A stretch of DNA of 64,000 bases from positions 96,001 to 160,000 of the forward strand of contig CAWKKR010000004.1 in the NCBI GenBank assembly GCA_963850305.1, read 5' to 3'. The translations under genes and the position numbers were made by a program. Below the pieces are notes generated by a model that was given only the letters and a program-made list of their open reading frames with translations, made no database searches and had not been told where the DNA came from. The DNA is from an uncultured delta proteobacterium. Its GTDB lineage: Bacteria > Myxococcota_A > Polyangia > Polyangiales > Polyangiaceae. This document shows, one piece after another, positions 1 to 64,000 of the stretch; position 1 is the stretch's first letter, and each line of letters opens with the position of its first letter.

Positions 1-1
1 G

Positions 2-214
2 AGGAAGTGGGTAGCGGGCGTGGACCTCGGCGCCGATCGAGCCGGGCTCCTGATGAGCGACGACCTCGCGACTGCGGTGGAAGTGATCCGCGCCGCGGAT
101 CCGGCGGCGAGCTCCGTCGGCGCCTCCGAGCGGGTCGAGGAGCTCTACAAGTTTGCCGTGAGCGAGCAATACCTGGGAGCGCGGCAGAAGCTCGGCATCT
201 CGATCGGACGCTGA
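2..214 (+). CDS. 3' end of a large protein; C-terminus resembles myxobacterial giant TPR proteins (AgmK-like tail)
   Basis: Frame is open from the window edge: RKWVAGVDLGADRAGLLMSDDLATAV...LYKFAVSEQYLGARQKLGISIGR*. The 'ADRAGLL..D' and 'FA.S..Y...R..LG' pattern is recalled from myxobacterial TPR proteins. Confidence 0.55.
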   Translation, partial: RKWVAGVDLGADRAGLLMSDDLATAVEVIRAADPAASSVGASERVEELYKFAVSEQYLGARQKLGISIGR

Positions 215-314
215 ACGATCGCTTCGGCGAAGCGCACCATTTGCAACCAGGCTGCGCTTTCACATGAGAGATGCAATCGGGTCGCCCTGTGAGCGGTGTG
301 ATGCGGTCTTTGAG

Positions 315-346
315 CGTCAAAAATGGTTACACACCATTGCTTGACG
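315..346. promoter_or_regulatory. Imperfect palindrome (candidate operator) that includes a TTGACG -35-like hexamer
   Basis: CGTCAA-A-AATGGT-TACAC-ACCATT-GC-TTGACG, with a related TGGTTACCA at 381-389, upstream of the ATG at 453. Confidence 0.4.
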
Positions 347-452
347 GGAGGCCACCCTGTAAGACAGACATGGCTGCGCTTGGTTACCATTAGGAGCCGG
401 CGTCGGTGTCTGTGGGGAGCATCCCACCGTCTCGGACGCCAAAGGGAGTGCC

Positions 453-1571
453 ATGTCTACACGCTTTCGGCGCGCGGGTTCCGTATTGTGGGGACTGGGG
501 ATGGTCGTATCCATCCCTGCTTGTGGCTCGAGCAGCGGACCCTCGACGGGCTCCCAGCCCACAGAAACCGGTGCCGCGGGAAACGAATTCCCGGACACCG
601 GGGGCTACGCGACTGGAAGCGGCGGCACGGACGGCTTTCAGACCCAGGGGAGCGGCGGTCTTCAGACCACCGAAGGCAGCGGAGGCTACGGAACGGGCGG
701 GGGCGAATCCACGGGCACTGGCGGAGCTCAGAGCACGGGTGGAGCCTCTGGCGCGGGCGGAGTTCGGAGCACGGGTGGAGCCACCGGCGCGGGTGGAGGC
801 ACCAGTCCTGGCGGGTCCAGCGGGGGCGGTGCGGGCGGCGCCCCCGCCGCAAAGCCTCCGTGCATCACCGATCCGTCCCAGGGCGCGATCATCGGCGATT
901 CATACGTGACCGGCGCCGCTTCACCGGCGCTACAGCCCGCGCTGGAAGCGCTCGATCCGGCGGCGACGTTCCAGAACTACGCGGTGCCAGGCACATCCCT
1001 GGCCTCGGGCGGACTGCTGGGCTTCATACCGCCCCAGCTGACCAGCGCAATCGGTCAGCAGCCGAACCTCAAGTTCATGATCATGGACGGAGGCGGGAAC
1101 GATATCCTGATCTGCGATCAGATTCAATACCCAGGGTGCAATACCATCTGCGATGCGCCGGGTGCAGAAAACCAGAAAGTGTGCACGGACATCGTCGCGG
1201 CAGCATTCACCGTCGCGAAGCAGATGATGACGACCGCCGCCAACGCCGGGATCAAGGACGTGGTGTACTTCTTCTATCCGCACATCCCGGATGCAAACGG
1301 CGGCTTCAAGGACATCCTCGACTACGCCGCCCCGCTCGCGGAGGATCTCTGCAACAACACGTACACCCAGACGAACGGCAAGCTGACTTGCCATTTCGTG
1401 GACCCGCGCGCAGCCTTCGCCGCAGCAGGCGGCGACATGAACACTGCGAACTTCGCCGCGGACGGGATCCATCCTTCCCAGACTGGACAGAACATCATGG
1501 CAGGCCTCATCTGGAACAAGATGAAGGCGGATTGCCTCGATCAACCTGAAGGCTCGGCTTGCTGCGAGTGA
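453..1571 (+). CDS. SGNH/GDSL-family hydrolase lipoprotein with Gly/Thr/Ser-rich linker
   Basis: Lipobox-like IPAC-GSS, long G/T/S linker, block I IIGDSY, block III GGGND, block V DGIHP. GGGAG RBS-like sequence upstream. Confidence 0.85.
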   Translation: MSTRFRRAGSVLWGLGMVVSIPACGSSSGPSTGSQPTETGAAGNEFPDTGGYATGSGGTDGFQTQGSGGLQTTEGSGGYGTGGGESTGTGGAQSTGGASGAGGVRSTGGATGAGGGTSPGGSSGGGAGGAPAAKPPCITDPSQGAIIGDSYVTGAASPALQPALEALDPAATFQNYAVPGTSLASGGLLGFIPPQLTSAIGQQPNLKFMIMDGGGNDILICDQIQYPGCNTICDAPGAENQKVCTDIVAAAFTVAKQMMTTAANAGIKDVVYFFYPHIPDANGGFKDILDYAAPLAEDLCNNTYTQTNGKLTCHFVDPRAAFAAAGGDMNTANFAADGIHPSQTGQNIMAGLIWNKMKADCLDQPEGSACCE

Positions 1572-1723
1572 CGCGCCGGGAAGGGGCTGCCGAAAGGTAA
1601 CACTCCGACGGCGGCTCTGGAACGGTGTGGTAGCAAAAAGCCGTCAGGCGCCTCGACTTTGGACCCGGATACGGTTCAAGATGAAGCGAGGGCGGCGAGC
1701 GAAACGCACGTCCCTGGAAACTC

Positions 1724-2647
1724 GTGCCGGACGACACCTTCGACGAGGCAGCGGACCAGACGGTCGTCATCGCCAGCAGCGATCTGAAGGTTCACAGCGT
1801 TCCGGCCATCTCGGAAGCGCGAACGCATGTGCTCGTTCGGATGGACGGGTCCGACATCGGCCAGGTCACGACGCTCGCCGGCTCGGAAATCGAGATGGGA
1901 CGCAGTCCGAAGAGCGCCGTTCATCTGCCGTTCGAAGGCGTCAGCCGGCAGCACGCGCGCATGATCTGGCAGGACGGCGCGTACCTCATCGAGGATCTCG
2001 AGTCGGCGAACGGTACCTTCGTGAAGGGAACGCGCGTAGTGCGCCATCGGCTCGTGGACGGCGACGTGGTGCAGATTGGGCCCCGCGTCGTGTTCCGATA
2101 TTCCATCACCGACAAGAGCGAGGAGCGCATTCTCCGGCAGCTCTACGAATCGAGCGTGAAAGATGCGCTCACCGGCGCTCACAACCGCGAATACCTGGCC
2201 GAGCGACTGAAAGTGGAAGTGGCTTACGCCAAGAGGCACCAGACGGAACTCTCCGTCTTGATGATGGATGTCGATCACTTCAAGAAGGTCAACGACACCT
2301 ACGGTCATCAAGCAGGCGATGCAGTTCTGGTGGCGACTGCGGCCTCGCTGGCCCAGACGCTTCGTAACGAGGACGTCCTTGCCCGTTACGGTGGAGAAGA
2401 ATTCCTGGTGATCTTGCGGGGAACCGGCCTCACCACCGCCCTGACGGTTGCCGAGCGGTTACGACAGCTGGTCGAGATGACGCGGGTCGCTCACGGCGAT
2501 CAGACGATCCGGTGCACGGTCAGCGGCGGCTGCGCGTCGATCACTTGCGCGGAAGCAACGAGCGCCGAAGCGCTCGTTGCCATCGCGGACCGCAGACTGT
2601 ATCTTGCCAAGCGAGCGGGCCGGAATCGTGTGGTCGCGGACGGCTGA
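1724..2647 (+). CDS. FHA-domain diguanylate cyclase
   Basis: FHA motifs GR..SRQHA..DLESANGT, then DALTG, DVDHFKKVNDTYGH..GD and RYGGEEF. RNED I-site (RxxD) precedes GGEEF. Confidence 0.92.
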   Translation: MPDDTFDEAADQTVVIASSDLKVHSVPAISEARTHVLVRMDGSDIGQVTTLAGSEIEMGRSPKSAVHLPFEGVSRQHARMIWQDGAYLIEDLESANGTFVKGTRVVRHRLVDGDVVQIGPRVVFRYSITDKSEERILRQLYESSVKDALTGAHNREYLAERLKVEVAYAKRHQTELSVLMMDVDHFKKVNDTYGHQAGDAVLVATAASLAQTLRNEDVLARYGGEEFLVILRGTGLTTALTVAERLRQLVEMTRVAHGDQTIRCTVSGGCASITCAEATSAEALVAIADRRLYLAKRAGRNRVVADG

Positions 2648-2704
2648 GGGGGCCGCGTGGGGTATCTGAGCCGGTCGTATTCGGCTTCCGTGCGCGTGCA
2701 CGCC

Positions 2705-4408
2705 ATGGCGCGGATCGTTCCTCACGCGCTCGATCTGCACTCGTACGCGCACGCAAATGCGGCGCTGTTGCTGGAACGAAACGCGACGAGGTTCGCCGAT
2801 CGCCCTGCCCTGCTGTTCGGCGACGAGACGTATTCCTGGGCGGAGGTCGAACGCGAGACGAATCGGTGGGCGCAATTCTTCCTGTCGCACGGGATGAGCC
2901 GGGGTTCCGTTGCGGCGCTCCTCATGGACAACCGCCCCGAATACGTCTTCGCACTGCTCGCGCTGAGCCGAATCCGCGCCGTTACGGCGTGCATCAACAC
3001 GAACCTGTCGGGCCGCCCGCTGGCGCACGCGATCAACGCAGTGAATCCATCCATCATAGTGGTCGGCTCGGAGCATCTCGCCGTGTTGACCGCAATGCGA
3101 GAGCGTCGGATCTACGTGCACTCGGATCGCGACGGCGCTGCGAGAGCGGAGTCCATCAATGCGGAACTCGAGAGCCACGACGGGATCCTGGTGCGCCGCT
3201 CGCGCCCCGATACGAGCGAGCCGATGGCGTATCTGTACACCTCGGGAACTACCGGACTTCCGAAGGCCGCCGTGGTCACGAACCAGCGGTTCTTGCTGAC
3301 GGCGTACGCCTTCGGCAAGGCGATGCACGAGGCGTGTGAACACGACGTGATCTACGTCCCGTTGCCGCTCTATCACGGCACGGCGCAGTGGACCGGGTTT
3401 GGCGCGTGTCTGGCGACGGGTGCCGCGATGGCCTTCCGTCGCAGGTTCTCGGCCTCGAGCTTCTGGGCTGACGCCGTGAGGTTCGGCGCGACCCGGATGG
3501 TCTACATCGGCGAGGTCTGCCGCTACTTGCTTCATCAGCCGGTCTCGGCCGACGAGAGTCGGCATTCGATTCGCGTGGCTGCTGGCAATGGATTGCGTCC
3601 GGACGTCTGGACGCCGTTTCAAAGAAGATGCGGCATCCCCATGATCCGGGAATTTTACGGAGCAACCGAGGGCAACGCGCCGCTCGCCAATCTCGAAGGT
3701 CGACCGGGCATGCTGGGTCGCCTGGCGTTCGGGCAAGCGCTCGTCGCGTTCGATGTCGAGTCGGGCACCGTCCGGCGCGACGGGAAAGGGCGCGCCATTC
3801 GCGTGGAGTCCGCCGAGCAGACCGGGCTCTTCATCGGACGCATTTCCGCCGTCACGAAATTCGACGGTTATGTCGACGCGCGCGCCACGGAGGCCAAGGT
3901 CTTGCGCGATGTCTTCGCTCCCGGCGACACGTGGTTCAACACCGGGGACTTGCTCACTCTCCACGAGGACGGCTGGCTTTCGTTCGCCGATCGGGTCGGT
4001 GATACGTTCCGATGGAAGGGGGAGAATGTGTCGACCAACGAAGTGGCGGACGTCCTCGACGCCTTTCCGGCCGTACTCGAGGCCAACGTTTACGGCGTGC
4101 TCGTCGCGGGATCGGAGGGGCGCGCCGGGATGGCGAGCCTCCACGCCACCGACGACTTCGACCTCGATGCTTTCCGCACCCATGTCATGACCGCACTGCC
4201 AGCATACGCACGGCCGTTGTTCCTGCGTCTGCAGACGGAAATGCGTGTCACGGGCACGTTCAAGCACCAGAAGACGGATTACCGGAACGAAGGCTACGAT
4301 CCAACGACGGTGCGGGATCCTCTGTTCGCTTTGCTCGATGGACGATACGTCCCCATCGACGACGCTCTGTTCGCGAGGATCCGAGGCGGCCAAATCGTGC
4401 TCGGCTGA
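2705..4408 (+). CDS. Long-chain acyl-CoA synthetase, FATP/FadD6-like
   Basis: YTSGTTGLPKA AMP-binding motif, EFYGATEGN, DRVGDTFRWKGENVSTNEV FATP signature. ORF could start at GTG 2657. Confidence 0.9.
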   Translation: MARIVPHALDLHSYAHANAALLLERNATRFADRPALLFGDETYSWAEVERETNRWAQFFLSHGMSRGSVAALLMDNRPEYVFALLALSRIRAVTACINTNLSGRPLAHAINAVNPSIIVVGSEHLAVLTAMRERRIYVHSDRDGAARAESINAELESHDGILVRRSRPDTSEPMAYLYTSGTTGLPKAAVVTNQRFLLTAYAFGKAMHEACEHDVIYVPLPLYHGTAQWTGFGACLATGAAMAFRRRFSASSFWADAVRFGATRMVYIGEVCRYLLHQPVSADESRHSIRVAAGNGLRPDVWTPFQRRCGIPMIREFYGATEGNAPLANLEGRPGMLGRLAFGQALVAFDVESGTVRRDGKGRAIRVESAEQTGLFIGRISAVTKFDGYVDARATEAKVLRDVFAPGDTWFNTGDLLTLHEDGWLSFADRVGDTFRWKGENVSTNEVADVLDAFPAVLEANVYGVLVAGSEGRAGMASLHATDDFDLDAFRTHVMTALPAYARPLFLRLQTEMRVTGTFKHQKTDYRNEGYDPTTVRDPLFALLDGRYVPIDDALFARIRGGQIVLG

Positions 4409-4427
4409 CCCCCGACGCCGCGATCCG

Positions 4428-5210
4428 TCACTTCCCCGAAAACCGCGGAGCCCGTTTCTCGAGAAACGCGCGCACTCCTTCCGTGTAGTCGGCACTGGCG
4501 TAGCAGGCTTCTATGCTCCGCGCGATGGCCCGCGCATCCCGTTCGACTGCGTCTTTCTCGAACTCGCGCGCGACGATCTTGGCACTCCGGATGGTCAGAG
4601 GTGCATTCTCGGCGATCCGGCCAGCCACGTCGCGCACGAAAGCGTCGAACTCGGGCTTCGGGCGAACTTCGTTCACGAGCCGCCGCGTCAGAGCTTCTTC
4701 GGCGGTGAAGCGTTTGGCGGTGAAGAATATCTCCTTCGCGGCTGAAACCCCGACGACTCGAACGAGGGCTTCGATTCCGGACGCGGGGTATCCGAGCCCG
4801 AGGCGTACCGCGGGGATCGCAAAGGTCGCGTCGGCGGCCGCGTAACGAAAGTCGGCAGTGAGCGCGATGGCGACACCCCCGCCGACACAGAACCCGTGGA
4901 TCGACGCAATGAGCGGCTTGTCGAGCGCGAAGAGCGCCGAGAACGCCCGTTCGTTTGCGGCGTCGTACTCCGCGGCCGCTTCCCCGGACCGGGTGCGCTC
5001 GAACTCCGAGATGTCCGCGCCGGACATGAACGCGACCTCGCCCGCGCCGCGGAGCACGACCACGCGAACCTGCTCGTCTCGAGCCAGGCTCTCGACTGCA
5101 CGCGGAATGTCGAGCCACATATCGAGGGTGATCGCATTCCGGCGTTCGGGATGATCGAACACGATGAACGCGACGGCCCCGTCTTTCTCGATGCGAACGG
5201 CTCCGGGCAT
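4428..5210 (-). CDS. Enoyl-CoA hydratase/isomerase
   Basis: MPGAVRIEKDG start, AFMSGADISEF, KPLIASIHGFCVGGG, DYTEGVRAFLEKRAPRF. Confidence 0.9.
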   Translation of the reverse strand: MPGAVRIEKDGAVAFIVFDHPERRNAITLDMWLDIPRAVESLARDEQVRVVVLRGAGEVAFMSGADISEFERTRSGEAAAEYDAANERAFSALFALDKPLIASIHGFCVGGGVAIALTADFRYAAADATFAIPAVRLGLGYPASGIEALVRVVGVSAAKEIFFTAKRFTAEEALTRRLVNEVRPKPEFDAFVRDVAGRIAENAPLTIRSAKIVAREFEKDAVERDARAIARSIEACYASADYTEGVRAFLEKRAPRFSGK

Positions 5211-5344
5211 GCGAAACGCACGATATCCCGGACCGCCCCCCGGGAACAGGCGTGTTGCCGACGGAGCACGGGATCTATGGTCCGCGCGAGGCGGAGCCGG
5301 AGACCATGATCGACCGAACGAAGCACCGGGTCTAGAGTGCTGGC

Positions 5345-8158
5345 GTGCTCGCCCGCGCGCTCGGAATTCGTGACGAGGATCGGCGGGACGCGACGGTCGC
5401 CTTCTTGACGCTGCTCGGCGTGATGACCGCGCACGCGCTCTTGGAGACGGCGCGCGACGCTCTGTTCCTCTCGAAACTACCGGCGCGCGATCTGCCGTGG
5501 GCGTACATCGCGATCGCCGTCCTGTCGTTCGGCGTCGCAACCGCGAGCCGCGCGGTTCGCGGGCGCGTTCCGAGGCGGGTCACGCTCATGCTGTCGCTTC
5601 TCCTCGGCGGCGGGGTGACCGTGCTGTTTCACTTTCTGGTGGATTCCCGCTCGGCACCGACGGTGTTCGCGTTCTACGTGTGGACCGGACTCCTCGCGAC
5701 CGTGGTCGTCGTGGAATTCTGGCTGCTCGTCGCGGAAGCGTTGGACGTCGGACAGGCAAAGCGCGTCTTCGCCATCATCGGCGCGGGCGGCCTCTCCGGC
5801 GCGGTGCTCGGCGCGGCGCTCGCAAGCGCGCTCCTCGTCGTCCTTCGACCGTCGAGCTTGCTGCTCGTGGCCGGCGGGGTCCTCGCCATCACGGCGATCT
5901 GTCCACTGTTTTTCGCCCCCGGCAAACCCGCGGGCGCGAAACGGGGCGCGGTGCAGCCCGCGTCCTGGACGGTCCTGCTTCGGCGCGAGCCGTACTTGCG
6001 TCGCTTGCTGTGGGTCGTGTTCGCGTCGAGCATGGTGCTCACGGGCGTCGACTACGTCTTCAAGGCAATCGCCTCGGTCGAGCTGGCTCCGGATCAACTG
6101 GCACCGTTCTTCGCTCGCTTCTACGCGATCATCGGCAGCGTCGCACTCGGGGTTCAGCTGTTCATGGCGCCGCGACTGCTCAGAACTCTGGGCGTCAATG
6201 GGTCGCTGCTGTTGCTACCCGCGCTCCTCCTCATCGGTTCGGGTGGCTTCGTCCTGACGGGAGGACTCGGCGCGGCTCTGTTGATGCGCGGGGCGGATGG
6301 CGCCCTCCGGCACTCCCTCCACCGGACGGGGACCGAGATTCTCTTCGTGCCCCTGCCACCGGCGGTACGCGACCGTTACAAGGGATTCATCGAAGCCATC
6401 GGTCAGCGCGGCGGCCAGGGCATGGCGTCGGTGCTGCTTCTGGGGGCGGCGGCGACCGGCGTACGCCCGGTGGATATCGGGGTGGCGCTCATCGTATTTG
6501 CCGGCGTGTGGCTGGCCGCGACGAGCAGTATCAAGCCGCATTACCTCGAGCTTTTCCGGAGAAACCTCCGCGAAGGAATGCTCGAGACGCACGTGGAGGT
6601 TCCCGACCTGGACCTGAACTCGCTCGAAGCCCTCATCGGTGCGCTGAGTTCGCACAACGACCATGAGGTCACCGCCGCACTGGATCTCCTCGCTTCGTAC
6701 AAGAAGACGAACCTCGTTCCGGCGCTCATCTTGTACCACCCCTCGCCGGACGTCGTGCTGCACGCGTTCGCGCATTTCGCCGGCGCTGGTCGCTCGGACG
6801 CGGATCGCTTGATCGATCGCCTGATCTCGCACGACGATGAACGGATTCGGGCCGCGGCACTCCGCCACACTGCGTCCCGCGCCGGAACGACCCTCCTCGG
6901 CACGCTCTCGAGAGATCCGTCCCCCCTCGTCCGCACGACCGCGGTGGTCGAGCTCATCCGGCGAGGAGCGATCGACGAGTGGAAGGGAGGCGACGTCCTC
7001 CGAGGCATCATCGACGGCGGTTCACCGGAGCTGCGGCGAGCGCTGGCCTTCGCGTCCCGCGAGCTGCCCTCGGGCCGCTACTCGTGGGCGCTCATCCGGC
7101 TCGCGTTCATCCCGGAGCCCGGGCTCGCCGTCGAGGTCGCCCGATCGATGGCGGCGGCACCCGACGTGGAGTTCGTCCCTACCCTGGCCCGCTTGCTCGC
7201 CGTGCGCGACTGCAGAGAGGACGCGCGCGGTGCGCTCTTCGCCCTGGGCGAGGCGGCACTCGGCGCGCTCGATGGCGCGCTGACGGACACGACCTTGTCG
7301 CGCGCCGTGCGACGCCATTTGCCGAGAACCATAGCGCATCTCGGGGGCGCGCTCGCGTCCCAGATCCTGGAACGGCGGCTCGCGGTCGAACCCGACGAGG
7401 TCGTGGAGCTCAACATCGTCCGCGCCCTGGGGCGAATGCGCGCGCTCGACCCGGGTCTGGCGGTCGACACCGATGCGCTCTTCGGCGAAGCGCGGCGAAC
7501 TCTCGCGCGAGGCGTCACGCTGCTGTTCTGGCAAGTGGTGAGCGACCGATTCTGTCGCGAGCACCCGCAGGCGCGGAGCGCGGCCGCGGAGATGCTCATG
7601 GCACTCCTCGCCGACAAGGAGTCACGAGCTATCGAGCGTGTGTTCCGGATCCTCGAGGTCATAGATCCGTCCGAAGAGTTCGAGGTCCTGCTCGCCGGCT
7701 TGAAGAGCACCGACGCGCGACGCCGGGAGAACGGCCGCGAGCTCTTGAGCCACGTCGTGCCCGAGCCGCTCCGGAGCGGCATCCTCGCCATGCTCGGCGA
7801 TGGCCCGGTCGACGCCCGCCTGCGCCAGGCCGTGCGGTTCCACGATCCGGGCGGACGCTCGCGACCCGATCGAACCGCGTTGCTCCTCGGCGACGCTCTA
7901 CTGGATAGAGGCGACCATGCGGCGGCGGTCGGGGACCTCGACGGCATCCATGTCGAGTGCCTCCGGGCCATGCTCCTGGATCCGAGCGACGCCGTGCGGA
8001 GCGTCGCGAGCTACCGGATCGCCGAGCTCGGGCTGGGTGAGCTCGAGACGGAGCTGCGGACCGCCGCAGCTCCGCGCGATGGCGCACTCGCAGAACTGTC
8101 CGATCGAGCCGTCGAGCTGCTCGAACGCGCGACGACGGAGGTGAGCCGTGCGGGCTGA
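5345..8158 (+). CDS. Npt1/TLC-like (ATP/ADP antiporter-type MFS) membrane protein with C-terminal HEAT repeats
   Basis: About 12 hydrophobic segments in the first ~400 aa with FW..D..QAKRVF, VDYVFK and LRHSLHRTGTEILFVP motifs, followed by HEAT-like repeats (DDERIRAAAL, DPSPLVRTTA, DPSDAVRSVA). Confidence 0.75.
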   Translation: MLARALGIRDEDRRDATVAFLTLLGVMTAHALLETARDALFLSKLPARDLPWAYIAIAVLSFGVATASRAVRGRVPRRVTLMLSLLLGGGVTVLFHFLVDSRSAPTVFAFYVWTGLLATVVVVEFWLLVAEALDVGQAKRVFAIIGAGGLSGAVLGAALASALLVVLRPSSLLLVAGGVLAITAICPLFFAPGKPAGAKRGAVQPASWTVLLRREPYLRRLLWVVFASSMVLTGVDYVFKAIASVELAPDQLAPFFARFYAIIGSVALGVQLFMAPRLLRTLGVNGSLLLLPALLLIGSGGFVLTGGLGAALLMRGADGALRHSLHRTGTEILFVPLPPAVRDRYKGFIEAIGQRGGQGMASVLLLGAAATGVRPVDIGVALIVFAGVWLAATSSIKPHYLELFRRNLREGMLETHVEVPDLDLNSLEALIGALSSHNDHEVTAALDLLASYKKTNLVPALILYHPSPDVVLHAFAHFAGAGRSDADRLIDRLISHDDERIRAAALRHTASRAGTTLLGTLSRDPSPLVRTTAVVELIRRGAIDEWKGGDVLRGIIDGGSPELRRALAFASRELPSGRYSWALIRLAFIPEPGLAVEVARSMAAAPDVEFVPTLARLLAVRDCREDARGALFALGEAALGALDGALTDTTLSRAVRRHLPRTIAHLGGALASQILERRLAVEPDEVVELNIVRALGRMRALDPGLAVDTDALFGEARRTLARGVTLLFWQVVSDRFCREHPQARSAAAEMLMALLADKESRAIERVFRILEVIDPSEEFEVLLAGLKSTDARRRENGRELLSHVVPEPLRSGILAMLGDGPVDARLRQAVRFHDPGGRSRPDRTALLLGDALLDRGDHAAAVGDLDGIHVECLRAMLLDPSDAVRSVASYRIAELGLGELETELRTAAAPRDGALAELSDRAVELLERATTEVSRAG

Positions 8159-9083
8159 CGGCGAACGCATGCGCCCGGGCCACGTGGCGCGAGTGCTCGC
8201 GCTGCGCTCATTTCCAGGGCTCGCGCAGGTTCACCCGACCCACCTCGCCCTCCTCGCCGATCTCGCGAAGGAGCGGACATTCGGCAAAGGAGACACGCTG
8301 CTGAAACCGGGAACGCCGGTACGATCGATGCACCTGATTCGCGGCGGGTCCGTCGCGGTGCTCCACGAGAACATCGTCACCCGCCGCTTCGGCGCGACCG
8401 ACATCGTCGGGGCGGTCGCGGCGCTGGCACGGCTTCCGGAGGGCCAGCATGTCGTCGCAGAAGAAGAGACGAATACGTTCGAGATCGACATCGACGATTT
8501 CGAGGAGGTGCTGGAAGAAAGCTTTTCCATCCTGCTTGCGGCGCTCCGCGGGACTCTAGCGAGCGTGATGGAATGCCGGCTGAAGCTGCCGGGAAACGCC
8601 GGCTTTCCCGAGCCGAGCGCCGGCCAGACAGAGCGTGCGGACGCGGTCCTCGGACCCGTGGAGAGGGTTCTCTTCTTGCGCCGGCTCATGACGTACGGGC
8701 GCGCCCAGGTGGAAGCGCTCGCCGAGCTCGCGCGCGAGATGCACGAGGTCCGGATCCCTGCGGGCACCGAGCTCTGGCGCGATGGCGACCCGGCCATGCA
8801 CTCGCTCCTGGTGTGGAGCGGCGTGATCATCGGCGAGGCCCGCCACGGGCAGAGATTCAAGCTGGGCCCGGACTCCGTCGCGGGGGGCATCGACTCGATC
8901 GCCGGAGAGAAGCGGTTCTACCGCGCCGTCGCGGAGACCGACGTCGTGGCGCTGCGGAGCGACACCGCGCACCTCATGGACGTGATTGAAGAGCATCCCG
9001 ACATGGGGCTCGACATGCTCCGGGCCGCAGCGCGAATCCTCTCGAATCTCTACGCCGCGCTGGACCGCCAGACGCTCGGTTGA
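8148..9083 (+). CDS. Tandem cyclic nucleotide-binding domain protein
   Basis: Two Crp/cNMP-like beta-rolls (FGKGDTLLKPG..MHLIRGGSV; PAGTELWRDGD..LLVWSGVI), no HTH. Overlaps the upstream gene by 11 nt. Confidence 0.8.
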   Translation: MRADGERMRPGHVARVLALRSFPGLAQVHPTHLALLADLAKERTFGKGDTLLKPGTPVRSMHLIRGGSVAVLHENIVTRRFGATDIVGAVAALARLPEGQHVVAEEETNTFEIDIDDFEEVLEESFSILLAALRGTLASVMECRLKLPGNAGFPEPSAGQTERADAVLGPVERVLFLRRLMTYGRAQVEALAELAREMHEVRIPAGTELWRDGDPAMHSLLVWSGVIIGEARHGQRFKLGPDSVAGGIDSIAGEKRFYRAVAETDVVALRSDTAHLMDVIEEHPDMGLDMLRAAARILSNLYAALDRQTLG

Positions 9084-9118
9084 GTTCTGGCGGACTCCGC
9101 TTCGCGTGCCCTCAAACA

Positions 9119-10702
9119 CTACTCGGTCTGCTCCTTGGTCTTCAGGAAGCGAAGCATCTTCCACTCGCTCTCGGCCGTGTCGAGGTGCCACTTGTTGCGA
9201 GCGAGAAACACCTTGGCGCCGGTGTGGTCGTCCGCGATGCTGCCCTGATTTTCTTCGATGAACCTCTCGAGCGCCCGGCGATCGTCGGACTCGATCCAGC
9301 GCGCGGTGTAGAGGGCCGTATTCTCGAACTTCACCGGGATGTCGTACTCGGTTCGGATTCGATCCGCGAGAACGTCGAACTGCAGCGATCCCACGACGCC
9401 GACGATGAACGCGCCGCCCGCAAGCGGCTTGAAGACCCGCGCCGCACCTTCTTCCGCGAGTTGCTCGAGCGCGCGCCCGAGGTGCTTCGCGCGCATCGGA
9501 TCGTCGGGACGAACGCGCTGGAGGAGCTCCGGCGCGAAGCTCGGGATGCCGGTGAAGTGCAAGGCTTCGCCCTCCGTGAGCGCGTCGCCGATGCGTAGCT
9601 TGCCGTGATTCGGGAGACCGATGATGTCGCCGGCCCACGCCTCGTCCGCGACTTCGCGATCCTGCGCGAGGAAGAGAAGCGGATTGTGAGCCTTGATGAT
9701 CGCGCCCGTGCGCACGTGCGACAATTTCATGCCGCGCTCGAAGTGGCCGGAGCAAAGACGGACGAACGCGATGCGGTCGTGGTGCTTCGGGTCCATGTTC
9801 GCCTGGATCTTGAAGACGAAACCCGTCACCTTGGACTCGTCCGGCGACACGACACGCTCCACTGCCTTCTGCGGTCGTGGCGGCGGCGCAAACTCCGCTA
9901 GCCCGTCGAGCAACATGCGCACGCCGAAGTTGTTGACCGCGCTGCCGAAGAAGACGGGCGTCCGGTGCCCTTCGCGATAAGCAGTGACGTCGAAGTCCTT
10001 GCAGAGCCCGCGCGCCATCTCCACTCCCTGACGTAGCGTCGCGACGGCCGTCTCGGGCAGGAGCTCATCGAGCTTGCGGTCGTTCAGGCCCTCGCACGTG
10101 ACGCCCTCGTCCCGCGTGTTCTTCTGCCCGCGCTCCGTGAGCACGAGTTGATCGCGCAGCAGATCGTAACAACCGCGGAAGCTATGGCCCATGCCGATCG
10201 GCCAGCTCGCGGGAGAGACGTCCAGCGCCAGCGTTTGCTCGATCTCGTCCAGGAGATCGAACGGGTCGCGCCCCTCGCGATCCATCTTGTTGACGAAGGT
10301 GACAATCGGGACGTCACGCAGGCGGCAGACCTCGAAGAGCTTGCGCGTCTGACTCTCGATGCCCTTCCCTGCGTCGATGACCATGACGGCAGAATCGACG
10401 GCCGTGAGCGTGCGGTAGGTGTCTTCGCTGAAGTCCTCGTGGCCGGGCGTGTCGAGCAGATTGAAGGTACAGCCCGCGTAGTCGAAGCACATGGCGGAAG
10501 CGGTCACCGAAATGCCGCGCTCCTGCTCGACTTTCATCCAGTCCGACCGTGCTCGCCGCTGCTCGCCCCGTGCCTTGACGGCGCCCGCGAGCTGAATCGC
10601 CCCGCCGAAAAGGAGCAGCTTTTCCGTCAGGGTTGTCTTGCCCGCGTCAGGGTGCGAAATAATCGCGAACGTTCTGCGTTGCTGAATCGGCGCGGGGGTC
10701 AT
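9119..10702 (-). CDS. prfC: Peptide chain release factor 3
   Basis: RRTFAIISHPDAGKTTLTEKLLLFGGAI, DTPGHEDFSEDTYRTL, FKIQANMDPKHHDRIAF. Confidence 0.97.
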   Translation of the reverse strand: MTPAPIQQRRTFAIISHPDAGKTTLTEKLLLFGGAIQLAGAVKARGEQRRARSDWMKVEQERGISVTASAMCFDYAGCTFNLLDTPGHEDFSEDTYRTLTAVDSAVMVIDAGKGIESQTRKLFEVCRLRDVPIVTFVNKMDREGRDPFDLLDEIEQTLALDVSPASWPIGMGHSFRGCYDLLRDQLVLTERGQKNTRDEGVTCEGLNDRKLDELLPETAVATLRQGVEMARGLCKDFDVTAYREGHRTPVFFGSAVNNFGVRMLLDGLAEFAPPPRPQKAVERVVSPDESKVTGFVFKIQANMDPKHHDRIAFVRLCSGHFERGMKLSHVRTGAIIKAHNPLLFLAQDREVADEAWAGDIIGLPNHGKLRIGDALTEGEALHFTGIPSFAPELLQRVRPDDPMRAKHLGRALEQLAEEGAARVFKPLAGGAFIVGVVGSLQFDVLADRIRTEYDIPVKFENTALYTARWIESDDRRALERFIEENQGSIADDHTGAKVFLARNKWHLDTAESEWKMLRFLKTKEQTE

Positions 10703-10927
10703 GGCGTCCGCGCCATATCACGGCTGCGCATCGCTACCGAAACTCGCTCGAAATCCGGCGCGAAATACCGTTCGCACACGCTCCGGTTACGCTCGCACGG
10801 GAAGACGCGTCACGCCGGAACGCTCGGATGGGCTCGTTGCACCCTGCGTCGCGAAAAACGCGACGCGTCGAGGTCGTGACGAAACGCTGACAAGGAGATC
10901 GGCGTGAAATGACCGGTCGATCGGGAT

Positions 10928-11752
10928 GTGGACGCTATGCTGTGGGCGCATCTCGACCCCGAAAAGAGGTTCCACGTGATCATCATCGCGTTCTTCATTT
11001 TGCACTGGGAGCTCTCGGTCTTCTCGCAGACCTTCTTCCTGCACCGATACGGGGCGCACCGGATGTTCACGATGTCGAAGGGCTGGGAGCGCTTCTTCTA
11101 CCTGCTCACGTACATGAGCCAGGGGTCAAGCTACCTCGTGCCGCGCGGGTACGCGATCTTGCATCGCATGCACCACGCTTACAGCGACACGCCGAAGGAT
11201 CCGCACTCACCGCGGAACTATTCGAACCTGATGTCGATGATGTGGGACACGAAGCATCAGTACGATAACTTTGCGTACAACCGCGTGGAGCCCGAGCCGC
11301 GATTCAAGGGGGGCTACCCGGAGTGGCCCGCCGTCGACAAGATCGGACAGAACTGGATGATGCGCGTCGCGTGGGGCGCCGCGTACACGCTCTTCTACAT
11401 CAAGTTCGCCACGGCTCCGTGGATGTTCGCGCTCCTGCCGATCCATTACGTGATGGGTCCCGTGCACGGCGCGATCGTCAACTGGGGTGGCCACATGTAC
11501 GGCTACCGGAATTTCGACAACGGGGACGACTCGAAGAACACCCTTGCGTTCGATTTTCTCACCGGAGGCGAGCTCTTCCAGAACAACCACCACAAGTTCG
11601 GCATGAGCCCGAACTTCGCGGCCCGCTGGTTCGAAATCGATCCGACGTACTACGTCATCCGGGCGCTCTCGGCGCTCCGCATCCTCGACACGAGCGGCGC
11701 GCAGCAGATCCGGTACCCGGCCGAGCGCACGGTCACGGCGGAGTCTACCTGA
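10928..11752 (+). CDS. Acyl-CoA (delta-9-type) fatty acid desaturase
   Basis: His boxes HRYGAH, HRMHH..D...DPHSP and QNNHH. Confidence 0.9.
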   Translation: MDAMLWAHLDPEKRFHVIIIAFFILHWELSVFSQTFFLHRYGAHRMFTMSKGWERFFYLLTYMSQGSSYLVPRGYAILHRMHHAYSDTPKDPHSPRNYSNLMSMMWDTKHQYDNFAYNRVEPEPRFKGGYPEWPAVDKIGQNWMMRVAWGAAYTLFYIKFATAPWMFALLPIHYVMGPVHGAIVNWGGHMYGYRNFDNGDDSKNTLAFDFLTGGELFQNNHHKFGMSPNFAARWFEIDPTYYVIRALSALRILDTSGAQQIRYPAERTVTAEST

Positions 11753-11786
11753 CGCGCGAGCGCGGTGAGGCCGAGCGCCGCCGGCT

Positions 11787-12260
11787 CTAGCGGCCGGCGT
11801 CGGGGCTTCGTGCGGCATCGCTCGCCGCGTCGCTCGCGGCGTCCTCGCGCCCGGCGTCCTGCACGCTGGAGCTTCTCGCGTCGCGATCGGACGCGTCCGC
11901 GATAGAATTGCCGCCGCCGGTGCCGCTGAGCCCGCCCGCGCCGCCCGTGTCCGGGAACAGATTGACGCAGGTGCCGAAACCCACGTTGACGCCGCACTGA
12001 CCGTCATTGGTGCAGCAGGCCGGGAGCGGCCCGGCTCCGGGACAGCGTTCAAGCGCGCAACCCGACGAGACGCCGCCGGAGCCGGCGGCTCCCCCCGAGC
12101 TTGCCCCACCCGATGACGTTCCCGCGTCCGAACGAGCGGTCGCGACGGAAGCGACGCGATACGGCACCGTGAACTCCGAGCCGTCGGACGACGTGCATCC
12201 AGCCACGACGAACAGCAGCGCCAACGTGCTCACACCGGGGAGACTGCTCACGCCGGCCAT
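11787..12260 (-). CDS. Small Cys-rich lipoprotein, hypothetical
   Basis: Lipobox VAGC, G/S linker, CALERC..ACC..GQCG..CV module, DAS/DAG-rich tail. Confidence 0.6.
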   Translation of the reverse strand: MAGVSSLPGVSTLALLFVVAGCTSSDGSEFTVPYRVASVATARSDAGTSSGGASSGGAAGSGGVSSGCALERCPGAGPLPACCTNDGQCGVNVGFGTCVNLFPDTGGAGGLSGTGGGNSIADASDRDARSSSVQDAGREDAASDAASDAARSPDAGR

Positions 12261-12306
12261 TCTTGCACGATCCGGCCCGGATTGCGCCGTTGGCTGAACC
12301 AAAAGC

Positions 12307-13065
12307 TCAAATGCCGACGTCTGCGGTGATGCCGCCATCGGCGACGATGGCCGCGCCGTTCACGTGTCTCGCATCCTCCGACACGAGGAAGCGGACGAGG
12401 GCCGCGATCTCGGTCGGCTCGGCGAGTCGTCGCGCCGGAGTTCGCGCGAGAATGCGTTCACGATGACCGGGGCGCGCCTCGGGCTGCGCGCCCATCCGCG
12501 TTTCGACGTAGCCCGGGCAGACCGCGTTGCATGTGATGCCGTGCTCGGCCCACTCGACTGCGACGGCGCGGGCGTACCCCACGACCGCGTGCTTGCTCGC
12601 GACGTAGGTCGACGATAGCCGCGCCCCGAGCAGCCCCTGGATCGACGCGATATGCACGATGCGTCCGAACCCGCGAGCGGCCATCGACGGCAGGAGGGCC
12701 CGCGTCAATAGGAACGCGCCCCGGACGTTCGTCGCGAACACCCGTTCCCATTCTTCGACGGACACTTCATCCGCGCGGTGAAACGGACCCCCGATCCCTG
12801 CGGCGTGGACCAGAACCGCCGCGTCGCCGAGCCCGGCGCGAGCGAGCGCGAGCGCCTGCGCGACGGCGGCCTCGTCCGAGACGTCGCAAGCGAACGCAAG
12901 CGCTCGCCCCCCGCGCCGAGCGATCGTCTCTGCAACGGCCTCGGCGCGGGCGCCGTCCAGATCCAGCACAGCAACGGCGTTCCCGTCCTCGGCAAGCCCC
13001 CCGGCAATCGCGCTTCCGATACCGCCCCCGGCGCCAGACACGATCGCTACACGTCCGGGGTTCAT
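12307..13065 (-). CDS. SDR family oxidoreductase
   Basis: SGAGGGIG, HAAG, YVASKH, CPGYVET. Confidence 0.9.
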   Translation of the reverse strand: MNPGRVAIVSGAGGGIGSAIAGGLAEDGNAVAVLDLDGARAEAVAETIARRGGRALAFACDVSDEAAVAQALALARAGLGDAAVLVHAAGIGGPFHRADEVSVEEWERVFATNVRGAFLLTRALLPSMAARGFGRIVHIASIQGLLGARLSSTYVASKHAVVGYARAVAVEWAEHGITCNAVCPGYVETRMGAQPEARPGHRERILARTPARRLAEPTEIAALVRFLVSEDARHVNGAAIVADGGITADVGI

Positions 13066-13769
13066 CGAGAAAGGATGCCCTTCGGCGGCGCGATGCGGAT
13101 CTCGTCCACGCGCACGGTAGGCGACAGCGAGAGCAGGTGCACGACCGACGCCGCGACGTCCTCGACGGACAGCATCTCTTCTCGAGCGTACCCTTCGCGA
13201 CCGTTCCAGATGCCGGTCGCGACGGCACCGAGCGTGACGACGGTTCCGAACACGCCGTGCGCCTTGCCCTCCTCGGTCAAGATCTCGGAAAACCCGCGAG
13301 CGCCGTACTTGGAGGCGCCGTAGGCCGCAGAATCCGCGAGCGGGACACGCCCGGCGACCGAACCGATGGTGACGACCCGGCCGCCTCGCGCGCGTTTCAT
13401 GCGCCTGAACGCCTCGCGGGAACACAGGAAGACGCCCGCCAGGTTCGTGTCGAGCGTGGCGCGAAACTCCTCCAGCGTCAGCGACTCGATGGGCTTGAAC
13501 ACGCCGGTTCCGGCATTGTTCACGAGCGCGTCGATGCGCCCTGCAGCGCCGTCGAGCCATTGGAAGAACTTCGTGACGCTACGTTCATCGGTGACGTCGA
13601 GTGCCGCCTCGACGACGGAACCCGGGCGAGGCTCCGCGCGGGGCGCGGTGAAAGAGCGGGCGCCCGAGACCACCGCAGCTCCCGCGTTCGCGGTAGCAAC
13701 GGCGATGCCGCGACCGATACCGCGAGAACCGCCCGTGACCACGACGACCTTGCCGGAGAGGACATCCAC
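13062..13769 (-). CDS. SDR family oxidoreductase
   Basis: TGGSRGIG, NNAG, YGASK. ATGA overlap with the next SDR gene. Confidence 0.9.
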   Translation of the reverse strand: MDVLSGKVVVVTGGSRGIGRGIAVATANAGAAVVSGARSFTAPRAEPRPGSVVEAALDVTDERSVTKFFQWLDGAAGRIDALVNNAGTGVFKPIESLTLEEFRATLDTNLAGVFLCSREAFRRMKRARGGRVVTIGSVAGRVPLADSAAYGASKYGARGFSEILTEEGKAHGVFGTVVTLGAVATGIWNGREGYAREEMLSVEDVAASVVHLLSLSPTVRVDEIRIAPPKGILSR

Positions 13770-13883
13770 TGGTGCACTTTACGCCGCAAAGATTCGCGGC
13801 GCACCGCATCACTCGGACGCCACCTAGCGGTCGTAGAAAGGCTCTTGTCTCGCTGGGCCCCGTGGGTGTTGACTCCGCTCCCC

Positions 13884-14153
13884 ATGAAACGCGAGAAGCG
13901 CCTCACGAAGCGAGAACGAAAAGCCGCCGGCCAGGAACATTCGCACGATCACCAGCACATTCATTGCATCGTGTGTGGAAGGCACATCGAGCCGGATGAG
14001 TTCGCTGCATCCCCGGCCACCGCACGGATCCTGGCCTGCCAGCATGGCTCGAAGTTCCCCTCCTGCGCGGGCTGCGTCGAACCGGGGCAGAGACTCCTGG
14101 ACGAGCACGACCGCACGGGCGAGCCAGTGAAGACCGCCGGTGCTTGGCATTGA
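13884..14153 (+). CDS. Small His/Cys-rich putative metal-binding protein
   Basis: MKREKRLTKRERK, HSHDHQHIHCIVC, CQHG, CAGC. 89 aa with GC3-rich codons. Confidence 0.65.
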   Translation: MKREKRLTKRERKAAGQEHSHDHQHIHCIVCGRHIEPDEFAASPATARILACQHGSKFPSCAGCVEPGQRLLDEHDRTGEPVKTAGAWH

Positions 14154-14371
14154 CGGCTGCGGTTCGATCCCCGCCCGTAGCTTGCCTGTGACGATTTCAT
14201 TCGCCGCGGATTGACGGCTCAGTCCGACCTGCACGGAGCATCCAAACGAATGCCCCTTCAGAAATCTGGTGAAGCCGATGCTCAGAATGAACGGCGTCGC
14301 CAGAAATTCGATGAAAGCTCGATTCAGATCGGAGCTGGCGCGCAATCGGCGACTGGCAGTTCGATGCGCGA

Positions 14372-15142
14372 TCAACCGATGGTCAGAGGTTGACCGGCAT
14401 TCCGGACTACCCCTAACCGACCCTCCGCAATCCGGGTGATCGCGACGATCTTCTCGAAGTCCGAGGCTCGAAAAGCGTGGTCGGGGCGCCCGAGTTCGAC
14501 GAGCGCGTAGAGGCGGTCCGCGCATACTAGTGGCGTCATCGCGACGCCGCTGCACGCCGGAAAGGCACCGAGCCGGTTCCTCACCGTCCATGACGGCGCG
14601 TCGGGGTCCGGCTCCTCGCAGAGGCTCCTTCCCTCGAAAGCGAGCAGCGCCGCGGGATCGTCGAACGGAATCTTGCGTCCGACTCGCCGCGTCGACTTCG
14701 GCCCGGACGTGCAGACCGTCACGAAGCCCGAGCGCGGCGCCCCCCGGCGATGAATCGCTCCGACCCATGCGCCCGTCGTGCGCATCGCTTCCATCAGGCA
14801 TTCGCGGAGCACGTCGCTGGGGTCGTTCGCGCGATGCAGACGCTGCTCGAACGCCTCGAACGGCGACGGCGCGGCGGGCACTTCACGCCAGCGCGCCGGC
14901 TCGATCATCACGTCGCCGCCCGACGCCTGCGCGCGCCGGAGCGCCGCAACTTCGCGAATCCGCTCGACGCTGCGCCAGGTGCTCCATTTTCGCTCGCGCA
15001 CCATGCAATCCGCAGGAACGCGCTCGTGCAAGACGCCGCGGACGAGCAAATTGGTCGTGACCGGCCCGACCGTGACGTCACCGTTCGTCACGAACCAGAG
15101 CGGCGGGGCTTTCTTGTGAAGTAGAACGTGAGCGGTCTGCAT
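14372..15142 (-). CDS. GYF_2 (DUF4339)-like plus GAF-like domain protein
   Basis: WFVTNGDVTVGPV..VRERKWSTWRSVERIRE at the N-terminus. C-terminal GVAMTPLVCADRLYALVELGR..F...D is GAF-like. Confidence 0.65.
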   Translation of the reverse strand: MQTAHVLLHKKAPPLWFVTNGDVTVGPVTTNLLVRGVLHERVPADCMVRERKWSTWRSVERIREVAALRRAQASGGDVMIEPARWREVPAAPSPFEAFEQRLHRANDPSDVLRECLMEAMRTTGAWVGAIHRRGAPRSGFVTVCTSGPKSTRRVGRKIPFDDPAALLAFEGRSLCEEPDPDAPSWTVRNRLGAFPACSGVAMTPLVCADRLYALVELGRPDHAFRASDFEKIVAITRIAEGRLGVVRNAGQPLTIG

Positions 15143-15282
15143 GGATCCGGACCTCGCTTTCCACATTGTCCGTCGCCGGCTCCGGTGGGGCCAAAGAATG
15201 GACTAAGAGCGCGTCCGAGGACGAACCCCGGTCGGCAGATCTCGGTCGAATAGCGAATCGCCGGGCGTGCCGGCTGTGCGGC

Positions 15283-18200
15283 TCAGAGCGGCACGAGTCG
15301 CGACTTCGCGCTGATTTTCACGAGCGCGACGCGCATCCGCTGCCCGTCGAGAACGAACGGCACCGAGCGGCGTTCGCCCGCCGCCGTGATGTCGACGGAG
15401 CCACGGACGGTGCGGGTGTGTCCCTCGGGTCGCGTGACTTCCACGACGTAGTCGCCGGGCGCGCCGCCTTGAAGCGCGAGCCCTTCACGGCTGGTGCTCT
15501 CGACGTCGCGCGCCGTGATGATCGCCTTCGTCGGCGCGCCGAGCCACGACACGCGATTGCCGTCCGACGGCAAGAGCGACAGATCGAGGTCGTCACCGCT
15601 GTCCCACGTGGCCTGTAGACGCAGATCGCCAAGGAGTGCGGACGCATCGGGCGCCGGAACCGCGAGAAGAGCGTCCGCGGCGGTTCGCGTCGCGTCACTC
15701 GCGGCCGCCGTCAAGGCACTCGCGACGTCGGCGTTTCCGAGGTCGCGCTCGCACCGGACGGCTTCCTCGAGCAGCCTGGCGTCCGTCGAGCGGATCTGCG
15801 CAATCGCCAGCGAGTTCCGGCAGCCAAGCGCGGCCTGTCCTGCCCAGCGACGCAGCCGCGCGAGCCTCCACTGCGCCTTGTGATCGCCTGGACGCACGTC
15901 CACCACGCTGCCGAGAATGCGAATCGCGAGCTCGCGTTCGCCGCGCGCCGCGGCAACGTCGGCACGCGCCGTCAACGCGTCGGGGTCGAGCGGGTCCTTG
16001 GCGGACCACTCTTCCGCGACATGACTCGCGCGGTCCACGTCGCCGCTCAGGAAGTACAGCGTGTAGAGCCGCTTCACGGCGTCGCGATCCAGGGCGTTCG
16101 CCGCGGCGTCGCGCTCGGCTCGCGCGATCGCCTCGGGCGTCACCGAGGCGGGCAGCGTCGTGGACGTCACGATCCGTCCGATGCGCTCCCATATCTTCCG
16201 CATCGGAACGTAGCGACGTGGCCAGTACCGCTCCGGCACCTCGGGCTCGAGCGGCGACGGATCGCCGGGTGGCATGAGCATGGGCCTGTCGTCCGTCCTC
16301 CTCAGCGGAGCGCCGGCGGGCGGCGGCGGTGCATAAGCGTGAGCCAGTGCGCCGTCCTCCGCCTCCGAGGCTCGAGCGCGCATCGCCGGCTCCGCGGCCG
16401 CGGACGCAGGCGCCGCTTTTGGCATCGCCGCTCCGGATCCGGAGGCTAATCCTCCGCCGGCTGCCTCCTTTTCATCCCGGTCTCCCGCGTACGCCTCGGT
16501 GCTCCCCACCTCGTCTTTCTTGGCAGTAGCTTCGGGAAGATTTTGTTGCTCCGGATCACGCACGGCGGTTTCACCGTCGGCGCCGGTGCTCACGGCGTCG
16601 TCGTCTCCCGTGTAGACGGCGGGCTGTTCGTCCTGGTGCAAACCGAAGGCGCGGAACATCGCCGCGCTCTCGAGCACCATGAGCGACGTGTACCGGCTCG
16701 CCACGTGGAACCGCCGAGACAGCTCGACCGCGCGCGCGCGGCTCGCAGCGTCGGATTCGTCCTCGAGATCGGCGAGCTCTGCTGCGGCCCAGAGGCGCGG
16801 CACGAACGCGTTGCCCTTCGCCGTCGTGGCTTCGACGTGGAGCGGGTAGCGTTGCTCGAACGGCGCTCCGGCGATTGTTCCGCGCAGCGTGAGCGTGCCG
16901 TCGATGTTCGGACGCGTCATGCGCGCGACGATCATCGTCTCGCCGCCGGCCGCGATCGTCGCGAGCCGCATCGGCGCGACCGCGACGAGTCCGTCGGGGA
17001 GCGCGACGCTCGGGTCGGCGAGCGTGGTCCCGTACGCCGCCCCGAGCACCGCGTACGCGACGTCGAGCGGCGCCTGCCCCGGCACAAACGGCACGACGGC
17101 CCCGCCGCCGGCCTGGGCCATCGTGCGGAGCGTCGCGACGTCCGCGTCGGAACCGATGGCGACCGCGCTCACGGTGCCCGCGCCGCGCGGAACCGCGGCC
17201 TCGACCTCGCGCCGCATGAACGCGGCCGACACGGGTCCGATCGTGGGAGTGCCATCACCAATGTAAATCACACGCGCGGCTCCCGCCGGCGCGTCGCGGA
17301 TCGCGTCGCGCCCGTTCTTTATCGCTAGCCCCAGGTCGGAACCGCCCTCGGGCGTGATGCCGCGCAGGAAATCGGAGACGGCGCGAGCCGCATCGTCGCC
17401 GGGGCTCACGACGTGCGAGGGCAGCTCGCGACACGTCGAATCGCACGCGAGAACCGTGACGCGATCGTCCGGGTCGAGCTCGCGAACGACCCTCGACGCG
17501 AGCTCGGACGCGCGGAGATACCGCTCGCCGAACATCGAACGGCTCGAGTCGACCACGAGCGCGAACTCGCGGAAGGTCCGATCTTCGGCGCGCGGCAGCC
17601 TCGGCTGAAGGGCGATCGCGACGTACGGTGCGCCCCCACCCAGATCGCCCGAGCCCGGAAGGTCCGCTGGCAACGCGGCCGCGCCCACCCCGCTCTGCGG
17701 CGGGGCCGCGAACTCGCCGGGACCCGGCTGATACGCCCACGCAGTGAGCTCCTGCGCGGGGTTCGGGAGCGAATACTCGAATCGACAGATCTCCGTTCGG
17801 CGTGAACCCGTTTGCGGAGAACGAGAGTGACGTCGCGCCCCCGGGCGCCGGCTCTTGCCGGAGGGCATAGCCGTGTGAGCGAACGCCGGCTGCCGGATCG
17901 TTGCCCCGCACCTGGATGTCCACGTCGAAATGACCGACGCGCGTGGAACCACTCGGATCGCGCGGGAGCGGATACACGTACCTGCGGGTGGCACCCGACG
18001 ACGAGATCACCTGCGTGTACGCGAGCACGATGTGTCGCGAACCCCGCCTCGGAATCGGGTAAATCCGGAGTTCGAAGCGCCCCCCGCGTTGCCACTCGAG
18101 CAGCGCCGGGTCTCGCCACGGACCCGGCACCCAGACGATCTCTTCGCCCGCGGGCTTCTTGCCGCCCGCATTTACGATCGCACCGTTCCAGATGGCGGCG

Positions 18201-19923
18201 GCGCGGTTGCGATCGACGAACGCACCATCCACGAGCTTGCCGTCCACGTCGAGCGCGAGACGTTCGATCTGGGCATCGGGCGGGAGCGGAAACCGGTAGA
18301 TGCCCTCGAGCACCTCGTCGGTCGAGTTCGTGAACGTCTCGTCTATCTCGGTACGCGCGATGTTGCCGACGATGCGCACGCGCGTGGTATGCGACGCGAG
18401 CGAAACCGCGCCGGTGCGCTCGCGATCCTGACCGGGCTTCTTTCCGCGAAGCTCACCGAGCCCTTGCATGTCCTCGTCGTTCACCGGTGCGGGAAGAAAT
18501 GCGCGCTCGCTCCAGTTCGCGCCGCTGCCGAGTGTCGCCGTCGGGTAGGACTCCGGCGGCGCGTTACCCTCGATGCGTCCCGCCTCCCCCGCGTGCACGC
18601 CGATGCCGCGTTCCGCGGCGTCGACGAGCCGGAGCGTCCCTCGCACGACTTCGACCGCGGTCCGCCGCGAGTCCGCCGAGGAATCGACGCCTTTGCCGCT
18701 TCCATCTCGACGAAGCCGAGCGGCGTGTCGACTCGGGCGCGACTCTGTCCAGCCCGCACGATATCGACGACGAGAGAGCCGCGATCGAGCCGCGCGCGGC
18801 GTGGCTGATCCCCGTCCAGGTGCAGTTCGCTGTCCTCGTCGAGCACGAACCGCGATCCGTCGCGGAGCATGATGGCGATCCGGGTGCTCGCATCCGTCCT
18901 CAACACCGAACCGGCGGGCACGTCGTCTCCGCGATCGGTCGGACTGCAAACGACCCGATCCGGGCTGCAGCGTTCCACGCCGGAACCATCGCCGAATGCG
19001 CGCGCGACGTCGGTGACCTTGCCGCTCCAAGCGTCGTCGGAATAGCGAGTCGCGTCGGCACGCCTGCGAACGACGTACCAGCCGAACAGGACCGCAAGGA
19101 CGACACCGAGACCCACGAGACGGCGGCGCGCCGACGTGGTCGGCGGCACGGGAGCGGCGGGGGCAGCAGGAGCGGCGGCGGGAGTTGGCGCGCCTTCGGC
19201 TGCGGGTGAAGGAGATCCGGCGGCCGCCCGTCGGGGCGGCGAGACGGGTGCGCTCTGCGGACCGAGGGACGCGACGACGGCGTCGGTGCACGCGTCGATA
19301 TCCACGCTATGAGCCGCTTCGAGGGTTCCCAGGCGCTGGATCGCTTGCTCCACATCGTGCACGCGATCGCGCGACACGTCGTCTTCCGCCACGAAGTCGG
19401 CAATTCTGTCCGGGGCGATTCCGTCGATGATATCGGCGAGGTGCTCCGTGACGTCACCGCGCCGCGCGGCGACCTCGGACGACTCCGCGTCGTCGCTTGC
19501 CGGCCACGGCGCGACTTCCGCGAGCGCTCTCGAGATGCGCGCTCGCGCCGTGTGCTCGTCCACTGCGCACGCAGATGCGACGTCTGAGACGCTGAGACCG
19601 GCTACGTACCGAAGAACGAGTGCATCGCGTTCACTCGGCCGAACGCGGAGCAGAGCCGCGCGCAAGCCGTCGCCGGGAGATTCCGAAGACGCCCGCCGAA
19701 CCTGGGCGCAACGCTTCCTAATGGCAGCGAAAAGACGCGGGCGGGAGAGTGCCTCCGCGTCACCGGTTTCTGCCATTCCGCAAGCCGAGCCGAGAACCTC
19801 GAGCGCGAGGGCACGCGCGTCGTAGCCCAGCGCCGCGCACGCGAATCGCACCAGCCCTAACGCGTCTCGCTCGACCGCAAGCCGCAACTCCAGCCGCACG
19901 TCCGAAACCCTGCCATCTTCCAT
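15283..19923 (-). CDS. Fused ECF sigma-like / anti-sigma-like / TM / FecR / VIT / VWA / TPR protein (~1,545 aa), split by two apparent frameshifts
   Basis: Joins ORFs 18481..19923, 17255..19291 and 15283..17994 at ~18681 and ~17781. Sigma4 ERDALVLRY..GLSVSDVA..TARARISRA; TM LVGLGVVLAVLFGWYVV; FecR LRTD..IMLRDGSRFVLDEDSEL; VIT ARTEIDETFTN..LEGIYRFPLP..DPALLEW; VWA MIDAS DSSRS and GDG; TPR-like helices. Confidence 0.75.
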
Positions 19924-20070
19924 CCGAGGCTCCCGTCCCGCGCCGCTCTGACGCTATCGTCATCGTACGAACCAGGGCCGCGAACAATCCATGAAACGTC
20001 CCCCGTCCCTCAAAAGCCCCCTACTCCGACCTCTCCGTACACCGGACTTCACCGCAAATACCGACCGTAC

Positions 20071-20226
20071 GCACGCCGAGGAGCGAGAGCGCCGAGATGG
20101 GTGCGCGCTCGAAGCCAAAGACGACACGCCGAGGTCCGATTGCGAAGAACGCGGGGGTAGATCGGCGGGTGAAGACCGGAAGCGTTCGAATGCACGCCGA
20201 GAGCGCCGAGATGCCCCCGCGCTCGA
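20071..20226. repeat. Imperfect direct repeat pair, 114 bp apart
   Basis: AGAGCGCCGAGATG-N4-CGCGCTCGA at 20086-20112 and 20200-20226, each preceded by GCACGCCG. Confidence 0.6.
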
Positions 20227-20243
20227 GCAAGCGGCCCTCGGCG

Positions 20244-20720
20244 CTAAGCGATTTGGCGGCGCCGACGCGGCCTACTCTTGCATCGCGGACAACGGGCGTC
20301 GTCCTGGCTTTCGACGATCAACGAGTGGGAGCGACAGTTCGGACAGTGCTCTATGGAGATGAACTCCGCGCGAAAGCCGCACCCCGGACACTCGCCGACA
20401 TTTCTGCCGAACCCGCCGGCGCCATGGCGGTGGTTCCATGGAGCTCCGCACTTCGGGCATGGCGACTGAACCACGTCGGGTCTGACGACGACTTCGCTCT
20501 TGCCGCGCAGCAGCGCCGCCTCGATCTCCAGCCGCTCGCGTTCCTTTGCGCGAAGCGCCGCGTCGCGGTCCTCGAACTCGGCATCGAGTCGCATCGTCGC
20601 CTCACGCTGGCGTAACGTCAGCTCCTGACGCGCTTCGTCGCGGCAGAGGGGCGTGCAATAGAGGCCATCGACTGGGTTCTTGAGCCAGCCAATCTTCTTT
20701 TCGCAATGGAGGCACTTCAT
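20244..20720 (-). CDS. Hypothetical multi-zinc-ribbon protein
   Basis: CLHC, CTPLC, a charged coiled-coil-like stretch, then CPKC, CPGC, CPNC, CPRC and an Arg-rich end. Confidence 0.75.
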   Translation of the reverse strand: MKCLHCEKKIGWLKNPVDGLYCTPLCRDEARQELTLRQREATMRLDAEFEDRDAALRAKERERLEIEAALLRGKSEVVVRPDVVQSPCPKCGAPWNHRHGAGGFGRNVGECPGCGFRAEFISIEHCPNCRSHSLIVESQDDARCPRCKSRPRRRRQIA

Positions 20721-20886
20721 GGCTTCACCTTCGACGGAGCCAAGCATTTTCAGGACAGGCGCCGCGCCGTCAAATAGGTTTTGTGTGCCCACAACCTTTT
20801 GCCCCGACTGAACGCGGAAGATCCTGAATTCCCTCGTCCTTCACCGAGGCAAGTGAAGACTGCGCAAGTTTCGTACAACCCGCTGA

Positions 20887-22011
20887 TTACTCGGCAGCGG
20901 CGGCGGCACCTGCTGGCATCGCGTAGTTCGGGAGCGGTTCCTCGAGCTTCGCCCAGTCGATCTGGCCGTCGTCGACGAGGTTTTCGAACTGGAGCACACC
21001 GAGTTCGTCGTACAGCGGGCGGACGGAGTCCGTGATCAGACCGACCTTCTTCAGATTCGGGATGATGCGGGTGAAGAGTAGATTCCTGAATTGCTGCATG
21101 ACGCCGCCCGCGAGAGAACGCCGTCGGCCTTCCTCGACGTCCCAGCCATAATGTTCGAACACGTCCGTCGAAACGATGCGTTCGCGCATGACGCAGCACG
21201 CTTCGTAAGCGAATCGCGCGCGATCTTCGCGCTCCTGCTCCGTCAACGACTTGACGAACTCTTCCATGTACGTGACGCCGAACGCAACGTGCCGCGACTC
21301 GTCGCGCGTCACCAGATCGAGGACGTCACCCATGACCGGATCGCGGGCCAGCATCCTCTGGGTGTTGAACGCCGCGAGCGCGAGCGACTCGATCACGAGT
21401 TGCATCCCGATGAACTTCAAGTCCCATCGCTCGTCAGCGAGGATCTTGTCGAGGAGCACTTTGAGGTTCTGATTCACCGGGTACATGAACCCGATGCGCT
21501 CCATGATGTACTTGCCGAACACTTCGACGTGGCGAGCTTCGTCGAAGGTTTGCGACGCGGCGTAGAGCTTCGCGTCGTAGGTCGGCGCGCAACTGACGAG
21601 CTGCGACGCAACGAGGAGCGCTCCCTGCTCCCCATGCAAGAACTGCGAGAGCATCCACGACTGCTGGTGCCACGCAAACTCGATCTCGTCTGCCTCGGAA
21701 AGCGCGTCGTAGGAGGCCCAACCCGCGAAGGGGTTATCGACGCCATCCTGAATCGGATTCTCCTTGCGCGAAAACGGTCGCGACCAGTCGATGTCCGTCT
21801 CTGCGTTCCAGTTTCGCTCCTTGCCCAGCCGGTAAAGCTTCCGGATGCGCCGGTCGGACTCCTCGTAGTTCCATGTGTACGAGCCGACCAACGGCGTTCG
21901 AAAAATCTCCGCGACCGTCTCGATGTCAGCAGCACCGAGGGCCGGATCGTCGACACCGAGACGGAACTTCAGATTTCGAGGTGCACGCTCGACGAACCGA
22001 ACTTTGCTCAT
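20887..22011 (-). CDS. Ferritin-like diiron protein (AurF-like oxygenase family)
   Basis: QFLHGEQGAL..DEARH and IESLAL..DESRH: two E..ExxH diiron motifs. Confidence 0.8.
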   Translation of the reverse strand: MSKVRFVERAPRNLKFRLGVDDPALGAADIETVAEIFRTPLVGSYTWNYEESDRRIRKLYRLGKERNWNAETDIDWSRPFSRKENPIQDGVDNPFAGWASYDALSEADEIEFAWHQQSWMLSQFLHGEQGALLVASQLVSCAPTYDAKLYAASQTFDEARHVEVFGKYIMERIGFMYPVNQNLKVLLDKILADERWDLKFIGMQLVIESLALAAFNTQRMLARDPVMGDVLDLVTRDESRHVAFGVTYMEEFVKSLTEQEREDRARFAYEACCVMRERIVSTDVFEHYGWDVEEGRRRSLAGGVMQQFRNLLFTRIIPNLKKVGLITDSVRPLYDELGVLQFENLVDDGQIDWAKLEEPLPNYAMPAGAAAAAE

Positions 22012-22071
22012 GGGACGAGACTCCTTCACGGGCACGCGCGTTGGGGACCGAGTAAACCGATGCGTGAACAC

Positions 22072-22103
22072 CGCATCAGAATCAGAATACTGATTCTGAT
22101 GCG
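22072..22103. promoter_or_regulatory. Perfect 14-4-14 inverted repeat, probable repressor operator
   Basis: CGCATCAGAATCAG-AATA-CTGATTCTGATGCG between divergent genes. Minus-strand TTGACG at 22110-22115 is adjacent. Confidence 0.75.
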
Positions 22104-22223
22104 ATAGGTCGTCAAGCGCGAATTCCGCGTCGATAGCGACTCGACTTTCAACCGCCTACCAACGATGATGCGGCCGTCTCAGAGGCGCGGTTTGGCCAGG
22201 CCTGCGACCCCGAGGAGCTTCTG

Positions 22224-24311
22224 GTGAGCGACGACGCCCAAGAGTGGCGCTGGGTCGGCGAGGACGGCGCCGAAAAAACCGTGACTGAACAAGAGCTCAT
22301 CGCGGAGCTCTCGTCAGAATCGCTCCCCAACTACACGTTGGTCTGGAAGAAGGGGTGGCTGGAGTGGCTCCCCGCGATGCAGGTCGCGGAGCTGCTGTGG
22401 GCGCTGCCTCCCGGCAAGGTCGACGTGCCCGTCAAACCGCGAGAAAAGGAGGGTGCCCTAAGCCCGCCAGCTCCGCCGCTTTACCGGTATCCGGTAATGA
22501 AGCGTCGGGCTGCGAGCCTTAAGGGGGACAAACCCGCAGCCGCCTTTGCCGTTCCCCGGCCTGGCCAGGACGCGAAAAAGGCATCCTCATCCCCGGCAGC
22601 CGCGGCTCCGCCGGCGGCGAAGATTGCGCCGGCGCAAGTCATCGACCCGCCGTCGGAACCGTCAAATCCCGAGATTACCGAGCCGAGGCGAAGGCCGGCG
22701 CCCGAACCTCCAACAGAAATCTGGAAACCACTCGACTCGCGGCCCTTCGAGGAAGTCGAAATCGACTCCATCGAAGCATCCAATCCGGGCGCCTCAGCCG
22801 AGGAACGGGACGAGGACGCGACTCTTGTCGCGGACGACGACCACGAACTGATCGCGCCGGAGGAGTCCGACCCGGCCGCGTCGGGTTTCGATCCGCCAAC
22901 CGCCGCGTTCACGGCGCGGTACACGGAAGAAGACGATGCAGCGACGCGCGTGCTCCCGTCGAAGCCGCCGCCGCCGGGTCCGATGTACGTCGGACCGCAC
23001 CTGCCGAGGGCGTCAGAACGTCCTGCCCCGTCTTACGACGACGCCGAGGACGATTTGCCGCGGATCCCACCACCCCCCGCGCCGCCCGCGGACCTCTCTC
23101 TCTACGCCGGAGTGGCGCGCGACGGCGAAGATGGGCAGCGCGCGCGGCGAGTATACGTGATGGGGGGGCTCGCCGTCGCAGCGGCGGCGGCGCTTCTCGC
23201 TCTGGTGATCCGTGGCGGGCGCGAACAGACCACATCCGTCGCGCCGCAAAGCACGGAGGCGGCAGCGAGGCTCACCACGACGAGCAAGTCCGCCCCCGCC
23301 ATCGCCAAACCACGCCGCGAGCCAGCCGCTTGCACGATCGTGACCCAGGCCACCAAGATTGCGGAATGGGCAGACCCTGCGATCACACCCGCCTTCGCAG
23401 CGATCCCCGGATCGGAGCGGGTCGTCATCGGGTTCGGACAGTCGGGCACTTACGCGATTGGCATCACGATCGACCCGCGCACGCTCGACCACGATCAGGT
23501 CTTTCGCGAATTCCGGCACGACAAGCTGGTCAGCGTGGTCCCAACGGCGAAGAACGGCGAGTTGCACTTTCAAGTGGTCAGGGACGGCTTCACGCTCGCC
23601 AACGCGCGAAGCATCGACGCGGCCACGCCATTTTTCCTCGGCGCGACGGCGAACGGGATCGAACGCCTCGTGGGGAAGGGCGACGCTTCACCCGTCTGGC
23701 CGTTTGCGGACGCGGACAAGGAAACAGTGCCGCGCGTCGCAACGGTCGACGGGGTCGGGCACGCCGTCGCGCTGCGGCGTGGCGGGTTGAGTGGACGCAT
23801 CTCCATCGGCTACCTGAATCCATCGGGTGACCGACAGACGGACCTCGCCGACATCCGCGTGAACGCGACCTTCGTCGGAACCCCTGCGGTGGCCGCCAAC
23901 GACGGGACCTTGCTGGTCGCGTTCGCGGCGCGAACCGAACGCAATTCACCGTGGACCCTTGCGCTCGCGCAGGCGAAGTTCGGAGAGCTGCCGAAAGACG
24001 CCAGGGCATTTCCGATTCCCAGTGGAGGACCGGGCGGCAACGCCATCTCTCCTGCGATCGGCCCGCTCGCTGGCGACCGATGGTTGCTTCAATGGACGGA
24101 AGGTTCGTCCGGCAACCGGGTAGCGCGCGCGCAGGTGCTCGACCGGGCCCTCTCACCCATCTCCGACCCAGTGAATCTCTCCCCCGAGGGCGCGAATGCC
24201 GGTCAGGGCGCAGTCTGGGCAAAAGGGGACGTCGGCACCATCCTCTACTACGTACAGAACGACAAGAAGAGCCACGAACTCTGGGGCACCTCGGTCCAAT
24301 GCACCCGGTAA
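22224..24311 (+). CDS. GYF_2-domain bitopic membrane protein with Pro-rich linker and beta-rich extracytoplasmic domain
   Basis: EWRWVGEDG..TLVWKKGWLEWLPAMQVAEL, Pro/Glu-rich linker, TM YVMGGLAVAAAAALLALVI. Confidence 0.75.
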   Translation: MSDDAQEWRWVGEDGAEKTVTEQELIAELSSESLPNYTLVWKKGWLEWLPAMQVAELLWALPPGKVDVPVKPREKEGALSPPAPPLYRYPVMKRRAASLKGDKPAAAFAVPRPGQDAKKASSSPAAAAPPAAKIAPAQVIDPPSEPSNPEITEPRRRPAPEPPTEIWKPLDSRPFEEVEIDSIEASNPGASAEERDEDATLVADDDHELIAPEESDPAASGFDPPTAAFTARYTEEDDAATRVLPSKPPPPGPMYVGPHLPRASERPAPSYDDAEDDLPRIPPPPAPPADLSLYAGVARDGEDGQRARRVYVMGGLAVAAAAALLALVIRGGREQTTSVAPQSTEAAARLTTTSKSAPAIAKPRREPAACTIVTQATKIAEWADPAITPAFAAIPGSERVVIGFGQSGTYAIGITIDPRTLDHDQVFREFRHDKLVSVVPTAKNGELHFQVVRDGFTLANARSIDAATPFFLGATANGIERLVGKGDASPVWPFADADKETVPRVATVDGVGHAVALRRGGLSGRISIGYLNPSGDRQTDLADIRVNATFVGTPAVAANDGTLLVAFAARTERNSPWTLALAQAKFGELPKDARAFPIPSGGPGGNAISPAIGPLAGDRWLLQWTEGSSGNRVARAQVLDRALSPISDPVNLSPEGANAGQGAVWAKGDVGTILYYVQNDKKSHELWGTSVQCTR

Positions 24312-24338
24312 TCGAAGACAAGGACCGCCGAGGGACGC

Positions 24339-24638
24339 ATGACGAGAAACCGACTTTCGGATGACGAGATCTCGAGACGGCTCGAGTCGCTCGTGGGCTG
24401 GCATCGGGACGGGCACAAGCTCGTACGCGAATTCCAGTTCGCGAACTTCGTGGACGCGTTCGCATGGATGACGAGCGCCGCGCTCGGCGCGGAGAAGCTC
24501 GACCATCACCCAGATTGGAAGAACGTCTATAACCGGGTATCGGTCGAGCTGAACACCCACGATGCGGGCGGTATCACGGAGCTTGATTTCGCGCTGGCGG
24601 CGAGAATGAACGAACTCGCCGAGCGCTATCGGCTCTGA
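24339..24638 (+). CDS. phhB: Pterin-4-alpha-carbinolamine dehydratase
   Basis: AEKLDHHPDWKNVYNRV..THDAGGITELDF. Confidence 0.95.
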   Translation: MTRNRLSDDEISRRLESLVGWHRDGHKLVREFQFANFVDAFAWMTSAALGAEKLDHHPDWKNVYNRVSVELNTHDAGGITELDFALAARMNELAERYRL

Positions 24639-25177
24639 CTCGCTTCGTTCGCACCTTCCAGCGAAAACTCGAGGCTCTCCTCGTCGCAAACGCGGGTCAG
24701 CACCTCGCCGAGCGAGGAGGCCGCGGAATCGGACGGGAGCTGGATCTCCGCTCCGAGGTGAAACATCAGGGTGCCCGTCAAAGGCGCGTGCTGCACGCGC
24801 GACTCGAGCGAGGCGACGTTGATGCGCCTGTCCGCAAGAAGCTTGCTCACGCCGGCCACGATGCCCGGACGGTCCACACCACTCACACGGAGGCGATAGG
24901 TCGTCACCAGCGGCGCTCCGACCGCTCTCTTCGTCTCGTGGAGCGCGACGCGAAGCCCCAGGCGGTCTGCCGATGCATGGACATCCGCGGTGGCGCGCTC
25001 CACCGACGGTGGCTCGCCAGAGAACAAAAGGATGAGAGCAAACTCTCCTCCGAGGATTGCCATGCGACTGTCCTCGAGGTTCGCACCGGCCTGGTGGATC
25101 AGTGCCGAGATGTCCTGCACCAACCCAGGACGATCCGGGCCCACGGCAGTCAGGATCACGTACCGGCGCTCCGCCAT
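24626..25177 (-). CDS. gcvR: GcvR-like tandem ACT domain protein
   Basis: LTAVGPDRPGLV..GANLEDSRMAILGGEF and GVDRPGIV. Confidence 0.8.
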   Translation of the reverse strand: MAERRYVILTAVGPDRPGLVQDISALIHQAGANLEDSRMAILGGEFALILLFSGEPPSVERATADVHASADRLGLRVALHETKRAVGAPLVTTYRLRVSGVDRPGIVAGVSKLLADRRINVASLESRVQHAPLTGTLMFHLGAEIQLPSDSAASSLGEVLTRVCDEESLEFSLEGANEASQSR

Positions 25178-25210
25178 GCATCGCTGCTTAGCACCAATCA
25201 CGGAAACTAA

Positions 25211-26653
25211 CACTACTGCCAGAAAGTTTTCCATCGGTCGAGCTTCGTGAGATGGCCTCACCATGGCCCAAAAAGTCTCCGAAATCGCATCAGCGGCTCG
25301 ACTCGAGCAGTTCTTCGGCCGCGTCGGCACTCACCTGAAGGACTGGCGGAAGCGAGAGTCGTTCGCGATGTACGCTTTCGGGATCCTGGGGGACGGTGAG
25401 CGCAAGAGCGCCGAACCGATCGCAGCCCGAACGTGCGCCGACCCGAGCCAGACGAACAACGTGCACAGCAAGCTCTGCTACTTCCTCGGCCGAAGCGAAT
25501 GGGATGATCGAGCCGTACGCCTCGAGGCCGCCCGGTATGCAATCGACGCCGTGCAGAAACGCGAACCCGTGACGACATGGATCGTCGACGACACGGGTTT
25601 CCTGAAGCAAGGCTCGCACTCCGTGGGCGTGCAGCGCCAATACACTGGATCGGCGGGCAAGGTCACGAACTGCCAGGTCGGGGTCAGCCTCGCGGTGGCG
25701 ACGAGCAGCGAGCAGATCCCACTCGATTTCGAGCTCTATCTCCCCAAGAACTGGGCAACGGAAGCCGCCCTTCGTGCCAAGGCGCGAATTCCCGATGCGG
25801 TCACGTTCAAGACCAAGATCGAGCTTGCCATCGAGATGATCGAGCGCGCCAAGCTCGCCGAGATCCCGGGCAACATCGTTCTGGCCGACGGTGCGTACGG
25901 CGCGAGCTCGGAGTTCAGAAACGCGAGCCGGTCGATGGGATTCGACTTCGGCGTTGGCATCCCGTCGAGCCTGCGCGTGGTGCGACTCGATCGTCTGGAC
26001 CGAGCGCGCGGGGACGCGATGACCGCTCTGGAATTGGCGGATGCGCTCGGTCGAAAAGCGTTCCGCAAAGTGACCTGGCGTCATGGCTCGAAGGCAAAAC
26101 TGATCTCGCACTTCTGCTTCGTGCGCGTGAAGACGACGCATGACGACGGGCTCACCCTGGCCGACCACGAGCCGCTCTGGCTCGTGGCCGAGTGGCTCGA
26201 TGGCGAAACAAAAGCCCACGAAATTCACGCTCACCACGCTGCCGCGACGCATGAGCCGGAAGCAGATCGTCCGGATCTTCAAGGAACGCTGGCGCACCGA
26301 ACGCATGTACGAGGACCTGAAGGGCGAACTCGGACTCGACCACTTCGAAGGTCGCTCGTTCACCGGCTGGCATCACCACGTCTCCGTCGTCTTATGTTGC
26401 TACGCCTTCGTCATATCCGAGCGCGTCAGCGCTTTTCCCCCCTCGGCCGGAGGGCGCAGTCGAGACGGTCAGAATCTCCGTCGCGGCCTGAGCGACACTT
26501 CGCCGACTCCTTCATCACCGCTCGCCTCGCCATCGCCCTCTTCCTCGCCCGCTGGCTCCCGCGCTGCCCCCTCTGTCACCAGCCACATCCACCTTCGCGA
26601 TGCCCGCAGGAGCAACCTACCCGTGCCGCATGACGGAATTTCTGACAGTAGTG
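25211..26653 (+). mobile_element. IS701-family insertion sequence, 1,443 bp
   Basis: TIRs CACTACTGCCAGAAAGT (25211-25227) and reverse complement CACTACTGTCAGAAATT (26637-26653), 15/17 identical. CTAA duplicated at 25207-25210 and 26654-26657. Confidence 0.93.
25263..26633 (+). CDS. IS701-family DDE transposase with internal frame switch
   Basis: IVDDTGFLKQGSHSVGVQRQYTGSAGKVTNCQ and LADGAYG. The conserved RWRTE..LKGELGLDHFEGRSF.GWHHH block lies in the +1 frame after AAAA at 26210-26213. Confidence 0.9.
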   Translation: MAQKVSEIASAARLEQFFGRVGTHLKDWRKRESFAMYAFGILGDGERKSAEPIAARTCADPSQTNNVHSKLCYFLGRSEWDDRAVRLEAARYAIDAVQKREPVTTWIVDDTGFLKQGSHSVGVQRQYTGSAGKVTNCQVGVSLAVATSSEQIPLDFELYLPKNWATEAALRAKARIPDAVTFKTKIELAIEMIERAKLAEIPGNIVLADGAYGASSEFRNASRSMGFDFGVGIPSSLRVVRLDRLDRARGDAMTALELADALGRKAFRKVTWRHGSKAKLISHFCFVRVKTTHDDGLTLADHEPLWLVAEWLDGETKAHEIHAHHAAATHEPEADRPDLQGTLAHRTHVRGPEGRTRTRPLRRSLVHRLASPRLRRLMLLRLRHIRARQRFSPLGRRAQSRRSESPSRPERHFADSFITARLAIALFLARWLPRCPLCHQPHPPSRCPQEQPTRAA

Positions 26654-28297
26654 CTAACCTTCCGCATGTTTCGCGTCGACCCGCAGCTTCTCGAGCAGCG
26701 CCTTCGACTCGGGGTTCGGTAGGTGCCCGGCGAGGGCTCGGACGATGGCAGGCACGGCGTCGCTGCCAAACTCGTGAACGACGAGATGCTGAGCCTCGGT
26801 CGAACCGAATTCGACCATCGTCAGGAGATCGCGCAACATCCGCGGATCGCCCCGGGAACCGTCGTCGACTTTGAGGGCGATCGCGTATTCATTGAGTGCA
26901 TCCTTGAACCATTTTCGAACGACATAACTTCGGGCAAGCAGCAGGTGCCCGCGCGGATCGCCGACGTGCTTCGCGTTGTACTGATGAACGGCGAGTACGT
27001 CCTTCTTGTCGAGGCCCCGTGCACGGTTGGCTTTGGGTATCAGCCGCGCGAGTTCGGGCGGCGTCGAGGACCAGGGATCGCGCGGGGGAACGCGTTCTCT
27101 CGTAGGTTCGGTCGCGGCAACGGACGCGACAGGACTCGGTGGCGCGGTCGCAGGTAACGTTCTCGGGGCCCCGGCGGGAGACGCGAAACTTCGCGCGGTC
27201 ACGACCGGCGCGACAGCCTTTGGCGCAGACATTCCGAGTCTCGACTCGAGCGCACTCCGTTGCCGGGGACTCGTCGGCGTCGCGAGGACGTAAACGGCGT
27301 AAACGACGAGCCCCGCTGCGCCCATCGAAATGATCAGCGCGACGGTGGTGCCCACCCGGATCATCCACGAGAAGGCTGCCGAGGAGACGGATTTCGCAGC
27401 GGGCATCTCCGCCTCTCCGGCGAGCGGTTCTGCCTCTCCGTCGGTCGATCGGGCGGGCCCGTCGCCGAGCAAAGTCGACTCGAGCGCACCCAGCATGTCG
27501 CCGGCGTTCGAGAATCTGTCCGCGCGGGACTTCGCCGTGGCCCGCCGGATCACGGCGAGCTCTCCGTCACGCGCCTCCGTCGATGGGATCTCCGCGAGCG
27601 GAAGATCCTCCATGACCTGTTGTCGCAGGATCTCCGAAGCCTCCCCGCGAAACGGCGGTTTGCCGGCGAGCATCTCGAAAAAGACGAGGCCCGCCGCATA
27701 GACGTCGATCCGCGCGTCGATCTCCTGCCCCGCGACTTGCTCCGGCGCCATGTACGCCGGCGTTCCGAAGATCTGGCCGACGCGGGTGAGGTTCGGGCTC
27801 GTAGAATCCGGTATCAAGAATTTCGCGAGCCCGAAATCGAGCAAGTGAACGGAGAGTCCGCCCCCGGCCTTCTTGCCAAGGAGGACGTTCGCGGGCTTCA
27901 CGTCACGGTGCACCAGGCTCTGCGAATGCGCGAACGATAGCGCAAGGAGAAGCTGACGCATCACGGCGCGCGCATCATCGAGCCCGAGCGGACCGCGCTT
28001 GAGCCGATCGGCAAGCGTTTCGCCCTCCAGGAGCTCCATCACGAGGAAGAACGTATCGCCCGAAACGCCGGAATCGATGACGGAGACGATATTGGGATGG
28101 GAAAGGGCCGTCAGGGCCCGGGCTTCGCGCTCGAACCGCTGCCGGAGCTCCGGGCTCGATGCAAGCTCCGGGCGAAGGACCTTGACCGCGACGTTCGCGC
28201 CCGTCTCGAGCTTGACGGCCCTGTAGACGGCCCCGACACCGCCAGAGCCGATCTCCGCATCGATGCGATAGCGGCCGTCTAGCTCCGTCCCGATCAT
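26654..28297 (-). CDS. Membrane-anchored Ser/Thr protein kinase
   Basis: IGSGGVGAVY, VAVKVL, HRDVKPAN, DFGLAK, GTPAYMAPE, one TM segment, TPR-like C-terminus. Confidence 0.93.
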   Translation of the reverse strand: MIGTELDGRYRIDAEIGSGGVGAVYRAVKLETGANVAVKVLRPELASSPELRQRFEREARALTALSHPNIVSVIDSGVSGDTFFLVMELLEGETLADRLKRGPLGLDDARAVMRQLLLALSFAHSQSLVHRDVKPANVLLGKKAGGGLSVHLLDFGLAKFLIPDSTSPNLTRVGQIFGTPAYMAPEQVAGQEIDARIDVYAAGLVFFEMLAGKPPFRGEASEILRQQVMEDLPLAEIPSTEARDGELAVIRRATAKSRADRFSNAGDMLGALESTLLGDGPARSTDGEAEPLAGEAEMPAAKSVSSAAFSWMIRVGTTVALIISMGAAGLVVYAVYVLATPTSPRQRSALESRLGMSAPKAVAPVVTARSFASPAGAPRTLPATAPPSPVASVAATEPTRERVPPRDPWSSTPPELARLIPKANRARGLDKKDVLAVHQYNAKHVGDPRGHLLLARSYVVRKWFKDALNEYAIALKVDDGSRGDPRMLRDLLTMVEFGSTEAQHLVVHEFGSDAVPAIVRALAGHLPNPESKALLEKLRVDAKHAEG

Positions 28298-28388
28298 GTC
28301 GAAATCCGAGAACTCCCATGATACCTCTTTCGCCGGAAATCGGCCTATCGTGTTCCCGCGAGCCAGCCGACGAACGGGAGAAACGAAC

Positions 28389-29942
28389 ATGAACGGCGCC
28401 GATGCTCTCGTCTCCGCCAGCCGCGCGGCTGGCGTGGAAGTCTGTTTTGCGAATCCCGGGACCACCGAGATGGCCATGGTCGACGCGCTGACGCGGACGA
28501 AGGCCATGCGGGCCGTCCTCGCGCTCTTCGAAGGAGTGGCCTCGGGTGCAGCTGACGGCTACGCGCGCATCACCGGCAAACCGGCGAGCGTGATGCTGCA
28601 TCTCGGCCCTGGCCTCGCCAACGCCACCGCGAACCTCCACAACGCGCGCCGCGCGCAATCTCCGGTCGTCACCTGGGTCGGCGATCACACCACGTGGCTT
28701 CTTCCTCACGACCCTCCGCTCGCGTCCAACATCGAGGCGATAGCGCGCGGCGCCGCGAAGTGGGTGCGCACGACGGGAACGCTCGACGCCCTGGCGTTCG
28801 ACGCCGTCGCGGCCATCGAGGCTGCGCTATCGCCGGTCGCGGGCGTCGCGACGCTCATCGTGCCAGCAGATTTCCAGGAAGCCCAGCTACCCGAGGGGTA
28901 TGTACCGCCGACGCCCGCACGCGCGCACCCCACCGTACGCGCCCTCTCCGCGGAGACAATCGACTCGACGGCGCGGCTCATTCGCGAGGCGAAGCGCCCG
29001 CTCTTCTTCGTTGGAGGTCCGGTGACGGATCGCCCCGGGCTGCTCGACGCCTCGCGGCTCGCGGAGAAGGCAGGCGGCGTGGTGATGTTCGAACAATTTC
29101 CGCGATGCACCCGTCGTGAACCCGGCCTCCCTTCGCCAGACAAGCTCCGGTACCTGCCCTTTCAAGCGCGCGCGCAGCTCGCCGAATACGACGTGGTCGT
29201 CGTGCTCGGCGCGGGAACACCGGTGCCCTTCTTCGGATACCCGGGAGAATCGCCGAAGCTCGTCGCGGAGAACGCGAAGGTCGTCGATCCGGCCGAGGGC
29301 GGACGCGACGTCCACGCCGTGCTCGCGGCCCTTTGCGACGCACTCGGCGCCGCAGGAAAGCCGCGAGGAGCCGCCGGGCGAATCGAGCAGAGTGACCCCG
29401 GTGGCCCGCTTCAACCCCAGAGCATCTGCCAGGGGATCGCAAAGTATCTGCCCGAGAATGCGATCGTCGTCGATGAAGGCATCACGTCGTCGCTCGCGCT
29501 CTATCCGGCGCTCACGGGAGCTTTGCCTCACGAGTACATGGCCTGCAAGGGTGGCTCGATCGGATACGGCACACCGGTCGCGACCGGCGCGGCCGTCGCG
29601 GCACCGGGTCGTCGCGTCGTTACATTCGTGGGCGACGGCTCGTCGCTCTACACGCTGCAGTCGCTGTGGACACAGGCGCGTGAGGGGCTCGACGTCACGA
29701 CCATCGTTCTCGCCAACGACAAGTACGCCGTTCTCCAGATGGAGCTCATGCGAGCGGGCGGCGCGCTGGAAGGCGCGGGGAGCGATCTGACGGAGCTCGG
29801 CCGGCCGTCGCTCGATTTCGAAGCACTCGCGAAAGGGTATGGCGTTCCCGCGCGAACGGTCCGCGACGTCGAGGCGTTCGTGAAGGCGCTGAAGGAATCG
29901 TTCGCCACGCCCGGACCGATGCTGATCTCGTGCGTGTTCTGA
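28389..29942 (+). CDS. ThDP-dependent enzyme, acetolactate synthase large subunit-like / benzoylformate decarboxylase-like
   Basis: CFANPGTTEM, LHLGPGLANA, GDGSSLYTLQSLWT..N ThDP motif. Confidence 0.88.
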   Translation: MNGADALVSASRAAGVEVCFANPGTTEMAMVDALTRTKAMRAVLALFEGVASGAADGYARITGKPASVMLHLGPGLANATANLHNARRAQSPVVTWVGDHTTWLLPHDPPLASNIEAIARGAAKWVRTTGTLDALAFDAVAAIEAALSPVAGVATLIVPADFQEAQLPEGYVPPTPARAHPTVRALSAETIDSTARLIREAKRPLFFVGGPVTDRPGLLDASRLAEKAGGVVMFEQFPRCTRREPGLPSPDKLRYLPFQARAQLAEYDVVVVLGAGTPVPFFGYPGESPKLVAENAKVVDPAEGGRDVHAVLAALCDALGAAGKPRGAAGRIEQSDPGGPLQPQSICQGIAKYLPENAIVVDEGITSSLALYPALTGALPHEYMACKGGSIGYGTPVATGAAVAAPGRRVVTFVGDGSSLYTLQSLWTQAREGLDVTTIVLANDKYAVLQMELMRAGGALEGAGSDLTELGRPSLDFEALAKGYGVPARTVRDVEAFVKALKESFATPGPMLISCVF

Positions 29943-30040
29943 GCCGGTCGCGCGACAGTCTCGCTTTTCGCGTCGCGCGTCGCGTGCTATCCGGGCACGG
30001 TGAGCGTCCAAGCGACGCGAGATACCCTGGAGATTTCGAA

Positions 30041-30913
30041 ATGATTCAAACTCGCCCACGCCGCAGCGTCCTGTACATGCCCGGGTCCAACGCACGTGCC
30101 CAGGAAAAGGCCAAGACGCTACCCTGCGACGGCATCATCTTCGATCTCGAGGACGCGACGGCCCCGGATGCAAAAGCCGCGGCACGAGAAACCGTGTGCA
30201 AATCCGTGCAGGGCGGCGGCTACGGCGGGCGCGAACTCGTCGTTCGAGTGAACGCACTCGACACGGCCTGGGGTCGGGATGATGTGATCGCCGCCGCAAA
30301 AGCCGGCCCCGACGCGATCCTCTTACCGAAGGTGGAGCGAGCGGAACAGGTAAAGGAGCTCGAGGCTCTGATGGTTCAACACGGCGCGCCCGCGAAGACC
30401 GTCATCGAATGCATGATGGAAACGCCGCTCGGGATCCTGAACGCAAAGGAGATCGCCGGGGCGAGCCGCCGGGTCGCCTGCCTCGTCCTCGGGACGAGCG
30501 ATCTGACCAAAGATCTGCACGCCACGCACACGAAGGAGCGCCTGCCGATGCTTACCTCGCTGAGCCTGTGCCTGCTCGCCGCGCGCGCATACAATCTGGC
30601 CATCCTCGACGGCGTGTACCTCGATCTGAGTGACGCGGAGGGCTTCAAGGCCTCGTGCGTCCAGGGCCTGGAGCTCGGCTTCGACGGTAAGACGCTGATC
30701 CATCCGTCGCAGGTCGAGCCCTGTAACGGCGTCTTCTCACCCTCCGAGGACGAGATCGCGCATGCTCGGAAGATCATCGTCGCACACCAGCAGGCCGAGA
30801 AAGAGGGCAAGGGCGTGGTGCTACTCGACGGCAAACTGATCGAAAATCTCCACGTCGAAAACGCGAAGCGCCTCGTGGCGATGTCCGAGGCGATCCGGAG
30901 CCTCGCCGGTTGA
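30041..30913 (+). CDS. CitE/HpcH-family CoA-ester lyase (malyl-CoA lyase/thioesterase-like)
   Basis: RPRRSVLYMPGSN, FDLEDA, GFDGKTLIHPSQV, DGKLIENLH. Confidence 0.9.
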   Translation: MIQTRPRRSVLYMPGSNARAQEKAKTLPCDGIIFDLEDATAPDAKAAARETVCKSVQGGGYGGRELVVRVNALDTAWGRDDVIAAAKAGPDAILLPKVERAEQVKELEALMVQHGAPAKTVIECMMETPLGILNAKEIAGASRRVACLVLGTSDLTKDLHATHTKERLPMLTSLSLCLLAARAYNLAILDGVYLDLSDAEGFKASCVQGLELGFDGKTLIHPSQVEPCNGVFSPSEDEIAHARKIIVAHQQAEKEGKGVVLLDGKLIENLHVENAKRLVAMSEAIRSLAG

Positions 30914-31034
30914 CGCCGTTGCGGGAGTGAGTGGCACGCTTGCGGCGCGGTGGGACCGGACGGCAGAGTCGGGAAGTCCCGCGGCCCAGAACCCCCTGCG
31001 AACGTAGAGCTTTCGCGGTTGTGGCGAATCAGGG

Positions 31035-31568
31035 CTATCGGGATCGGGTCCGCGACGGACGCTTCTTCTTGGCAGCGGAGGCTCTTCGTCCGGGTGCCTT
31101 CGTCGTTACGATCTTCCCGATCCGTTTTTTCGAAGCGGCTTTCTTTCGCTTTTTATCGACGCCCGCAGCCCTAGCTCCAGCTTGCCGGAAGTAGCGCTGC
31201 ATCGGAACGAAGTAATGCTCCTGCCAACCGTCGGAGTACATTTCGCTCTGACCATCAGGGATGCCACTCTGAAGGAGGGTGAGCCGGGAACCACGCTGGA
31301 CGGCGACGAGGCGGATCTCGAGGCGCGAGTCCGGCGCGTTAGCGGGGAACTCCGTCGTGCGCCAGGATTGCAGGATGCGCTTGCCCGGCTCGAGCTCCAG
31401 CTGCCTCCCGGATATATAGCCGTCCCAGGCCGTATGCCGAGTGCCGACGCGTGGCTCGGACGCCGCCGGACTTCCTGTCATCGCGGTGTGACCGGCAGCA
31501 GTAAGCCACGCTTCGAACACCGCGGCCGGTGAGACGGGAAGCGTCGTGACCAGGCGAAGGCTTTCCAT
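31035..31568 (-). CDS. SRPBCC/AHSA1-domain protein with Lys/Arg-rich tail
   Basis: VFEAWL..HTAMTG..AWDGYISG..RILQSWRTTEF..GWQEHYF. Confidence 0.85.
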   Translation of the reverse strand: MESLRLVTTLPVSPAAVFEAWLTAAGHTAMTGSPAASEPRVGTRHTAWDGYISGRQLELEPGKRILQSWRTTEFPANAPDSRLEIRLVAVQRGSRLTLLQSGIPDGQSEMYSDGWQEHYFVPMQRYFRQAGARAAGVDKKRKKAASKKRIGKIVTTKAPGRRASAAKKKRPSRTRSR

Positions 31569-31617
31569 GGCGTCGCTTCGATCGTTACGCCGATAGTCGT
31601 CCGCGATCAACGGGCGT

Positions 31618-32718
31618 TCAGAGCAAAGCGGCCATGAAGTGCACGAGCCGCAGCCGGTCCATGAGCGTCGGCGTGCCCGCTATTTCCACGTGCTCGATGA
31701 GCGGCGTCACGAGGGTTCGATGCGGGCGACCATGGAGATCACGGTCGGCCCAGATCGACTCTTCAGCGGGAATCACGCTGTCGTCGCGACCGTGCAGCAG
31801 AAGCACGGGCACCGTGATTGAGCGGAGGTTTCGTCGCGGAGACAGACTTTCGGACGCGGCTTCCGAATGTTTCAGGACGGATCTCAGCGCGTCGTCGTAG
31901 TCCGACGCATTACCCGAGGCGATGGCCACGAAGAGTCGTTCCGCGGCGAGCGTCGTCCGAAACGACGCGATTGCCCAGGCGACGGAGCGCTTCTCTTCGA
32001 GCCACGCCTTCACTGCGGCGCGCATGACAGCGCGATCGGGCGCCGGCACCAAGGCATCGATATGCTCGTAGATGAGGACCACGAGTCCGTACTCGTGAGC
32101 TTTCCGCTGAACGGGACCGCTCGGGGTTTCGACGGTGTCCGTCAGCAAGAACCGGAGCACTCGTCCGAGATCTTCGTAACCCCCTACGCTCGCCACGTAG
32201 TCGAGGTGCGCCGCGTAGCGCGGGTCTTCCGCGGCGAGCAAGGCGAGCCCGCCGGCGAAGCTGAAGCCCAGAAGACCGACCTTCGCCGAACATCGCTCGG
32301 AAAACCATTGCGCGGCTCCACCGAGCACGTCCGCACCCGCGCGCGTCACCCGATAATCGGCGAGATCGGCAAGCTCGGGCGTCAGTACCGCCACGTTCAC
32401 TCGCGCAAGCTCGGTCGCGAATCGCATGAGACGCGGCTCGTCGATGCCGAGGTAATGCACGCCGTGCCCTATGACGATGCACCGCACGGCGCGCGCGGAA
32501 GGCAGATAGGCTCGCGCCAGCACGCGTTCCGAGCCGACCTCGAGCCACAGGTCTTTCCTCGAGACGGCCGGTGCGGCGGTCGGTGCATGGGAGAGGCGCA
32601 CGAGCACTTCGGCGGCTGCCGCATGTCTCCACACCGGATGCCAGCTGAGCGCGCCGAGCACGAGCCCGGTGAGGGCCCAGATGGACGACCGCGTCGCGAC
32701 CCGCACCTCGTGCAGCAT
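31618..32718 (-). CDS. Exported alpha/beta hydrolase
   Basis: N-terminal hydrophobic segment, GHGVH, GFSFAG nucleophile elbow, LLHGRDDSVIP. Start codon uncertain. Confidence 0.75.
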   Translation of the reverse strand: MLHEVRVATRSSIWALTGLVLGALSWHPVWRHAAAAEVLVRLSHAPTAAPAVSRKDLWLEVGSERVLARAYLPSARAVRCIVIGHGVHYLGIDEPRLMRFATELARVNVAVLTPELADLADYRVTRAGADVLGGAAQWFSERCSAKVGLLGFSFAGGLALLAAEDPRYAAHLDYVASVGGYEDLGRVLRFLLTDTVETPSGPVQRKAHEYGLVVLIYEHIDALVPAPDRAVMRAAVKAWLEEKRSVAWAIASFRTTLAAERLFVAIASGNASDYDDALRSVLKHSEAASESLSPRRNLRSITVPVLLLHGRDDSVIPAEESIWADRDLHGRPHRTLVTPLIEHVEIAGTPTLMDRLRLVHFMAALL

Positions 32719-33026
32719 ACAAGGCGATTGTCGCATGAAACCCAGCCGGACCCGTCCGCGTGGACGCGACCCCGGCCCCCGCGTCGCAGGCCAACTTTCG
32801 TGGCAAGTGGGCGTCTGTGGGCGCGCACGCCAGGCGCAAACTTGCGCTTCCGCATGCGCAGAGGTGCAGGATTCGCGTCGGACGTTATCGAGACCAAAGC
32901 GGTGCCTGACGACGTCGCGCATGTCATGCCGGCAGTGATCGCTACGAGGCAGTTCTCCCGCGAGCATGGAAACTGCATGCGAGAGGGGGGCCCGATCCAT
33001 GCGAGACGCGCCGAGTGATCACGCGA

Positions 33027-33785
33027 TCACCGTGCTGCCGGGTCAGCACCGCCCAATTCGAACCCGACGCTCATCAGCACGCCAATGGAGACACCGCCGA
33101 ACGGCGTCGTCCCGGTGACGACCTGAGGGGTCCCGTCGGAGCCGAGGAATGTCTCGCTCCATGGAGCGTCACCATGTTTCAGGTCGAACGCTGCCACGAT
33201 CTCCGCACCAGCGCGAAACGCGACGAGTCGCTCCGTGAAGCGATCCGACACACCGACGCGAAGGCTCAAACTCGGCACTGAATACGCGAGACCATTTGGG
33301 CCATAGGTCGTGCTGTCGTCGAGGTACGTCCGCGCCCCAACGCCCATCGACGCTTCGAGATCCAGCCAGTGCGAATAGGGTAGCCACACACCGGCGAAGC
33401 CGCTTACCGACCTCCACCGACCCTTTTCGGGTTCCCCGAGCGCCGTCGCATTCCCACCGTCGGTCGTTTCCATTGATGCGCCGATCTGCGCGTAGCTCGC
33501 TCGCACGCGCGCGAGGCCGCCGACGAACGCGTGGGCGTTGGACGGCGCGCTGGACCACTGGTTCGCCAGACCGGCGAAACCCTCCAGGTCGAACGCGACG
33601 CTCGATGTGGCCTGCAACAGCGGAGCAAAGCGCGGGGCTTCGGTCGAGGGCTCGTCCGCATCGGGGTCTGCTGGAGAAACCTGCGCTCGAGCGTTCGGGG
33701 CAGCGATGGCAAGCACGGACAGGGCCCGAACCAAGAGCCCCTTGCGAGGCCGGGTTCCCTTGCCATGAGCCGACAGCCCGACCAT
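33027..33785 (-). CDS. Putative exported outer-membrane beta-barrel-like protein
   Basis: Signal-like LLVRALSVLAIAAPNARA followed by alternating amphipathic strands ending VLMSVGFEL. Start uncertain. Confidence 0.55.
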   Translation of the reverse strand: MVGLSAHGKGTRPRKGLLVRALSVLAIAAPNARAQVSPADPDADEPSTEAPRFAPLLQATSSVAFDLEGFAGLANQWSSAPSNAHAFVGGLARVRASYAQIGASMETTDGGNATALGEPEKGRWRSVSGFAGVWLPYSHWLDLEASMGVGARTYLDDSTTYGPNGLAYSVPSLSLRVGVSDRFTERLVAFRAGAEIVAAFDLKHGDAPWSETFLGSDGTPQVVTGTTPFGGVSIGVLMSVGFELGGADPAAR

Positions 33786-33850
33786 CTCCGTATTCTGTGC
33801 CCGCTCGTCCCCCATTCGGCTCACGGACGTCCGCACTCCTGGAGGCGGCG

Positions 33851-36800
33851 TCAGTGAGGCATGCCCTGTTGAACGAGACGGCGCGCCTTCCATTCGTGCA
33901 CGAGAAGGAGGAGCGGAGGCTGCATGGCACGGTTCAGGATTGCCAGAATGAGGGATCCGCCGATGACGACGAGCGCCAGTGGTTTCTGCGTCTGTGCGCC
34001 GATGCCGGTCGAGACTGCCGCCGGCAGTAGGCCCAGCGTCGCCACGAGCGTGGTCATCAGCACGGGTCGAAGGCGCTTCTCCGCCGCCTCGTGCGCCGCC
34101 TCCGGAATACCCATGCCCTGTTCGCGCTGCCTCTGGAAATGGGTGACGACGAGGATCGCGTCTTGAATCGCGATCCCGAAGATCGACACGAATCCCATCG
34201 CTGCCGAGACGGAGAAGTTGACCCCCGCGAGGAGAAGCGCAAACACGCCTCCGGTACAGGCCACGGGAATCGACACGAGCACGATCGCCGTATCGAGCCA
34301 ATTCTTCATCGCGCCGTAAACGAGGAGCGTGATCAAGGCCAGCGTCACCGGTACGATCAAGAGAAAGCGGGCCATCGCATCACCGTATTCGTTGATCTGG
34401 CCCGCCCAGTCGAGGTGCGTGTCGTATGGCAGCTGGATGAACTTCGCGATCTGCGCCTTTGCGTCGTTGATTGTCGACACCAGGTCCCGATTTCGCACGC
34501 TGAACTTCACCGGCGAGTATCGCGCTCCGTCCTCACGGTAGATGATCGACGGGCCCATCTCCTTCGTGATGGTCGCCAGCTGCGCGAGCGGAATCTGTCC
34601 GCCTCCAGGGAGAGATACGGTGATGCGCTTGATCGCCTCCACCGAGTTCCGAAACTTCTCCAGCCACCGAACGGTCAGGTCAAAGGACTTTTCGCCTTCA
34701 TATACGCGCGTCACCGCGCGGCCGCCGATGGCCGCCTGGATGACGTCTTCGACGTCGCCAGTGTTGAGGCCGTATCGGTCGCACGCTTCGCGGTTGATCT
34801 CGATGCGGAGACTGGGCTGACCGAGGGTACGGAACATGCCCAGATCCTGGACGCCAGGGATCTTCGACATGATGCCCACGATCTTGTCGGCGATGCGCTC
34901 GTTGGTTTCGAGATTGGGGCCGATCACCTTGATCGAGTTCTCGCCCTTGATCCCGCTCATCGCTTCTTCGACATTGTCCGAAATCATCTGCGAGAAGTTG
35001 AAGTCCGCGCCGGGGAACGCTCCGTTGAGCTCGTCGGAAAGCTCCTTGGTGAGCTGGTCTTTCGTGTAGCCGCGGGGCCATTCATCGAAAGGCAGCAGCG
35101 GGGCGAAGATCTCGATGTTCTGGAAACCGGCGACGTCCGTGCCGTCATCGGGCCGGCCGAGCTGCGAGACGACGGTCGTGACGACACGGTGCTTGCGATT
35201 CGCGTCCGTGCAGACGATCTTCGGGTCCGCTGGGCAACCGCGGATGATGCCGCGCATCCGGCCGACGTATTCCGCCGACTTCTCGAGTGAGATCGACATG
35301 GGCAGCGTCGCCCGGATCCAGAGGTTCCCTTCCTCGAGCTTGGGCATGAACTCACCTCCGAGGAACCTGAGCGAAATACCGCAGAGCCCGACCGGGAGAA
35401 GGGAAAGGGCGACGGCCGCCTTCGGGTGTTTGAGAACCGTCCGGAAGAGGGGTTGATAGCACCGCTCCAGCGCGTGCATCACGAACGTCTCCTTCTCTTC
35501 CCGACCGGGACGGAGCACGTAGGACGCAAGTACGGGCGTTAGAGTGAGAGCGAGAATGATCGCGCCGCCGATGGCGAACGCGTACGTCAATGCCATCGGC
35601 GAAAAGATGACACCGGACACGCCGGTCATGGTGAAGAGCGGCAGGAACGCGGCGGAGATGATCATGCTGGAGAACAGCATCGGACCACCAACCTCGCGGG
35701 CGCTGCGCGCGATCCGCTCGATGAGGTTCGTCCGCCCGGCCTCACCCATGTGACGGACGATATTTTCGGTCATGATCACGGTGGAATCGACCACGATGCC
35801 GAAATCGACCGCGCCCAGGGAGATCAGGTTTGCCGGAGTGCCGGTTCCGACCATGCCGCAGAAGGCACAGAGCAGGGCCAGCGGAATATTGAGCGCCGTG
35901 ATGAGCGCCGCGCGGACGTCTCCGAGAAAGAAGAACAGAACGATCGTCACGAGTAACATGCCGACGAGCAGGTTCTCCCTGACGGTATGGGTCGTCACCG
36001 CGACGAGGTTGCCGCGATCGTAATAGGGCTCGATGGTCATGCCCGGTGGCAACAGGTGATTTTCACGAATCTCCTGGACCCGCTTGTGCACGCCCGCGAG
36101 CGTGGGCGCCGTTTCGCCGCCGTACCTCATGAGCACGATCCCCTGGACGATGTCTGGGTCGTCGTCGTGTCCGACAATCCCGAGTCGCGGGGCCGCGCCG
36201 ATCTCCGTCTTCGCGACGTCGCGCACTCGAACGGGCGTACCTTGTGAGGCTGCGATGGCAATGTCGTCGATGTCACGAACGTTGCGCAACAATCCGATGC
36301 CGCGAACATTGAACGCCTGCTCGCCGATAGTGAGGCGTTGCCCGCCGACGTTCTGGTTCGCGTTCTGCACCGCTGCGACGAGCTGATCGAGCGTGACGTT
36401 TTCGCCGCTCAACCGATAAGGGTCGACGTCGATGTGATACTGCTTCGTGAAGCCGCCGAAGCTCACGACGTCGATGACGCCGGGAACCTGCTTGAACTGT
36501 CGCTCGAGGATCCAGTCCTCCGCGGTCTTCATCTCGGCGAGGCTGTAGCCGGGGCCCTTGATCTGATACCGGTAGACTTCGCCGATCGCGTTCCATGGGG
36601 AAATCTGCGGCGATACCCCGTCGGGTAGATCGGCCATCGCCAGGCGGTTCAGCACCTCCTGGCGCGCCTTCTCGTAAGTTACGCCCCATGTGAAGTAGCA
36701 CTTCACGTCGCTCAGCCCGAACAGCGACTGCGACCGTACGTGGTCGAGGCCGACCATGCCGGCCATCGCAATCTCGAGCGGGATCGTGACGTAACGCTCG

Positions 36801-36982
36801 ACCTCTTCGGCGCTCGATCCGTTCGGCTGCGCGATGATCTCGACCAGCGGCGGAACCGGATTCGGATACGCTTCGATATCCAGTTTCTGGTAAGAGATCG
36901 TCCCGGCGATGACCAGACCAATCGCCATGAAGATCACCACGGCGCGAGCGCCGAGGGCAAGACGGACGAGTCGCTCGATCAT
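33851..36982 (-). CDS. czcA: CusA/CzcA-family heavy-metal RND efflux pump
   Basis: 1043 aa, SLGAVDFGIVVDSTVIMTEN HME motif, RLRPVLMT, QKPLALVVIGG. Confidence 0.9.
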   Translation of the reverse strand: MIERLVRLALGARAVVIFMAIGLVIAGTISYQKLDIEAYPNPVPPLVEIIAQPNGSSAEEVERYVTIPLEIAMAGMVGLDHVRSQSLFGLSDVKCYFTWGVTYEKARQEVLNRLAMADLPDGVSPQISPWNAIGEVYRYQIKGPGYSLAEMKTAEDWILERQFKQVPGVIDVVSFGGFTKQYHIDVDPYRLSGENVTLDQLVAAVQNANQNVGGQRLTIGEQAFNVRGIGLLRNVRDIDDIAIAASQGTPVRVRDVAKTEIGAAPRLGIVGHDDDPDIVQGIVLMRYGGETAPTLAGVHKRVQEIRENHLLPPGMTIEPYYDRGNLVAVTTHTVRENLLVGMLLVTIVLFFFLGDVRAALITALNIPLALLCAFCGMVGTGTPANLISLGAVDFGIVVDSTVIMTENIVRHMGEAGRTNLIERIARSAREVGGPMLFSSMIISAAFLPLFTMTGVSGVIFSPMALTYAFAIGGAIILALTLTPVLASYVLRPGREEKETFVMHALERCYQPLFRTVLKHPKAAVALSLLPVGLCGISLRFLGGEFMPKLEEGNLWIRATLPMSISLEKSAEYVGRMRGIIRGCPADPKIVCTDANRKHRVVTTVVSQLGRPDDGTDVAGFQNIEIFAPLLPFDEWPRGYTKDQLTKELSDELNGAFPGADFNFSQMISDNVEEAMSGIKGENSIKVIGPNLETNERIADKIVGIMSKIPGVQDLGMFRTLGQPSLRIEINREACDRYGLNTGDVEDVIQAAIGGRAVTRVYEGEKSFDLTVRWLEKFRNSVEAIKRITVSLPGGGQIPLAQLATITKEMGPSIIYREDGARYSPVKFSVRNRDLVSTINDAKAQIAKFIQLPYDTHLDWAGQINEYGDAMARFLLIVPVTLALITLLVYGAMKNWLDTAIVLVSIPVACTGGVFALLLAGVNFSVSAAMGFVSIFGIAIQDAILVVTHFQRQREQGMGIPEAAHEAAEKRLRPVLMTTLVATLGLLPAAVSTGIGAQTQKPLALVVIGGSLILAILNRAMQPPLLLLVHEWKARRLVQQGMPH

Positions 36983-38119
36983 TCAGCCCGTCAGCAGGAG
37001 GGCGCCGGAGGTGACGACTCTCTCGCCCTGGGCGAGCCCCGAGATGATGGGGACGAGGTCACCTTGCACGTCCTCGTCGACGGAGATCGGGCGCTCCACG
37101 AATCGAAGTGTTCCGTCGGGGCGCGCCCCCAATGCGACGAACGCGATCGTCTGCCCTCCGATGTGGAGCACGGCAGTCCTGGGGACCGCCAGTGTGTTCC
37201 GTCCTGCGGTATGGATCGCGACCGTGGCATACATACCGGGACGAAGCAGCCGATCCTGGTTCGCCAGCGTAACCCGCACCCGCGTCGTTCGCGTCGTCGC
37301 GTCGAGCGTGCGCGACGCCCAGTCGATCGTGCCCTCGAACTTACGGTCCGGGTAAGCGACCACCGACACGGTCGCCTTGTCGCCGACCTGGATGCGGCCC
37401 ACGTCCATTTCGTAAACGTCTGCGAGCACCCAAACCGGATCGACCTCGCCGATCGTGAAGAGTTCGACAGCCGGCCCGGAGCCGGAGTACTCGCCCTGGA
37501 CCTCCATGCCAGGATTCACCGCGCGATCGATGACCTCGCCGTCGATCGGCGAATTGAGGACGAACGCTTCGGTGTTGAGCGCCCCCAATCGAAGGATGCG
37601 TGTCTTCTCGCGACTACGCTCGAGCTCCGCCTGTGCGCGCCGGTAGTCGTCCGCCGCGGATTCGTAGTCACGCTGCGATACGGCGTGCATCGCGGCAAGT
37701 TCGCTCTGACGCTCGAAGTTGTGCTTCGCTGCAGCGACGTCCGCGTCCGCTTTCTGCAGGTCAGCGACCGCGATCCCGACGTCCGGTGAGTCGATGATGG
37801 CGAGCGACTGCCCCTTTTTCACGCGCTGACCGAGTTCCGCCGTGATCTGACGGATACGGCCGGTCACGGGGCTGTAAACGTGAGAAACATGGAGATCGTC
37901 GAAGGCAACGCGCCCGGCCGCCGAGATGGAATCGTCGACCTGTTGCTCCGCGACCGGCACGGTGGCGAGGTGCGCTTCCTGCGCCTGTTGTGGCTTGAGC
38001 CAGACCTCGCCCGCCGGCGGCGAAGGCGCTTGCGCGACATCCCGACGTCGGCAAGCGACGCTCGTGCAGACGACGCCCGCGAGAAGCAGCGCCCGACCCC
38101 GTTGAGTCAGTGTTCCCAT
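36983..38119 (-). CDS. czcB: RND periplasmic adaptor (CzcB-like)
   Basis: SPVTGRI..GQRVKKG, SPIDGEV, TRTTRVR..LRPGM. Confidence 0.88.
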   Translation of the reverse strand: MGTLTQRGRALLLAGVVCTSVACRRRDVAQAPSPPAGEVWLKPQQAQEAHLATVPVAEQQVDDSISAAGRVAFDDLHVSHVYSPVTGRIRQITAELGQRVKKGQSLAIIDSPDVGIAVADLQKADADVAAAKHNFERQSELAAMHAVSQRDYESAADDYRRAQAELERSREKTRILRLGALNTEAFVLNSPIDGEVIDRAVNPGMEVQGEYSGSGPAVELFTIGEVDPVWVLADVYEMDVGRIQVGDKATVSVVAYPDRKFEGTIDWASRTLDATTRTTRVRVTLANQDRLLRPGMYATVAIHTAGRNTLAVPRTAVLHIGGQTIAFVALGARPDGTLRFVERPISVDEDVQGDLVPIISGLAQGERVVTSGALLLTG

Positions 38120-39447
38120 CAGTGGAGCTCTCTTCCGATGGCCTGTTCGATCGCGAACACGGCCGTCCAATAATCGCCCGACGCCTGAACGTGTGCGGCG
38201 TTCGTGGCGAGAAATGTGCGCTGTGAATCGAGCATCTCGAGAAGCGACGCCGCGCCTTTCTCGTACATCGCAGCGACGAGATCACGGGCACGGCGCGCAC
38301 TCACGAGCAGAGACTTGTCCATTCGATCGAGACGGATTCTCGCCGTCTCGAGTGCGGCACGAGCCCCCTCGACGTCGCTCACCACCTGCGCCTCGACCTT
38401 CGCGGCAGCGGCGTCCCCGGACCGGACCTCTGCCTCGGCCTGTTCGACTTCACCTTGATTCTGATAGAAGAGCGGGAGCGGCGCGGAGATTCCAAACATG
38501 ACGGTCGACGGCTGGATCGGGTTTTCGCCGGTGCCCTGGCTCGCGTAGCTTCCCCATATGGCTATATCCGGAAATCGCGTTCGCTTCGTGTAGTCGACGG
38601 CGGCGACCGCGCTTTCGGCACGGCGGCGCGCCGAGGCCAGGTCCGGGCGGTTCGCGAGCGCTTCGCGGAGCACGGTCGCACGATCGAGGCTCTCCGCCGG
38701 AACTCCGATCCGCCGCTGGAGAAGCCCTTCGTCCACGTCGAAGTCCGGAACGAGCTGGCGCACGCCGAGCAGGTACGCGAGCGCCACCTTGGCTTCGCGA
38801 AGATCCCGCTCCGCGCCATTCACGGCGTCGTCGGCCTCGAGCGTATCGGTTTTGACCCGAAGCAAGTCGGCTTCAGAGACCGCACCGGCGTCGTAACGCT
38901 TCTGCACGATGTCGAGAACCTGGGCGGAGTTATCGCGAGCTTCACGCGTAACGGCCAGTAGCGCCTTGGCGACCGCTGCCTGAACGTATTGGGTCTTGAC
39001 CTGGGCCTCGAGCATTCGCTGGGCATCGCGGCGATCGAGCCTGGCGGCTTCGAGGGCGCGTTCCGCGACGCGCGAGCGTAAGACCCGCTTTCCAACGAGA
39101 AGATCGAGGATCGACGCATTGTCGGAGAGTTGCGCGGAGAGCGCGAGAGACGCCGAACCGAACAGCGGAGACTGGAGGGCAGTGCCGACTCCCGCGGAAA
39201 GAGTGGGGTTTGCGACGGCTCCGGCGGCGCGACTCTCGCCCTCGGCAACCTGCACGCTCGCGTCGGCGATGATGAGATCCAGTCCATGGGAGCGAAAAAG
39301 CCTCAGCGCGTCGTCGAGTGTCAGCCGACCCGCGAGCATCGCCGACGGCGGCACGAGGGCACCGTCATCGGCCCGCGCCGTTGCCGCCAGCGCGGCGACC
39401 AAGGTCAGACCGGCGAGATTCCGCATCGCACGAAGTCCGCGGGACAT
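38119..39447 (-). CDS. czcC: TolC-family outer membrane factor (CzcC-like)
   Basis: Signal peptide, RYDAGAVSEADL, PLPLFYQNQG, YEKGAASLLEMLDSQR. Confidence 0.88.
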   Translation of the reverse strand: MSRGLRAMRNLAGLTLVAALAATARADDGALVPPSAMLAGRLTLDDALRLFRSHGLDLIIADASVQVAEGESRAAGAVANPTLSAGVGTALQSPLFGSASLALSAQLSDNASILDLLVGKRVLRSRVAERALEAARLDRRDAQRMLEAQVKTQYVQAAVAKALLAVTREARDNSAQVLDIVQKRYDAGAVSEADLLRVKTDTLEADDAVNGAERDLREAKVALAYLLGVRQLVPDFDVDEGLLQRRIGVPAESLDRATVLREALANRPDLASARRRAESAVAAVDYTKRTRFPDIAIWGSYASQGTGENPIQPSTVMFGISAPLPLFYQNQGEVEQAEAEVRSGDAAAAKVEAQVVSDVEGARAALETARIRLDRMDKSLLVSARRARDLVAAMYEKGAASLLEMLDSQRTFLATNAAHVQASGDYWTAVFAIEQAIGRELH

Positions 39448-39484
39448 GGGGCCCCGGAACCTAGGAGGCCCGCCGTCCCCGCGG

Positions 39485-39518
39485 GTGAAAGACGAGTGAA
39501 GGTTTCTTCATGGTTTCT
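39485..39518. promoter_or_regulatory. 11-bp-periodic repeats upstream of czcC, candidate response-regulator site
   Basis: GTGAA at 39485 and 39496, GGTTTCT at 39501 and 39512, with an embedded TGAAG-GTTT-CTTCA palindrome at 39497-39510. Confidence 0.4.
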
Positions 39519-39556
39519 GCCTCAAAAGCAGGAGCTGGCAGGAAAGTCCAGATATT

Positions 39557-40620
39557 TCAGCAATTTGCCCAGGCTTCCAGTTGACCTTCGCAGCGAACAG
39601 CGCGACGCCGATTCTGGCCACGAGCCTTCGAAACGCGTACTGAGCCGCGCCTCGACGGATCAGCGACGCGACGTCGATGTCGAGCCGCGCGTAAGATGAT
39701 CCTGCCGGCGTCGAGGGTGGCCAGGTCCAAGAATCCGTCGACCGTGGCGGCGAGTTGCCCGAACCCGAGCTGCGCAGTGGCGACAGTCTCGCGCTCCGCG
39801 TCGCCGAAGCGGTGAGCTCCCTCGGCGAGAAGCGCGAACGTCATCTGGAGCGTCGTGAGAGGCGTCCGCAACTCGTGCGAGGCCGCGGCGGGAGTGCTTC
39901 GAGAGCCCCCTCCAGCGTCGCGTTCGCCGCCATCACCTCGCCCAGTTTCGAGCGCCGGAAAGCGCCGACCGCCTCCGCCATTCGATCGAAACCCGCCCCC
40001 AGCGCCGACAGTTCGTCTCGCGTCGACAGAGTTACTCGGCGTTCGAAGTCGTCGTCGGTCATCGCGTCCGCGGCACGCGTGAGCTCGGAGAGCGGTGCCA
40101 GCACCGATCGAGCGACGTGCCAAGCGATGAGCCCGAGCAGGCAAAGCGAGCCGACCCAAGCCTCCGACACGACGAGGGTCGCCTGCGGTCGCCTGACGGA
40201 GAAGAGGCGAAAGCTCGTCCCGGTGGAGGACGCGCACCCGCTCAGAACCGGAGGCGGCGAGCATCACATCGCTCGCCTTCCGGTAGGCCGCCGCGCGGAG
40301 AATGAGCTCGGACAGGAGCGCGCTCTCGGTCGGGTCGACGGTGAGCGCGTTGAGACGGTGGGCGGCCGCGTCGAACCGCGTTCGGAGCGAATAGAGCTGC
40401 GGGTAGTCGGCGGCCCCGCCGGAGGGCGACATGATGAGCACGTCGTCCTCGTCCTCGAGCGTCGCCGCGAGCGTGGACAGGAGCGCCGTGGCCTCCTGGT
40501 CGCTTCGCAGCGCGCCCCCGCGCCCGGGAAGGCCGGGCACGTGCGACAATCCCCGAGCATGATCATGGCGTTGGTGCCGTCGGCGGCTGCGCGCGAAGAC
40601 ATGTGCTCCCTCCATCGCAA
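39557..40620 (-). pseudogene. Decayed sensor histidine kinase (helical sensor, TM, HAMP, HisKA; no HATPase)
   Basis: HAMP PLSELTRAADAM..DELSALGAGFDRMA is in one frame and H-box ASHELRTPL in another. ALP is joined directly to the H-box region, and no N/G1/F/G2 boxes follow. Confidence 0.8.
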
Positions 40621-40826
40621 GCGGCGCGCCTACCGTGAAGCGGCGCGAGATCGATAGATACCGAGCGCGGGCCTGCATATTGCCGGTGCCGGGCCCCGGA
40701 TTCCTGACTTTTGCAGAGCGACGCCGCGCGCGCGGTTGCCTGCGATGAATGGGGATCGGTGACTATGAACCGGAGCCGGTCGCGCTGCCCGAACCGCGCC
40801 ACTTCCTTTCGCGAGTCTTCTCCCAG

Positions 40827-41825
40827 ATGCGAGCCGCCCACGCCGCCAAGGCGTCACTGAGCCTGATTCTCGCCAGCCACGTCGCTCGCGCACAGAGCGC
40901 GACACCTGCGCCGAGGCCGGCACCCACCGCGGAAACAACGGCAAAGCCCGCACCCACGCCCACGCCCACTGGAAGTGCGACGGCCCCCGCGACATCGGGT
41001 GTCGCCGAAGGCTACCCTTCTGCGCCCACACCCGGACCGGCTTCTGCGCAGCCATCCCCGCCCGTCGTTCCACAGGCGGGGACGGCATGGGATTACCCGC
41101 AGCCACCTCCTTCTCCTTATTACCTCGGGTATCCGCCGGTGCCGCCGGCGGGCACAGACAGTGGCAAATTGCCGGTGAAGGAGCGCGAACCGCTCGTCTC
41201 CCGCGCGGAGGTCGGGGGTACTCTGTCCGAAGGGCTCGACGCGACCAACGCGGGAACGCGCGCGGGCGGCTTCTACGGAAGCGGCAGCTATCGATTTGCC
41301 AAGGACTTCCTCGTAACTGGACGCTATGCCTTCAGCGCGGGCCACGTCACGGAGCGCTTGCCGGGCAACAAGGGTGGCCAGTTTGGCGTTCCCGACGACG
41401 TGGACGTGCTCGAGACGCGGCACGCTTTCGATCTCCAGGTCGGCTACCTCCTTCGCGTCGCGGAAGGGCCGATCCAGATCTGGGCCACGCCACTGATCGG
41501 TCCGCGCCTTTCGTTCTTCGTGAACGACGTCGCCACGCGAACGGCTTTCGAGGCCGAGTTCGGTGGGCGAGCCGGCGTCTGGAGCGGCGAGAAGTTGGAG
41601 CTCAGCGTGCTCCTCGCATACGCCCCGGCGATCGCCAAGACACACGACCTGGCCGACGTGCAGGGTCCAATTCTGAGCGAGCTGCGATTCGGCGCGGGCG
41701 CGAACGTGCGCCTCGATGGCCCCCTCGGCATGTCGCTGGCTTACGAGGGCGACGTCGTCACGCTGGATCACCAGACGCTCACCTCGCACGGCCTCTTCCT
41801 GGGCTTTTCTTACGCACTCGAATGA
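40827..41825 (+). CDS. Exported protein with Pro-rich N-terminus and probable outer-membrane beta-barrel
   Basis: Signal peptide ending ARA-Q, P/T/A linker, amphipathic strands, C-terminal GLFLGFSYALE. Confidence 0.7.
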   Translation: MRAAHAAKASLSLILASHVARAQSATPAPRPAPTAETTAKPAPTPTPTGSATAPATSGVAEGYPSAPTPGPASAQPSPPVVPQAGTAWDYPQPPPSPYYLGYPPVPPAGTDSGKLPVKEREPLVSRAEVGGTLSEGLDATNAGTRAGGFYGSGSYRFAKDFLVTGRYAFSAGHVTERLPGNKGGQFGVPDDVDVLETRHAFDLQVGYLLRVAEGPIQIWATPLIGPRLSFFVNDVATRTAFEAEFGGRAGVWSGEKLELSVLLAYAPAIAKTHDLADVQGPILSELRFGAGANVRLDGPLGMSLAYEGDVVTLDHQTLTSHGLFLGFSYALE

Positions 41826-41855
41826 TCACGACTCGCGCGAAGAAACGATAGAATC

Positions 41856-44315
41856 ATGTGGAACATCTTCCCTCGTCGGTTCAATCGACTGACTTTCGCG
41901 TTCGGCGTTACCTGCGTGGCGCTGCTCGTCGCATGTTCGTCGGACCTGAAGACACCGACGGCCGTGATCGCGCAGCTCGGCGTCGACGGGGGCGCGGCAC
42001 AATATGCGGTGGGTACGCAGGTCACCCTCGACGGCAGCGGTTCGACGGATCCGAACGGCGAACCCCTTGCCTTCCGCTGGCGCGTAGCAGTGACGCCCGC
42101 GGGAAGTCACGCCGCGATCGCGGACATCGGCGCGACCACGACGTGGCTCCAGCCGGACATCGCCGGTAGTTACACGGTGGAACTCGTCGTGTCGGACGGC
42201 GCGCTGACGAGCGCTCCGGCGATCGCGACTTTCGTGGCCGGTCCCTGCGGATCTGCCACGCCGAAGATCACCAGTCTCACGACGACTCCGACCCTGCCGA
42301 ACGCGGGCGAGGCCGTCCTCCTTCAGGCCAGCACCTCGGACACAATCGGGGACACGACCTGTCCGCCGGTCGCGCTGTCGTATGCGTGGTCCATTGCTGC
42401 AGTCCCAGCCGGGAGCCATGCATCGCTCAACGACACGACGCTGGAGAGCCCGTCGCTGTTCACGGATGTCCCTGGTTCATATGGGGTCCAGCTGGTGGTC
42501 AGCGACGCTGCCGGCCACGCGAGCGTGCCCGGCACCGTGACAATCGTCGCGACGGGTTGCCCGACCACGACGCCCGAGGTGCTCTCCGTTTCCGCCTCGT
42601 CGACAGCGCCGGATAGCGGCGAGCGGGTCACGCTGAACGCCGTCGTCCAACCGCTCGGTGTCGCACCTTCGTCCGAGATCGACGGCGGGGCCGCGCCCCA
42701 GGGCGAATCGGATGCGTCGACGACCCCGGCCTGCGACGACTCCGCGTTTTACGTTTATCACTGGGTGCTCGAGTCAGTGCCCCCGGGCAGCGCCGCGGCA
42801 ATCGCCGACAGCGCGCTCGAAGATCCATCGTTCGTCACCGATGTGCCCGGAACTTACGTGGCGGAGCTGTTCGTCACGAACCTGGCAGGCCGCGTGAGCA
42901 ACGCCAGACGGATCACGATCGTCGCTGGCGCGTGCGGTACCCACGCCCCGGTGGTTTCGAACGTCGTGGCCACGTCATCCTCGCCCACGATAGGCGAGGC
43001 CGTGGGGCTCTCCGTGAGCGCGACCGACGTCGATACGCAGGCACCGTGCTCGGAGCCAGCCGATTTCCGGTATTTCTGGACATTGACGGCGCTTCCCGCC
43101 GGCAGCGTTGCACGGCTGAACGACGCGACACTCGCTGCCCCCTCCTTCACGCCGGACGTGGCGGGCACCTATGGCGTCTCGGTCGTCGCGGTCGATCCGG
43201 AGGGCCACGAGAGTGCGCCCGCCACCACGACGCTCGTCGCGCGCGCGGCGAGCACCAGCTCGTGCGGCACCAGCCCCCCCGTCGTGACCGGCCTCTCGGC
43301 ATCTCCGATGGCGCCGGATACCGGAGGCGTCGTGACCCTCGCGGCGACGATCAGCGACGCCGACACCGCCGCCCCCTGTTCGCTCACCGAGAGCTTCACG
43401 CTGGCCTGGTCCCTCGCCTCCGTACCCGCCGGGAGCACCGCCGCGCTGAGCGGAACGTCTCAGACGACGCCGTGGTTCAAGGCCGACGTGCCCGGCACTT
43501 ACGTCGTCCGGGTGCTGGCGACGGACTCGCACGGCCTATCGAGCGCGCCGAAGTCCGTTACGGTGACCGCGACTCCCTGCGGCGATGCCGCCCCGAGCGT
43601 GACGTCGATTATTGCATCGCCTGCGTCGACGACGGTCGGCTCGGGCGTCTCGGTCAGCGCGCAGCTCGCTGACTCGGACACGGGCGGAACGTGCAAGCTC
43701 GCGGAGACGTTCACGTATGCGTGGGCCCTGACCTCCGTGCCGCCCGGCAGCACCGTGACGCTCACGAGCTCGAACACGCCGCTGACCGCATTCGTCCCGG
43801 ACGAGCCTGGAACCTACGTCGTGAGCCTCGTCGCCACCGACTCCGAAGGGCACTCGAGCGCGGCCGCAACGCAATCCATCACGGCGACGAAGCCTTCGAC
43901 CTGCGGGCAAGCCGTGCCGCTCGCGCGGCTCGCGGGATTCACGGTCGGCGCGTGCTCGGCGACCAGCTGCACGACGGCGACAATCTCGCCCGCCGTCACG
44001 AGCGCTCCGAACGCGACACCGCCCGGCTACTCGATAGCTCTCGGAGGCCACGCATCGGTACGACTCGACGGCTCCGCGAGCTTGGATCCGGACAATGCGG
44101 CCCCGTGCAACGCAGGTCAGACGCTCACCTACGCCTGGGCCATTCTGGCCGCACCCGTCGGCTCGTCCGCGCACTGGGATATCGGCGCGGGCCCCACGAC
44201 CACGCTCGTCGCCCCCACGTTCGTCGCCGATGTCCCCGGCACGTATCAAGTCGCGCTGACCGTCTCGGACGGCACTCACGCGAGCTCGCCGCTCGTCGTT
44301 CAACTAGCGCTTTGA
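41856..44315 (+). CDS. Lipoprotein with seven PKD/Ig-like repeats
   Basis: Lipobox LVAC. Seven copies of W.....P.GS......P.F..D..G.Y.V.L.V.D, and LDGS.S.DP in repeats 1 and 7. Confidence 0.85.
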   Translation: MWNIFPRRFNRLTFAFGVTCVALLVACSSDLKTPTAVIAQLGVDGGAAQYAVGTQVTLDGSGSTDPNGEPLAFRWRVAVTPAGSHAAIADIGATTTWLQPDIAGSYTVELVVSDGALTSAPAIATFVAGPCGSATPKITSLTTTPTLPNAGEAVLLQASTSDTIGDTTCPPVALSYAWSIAAVPAGSHASLNDTTLESPSLFTDVPGSYGVQLVVSDAAGHASVPGTVTIVATGCPTTTPEVLSVSASSTAPDSGERVTLNAVVQPLGVAPSSEIDGGAAPQGESDASTTPACDDSAFYVYHWVLESVPPGSAAAIADSALEDPSFVTDVPGTYVAELFVTNLAGRVSNARRITIVAGACGTHAPVVSNVVATSSSPTIGEAVGLSVSATDVDTQAPCSEPADFRYFWTLTALPAGSVARLNDATLAAPSFTPDVAGTYGVSVVAVDPEGHESAPATTTLVARAASTSSCGTSPPVVTGLSASPMAPDTGGVVTLAATISDADTAAPCSLTESFTLAWSLASVPAGSTAALSGTSQTTPWFKADVPGTYVVRVLATDSHGLSSAPKSVTVTATPCGDAAPSVTSIIASPASTTVGSGVSVSAQLADSDTGGTCKLAETFTYAWALTSVPPGSTVTLTSSNTPLTAFVPDEPGTYVVSLVATDSEGHSSAAATQSITATKPSTCGQAVPLARLAGFTVGACSATSCTTATISPAVTSAPNATPPGYSIALGGHASVRLDGSASLDPDNAAPCNAGQTLTYAWAILAAPVGSSAHWDIGAGPTTTLVAPTFVADVPGTYQVALTVSDGTHASSPLVVQLAL

Positions 44316-44401
44316 TTCGGAGCAATCACGGGAAGTCGAGGCGCCCGTTTGGGGTCCAGAACCCTTCCCGCGCTTACCGCTTCGGAGCGAGCAGTCCTGG
44401 G

Positions 44402-46207
44402 TCATTGCAAGCTGGCAGGGCCGTAGTCGACGAACCCGGGCGTTCCGACCTCCGGCATGCCGAAGGCCTGCTGGAACTTGACGATAACGCTGGTCTCGGC
44501 CGCAGGATCGTGGCGATCGAGCGGGACGCCCACGTCGACACGGAAGACCTCTCGTTCGAAGAATGGGAATGCGAGCCGGAGACCGCCGCCGACTCCTTGC
44601 CGTAGCTTCATCGTCGAGAAGTTCTGGAACGCATCGCCCACGTCGTAGAAGGCGACCAGGCCCGCCTGCACGGAAAAGATCTCGATGGGCCGCGACCGAA
44701 CTTCCACGTTCGACACGAGGAGTTCCGGACCGACGAAGGCCTGCGATCGGTATCCGCGGAGCCGTGTGGTGCCGCCCAGAGTCTGAAGCGGGTTCAGATA
44801 GTTGTCGTACCGGTCGAGCACCGAGCCGTCGTAGACGATGCGCCCGAACGGAAGGCGGGGCGTGACGATGCGCACGCCCGCTTCCGCAGAACCGTCGGAT
44901 TCCTCGGGTGCCGAGAGCTGGATGCTCGACAGACCATAGACACGCGCGAGCCCGTCCGAGAACCCGACGGTGTAGCTCGCCTCCGCGGCGAGGCCCAAGA
45001 GGTTCCGTGTAGAGCCGAGCGCGCGCATCGCCGGGTACGCGCGGAGATAGACCTCGTGCCCCAGCTGGTAATCCTCCTGGAGGCCGAGCGTCTCCAAGTC
45101 GAGCACGCGCAGGAACCGCTTCCGATAAGCATGGAGCTGGACGAAGGGACTCAGCCGCGTATCGCTCACGGGTAGCAATCTCTGAAAGTCTTCCTGGACG
45201 ATCGCTGGCTCACGCGACAGATCCGGCGGCCGATACACGAAGCGATCCGCCTCGAGCCCGAACGAGACGTCGTTCTTGTTCGCGTCGCCGAACGAGCGCA
45301 CGGCAGAGAACTCGCCCTGGATCACGTCCTGGTGAAATTCGTACGGAACGTTGTCGGGAGTCGGCGTCGACGTGAAGTCGATACCCACGGCGCGATCGCC
45401 GGAGCAAATCGACTGCCCCACGGTGCCCGCGGGTCGCACGATGCCTTCGTTCCATCCGACCTTCGCGGCCCAGCCCCACTCCGTGAACGTGGAATAGAGT
45501 GGCTTGCCGTAAGAAAATTCGCCGTTCGAGCCTTCGACCGCGTTGGTCGTGCAGTCGAACACGACGTTCGCGTTCGCGGCCGCTTGCAAGCGGCTTCCGG
45601 CAACGCGGGGGTCGACGAAGCCGAGCCCGAGCGTGTACGTCGGCCGATCGAGGAAGATGTTCGCGTAGACCGTCTTGTGGAGACCCAGAAAATTCTCTTC
45701 CGATGGCTGCAGATAGAGGGATTGAAGCTTGTCGTTCACGAGCGCAAGGTCCCAGTTGAGGCGAAGGCTCCACACGTCCTTCGTGACGACCAGGAGCCGT
45801 ACACGGTCGCTCGAGCTGCCTTTGAGAGGAACGATGAGCACGGCCGAGAGCTGCGGCACGCGGAGGTTTCGTTCGCTCTCATGCACACGCCCGACGTCGT
45901 AACGGTCCCCGACCTTGAGCAGGAGCTCCCGCTCGATGACCTTCTTGCGCGATGTCGCGTGGAACCAGTTGAGAAATCGTGGAATGACGTCACGGGGCTC
46001 GAAGACCTCGAGCGCCACGATCTCCACGGACTCGATCCGCTTCCTGCCCGGCGCGGGATCGATCTCGCCGCCCACCTCGGTCACTCCGATGCGGATGCTC
46101 TCCTTTTCGTAATCCGAGAAGGGTTCCGCGGATGCGGTCGCCGCCACGCCGAGAAGGGCGAGCAGGCAGCCCAGATGGAGCCTTGCCCGAACGCCTCGCG
46201 ACCACAT
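44402..46207 (-). CDS. Omp85/BamA-TamA-family outer membrane protein
   Basis: Signal peptide, POTRA-like VIERELLLKVGD..ESERNLR, LGG..RLRGY, FYDVG, GGGLR..RVDVGVP, C-terminal QAF. Confidence 0.8.
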   Translation of the reverse strand: MWSRGVRARLHLGCLLALLGVAATASAEPFSDYEKESIRIGVTEVGGEIDPAPGRKRIESVEIVALEVFEPRDVIPRFLNWFHATSRKKVIERELLLKVGDRYDVGRVHESERNLRVPQLSAVLIVPLKGSSSDRVRLLVVTKDVWSLRLNWDLALVNDKLQSLYLQPSEENFLGLHKTVYANIFLDRPTYTLGLGFVDPRVAGSRLQAAANANVVFDCTTNAVEGSNGEFSYGKPLYSTFTEWGWAAKVGWNEGIVRPAGTVGQSICSGDRAVGIDFTSTPTPDNVPYEFHQDVIQGEFSAVRSFGDANKNDVSFGLEADRFVYRPPDLSREPAIVQEDFQRLLPVSDTRLSPFVQLHAYRKRFLRVLDLETLGLQEDYQLGHEVYLRAYPAMRALGSTRNLLGLAAEASYTVGFSDGLARVYGLSSIQLSAPEESDGSAEAGVRIVTPRLPFGRIVYDGSVLDRYDNYLNPLQTLGGTTRLRGYRSQAFVGPELLVSNVEVRSRPIEIFSVQAGLVAFYDVGDAFQNFSTMKLRQGVGGGLRLAFPFFEREVFRVDVGVPLDRHDPAAETSVIVKFQQAFGMPEVGTPGFVDYGPASLQ

Positions 46208-46261
46208 GGGCCTGTTCGTAGCTGATCCGGTTGGGGCCTCAAATCAGGTAATGTCCGCCGC

Positions 46262-47404
46262 ATGTGGAGCTCGCTAGCCAGACCGTTCAAGACGGCTCTC
46301 GCGGTCGTCGGAGTATTGACAGTCGCCCTGAACTGCAACTCGCGCGCGCAATCGGGGGCCATGGCGACGCCCTCCGCCGAGCCGCCCGCGCCGACGGCTT
46401 CGACGGCCATCCCCCCGCTCTCTCCGGACTCCCGCACCGAGGACGAGCGAAATACGATCGCCGTGTTCCGCGCGGTCGCGAGATCCACGGTGTTCGTCAC
46501 GGAACGCCAGCTCGTGATAGACTATTTTCGGGGGCAGGCGGAAGAGGTCCCGGCCGGCGCGGGCAGCGGCTTCATCTGGGACATGGCCGGGCATGTCATC
46601 ACGAACTTCCACGTCGTGAAGGACGCGCGCTCGCTGGTCGTCACGCTCCAGGATCACAAGAGCTACGAAGCGACCATCGTCGGGGTCGAGCCGCGGAAGG
46701 ACATCGCGGTGCTCCAGATCAAGGCGCCGAACCAGGAGCTCACGCCGATCCGCGTGGCCGACAAGATCCCGCGCCTCGAGGTGGGACAAAAGGCGATCGC
46801 CATCGGCAATCCGTTCGGGCTCGATCAGACACTGACCACCGGCGTCATCAGCGCGATCGGGCGCGAGGTTCAAGGCATCGGCGGCGTATCGATTCGCGAC
46901 ATGGTCCAGACCGACGCGGCCATCAACCCCGGCAACTCAGGGGGGCCGCTGCTCGACTCTTCGGGTCGTCTCATCGGCATGAACACGATGATCTACAGCC
47001 GGAGCGGCACGTCCGCCGGCATCGGTTTCGCGGTACCCGTCACGAGCATCGCCCGCGTCGTGCCGCAGATCATCAAGACGGGCCACGCTGAACAGGTCGG
47101 GCTCGGGATCCAGATCGATCCGGCGCAGCGGCTCGAGCAGCGCGCGAACATCGAGGGCGTCGTGGTCCTGCGCGTCGTCGCCGGCTCACCCGCCGAAAAG
47201 GCAGGGATCCGGGGCATCGAGCAAGATCTCTCGGGTATCACCCTCGGAGACGTGCTGGTTGCGATCGGCAAGGACCGCATCAAAAACTACGATGACCTCT
47301 ACAACACGCTCGACCGCCACCACGCCGGCGAGCACGTCGAGGTGACACTGCTCCGCGACGGCAAACCCCTCAAGATGACGCTGGAACTGGTATCGCTGCC
47401 ATGA
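46262..47404 (+). CDS. HtrA/DegP-family serine protease with one PDZ domain
   Basis: TNFHV, DIAVL, QTDAAINPGNSGGPL. Confidence 0.93.
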   Translation: MWSSLARPFKTALAVVGVLTVALNCNSRAQSGAMATPSAEPPAPTASTAIPPLSPDSRTEDERNTIAVFRAVARSTVFVTERQLVIDYFRGQAEEVPAGAGSGFIWDMAGHVITNFHVVKDARSLVVTLQDHKSYEATIVGVEPRKDIAVLQIKAPNQELTPIRVADKIPRLEVGQKAIAIGNPFGLDQTLTTGVISAIGREVQGIGGVSIRDMVQTDAAINPGNSGGPLLDSSGRLIGMNTMIYSRSGTSAGIGFAVPVTSIARVVPQIIKTGHAEQVGLGIQIDPAQRLEQRANIEGVVVLRVVAGSPAEKAGIRGIEQDLSGITLGDVLVAIGKDRIKNYDDLYNTLDRHHAGEHVEVTLLRDGKPLKMTLELVSLP

Positions 47405-47793
47405 CGACCCCATCGCTCAAGCCGGCCCGGCGCGCAGCCATCGGGGTGCTCGCGACGATTCATATTCTCGGTATCCTTGGCTCGCCCTTCGCGGCCCATC
47501 TTCACCTGTGGCAGGCGGGCGCGACCCCGCATCAAAACTTCCACGTCATCTGGGAGGCGTGCAAGTACGCGACGGCATCCTTCTTCGCGCTTGCGATCGT
47601 GCTCGGGCCGCTCGCGAAGGGAGAACGCTGGGCATTCTCGGTCATCGGGATCGGCACCATCGTCATGTTCGGCGGCGTGTTCTTCGCGAACGCCATCACC
47701 CACGGCGGCCCGCTCATCGATTTCTGGTCTTACGGCTCGTTCCTCGTCCTGTCGGTGCTCGCGCTCGGTGTGCTGGCCCGCGTGCCCGCCTGA
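47401..47793 (+). CDS. Small four-TM hypothetical membrane protein
   Basis: Four hydrophobic segments with HQNFH. ATGA overlap with the protease gene. Confidence 0.65.
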   Translation: MTTPSLKPARRAAIGVLATIHILGILGSPFAAHLHLWQAGATPHQNFHVIWEACKYATASFFALAIVLGPLAKGERWAFSVIGIGTIVMFGGVFFANAITHGGPLIDFWSYGSFLVLSVLALGVLARVPA

Positions 47794-47831
47794 CGCGACG
47801 GGCGATTGAATGCCGGTCGCGAAGGTGCGAG

Positions 47832-48125
47832 CTACCTGTCCTTGTGCCGCTCCGCGCGGAGCTGAGCCCAGCGGGCCTTGAGCTCCTCTTCGCTGAGGAC
47901 GCCGTCGTTGTTGGTGTCCCCGGGCGCGAGACGCTCCCTCAGGCGATCGGGTAGCTCCGCCAGCTGAAGCTTTCCGTCGCCGTTCTTGTCGAAGTGTTTG
48001 ATGAACGCCGCGGGATCGCGGTGAGGATGGTGCTCCTCGCCGTCGTCCGCGAGGGCGGACCGGGACGACAGCGGGAAGACACAGAGGCTGGCAAGAACGA
48101 CCCATCGAGAACAGGAAACTCTCAT
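47832..48125 (-). CDS. Exported EF-hand protein
   Basis: Signal peptide, DKNGDGKLQLAE and DTNNDGVLSEEE. Confidence 0.85.
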   Translation of the reverse strand: MRVSCSRWVVLASLCVFPLSSRSALADDGEEHHPHRDPAAFIKHFDKNGDGKLQLAELPDRLRERLAPGDTNNDGVLSEEELKARWAQLRAERHKDR

Positions 48126-48296
48126 GTCCGTCAAGCTAGTCGGACCGCGCGGCGCGCGCCCGGCGGCGCCGACGAGCCGTGGCCCGTTCCGAGGATCACG
48201 CGGAATTCAGGCACTCCCCGGAGCGTGCCCCGCTGGTTTGGTGTACGAGCCGCGATTCGCCGGGCGCTCGTGCTGGCTTCCGCCTACGCGAGGAGG

Positions 48297-49154
48297 TCAC
48301 ACGGAACGCCTCAGGTGAACGAGGGCCCACCCCGCCTCGACCTTCCTCGAGCTCTTCGTGAGCCCGAGCGCAACATATCGAGCTTCGAGCTCGGTCGCGT
48401 GCTCGCGGAGAAACCCGGCGAGGAAGAGCGAGCCGCCCGGAGCGACCGCGCGCGCGACCGGCACGGCGAGGGCGAGGAGCGTGTTCAGATCGACGTTCGC
48501 CACTACCACCTCGAACCGGGCGCGCAGGCGCGCGATGGGTGTAGCCGAGAAGGTGCACGCCGTGGCGGAATTCAATGTCGCATTCGCACGAGCTGCGGCG
48601 ACGGCCCGCGAATCGAAGTCGATGCCGACGACGCGCGTCGCGCCGGAAGACGCCGCAACCAGGGCGAGCACGCCGCTGCCCGTCCCGACATCGAGCACCG
48701 AACGTGCGCCGACACGGCAAGCCCTGTCGACAGCGCGCGCGGCCAGACGAGTGGTCGCATGCTCACCGAACCCGAACGCGGGTGCGGGGCCCAATCGCAC
48801 GATGCGCCCCGCCGTCGGACTCTCCGCTGCCGTCGTAGGCAGCAGCGTGAGCGAGCGAGAGATCCGGACGGGCTCCAGATCGCGCATGAAGCTCGTTTCC
48901 CAATCCGCGTTCACCTCGGCGAAGCACACCGAGATCTCGTTCGGGATGCCGCGCTGTCGAAGGAGAAGTCGAGCCGCTTTTGCCTGAGCGTCGAGTGCGG
49001 GGCGACCTTCTCCATAAACGCGAAGGATCGCGCGGCCATCGCGACTCGTGATCTCCACACCTCCCGCCCCCTGTTCGATGAGGGAGGCCGCCACCGCCTC
49101 GGCGAATCGCGACGGCAGAGAAACCCGGAGCTCATGAAGGGATCTCGCTTGCAT
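48297..49154 (-). CDS. prmA: Ribosomal protein L11 methyltransferase
   Basis: PAPAFGFGEHATT, VLDVGTGSGVL, VVAN. Confidence 0.85.
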   Translation of the reverse strand: MQARSLHELRVSLPSRFAEAVAASLIEQGAGGVEITSRDGRAILRVYGEGRPALDAQAKAARLLLRQRGIPNEISVCFAEVNADWETSFMRDLEPVRISRSLTLLPTTAAESPTAGRIVRLGPAPAFGFGEHATTRLAARAVDRACRVGARSVLDVGTGSGVLALVAASSGATRVVGIDFDSRAVAAARANATLNSATACTFSATPIARLRARFEVVVANVDLNTLLALAVPVARAVAPGGSLFLAGFLREHATELEARYVALGLTKSSRKVEAGWALVHLRRSV

Positions 49155-49314
49155 GGAGTTTCCTGCGGGAAAAATATGCTCGTTCGCCTTTCATCGCCTC
49201 CGCGGAGCAAAATCTCAAGCTCGGCCCGCGCCATTCATCCGGTGCCAAGCCCCGTCCAAGCTGGGCCTGCCGCTTTGGCCTCGCACCGGCGGATTTCCAG
49301 GCTGGGCTTGCTCT

Positions 49315-49944
49315 TTAGCGGATCAGGAAGCCAACGGCCAACGCGGCCCCGGCCATGGCAAGGACCACGGTCATGCCGAGGAGAAGCAGCTTGAACGCCT
49401 GCCCGGTCGTCATCCGGTGGGCTTCTCTGAGACCGATGAAGAGGAGGACGAAGCTCCACACGGAGGACGCGATCAAGGCCACGGCGAACCAACCGACTGC
49501 AGCGCCCTGACCGGGGGACAGATGTGCATGCGCAGGTGTGAAGAGCTTTTCCCCGCAGAGGGCAATCATCGCGACCCACAGGGGGAACGTGCACGCGGTC
49601 GGCAATTGAGACCACGAGATCGCAATTCTGACGTCGCGATTGGAACCCGTTCCGCCGAGCTTGCGACCGATCAAGCCGTAGACGACGGCGAATACGTAGA
49701 CGAAAATCACACTGCCGAACGCCCCGAGCGCTCCGCCCCCGACGACGAGCGCCCGGAGCGAGAGTCCGGGCGGCAGCGGCACGTCCGGCATGCGCGCCCA
49801 CGACGCGGAAAGGCCCGCGAGCACGACGATCGGAAGCCAGTCACTCTCCTCGCGGTCGTCGATGATCTCGCGGATCGTTGGCCGCGGCGCCGTGAGCATG
49901 CGGACCACGCGTCCGCGTCTATTCTCCTGACTCCGCATCGTCAT
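49315..49944 (-). CDS. Yip1-family membrane protein
   Basis: MLTAPRPTIREI, GRKLGGTG..VRIAISWS..P, about five TM segments. Confidence 0.75.
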   Translation of the reverse strand: MTMRSQENRRGRVVRMLTAPRPTIREIIDDREESDWLPIVVLAGLSASWARMPDVPLPPGLSLRALVVGGGALGAFGSVIFVYVFAVVYGLIGRKLGGTGSNRDVRIAISWSQLPTACTFPLWVAMIALCGEKLFTPAHAHLSPGQGAAVGWFAVALIASSVWSFVLLFIGLREAHRMTTGQAFKLLLLGMTVVLAMAGAALAVGFLIR

Positions 49945-49970
49945 CGGGATACTTGTGGGTCGCCTCGGGC

Positions 49971-50411
49971 TCAAGCGGGGTTCGAAGGAGCCTGCGTGAG
50001 CAGCATTCCGGCGATCTCCTCCGGGATTCGGCGCGGCCGATGCGCTTCGTTCACGCACGCGAGCAGCGTGTACCCGGAGACCAGCAACTCCGCGCCGCGG
50101 AGCACGCGATAGTCGAACCGGATGGTCACGCGCGTCAGCGCGCCGACGCGGGTCTCCACCGCCAGCACGTCGTCGAACCGGGCGGCACGCTTGTATTCGA
50201 GCTTGGCCTCGACCACCGGCATGTGGACCCCGCGCTCCGTGAGGGCGCGATAGTCCATGCCGCGGGCGCGGAGATACTCCACGCGCCCGGCTTCCATGTA
50301 CGTCAGGTACGCAGCGTGGTGGACGATGCCCATCAGATCCGTCTCGAAGAAACGGACGCGCAGGGATGTCAGGTTCACCGCGTGTTCGGGGATCGAGATT
50401 GCAGGGGGCAT
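49971..50411 (-). CDS. YbgC/FadM-family acyl-CoA thioesterase
   Basis: RVRFFETDLMGIVHHAAYLTYMEAGR, YKRAARFDD. Confidence 0.9.
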   Translation of the reverse strand: MPPAISIPEHAVNLTSLRVRFFETDLMGIVHHAAYLTYMEAGRVEYLRARGMDYRALTERGVHMPVVEAKLEYKRAARFDDVLAVETRVGALTRVTIRFDYRVLRGAELLVSGYTLLACVNEAHRPRRIPEEIAGMLLTQAPSNPA

Positions 50412-50417
50412 ACGCGG

Positions 50418-51330
50418 CTACGGCCTCTGGCGCTTCTCTTCGAGTTCCTCGAGTTCTTCGATGCTCTTCGGCCAGTCGCCCCGCAGAAGACGGGAGAGGC
50501 CCCGGTCCGCAAGGACTTTGCCGTCAGTCTGGCACCGCGGACAATAGTTCACCTCGTTCGTCGCGTGACGGATACGCTGGATCTTCGTGCCGCAGACGGG
50601 GCACGGGATCCCGTACTTGCCGTGAACGGCCATTTCCGGTCGAAACGCCGTCACCTTCTCCGGAAAGCCGTCTCCCGCGTCGCGGCGAAGCCGATCCGTC
50701 CATTCGACGAGCGTCGAACGCATCGCGTCGCGGAGCGTCGCGACGTCCTCGTCCGTCAGGCGCGAGGTGAGCTTGACCGGCGAGAGCCGCGCGCGAAACA
50801 GGATCTCGTCCGAGTAGGCGTTGCCGATGCCGCTGAACAGCCTCGGATCGGTCAGCGAGCGCTTCAGCGTATGATTTTCCGCGCGGAGCGCGCGCGTCAC
50901 GTCCTCGACCGTCGCCTCGAGCGGCTCGATACCGCCTCGCGCGAACGGCGCGAGCGCCGCTTTGCCGCGCACGACGTGGAGACTCGCGCGCTTCTTGGTC
51001 CCGGCCTCCGTGAACAAGAGCACGCCTTGCTCGAAGTCGAACGCGGCGAGGCCGAGACGCTTCGGGATCGGGGCGCCCTTTTCCCGGGCAACGAGTCGGC
51101 CCGCGACCATCAGGTGGATCACCGGAAATAGAATCGTCCTCGAAGGAGAGCACCAGGCGCTTGCCGATCCGGAGCGTCGCAACGAGCTTCCGCCCTTCCA
51201 GGGCCGAGATCGACGGCTCGAACGACCGCACGACGAAGATGCTCGCCACCCGGACGTGCTCGAGGCGCTGGCCAGCGAACAGCGCACCTATCCGCTCCAG
51301 GTAGACAGCAACGTCAGGGAGCTCCGGCAT
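50418..51330 (-). CDS. Fpg/Nei-family DNA glycosylase (one apparent +1 frameshift at ~51132)
   Basis: MPELPDV N-terminus and GK in one frame. HLM..G, SGIGNAYSDEIL and CPVC..CPRC zinc finger in the next frame. Confidence 0.9.
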
Positions 51331-51537
51331 CGAGGGCCGAGCCGACTCCGTGAAACATCCGTGAAGGCTCCGGCACTTCCGACTGTCGCAGAAGGCAACG
51401 GTGCCGACAAAGCGCAAAGATCCGGACGCTGTACTCCGTGAGCGCACCCGAAAAGCTTCGCCGGGTGAACTCCGCGGGTATTTCCGCCTGAAAGAGCGGC
51501 TTCCCTGCGCGGAAGACGTCGGTGCTAGAAAGCGCGC

Positions 51538-53492
51538 GTGTCGATAGTGAGCGCGCGACAGCTCTCGAAGTCGTTCGGACCGCAGACGTTGTTCGACGAC
51601 ATCGCCCTCACCGTGCGATCGGGGGAACGGATTGGCCTCCTCGGCGCCAACGGCACGGGCAAGTCGACGCTGCTCCGGATCCTCGCGGGCCTGGACATGC
51701 CGGACCGCGGCACGGTCGAGCGGCGACGCGGCGCACGCATCCTCTATCTGTCCCAGGAGCCCGTGGTCGACGCGACCCTGACTCCACGGCAAACGGTCGA
51801 GGAGGGGTTGACCGAGTGGCACGCAGCCATGAAGCGGCACGAGGAGATCACACGCGCCATCGAGTCCAGTGAGCGGACGGATCACGGCGCGCTCGTGGAC
51901 GAGCAGGCGGCCCTGACGGACCGGATACTGCAACTCGGCGGCTTCGCCCGGGACCACGTCGCACTCGAGATGCTCGGACACCTCGGAGTCCGGGACATCG
52001 ATCGACCGCTGGGGACCATGAGCGGCGGCGAACGACGGCGGGTAGCCCTCGCTCGGCTCCTCGTTTCCGGACCCGACCTCGCCATCCTCGACGAGCCGAC
52101 GAATCACCTCGACACGGATACGATCGAGTGGCTGGAAGAGTACCTCGCCGACACGTTCGGCGGCGCGGTACTCATGGTGACGCACGATCGCTATGTCCTC
52201 GATGCCATCGCCGACCGCGTGCTCGAACTCGATGGCGGTAGCCTCACGGAGTTCAGCGGAGGGTACGCCGATTATCTCGAGCAGAAGGCAGAACTCATCC
52301 TCCAGGCGGAACGGGTCGAGCAGAGCCGTCTCAACCTGATGCGGCGAGAGCGTGCGTGGCTGCTCCGGGGCGCGAAGGCGCGAACCACGAAGCAGAAGGC
52401 GCGCGTGAAGCGCGCGGAAGCGCTGCTCGAACACGAGGCGCCCCGCGCAGCGGTGACGACGAGCTTCGCCGGGCTGGACGCGGGGGTCCAGCGCACCGGC
52501 AAGACGATCCTCGACCTCGAGGAGGTGTCGGTCGTCGTGGGGACCAAGCAACTGGTGAACTCGCTCACCCTCCGGATGATCTCCGGCGAACGGGTGGGCG
52601 TGATCGGGCCGAACGGCGCCGGCAAGACGACGCTGCTCGAGCTCGTCTCCGGGAAAGTCTCGCCCACGACGGGACGGGTCGTGCGAGGCCAGAACACGAG
52701 CTTCGTTTATTTCGATCAGGGGCGCTCGCATCTCCGCGACGGGTGGTCCGTCTTCGACAACGTCGCGGGGCGAGAGGGCGCGGACGGCGATGCATCGGAC
52801 GTCGTGCGTATCGGGCCCAGGATTTTCAGATGCGGACGTATCTCGAACAGTTCGCCTTCGAAGGCAGCAAGCAAAGGCAGAAGGTCGGGGCGCTGTCGGG
52901 CGGCGAGCGCGCACGCGTGGCCCTCGCGAAGGCGCTCCGCGGAGGGGAAAACCTCCTGCTCCTGGACGAACCGACCAATGACCTGGACGTGTCCACGCTG
53001 TCCGCGCTGGAGGAGTTGCTCCTCGAATGGCCGGGCTGCGCGATGGTGGTGTCACACGATCGGTACTTCCTGGACCGCGTGGCGACGTCGATGCTCGTGT
53101 TCGAGGGCGACGGTGCGGTGACCCACTACCCCGGCGGCTATGAGACCTATCGCTCGCTCAGGGCGGAGGCCGCGCGGGTTGCGGCTGCCGCGCGCGAACC
53201 CCTTACCGAAACGACGACGCGCACCTCGAAACAAGCGACGATCCCCATTCTTGGCCCGAAGCCTCTGACATTCGCGGAGAGGAAGGAGCTCGACGGACTC
53301 CTCGACGAGATCACGCTGCTGGAGGAGACCGTCGGCGAGCTCGAACGACGCCTGGGCGATCCGACGCTCTACGCGGGCCCGGCTGACGAAGCCCGCCGGC
53401 TGGGAGACGAACACGAGCGCGTACGTGCAACGGTTCTGGCGAAGACCGCGCGCTGGGAAGATCTCGAGTCGCGCCGCGGCCTGAAGCGTTGA
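51538..53492 (+). CDS. uup: ABC-F ATPase, Uup-like (one apparent frameshift at ~52816-52826)
   Basis: Two ABC cassettes (GANGTGKS/MSGGE/DEPTNHLD and GPNGAGKT/LSGGE/DEPTNDLD), ARTTKQKAR linker, C-terminal coiled coil ending RWEDLE. Confidence 0.85.
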
Positions 53493-55291
53493 CCGCTGCC
53501 GACCCGCGGCGCCGCGTGATACGGTGGGCCCCGGTGATCCGACCGTTCTGCGCCAGTGGCGGTTCTCGCACGCGAAGAGCCCTGGTCACCCTGGTCGGGG
53601 CTGCGGCGTTGCTGGCCGCGACGACGTCCCTCGCCCAGGCTCCCGCCGCTGCGCCGCCTCCAGCGCCCGCGCCGAACCCCGCGCCGCCCGGATCAGCCGC
53701 ACTGCCCGTCCCGGGCACTCCACCGGCCGTATCCGCGGTTCCACCCCCTGCGAACACGGACGAACCCCCCGCGCCCCCGACGGAAGCGCCGGCTGTCGCC
53801 GCGCCACCTGAAGCTTCCGCACCACCGGTGACGACGCCTGCTCCGGAACCGGAAGAACCGCCGCCGTCCGAGAGCGACGCTTCGCCCGAGAAGGACACGC
53901 TCAAATACGTCCTCGACGATATCGAGGTGCGCGGCAACACCCGCACCCGCGCACGTGTCGTCCTCCGGTACGTGCCGTACCGGTCGGGCGACATCATCGA
54001 CGTCGACGATCCCAAGGTCGCACTCACCAAGTATCGATTGCTCGGCACCGGATTTTTCAGGGACGTGCAGCTCGCGCTCCGGAAGGGCAGCGGCCCGGGA
54101 CACGTGGTCCTGATCATCGAGGTGGTCGAGCGAAACACGCTGATCGTCAACGATCTCTGGATGGGCATCGCGGCGGGCGCCGACACCGAAGGAAAGGCCC
54201 GCCCGCTGAGCCCGTACGGCGGCGTGGACGCGGCCGAGACGAACCTCGCCGGCACGGGCATCACGCTCGGCGGCGCCGTCGGGTTCGCGAGCGACCAGTT
54301 CGCGCTTCGGGTTCGATTCTTCGATCCGGCCTTTCTGGGCACCGAGTGGATGACGAGCGGCATGCTCCTCTACAACCATGCGGACGACTTCTTCGGGAAC
54401 AGTCAGGTGGAATTCACGGCGCCCCTCGCCGATCCACAAGCGCAGCAGGCTGATTATGCGGTCGTCCAGTACCAGCGCTTCGGCGGCACGGTCGGCATCG
54501 GACGGGATCTTTCGGTCAGCACGCAGCTCTGGGCCAACTATCGCCTCGAGGGGATTCACACGTGCAGCTTGTGCATCCCGAGCGCCGCGTCCGACATCCG
54601 CGGAAGGCAAGGCGAGCTCGATCGTGAACCCATCGACTTCGACATCGTGCGGGGCGACAGCGTGCTGTCGACGGTGTCGGCGACGCTACAGCACGACACC
54701 CGCGACAAGCCCTTCCTGACCAATCGAGGCTGGTTTGCCTCCGTGACGGCCGAGGTGAGCCTCGCGCCGTTCGGCAGCGACTATCCTTACTCGCGGATCG
54801 ACATCCTGGCGTCCCACTGGTGGACCCTCCCGAACGATCACGTCCTGCGGCTCCGCTTCTTCGGCGGCGCCATCTCGGGGAGAGCGCCGTTTTTCGAGCA
54901 GTACTATATCGGAGACCTGAGCGACTTCCGGGCGCCGCGGGAGCTCGGAATCAACGTCGAGCGGCGACCCGCCCCGAACTTCTTCGACACCGACATCGTG
55001 GAGATCCGCCGCGGCGATTACGCGGCGAAGCTCGATGTGGAATATCGCATCCCGGTATATCACGGGACGCGCAGCGTCTACGGCATCGACGTCTTCGCGC
55101 GCGCGGGCCTGTACGCGCTCGCGGGGCAGCGGGACATCCAGAATCCGCCCGGTGGCTATTCCGGAGCCGCGCTCATCCCCATCGACTTCACCGCGAACCT
55201 CGGTGTGGAGGTGGATACGAGCGCGGGCGGTTTCACGTTCGCCCTCGCGAACGTCCTCGGCTTCATCCCGGCGTTGAGCGAGGGCCGATGA
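53489..55291 (+). CDS. Omp85/BamA-TamA-family protein with Pro-rich N-terminus and one POTRA domain
   Basis: IEVRGNTRTR..L..TGFFRDV..IEVVER POTRA, ETNLAGTG, HDTRD..GW. Start uncertain. Confidence 0.8.
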   Translation: MTAADPRRRVIRWAPVIRPFCASGGSRTRRALVTLVGAAALLAATTSLAQAPAAAPPPAPAPNPAPPGSAALPVPGTPPAVSAVPPPANTDEPPAPPTEAPAVAAPPEASAPPVTTPAPEPEEPPPSESDASPEKDTLKYVLDDIEVRGNTRTRARVVLRYVPYRSGDIIDVDDPKVALTKYRLLGTGFFRDVQLALRKGSGPGHVVLIIEVVERNTLIVNDLWMGIAAGADTEGKARPLSPYGGVDAAETNLAGTGITLGGAVGFASDQFALRVRFFDPAFLGTEWMTSGMLLYNHADDFFGNSQVEFTAPLADPQAQQADYAVVQYQRFGGTVGIGRDLSVSTQLWANYRLEGIHTCSLCIPSAASDIRGRQGELDREPIDFDIVRGDSVLSTVSATLQHDTRDKPFLTNRGWFASVTAEVSLAPFGSDYPYSRIDILASHWWTLPNDHVLRLRFFGGAISGRAPFFEQYYIGDLSDFRAPRELGINVERRPAPNFFDTDIVEIRRGDYAAKLDVEYRIPVYHGTRSVYGIDVFARAGLYALAGQRDIQNPPGGYSGAALIPIDFTANLGVEVDTSAGGFTFALANVLGFIPALSEGR

Positions 55292-55998
55292 GCAAAGCAG
55301 GACGCGTCGCGCCGGCGCTCCGCTGGGCGGCTCGGCTCGTCTGGTTCGTCTCGTGGACGCTCGGGGTGGTCGCGGCCACGCGGACGGCTCGCGCCGCGGC
55401 TTCGCCCGCGCCCCGGACGGCGACGTTCGACTGGGATGTGACGCGGCAAGAGCTGTACGTGTCGCTCGCGTTTCGCGACGTGGTCGACGACGAGATCCGC
55501 CGGAAGCTCAGCCGCGGTCTTCCCACGACCATCGTGTTCACGGGCACGCTGTTCCGTCGCAACGCGCGAGCGCCGGTCTCGACGACGGTGCAGACGTGCA
55601 AGATCACGTGGCACGTCTGGGACGAGGCCTATCGCCTAGAGGTCACGCGGCCCGACGGCACGCGCACGCGATGGACGACGACCCTCGAAGGCGTTCTCCG
55701 TCGCTGCGCCGAAGTGACGCGCCTCCTGGTGGCAACCAGCAAGGAGGTGGGCCTCGGGATCCCCGTCTATCTGCGGGCACGCGTCGAGGTGAACCCTCTC
55801 AGCCCGGAGCTCCTCGACAAGATCAAGCTGTGGGTGAACCGCCCGGCGCGCACCGGCACGGCCGCTCCGGGGGACGCCCTGTTCAGCACGTTCACGGGTC
55901 TCTTCATGCAGCGCATCGGGGCAGCAGAGCGCATCCTGGAGCTCGTGACGTACGAAATGGTACCGATCCTGGGTGGACCCGTTCAAAGTGAGATCTGA
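55288..55998 (+). CDS. DUF4390-like exported protein
   Basis: Signal peptide, D.EIRRKLSRGLPTTI..CKITWHVWDEAY..VEVNPLS. ATGA overlap with the Omp85 gene. Confidence 0.6.
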   Translation: MSKAGRVAPALRWAARLVWFVSWTLGVVAATRTARAAASPAPRTATFDWDVTRQELYVSLAFRDVVDDEIRRKLSRGLPTTIVFTGTLFRRNARAPVSTTVQTCKITWHVWDEAYRLEVTRPDGTRTRWTTTLEGVLRRCAEVTRLLVATSKEVGLGIPVYLRARVEVNPLSPELLDKIKLWVNRPARTGTAAPGDALFSTFTGLFMQRIGAAERILELVTYEMVPILGGPVQSEI

Positions 55999-56581
55999 CG
56001 TGTTTCCGCTCGGGCTGCGCATCCGGGGCCGACTGTGCCTCGTGGTCGGAGACGGCGAAGAAGCCCTGCGGCGTGCAGACGCGCTCGGCGCGGCGGGCGC
56101 GACGGTGCGCGTCGTCTCGAGTCGACCATCGAGCGGCCTTCGCGAACGGGCGGGACGCGGTGAGATGGCGCTCACCGAACGCGCGTTCGAGGACGCAGAC
56201 TTGGACGACGTCTGGCTCGCGGTTCTCGCGGACCCCGACTCCGCCCTCGCCGAACGGATGGACCGCGCCGCCGAGCAGCGACGGGTCTTCTACTGCGCGG
56301 TGGACCAGCCGGCCTTCGGCACGTTCTCGCACGCCGCGATCGTTCGGGCCGGTCCCGTCACCGTTGCGATTTCGACCGACGGCAAGGCGCCGTCCCTGGC
56401 CCGACGGCTACGCGAGGAGCTGGAAAGACTGTTCGAGGAAGCGGACCTGGGAAAATTCGCGGAACGGCTCTTTCAGCTCCGCGAAGCCACGCCGAGCACG
56501 AATCGCCGTGCGGTGCTCGCCGCCGCGGTCGGAGACGTTCGCTTCACGGGAGCCCTCGCTCTGCCGGATCGGAAAGCCTGA
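55988..56581 (+). CDS. Precorrin-2 dehydrogenase / sirohydrochlorin ferrochelatase (CysG N-terminal, SirC-like)
   Basis: FPLGLRIRGRLCLVVGDG, VDQP..F..AIV..G..TVAISTDGKAPSLARRLRE. Confidence 0.85.
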   Translation: MRSDVFPLGLRIRGRLCLVVGDGEEALRRADALGAAGATVRVVSSRPSSGLRERAGRGEMALTERAFEDADLDDVWLAVLADPDSALAERMDRAAEQRRVFYCAVDQPAFGTFSHAAIVRAGPVTVAISTDGKAPSLARRLREELERLFEEADLGKFAERLFQLREATPSTNRRAVLAAAVGDVRFTGALALPDRKA

Positions 56582-56703
56582 GCGAGTCGAAAATTCCGCT
56601 TCTGACGTCCCGTGTTCGAGCGATTTCTGCGGTGACAGCGGGCCTGATAGTGGTGTTACGCTCCCGTCTCGAACGAGGCCGAACGATTACTTTGGAGACG
56701 ACC

Positions 56704-57330
56704 ATGAAGACGCAGCTTCGATTTTTGGGTGGGTTCGTGATCCCCGTGGCGCTCGTGGTGGCGTGCGGCTCGAGCAGCAAGAGCGGGAGCACAACGGACG
56801 CCGGCTCGGGTGGACAGAGCGGCACCGGCGGAGGGGCGAACGCTGGCGGCCAGACAGGAACCGGAGGCGGGGACGCGGGCGCGACCTGCGACAAAACAAG
56901 CTGCGAAGGGTACACGGGATACACTGCTTGTTGCAGTGGAACGGGGTGCGGCGTCACGTCCTCCGCGCTGGCCAATCAATGCGTCCCGATCTCCCTCATC
57001 AATCAGTTCAAGGACGCGGGCAACCTGTTCGGCAGCGCGGAACTGATCGTCCCCGACCCGAAGTGCAAGGCCGCCACGAACAATGGCATCACCGTGGCTG
57101 GATGCTGTGACAAGACGGGCTTCTGTGGCGGGTCGACCGCCAGCATTCCCTCGAATCCATTCATTCAGATTCCGGTCGAGTGCCTGACGCCGGGCGACGA
57201 GGCCAAGCTCGCATCGGGCATCTTCGGCGCGCAGGACGCAGGACCCGAGACTCCGTGCGACTACGCCGCGGACCTCGCGAAGATGGGCAAAGACGGCGGA
57301 AGTTCCGCCGACGCGGGCAAGAGCAAGTAG
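56704..57330 (+). CDS. Cys-rich lipoprotein, hypothetical
   Basis: Lipobox VVAC-GSS, G/T linker, two CC..G.CG modules. Confidence 0.75.
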   Translation: MKTQLRFLGGFVIPVALVVACGSSSKSGSTTDAGSGGQSGTGGGANAGGQTGTGGGDAGATCDKTSCEGYTGYTACCSGTGCGVTSSALANQCVPISLINQFKDAGNLFGSAELIVPDPKCKAATNNGITVAGCCDKTGFCGGSTASIPSNPFIQIPVECLTPGDEAKLASGIFGAQDAGPETPCDYAADLAKMGKDGGSSADAGKSK

Positions 57331-57352
57331 CAACGGCGTCGTTGGAGCAGGC

Positions 57353-58468
57353 TCACTCTCGCGACCGGGGCGTGAGCCACTCCACCGTCCTCTGCCAGAC
57401 CTCGCTCGGCGCCGTCGTCCCTCCGACGATGGCGACGTGACCGCCCGTCACGTCGACGAGCGCCTTGTCGAGGCTGCCCACGCGAGAAAGGATCGCGTGG
57501 GTAGCTTCGGGTAGCGCGACGTTGTCCGTGCGCCCCGCGAAGGCCAGAAGCGACTGTCGCACGGCACCGAGCTCGCAGCGCTTGCCGCCGAACACGAGCT
57601 CGTCGGTCATCAGTTTGTTCCCCGCGACCACGTCCTTCACGACCTGCTTGAACGCGTCGCGCGGATACGGAATGAGATCGTTGATCCACGAATTGACGGT
57701 GTCGAAGGAGCGCAGGTACTCCGGGTCATAGAGCCGTCCCACGAAATCGGCCCAGCGCGTGAACGCGCGCGTGCCCGCCATGACCTTGAACGCCGCGGTA
57801 CTCCAGGCGCCCGGGATGTTGCCGACGAGGGCCGTCACGGGCGCGACGGTGAGCGCACCGAGCTTCGCGACCCAGTGCGGAGCGGCCATCTTCCGGAAAT
57901 CTACCGGCGCGCCGATCGTGACCAGATTCTTCACGCGGTCGTCGCGATGGGTGCCCGCGTGTAGAAGCGCGAAGATCCCCCCGAACGAATAACCGAGGAG
58001 CGACACGTGTTTCGCCCCCGCCGCGCGCAGCGCTTCGTCGATAGAGCGAGGGATCCAGTCGAGGACGTAGTCCTCGAGCCGCGTGTGGCGGTCGCGACGA
58101 TCGGGTACGCCGAAGTCCACCACGAACACGTCGAAGCCGGCATTCCGGAGGGTCCGGACGAAGGAATGATCGGGGCGCAGATCGTAGACGTACGGCCTGA
58201 CCATCAATGGCGGGATGAGGACGACCGGAACCGGCAGTCGCTCGAATCCGACTTGATACGTCTCGGTACCGAGCTCGTACTCCTCGTCGTGGAGCGGTCG
58301 GATGCGCCTCAGCTCGAGCTTGCCATCCTGAAAGACGCTGTCGCTCGCGGCAGCATTCTTGCCGGCGGTCGCGGAACCTTCGCGAAAATGCACGAACGCG
58401 TTCACGGCCGATAGCACCACCCGGTCCGCCACGCCGCGCGCGAACTTTGCCCTGCTCCGCGGCGTCAC
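57353..58468 (-). CDS. PhaC (class III PHA synthase)-like alpha/beta hydrolase with Ser nucleophile
   Basis: PVVLIPPLMVRPYVYDLRPDHSFV..GFDVFVVDFG, GYSFGG, RTDNVA, GGHVAI. GTGA overlap with the upstream gene. Confidence 0.75.
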   Translation of the reverse strand: MTPRSRAKFARGVADRVVLSAVNAFVHFREGSATAGKNAAASDSVFQDGKLELRRIRPLHDEEYELGTETYQVGFERLPVPVVLIPPLMVRPYVYDLRPDHSFVRTLRNAGFDVFVVDFGVPDRRDRHTRLEDYVLDWIPRSIDEALRAAGAKHVSLLGYSFGGIFALLHAGTHRDDRVKNLVTIGAPVDFRKMAAPHWVAKLGALTVAPVTALVGNIPGAWSTAAFKVMAGTRAFTRWADFVGRLYDPEYLRSFDTVNSWINDLIPYPRDAFKQVVKDVVAGNKLMTDELVFGGKRCELGAVRQSLLAFAGRTDNVALPEATHAILSRVGSLDKALVDVTGGHVAIVGGTTAPSEVWQRTVEWLTPRSRE

Positions 58469-59136
58469 TGGAAATTCGGCAGTGCTTCCCCGGCGTCGGC
58501 TGCCGGGTACGTCGCGAGGATGGCGATCAAATAATGCCTGTACTGATGCGTCACGGTCTCCCATGTCGGCGCCGTGAGCGCGCGCTTCACACAGGCGATC
58601 GTCGCTTTCGCTTTTTTTCCGCGGAGCGTCCCGCTTCGCCCTGCGTAGAGATGGACATCCTTCTTTCGAAAGTCGACCGAGAGGACGTAGTTGAGGCGGC
58701 TTTCTTCCTTGAGCTTCGGTGCGCAATCGACCGAATCCGTGATCGCCTTCGAAAGCATCTGTTCGAAGAACGGAAGCGTGTCACACAGGTTGCCCTCCCC
58801 GGACAGCCTGGCGCTCGATCCGCACTGAACGTGCTCCACCGTTCCGAGGGTGACGAGCGGCACCACCTTGCGTGGCGGCTCGACCTTCGTTCGCACGATG
58901 TTCGTGATGGGTGCGGTCGCGCTCGCCGAGGCGGCGGCGACGGCCGCGTGGCGCTCGTGCTCGGTGCCGCTCGGCCGTCGCCAGAGATAGAGCAGGACGG
59001 CCAGAATGGTGAACCCCAGCACCACGGCGATGACGAGCTGAGTCCGGAGCAGTCGCTCGCCACCCCCGGAGGAGCTCCCCGTGCCCAGGCGACGGGAATG
59101 CGGCTCGCTCGGAAACGTGCGGCGGGAACCTGGCAT
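58465..59136 (-). CDS. Hypothetical single-TM protein with Cys-containing extracytoplasmic domain
   Basis: TM LVIAVVLGFTILAVLLYLW, Ala-rich linker, four Cys. Confidence 0.7.
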   Translation of the reverse strand: MPGSRRTFPSEPHSRRLGTGSSSGGGERLLRTQLVIAVVLGFTILAVLLYLWRRPSGTEHERHAAVAAASASATAPITNIVRTKVEPPRKVVPLVTLGTVEHVQCGSSARLSGEGNLCDTLPFFEQMLSKAITDSVDCAPKLKEESRLNYVLSVDFRKKDVHLYAGRSGTLRGKKAKATIACVKRALTAPTWETVTHQYRHYLIAILATYPAADAGEALPNFQ

Positions 59137-59155
59137 CTCCAGTCCCGACAGCGCC

Positions 59156-60851
59156 TCAATCGTCGAGGAGCGACTGAGCGGACTTCCCCGGCTCGTGCTC
59201 GACGACGTTCGCGACGAGCTTGAGCGTATCGGGCATCAGACCCTGGACCTGGGAAACCACCTGCTCGACGACATTGTGGGCTTCCTCGGATCCCGGCCCC
59301 GTCATCACGATTGCAAACTTGAGCGGCGCACTTCGGCCTGCCGTCACGGGCACGATGCTCAGCAACAGAACCTCGGTCAGCTCGATCACTCGCTGCGCGG
59401 AGCGGCGGAGCGCCAGCATCTCGAGAATGGTCGGGCGGTCGCTGACGAGCCGGTTGGGGCTCTTGACCTCGTACTTGGCGACGGTGAGCGGTACGCCGTC
59501 CCATTCGGCGAACTTCACCTCGTCTTCCAGGAATCGCAGCATCGGCTCGCGGCCCAGGAGACCCGTGAGGCCGTCGCGACGCGAGAGGTATTCCCGCGCC
59601 TTCTCGTGCTGTGGTGAGCTCGGACGGAAGCTCACGAGCTTGAACCGACACTCGCCGAGCTGCACTTCCCCACCGTGAAGCAGCGTGACGGACTTTTTCC
59701 GATCGTAGCTGTGATCGGCATAAGTCCCGTTCGTGCTCCCCGTGTCCTCGACGAGCCAGGACCCCGATTGCCACTTCAGCGCGGCATGGCTGCCGGACAC
59801 CGTGGGCTCCGGAACATGCACATCCTGATCGACACGACGTCCGATATTCATCACGGGCTTGTCGAGCGGAAACAAACGCCCCGCCAGCTCTTGCGTATTG
59901 GTCGCGAAGGTGATCAGGAGCTCTTGCGCGGTGGGATCGAAGTTCTGCGACGCGGAACGTCCGAGCGGCGGCCCCGGCGACAGACGCTCCCGCGGGATCT
60001 GCACCTGGCTCGTGGTGAGCGACGTCGGATTGAAAAATCGCATGTGCCGCGACTGGGGACGCAGCAAGACGTCGTCGCTGAGGCAGCGGTAAATCTGCTT
60101 CACTTCGTCGATGGATAGCCCCGCCGGCACGTCGAACATGATCTGCGCTCGCATGGGCTTCGCGCGGGGGCGGTAGCCGGGCTCAGGGACGCGGCACGTC
60201 CACATCTCCCAGAGGGTGAGTCCGAGCGCGTACATGTCGTCCTCCGCGCTCGCGCCGCCGGAGCGCAGGCGCTCGGGGGACATGTAGTTCGGCGTGCCGC
60301 CGTCGGGGGGAGCGCCCGGTCTCCGCGCAGAGAGCCTCGCGCGCTCCTGAGCAAACCCGAAATCCAGGATCACGGCGCGCTCGTTCGTCACCATGATGTT
60401 GCCGGGCTTCAGAATCGCCGTGGACCAGACCCTGGGCGTGGATCGCCGCGAGCCCCGCGGCGGATTCGCTCGCGATCTTGCGAAACTCGTCGGCGGTATA
60501 GCCGCCCTGAGCCTTCTTCCGGCGAATGTGCGTGTGCAGCGTCTGCCCGGCGATGCGCTCCATGACGAGGACCGGCCCCCACGCACTGGGCGCGAGGTCG
60601 TGGACCCGGCACACGTTCGGGTGGCTCACCGAGCGCGCGAGCAACAGTTCTTGCCGGAGCGCCTCGTCGTCCCCGGGCATGCGCGACTCTTCGCGCACGA
60701 CCTTCAGCGCCACGGATTGCTGAGTGCTCCGGTCATAGGCGAGAAACACCTCGCCCATGCCGCCTTTGCCGAGGCTCTCGCGGATCTCGTACCGGTCGTT
60801 GACCAGCGTCCCCGGCGCAAGCGGCGGCTTGCTTTTCGACGTTTGCACCAT
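59156..60851 (-). CDS. Ser/Thr kinase - FHA - degenerate GGDEF protein (one apparent +1 frameshift at ~60413)
   Basis: LGKGGMGEV, VALK, HGD/LKPGN across the shift, DFG, GTPNYMSPE. FHA GR..SGSHA..STNGT. DGLTGL with no GGDEF motif. Confidence 0.85.
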
Positions 60852-60953
60852 CGCGACGACGTGGCCGGGGCAAGAGCCTCGGAGAGCGTAGAGTCGTCGA
60901 TCTCCCGCCGATCCGCAAGGAGGGCGTTCGGCGCTCCCCGAGCCCGGGGCGCT

Positions 60954-62393
60954 TCATCCGGTCGACGCGGCGGAGGCGGGAGACGCGCAGATGAAGCGCC
61001 TCGGACCGGTCACCGCATCCCAGACGAGGAGCTCCCCTTTCGGACGCCCATCCTCCTCGACACAAAGGACGAGGTGGGTGCGCGACGCGGCGACCGCCGG
61101 TCGATCCTGGGCCGCTTCCCCTTCCGCCCACGCGCCCAGGTTCACATAGGTGGAGTCCGTGCCCGCGGCAGTCCTGACTTCCGGAAAATGCGTGTGCCCC
61201 ATGACGATGAACGCCGCGGGAAACAATCCTCCGACCAGCGCTGCACGCTCGCGGAGCTCCCGGGTGGGATCGATGGGACGAAACCGAGAGAAGAGCGCGC
61301 AGACCGCCGTGACGGCGATCATCGCCACGGCAGTCAGGATCAGCGCGGGACGAATGTGCGGCATGAGCACGAAGGCGAGCGCGGAAAACACGAAGCAGAG
61401 GAGGCCTAGGAGTACGCGGTCCAGCATCACCGCGAGCAGAAGCGGCCCCAGACTGCGAGTGACCGGCGGCCGCTGCAGGGATGCGAGCGCGCGCAGGGAG
61501 TCGAGCTTCAGGTTCAGGAGAGCGGCGAGCTCCGTCATGCGTTGCTCGTGCTCGGCCCTGAGCCGTCGCGCACCGTCACCGAAGTGACCTCTCCACGTCA
61601 TGAGCAACTTCCAGACGGCCTGAAAGAACCGTGTGGCGAGATCGAGCGCGCCGCCCAGACCGAGCCGTAACCCGAACGTGATGTAGTCGATCACGCCGGC
61701 ATCCTCGTGACCCGTCTCCAGGAGCCCGCGAGTCGGACGCACGACGTGCCGGAGCAGGATATCCGAAAGCGAGCGCGACGACCGCCGTGGATCCTTCGGG
61801 GAGAGGGGTGTCAGCAGATGTTCGTAGGAGCAGTAGCGATCGTACTGGTGCCCGTGCTCGACGAAGACGAGCCCTTCCTCGTAATAAAACCAGGGGGAAA
61901 AAGTGACGCGCCGTTCGTCGAAGGCGGCATGGGCGCGGAGCTGCCGCAAGAATTCGTCCTGCACGCGGCGCCAGTGAAAGTCAACGTCGTGATTCCCGCG
62001 AACGACGACGATCTCGTTCTGCGCGGCGACGAATTCCGCGAGGCTGCGAAAGACACGGCGATGGCGCGCGGCGACGCAGCGGAGCTTGTAGATGGTGTGA
62101 TCTTCCGCCCCACCCAGACCGAGCGCGAGTTCCTCCGGATCGAGGGGCGTCGAGATCGCCGACGCGGGCGCGGAGACGCTCATGCCGACGAAGTCGACGA
62201 AGTCCCCCGCGATCACGAGACGCCACGGACGACCGGCATGCGGGTGTTCCCGATACCAGTCGAACAGCGCAGAAAGCTCCATGTCGCGCGCGTCGTCCGA
62301 GCCGGTTCGATGAGGGGCGTCGGGTCGAACGCAGTGCACGAGATCACTGCCGAGATGTACGTCAGAGAGTACGAGCAAGTTGTGCGAGGACAC
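60954..62393 (-). CDS. Calcineurin-like metallophosphoesterase with internal TM hairpin
   Basis: SDVHLG, AGDFVD, GNHD, EHGH, two hydrophobic helices, then MGHTH and YVNLGAW. Confidence 0.85.
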   Translation of the reverse strand: MSSHNLLVLSDVHLGSDLVHCVRPDAPHRTGSDDARDMELSALFDWYREHPHAGRPWRLVIAGDFVDFVGMSVSAPASAISTPLDPEELALGLGGAEDHTIYKLRCVAARHRRVFRSLAEFVAAQNEIVVVRGNHDVDFHWRRVQDEFLRQLRAHAAFDERRVTFSPWFYYEEGLVFVEHGHQYDRYCSYEHLLTPLSPKDPRRSSRSLSDILLRHVVRPTRGLLETGHEDAGVIDYITFGLRLGLGGALDLATRFFQAVWKLLMTWRGHFGDGARRLRAEHEQRMTELAALLNLKLDSLRALASLQRPPVTRSLGPLLLAVMLDRVLLGLLCFVFSALAFVLMPHIRPALILTAVAMIAVTAVCALFSRFRPIDPTRELRERAALVGGLFPAAFIVMGHTHFPEVRTAAGTDSTYVNLGAWAEGEAAQDRPAVAASRTHLVLCVEEDGRPKGELLVWDAVTGPRRFICASPASAASTG

Positions 62394-62588
62394 GCGAGAC
62401 TCCGTTCGCCATCTAGCTTGGTACCAGGACGGCGCGCGCGCGAGGTGCGACCCGAAGTTTTGCGTGTCTCACCCAGCGGTGTGGCGCCGGGTCGGCAGTC
62501 ACTTGGGCCACCGTCCGATCGTTCGTGTCAGACGGCATCGACCGAACGGAATCGTCTCCCTGGGCGACGCTCGAGTTCGGGAGCCCTT

Positions 62589-62603
62589 TGGCACCCAATT
62601 CGC
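62589..62603 (+). promoter_or_regulatory. Sigma54-like -24/-12 element
   Basis: TGGCACCCAATTCGC with GG-N10-GC spacing in a ~500-bp gene-poor gap. Confidence 0.4.
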
Positions 62604-62675
62604 CCCTGACGCCTCGCGTTGGCACGCGGACCGTGCCGCATTGCGAGGAAGCGCTCGGAGTCCCACATTTGTACG

Positions 62676-62951
62676 GTGCGAGTGCTCCGTCCGTGCGGGG
62701 TATTTATCGTGGCAGCGGCGGCCTCGATCGCGGGCTGCGGCGTCGGTCCAGCCGCTGCCGGCAAGCTGCCCGCTTCCGCCGCGCGAGAAAGCCGGTCAAT
62801 GCGGGTTCGGGAGCCGCCCGTGCTCATCGCGCCGCCCCCTGCTTACGGCGACAAGATAGTGTCGTGTGTCGCCGGGCTGGAGGGCACGGTCGCGTGTTAT
62901 GAGATCGGGGGATGGCCGACTCCAACGCACGCGCCCGATTTCGCCAGATGA
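62676..62951 (+). CDS. Possible small lipoprotein
   Basis: Hydrophobic stretch with IAGC lipobox and PPPAYGDKIV. It overlaps the next gene by 40 nt, so it is uncertain. Confidence 0.35.
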   Translation: MRVLRPCGVFIVAAAASIAGCGVGPAAAGKLPASAARESRSMRVREPPVLIAPPPAYGDKIVSCVAGLEGTVACYEIGGWPTPTHAPDFAR

Positions 62952-63490
62952 TCGACGGCACTCCCGACGAATGGATGATCGTCGGAGCCAGCGCCGTCCG
63001 CTACAACCGCGAACTGCCGGAGCGAGTCCTGTCGCACTTGCGGCTGCTCGAGACGGACTTCGGTGGGTATGCAGTGACGCGGCTAGACCACGTCCTTCAG
63101 ACCGCAACCCGCGCGCACCGCGACGGCCGGGACGAGGAATACGTCGTCTGTGCGCTCTTGCACGACATCGGCGACACGCTCGGCTCGTTCAACCACGCCG
63201 ACATCGCGGCCGCGATCTTGAAGCCGTTCATCTCCGAGCAGAACCTCTTCATGGTCGAGAAGCACGCCATCTTTCAGGGCTACTACTTCTTCGAGCACCT
63301 CGGCCTGGACAAGAACCTGCGCGAACGATACCGGACCCATCCCCTTTTCGATTACACGGCCGAGTTCTGCGAGAAGTACAATCAGAACTCCTTCGACCCC
63401 GACTATCCGTCGATGAAGCTCGCGGACTTCGAGCCGATGGTGAAGCGAGTGTTACAGCGCCCCGTGCGCTCGATCTACCTGCGGTCCTGA
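62912..63490 (+). CDS. HD-domain metal-dependent phosphohydrolase/oxygenase (PhnZ-like)
   Basis: HVLQTATRA..ALLHDIGD..NHA..HAIFQGYY..FDPDY. Confidence 0.85.
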   Translation: MADSNARARFRQMIDGTPDEWMIVGASAVRYNRELPERVLSHLRLLETDFGGYAVTRLDHVLQTATRAHRDGRDEEYVVCALLHDIGDTLGSFNHADIAAAILKPFISEQNLFMVEKHAIFQGYYFFEHLGLDKNLRERYRTHPLFDYTAEFCEKYNQNSFDPDYPSMKLADFEPMVKRVLQRPVRSIYLRS

Positions 63491-63499
63491 CCGCGACCG

Positions 63500-64000
63500 C
63501 TATTGCACTTGCGGGGAGACGCCTCGCGCGAACATCTCGAGCCGCACCCACTGAGTGCCGCCACGGTTGTCGTGCGCGACTGCCCAGACGTGGAACGGGC
63601 CTGGGACCTGGGGCGTGAACAGGGTCGCCGCGTGATCCGGATTCCAGCCGTTCGCCCCCTGGCTGCCGTCGTTCAGGAGCTTCACGTCGTGCTGTATCTT
63701 GCCCTGGTCGGCATAGTAGTTGATCCACATCTGCTCGTACGCGACGCCTCCTCCGGAGGCCTCGACCGCCGTGTCCTGTTCGGCGCTCTTCGGATCGACG
63801 ACCATCTCGATCGAGATCTGCGGGCAGTCACCCTGGTTCGACGCCGTGCACACGTCGACGCAGGCGCCCGCGCCCGGGGCGCATTGAGCGGGCGAAGGCG
63901 TCGGTGAGGGTGCCGAGGGTCCGGCGTCGGCGGCGCCTGCGCTCGTCCCCCCGTCGAGATCGCCCGCGTCGCCGCCCGCGTCGGGCGCGCCCGCATCCGC
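63500..64000 (-). CDS. 3' part of a hypothetical exported/lipoprotein
   Basis: Frame is open to the window edge: DAG-rich linker, Cys cluster, VWAVAHDNRGGTQW. Confidence 0.65.
   Translation of the reverse strand, partial: ADAGAPDAGGDAGDLDGGTSAGAADAGPSAPSPTPSPAQCAPGAGACVDVCTASNQGDCPQISIEMVVDPKSAEQDTAVEASGGGVAYEQMWINYYADQGKIQHDVKLLNDGSQGANGWNPDHAATLFTPQVPGPFHVWAVAHDNRGGTQWVRLEMFARGVSPQVQ

Follow-up and report, generated by a model that had tools for sequence, protein, structure and literature searches.

A degenerate ECF sigma fold, fused to its anti-sigma domain at the head of a giant FecR-VIT-VWA membrane protein of Polyangiaceae, is probably not a signalling output

When a sigma-like domain and an anti-sigma segment are read from one uninterrupted frame that continues through the membrane into a periplasmic sensor-like part, does the chain signal by releasing its sigma, or has the sigma become something else? 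The question is raised by a minus-strand gene at 15283..19923 of the window, by which we mean the whole 64,000-nucleotide stretch analysed here, from an uncultured member of the Polyangiaceae whose genome we call G000. tblastn tiling against three intact fused homologues joins three frames into one gene of about 1,545 aa, two frameshifts being allowed for, with the domain order pseudo-sigma, anti-sigma domain (ASD), transmembrane (TM) helix, FecR, VIT, VWA, TPR, and beta domain (all on the minus strand). From the ATG at 19923 the frame is stop-free across Sigma70_r4_2, DVTEHLADIIDG..DFVAEDDVSRD, a Pro/Ala-rich linker (19129..19260), a hydrophobic helix preceded by a basic stretch (19069..19125; KD 1.72, the only 19-residue window with KD >= 1.5 across the three pieces), and a FecR-type periplasmic domain (18497..19041, spanning the first frameshift; PF04773, E 1.1e-7; PupR 6ovk, E 2e-8). 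The Pfam match and the single helix agree with the earlier claim that TM helix and FecR share the frame of the sigma-like start, and the product is predicted to be a single-pass membrane protein. Two further frames hold, after FecR, the VIT domain (18017..18397; PF08487, E 1.7e-15), the VWA domain with an ITIH-like tail (16633..17571; PF13768, E 6e-12; ITIH4, E 9e-30; ITIH1, E 4e-22), and a TPR-like helical region (15658..16218; TPR_14 below cut-off, TPR_14 and TPR_19 weak in homologues), again as foreseen. The VWA has its DxSxS, T/D, and DG MIDAS residues, the first as DSSRS at 17550-17536 and kept in 12/12 fused proteins, and would bind its ligand in a metal-dependent manner; the putative C-terminal beta domain (15286..15630) is conserved (66% between fused pairs), with a weak PPC match in one homologue only.

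The two small frameshifts, which the original prediction had placed before the VIT domain, were located near 18690-18674 (+2 nt, in a GATTC context) and near 17788-17773 (+1 nt, GATTC here and GATC in two of five aligned congeners) by tblastn and homologue alignment, and both are probably long-read sequencing errors. GATTC stands at the break in 3/3 shifts examined in G000, a common context typical of systematic error, the three pieces are otherwise stop-free with the downstream part 62-73% identical to the nearest homologue, and the gene is unbroken in six congeners. That both shifts are genuine and the gene a recent pseudogene in G000 alone is quite unlikely on these grounds, even though two shifts fall within one gene, only one other of about 29 G000 genes tested has a shift, and neither GATTC enrichment nor a GATC-to-GATTC excess was seen genome-wide in G000. 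Both shifts lie downstream of the sigma/anti-sigma fusion point. Contigs from the one listed DNA run (share 0.09) span neither the shifts nor the fusion junction.

The fusion itself is genuine, as had been proposed: the fused gene, from sigma-like domain and anti-sigma domain through TM, FecR, VIT, and VWA to TPR, is present in single copy in 7/7 genomes of the genus, which rules out an assembly artefact. The congener genes are single open frames of 1629-1790 codons from stop to stop, save one that ends at the contig end (1131), and the junction between sigma4 and the anti-sigma segment (19440-19540) contains no stop in the window and is in frame in 6/6 congeners. The suggested comparison of fused and split homologues separates the genus, where all are fused, from other Polyangiaceae, cultured Sorangium and Polyangium included, where one gene encodes an intact ECF sigma and a second a giant anti-sigma of the ZAS type. 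Fourteen fused proteins form one clade nested within the split ones (support 100), in keeping with the derivation of the fusion from a sigma and ZAS-anti-sigma pair. A single query for an intact orthologue of the split sigma found none in G000-G006, the best intact matches being at 34-36%. In a clade of 7 relatives a lipoprotein-like signal has taken the place of sigma and ASD, so the outer part can exist without them.

The sigma2 region (19693..19866) superposes on ECF sigmas in the model described below, and its sequence is as degenerate as first thought: Sigma70_r2 (PF04542) gives no match at E <= 1 in 6/6 fused proteins scanned (split control, E 5e-14), TIGR02937 reaches 28.6 bits against a cut-off of 42.9 (control 79), and the QE glutamine of column 101 (split 76/77, fused 0/14) and the aromatics of columns 114 and 123 (each 77/77 versus 0/14) are gone. 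We take columns 114 and 123 to correspond to F64 and W73 of E. coli sigmaE, the aromatics of the -10 pocket. For the sigma4-like HTH (19513..19665), described earlier as well formed, the fold and the profile match stand (PF08281 at aa 87-135, E 3e-9 to 1e-8, 36.8 bits versus a cut-off of 25.7 in the window protein, and above cut-off in 3/4 full-length genus-type proteins as well), but the usual DNA-facing positions are not intact, F/Y at column 216 (split 76/77), R/K at 217 (70/77), and K at 232 (70/77) each falling to 0/14 in the fused set. R233 is kept in 14/14 and the PxERxA motif is invariant, S235 and R236 are mostly kept, R231 is E in 3, and the K position of the recognition helix holds six residues among the 14 with no new one fixed; acidic residues around sigma2.2 are modestly fewer (3.1 fused, 4.0 split). 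Between pairs at 62-70% VIT-VWA identity, sigma2 is 36% identical in fused versus 73% in split pairs and sigma4 56% versus 79%, whereas FecR (59/49%), TPR (70/55%), the C-terminal domain (66/57%), and the ASD (60/53%) are at least as conserved in fused pairs as in split. A head of this kind would have lost sigma activity.

The ASD (19321..19458) matches a profile of split ZAS N-termini, to which it is homologous, and a model of high confidence places helices at aa 149-200. Its Zn ligands have gone, as reported at the outset: HxxxCxxC, present in 70/81 split anti-sigmas, is absent in 15/15 aligned genus-type heads (DFVAEDDVSRD in the window). Fusion as the cause of this loss is ruled out, 11/81 split proteins also lacking the motif and other fused lineages retaining it. 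The AlphaFold2 model of the head (pLDDT 90.6, pTM 0.86) predicts a closed sigma/anti-sigma bundle that most resembles closed sigmas in complex with an anti-sigma (5wuq, Z 12.0, rmsd 3.6, 134 aligned; 5uxx, Z 12.0, rmsd 2.8, 135 aligned), full-length polymerase-bound sigmas giving rmsd values of mostly 21-28; any sigma joined to its own ASD should give a closed model. Foldseek returned no match to the head model at E <= 0.001, and the ESM Atlas offered, as leads only, unnamed clusters at 0.90-0.93 and sigma plus zf-HC2 clusters at 0.87-0.88. By a rough Nei-Gojobori estimate with dS near saturation, dN/dS is 0.14-0.43 in sigma2, 0.17-0.28 in sigma4, and 0.17-0.26 in the ASD versus 0.76 in the linker; the head is under purifying selection, for which a passive cap accounts only partly, and no head deletion was seen among genus-type fused proteins. 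The short linker of fused proteins (14-24, versus a median of 36) is weak evidence, because 20 residues suffice in Mtb SigL according to excerpts of bioRxiv 10.1101/381020.

The promoters tell a parallel story. A candidate autoregulatory element, GGTCAC-N18-CAC, precedes 113/125 intact sigmas versus 0/16 degenerate ones (12/125 intact loci are without it), and 0/125 intact versus 13/16 degenerate loci are fused, where the two classes are divided by a 195-bit cut picked after seeing the scores, on a profile built on split sigmas, and the loci are kin rather than independent. Of 121 genomes, 29 have a single strict copy of the motif and 1 has two (control 1), 28/30 inspected sites preceding this sigma; upstream of the fused gene it is absent, and G000 is not enriched in it (5 versus control 3). 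The fused gene is preceded by a candidate ECF-type promoter, GGATT-N16-CGTA (19966..19990; GGATC-N16-CGTA in congeners), and GGATY-N16-CGTA stands with the same spacing upstream of 7/7 genus genes and 3 metagenomic ones. This putative promoter is probably read by another sigma. The GGATC-type motif also lies upstream of 17/122 intact split loci, versus 1.3 expected, and so predates the decay. No regulon was found for it, the 12 other strict sites in five congeners having no clear downstream gene, and at the gene start a sigma70 promoter and terminator scan came up empty. That fusion came with a simple promoter swap is ruled out, as the retained upstream motifs, whose patterns were picked after viewing the sequences, are already present in intact loci.

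Decay and fusion arose at least twice. L221, a fused protein, is sister to the split but degenerate L276 inside an intact clade (99/100), and an AU test rejects a single origin of L221 with the genus clade (p 3e-8); the existence of such a split-but-degenerate sister suggests that decay precedes fusion. On the shorter VIT-VWA core a single origin was not rejected for the genus with L077 (p 0.45) or with L124 and L166 (p 0.14), and with FecR added it was rejected for the genus with L124 (p 1e-4).

With the sigma2 and sigma4 positions that split relatives conserve lost in 14/14, the candidate cognate promoter gone, and fusion seen only with degenerate sigmas, the idea that one polypeptide signals by releasing a working sigma is not supported, and, on the sequence evidence, the fused sigma probably does not act as the output of a signalling pathway. 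On balance we favour a reading in which the head is a former ECF sigma with its own ASD, shut into a pseudo-sigma cap without transcription, while the conserved periplasmic FecR-VIT-VWA-TPR part carries the selected function. The ancestor would have been a two-gene operon whose ECF sigma was held by the ZAS anti-sigma with which the giant protein begins; once freed, that sigma would read GGTCAC-N18-CAC, found essentially only before its own operon, so that a positive loop would amplify the giant protein. In the genus the loop may have been lost as the promoter vanished and the sigma shed its DNA- and polymerase-facing positions, expression then depending on an upstream promoter that a different sigma reads, and loss of the stop between the tightly coupled genes would then have produced the fusion. 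We propose that the sigma fold was kept because it covers the anti-sigma helices, and this putative cap may preserve the fold and stability of the head or offer a docking surface.

The purifying selection on sigma4 and the ASD, at the level of FecR, gives room to a different account, in which the head is freed by intramembrane proteolysis and acts as a sigma mimic or decoy through partner switching like PhyR, the pseudo-sigma titrating the anti-sigma of another ECF or the freed ASD binding another ECF, so that the VWA sensor is linked to a different sigma. In its favour, the ASD is better conserved than that of split pairs, G000 has about 24 other ECF-like genes, the TM helix and FecR are intact, and the closest folds include PhyR structures (4qic, Z 11.1, rmsd 2.8, 116 aligned), with a weak NF006623 PhyR match far below cut-off (E 1.5e-4). 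Yet the fold likeness follows from the closed state, Pfam and NCBIfam scans show no receiver domain, the tethered pseudo-sigma and ASD would each have to escape the other, and sigma-less lipoprotein relatives exist; we regard the account as unlikely, if deserving of attention. The same tentative standing, well short of our preferred reading, belongs to its evolutionary extension, a tethered pseudo-sigma/anti-sigma switch in which VWA-FecR would sense a ligand, proteolysis would free the head, and a different ECF would be rewired by partner switching, having arisen convergently (about 6 origins at most in Polyangiales) from a self-activating ECF loop; if true, sigma factors would have a repeatable path towards PhyR-like mimics.

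Two readings that keep a DNA-binding output are more doubtful still. A working tethered sigma of the IutY type, freed by proteolysis and switched in specificity to read GGATC-N16-CGTA and autoregulate, could draw on the motif upstream of every genus-type fused gene seen, on the absence of GGATY..CGTA within 400 nt of 24 other G000 ECF-like genes, and on the presence of both sigma domains in the model; it is improbable, as the intact split loci with this motif have their own GGTCAC motif, the K position has settled on no new residue, sigma2 changes at twice the rate seen in split pairs, and the motif is not enriched in G000 (235 versus about 200 shuffled). A freed HTH that binds a -35-like site as repressor or co-regulator, the sigma4-only output once envisaged, has in its favour the PF08281 matches, the low dN/dS of sigma4, and the retained R233, S235, and R236. 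Against it stand the loss of F/Y216, R/K217, and K232 in 14/14 and the E at R231 in 3, a GGTCAC element neither present upstream nor enriched, and conserved sigma4 positions that mostly belong to the structural helix, and we hold it to be just as improbable.

A sigma fused to FecR, then, need not be an IutY-like signalling unit, an easy misreading that the present locus corrects. The intermediates show an ECF system dying or being repurposed, through loss of the self-promoter, decay of DNA-facing positions, fusion and, in one clade, complete replacement with a lipoprotein signal, which bears on the origin of sigma mimics such as PhyR. A by-product of the comparison is a widespread ECF of the Polyangiaceae, apparently not described before, that has a sharp candidate promoter, GGTCAC-N18-CAC, and seems to act mainly on its own giant VIT-VWA anti-sigma. 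The literature covered, in which subscription papers are thinly represented and a mention could be missed, contains no description of a VIT, VWA, anti-sigma, and ECF system that we found, and nothing relevant under 'pseudo-sigma'.

Working sigmas with a tether are already on record (IutY, ECF52), as is the pseudo-sigma PhyR, and the comparisons that follow draw on excerpts of the papers cited. IutY of Pseudomonas putida (ECF243), a sigma/anti-sigma hybrid (PMC5411451, PMC9249621, PMC8999054), likewise carries an ECF sigma fold, a single TM helix, and a FecR-type periplasmic domain on the same chain, but its sigma is functional and freed by Prc/RseP, it lacks a cytoplasmic ASD, and its partner is a TonB receptor, whereas the window gene has a degenerate sigma followed by an ASD, an outer part extended by VIT-VWA-TPR, and, among the neighbours examined, no TonB receptor that we noted. 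ECF48, ECF52, and ECF53, to which a ZAS and TM extension is fused (e.g., SCO4117; PMC8999054), share the order sigma, ZAS-type domain, TM, and outer domain; they are actinobacterial, count as working sigmas, and have extensions of at most about 400 aa, in contrast to about 1,400 aa, lost ZAS ligands, and a sigma2 below the Pfam threshold here. The window gene follows the layout of both groups, in which one chain joins the sigma to a TM helix and an outer anti-sigma domain, but it lacks the intact sigma that regulated intramembrane proteolysis would release. ECF216 (zinc-finger TM anti-sigma), ECF220 (TM extension), and ECF267 (FecR-TPR anti-sigma) of Myxococcales/Polyangiaceae are set apart by their descriptions, none of which, in excerpts of PMC7826278, includes VIT-VWA or a conserved promoter. 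Inter-alpha-trypsin inhibitor (ITIH) heavy chains and bacterial VIT-VWA proteins (TIGR03788, E 2.5e-30, below cut-off) share the VIT, the MIDAS VWA, and a downstream module, whereas the window protein has an N-terminal anchor behind a FecR domain and anti-sigma head. PhyR, whose sigma-like domain (the ECF15 partner switch) has a sigma2/sigma4 fold without being a transcription factor (PMC8999054), resembles the head in its sigma-like fold without transcription residues and, in the closed state, matches it closely in structure. Unlike PhyR, a soluble protein with a receiver domain and a separate partner, NepR, the head described here is tethered to the membrane and carries its own ASD.

The gene under study (15283..19923, minus strand) runs from 19923 as a single stop-free frame that encodes a sigma4 profile match, an anti-sigma-like stretch, a Pro/Ala linker, a hydrophobic helix, and a FecR domain, downstream of which VIT, VWA, and weak TPR matches lie in two further frames. 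Intact homologues tile the locus in three frames, the frame changing by +2 nt at about 18680 and by +1 nt at about 17780. The sequence at both breaks is GATTC, as it is at the sole other frameshift among 30 loci (about 29 genes) tested in the same genome (G000, an assembly of 11 contigs), and the two frameshifts are, from this sequence context, likely long-read errors; no GATTC enrichment was found across G000, and neither site is covered by reads. The third case is a +1 frameshift in an Fpg/Nei glycosylase-like gene, identified by eye (G000:C4:147133). Upstream of the fused gene, and in this order in genus-type loci only, lie a Cys-rich zinc-ribbon/coiled-coil gene with weak Pfam matches only (20244-20720, minus strand) and an AurF-like di-iron gene (20887-22071, minus strand). 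Visual inspection of the intergenic stretch on the upstream side of the candidate promoter (19990-19966) showed an imperfect direct repeat, some 35 nt long, at about 20081-20116 and 20199-20234. The region is flanked by genes for two GYF_2-domain proteins, one (14372-15166, minus strand; also a weak GAF match) not found next to the fused gene in relatives and the other at 22224-24311 (plus strand). A transposase-like ORF (25263-26874, plus strand), which we take to be IS701-like, apparently goes on in another frame after about 26280.

The fusion of sigma and anti-sigma is real: one fused copy per genome, with no stop at the junction between sigma4 and the anti-sigma domain (ASD), is present in 7/7 genomes of the genus, which bears out the single polypeptide proposed originally. 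The protein search added nine fused proteins, some identical to those of the seven genomes, and metagenomes added three fused loci; the records carry a Polyangiaceae label. The one-gene architecture does not extend to most relatives: among 119 loci with VIT (duplicates included), 88 have a separate sigma immediately upstream, 22 have no sigma or are cut, and nine were called fused, the profile having missed L077, a locus fused by eye. The split form is present in cultured Sorangium and Polyangium. A VIT-VWA tree was built on 112 rows after 15 duplicate or short ones had been left out; in it the 14 fused proteins of the genus type group in a single, fully supported clade nested in split systems, and the eight genus-type rows of a 43-row tree likewise form one clade. 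In split pairs the two genes usually overlap or are separated by a few bases, and they often share a reading frame, so fusion takes little change. Another fully supported clade (L118, L140, L146, L161, L163, L164, and L175) has neither sigma nor ASD; in their place these homologues have a hydrophobic segment with a terminal Cys, which by eye resembles a lipoprotein signal, and FecR-VIT-VWA follows it.

GGTCAC-N17/18-CAC lies upstream of the split sigma at 70/75 loci. Of 121 family genomes, 30 carry a strict form of it, 29 of them a single time (the control gave one match in total), and G000 has none; 28 of 30 inspected strict sites adjoin a split-type sigma, and the motif ATG is in the sigma's frame in 28/28. 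We infer that the motif is probably an autoregulatory promoter and that the sigma has few targets besides it. At split loci (e.g., L139, L149, and L178-L207) the candidate promoter reads GGTCACRAA-N15-CACATG, with about one strict site per genome; a second Met usually follows 7-10 codons after the motif ATG, which suggests two start sites. Upstream DNA sufficed for the motif test at 141 of 158 distinct loci. With an intact sigma defined as at least 195 bits, a cut-off set after seeing the scores, 125 loci were intact (none fused, 113 with the motif) and 16 degenerate (none with the motif, 13 fused, including L210, whose contig ends early), so that loss of the candidate promoter tracks sigma decay. 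Upstream of genus-type genes a different candidate promoter, GGATY-N16-CGTA, is kept (window 19990-19966). GGATY-type elements (RGATY-N16-CGTM) precede 17/122 intact loci vs 1.3 expected, TGMAAR..CGTT elements (TGCAAG/TGAAAG-N16-CGTT) precede 43/122 vs 0.2 expected, and one or other type precedes 13/16 degenerate loci; since both types also occur at intact loci (e.g., L143, L243, L108, and L126), these ECF-like elements are apparently earlier inputs that depend on other sigmas.

Further fused, degenerate heads, with CxxC kept, occur in another genus, g73 (L077, L078, and P0013-P0015), and in L124/P0073/P0040, L221/P0022, L222, P0023, and P0078; L221 and L222 each come from one metagenomic contig, though P0022 and P0023 are similar to them. 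The fused L221 is sister to L276, which is split and degenerate; the pair is nested among intact loci in a clade with full support, and there the GGTCAC element has decayed in situ. AU tests on 30 rows rejected a single origin for the genus with L221 (p 3e-8) and with L124 (p 1e-4); on a shorter core, a single origin was not rejected for the genus with L077 or with L124 and L166. The sequences suggest up to about six origins of the decayed fusion, at least two of them demonstrated. Possible intermediates before fusion are L276, L277, L279, L287, and L134, which are split, have partly degenerate sigmas (150-207 bits), and lack the GGTCAC motif. Among the best 150 representatives by the fused profile, a query biased toward degenerate forms, 8/8 scored as fused to this ASD are degenerate; the representatives also included P0147, in which an ECF sigma that is unrelated and looks intact is joined to a zinc-type anti-sigma (ZAS) domain that lacks a TM helix.

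Both domains of the fused sigma are degenerate. Sigma70_r2 finds no match in it (split control E 5e-14), and pairs matched at 62-70% VIT-VWA identity (69 of fused and 335 of split proteins; the pairs are not independent) are 36% (fused) vs 73% (split) identical in sigma2 and 56% vs 79% in sigma4, in agreement with the degenerate sigma2 noted originally. Six positions kept in 70-77 of 77 split sigmas are kept in 0/14 fused: in sigma2 the QE glutamine, the aromatic at the start of the -10 loop, and the W-position aromatic, and in sigma4 the F/Y and R/K of S-F-R-E and the recognition-helix K. The lost aromatic columns presumably correspond to sigmaE F64 and W73. The sigmaE substitutions F64A and W73A slow open-complex formation (PMC6648896). 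Acidic content at the DAED region, a motif required for core binding (PMC8999054), falls only modestly (4.0 in split to 3.1 in fused). The fused linker is short (14-24 residues vs a median of 36 in split), but SigL functions with 20 residues (10.1101/381020). A search with a single split sigma turned up no intact orthologue in the seven genomes of the genus (G000-G006) or in two further genomes (G078/G206). Sigma4-only proteins are common (10.64898/2026.10.08.757525) and a sigma4 match persists here, but three of the six positions lost in 14/14 lie in sigma4, and the sigma4-only DNA-binding output put forward originally is quite unlikely, as is a re-specified working sigma.

Much of the protein is still under selection. 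Compared at equal divergence, fused proteins conserve FecR, TPR, the C-terminal domain, and the ASD as well as split ones do, or better; the DSSRS MIDAS motif of VWA is invariant in 12/12 fused proteins, and the outer part matches the PupR periplasmic domain and ITIH1/ITIH4. Rough dN/dS counts on 2-7 sequences (sigma2 0.14-0.43, sigma4 0.17-0.28, and ASD 0.17-0.26) lie below that of the linker (0.76), so the head is not drifting. AlphaFold2, run on 15 sequences, gave a compact, confident model of the head (pLDDT 90.6, pTM 0.86) that lies mostly far from polymerase-bound sigmas. Its nearest structures are PhyR and the SigW, RpoE, and CnrH sigmas in their anti-sigma-bound state (Z 11-12, rmsd 2.8-3.6, 116-137 aligned), with Z 12 being near the level reachable by chance for helical bundles and Foldseek E-values weak. 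We lean, on sequence and model, toward a single-pass protein whose cytoplasmic head would be a closed pseudo-sigma/ASD cap anchored at the membrane and whose outer VIT-VWA region would bind a ligand in a metal-dependent manner, the gene being expressed by another sigma and the protein itself giving no transcriptional output. Its chief rival is a PhyR-like decoy whose head would be released by proteolysis; the likeness of the model to PhyR and the constraint on the head speak for it, but the fused protein does not qualify as a PhyR, and we consider this reading rather unlikely.

PhyR is the known pseudo-sigma, and our literature search found no published description of a fused pseudo-sigma FecR-VIT-VWA system; the fused protein classes neither as a functional ECF nor as a ZAS protein with HxxxCxxC. 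The split-type sigma is apparently an undescribed Polyangiaceae ECF. The myxobacterial ECF216, ECF220, and ECF267 are described, in the available extract of PMC7826278, without VIT-VWA or a GGTCAC promoter. Membrane tethering of an ECF is itself known, both from IutY (PMC5411451, PMC9249621) and from ECF48/52/53 (PMC8999054).
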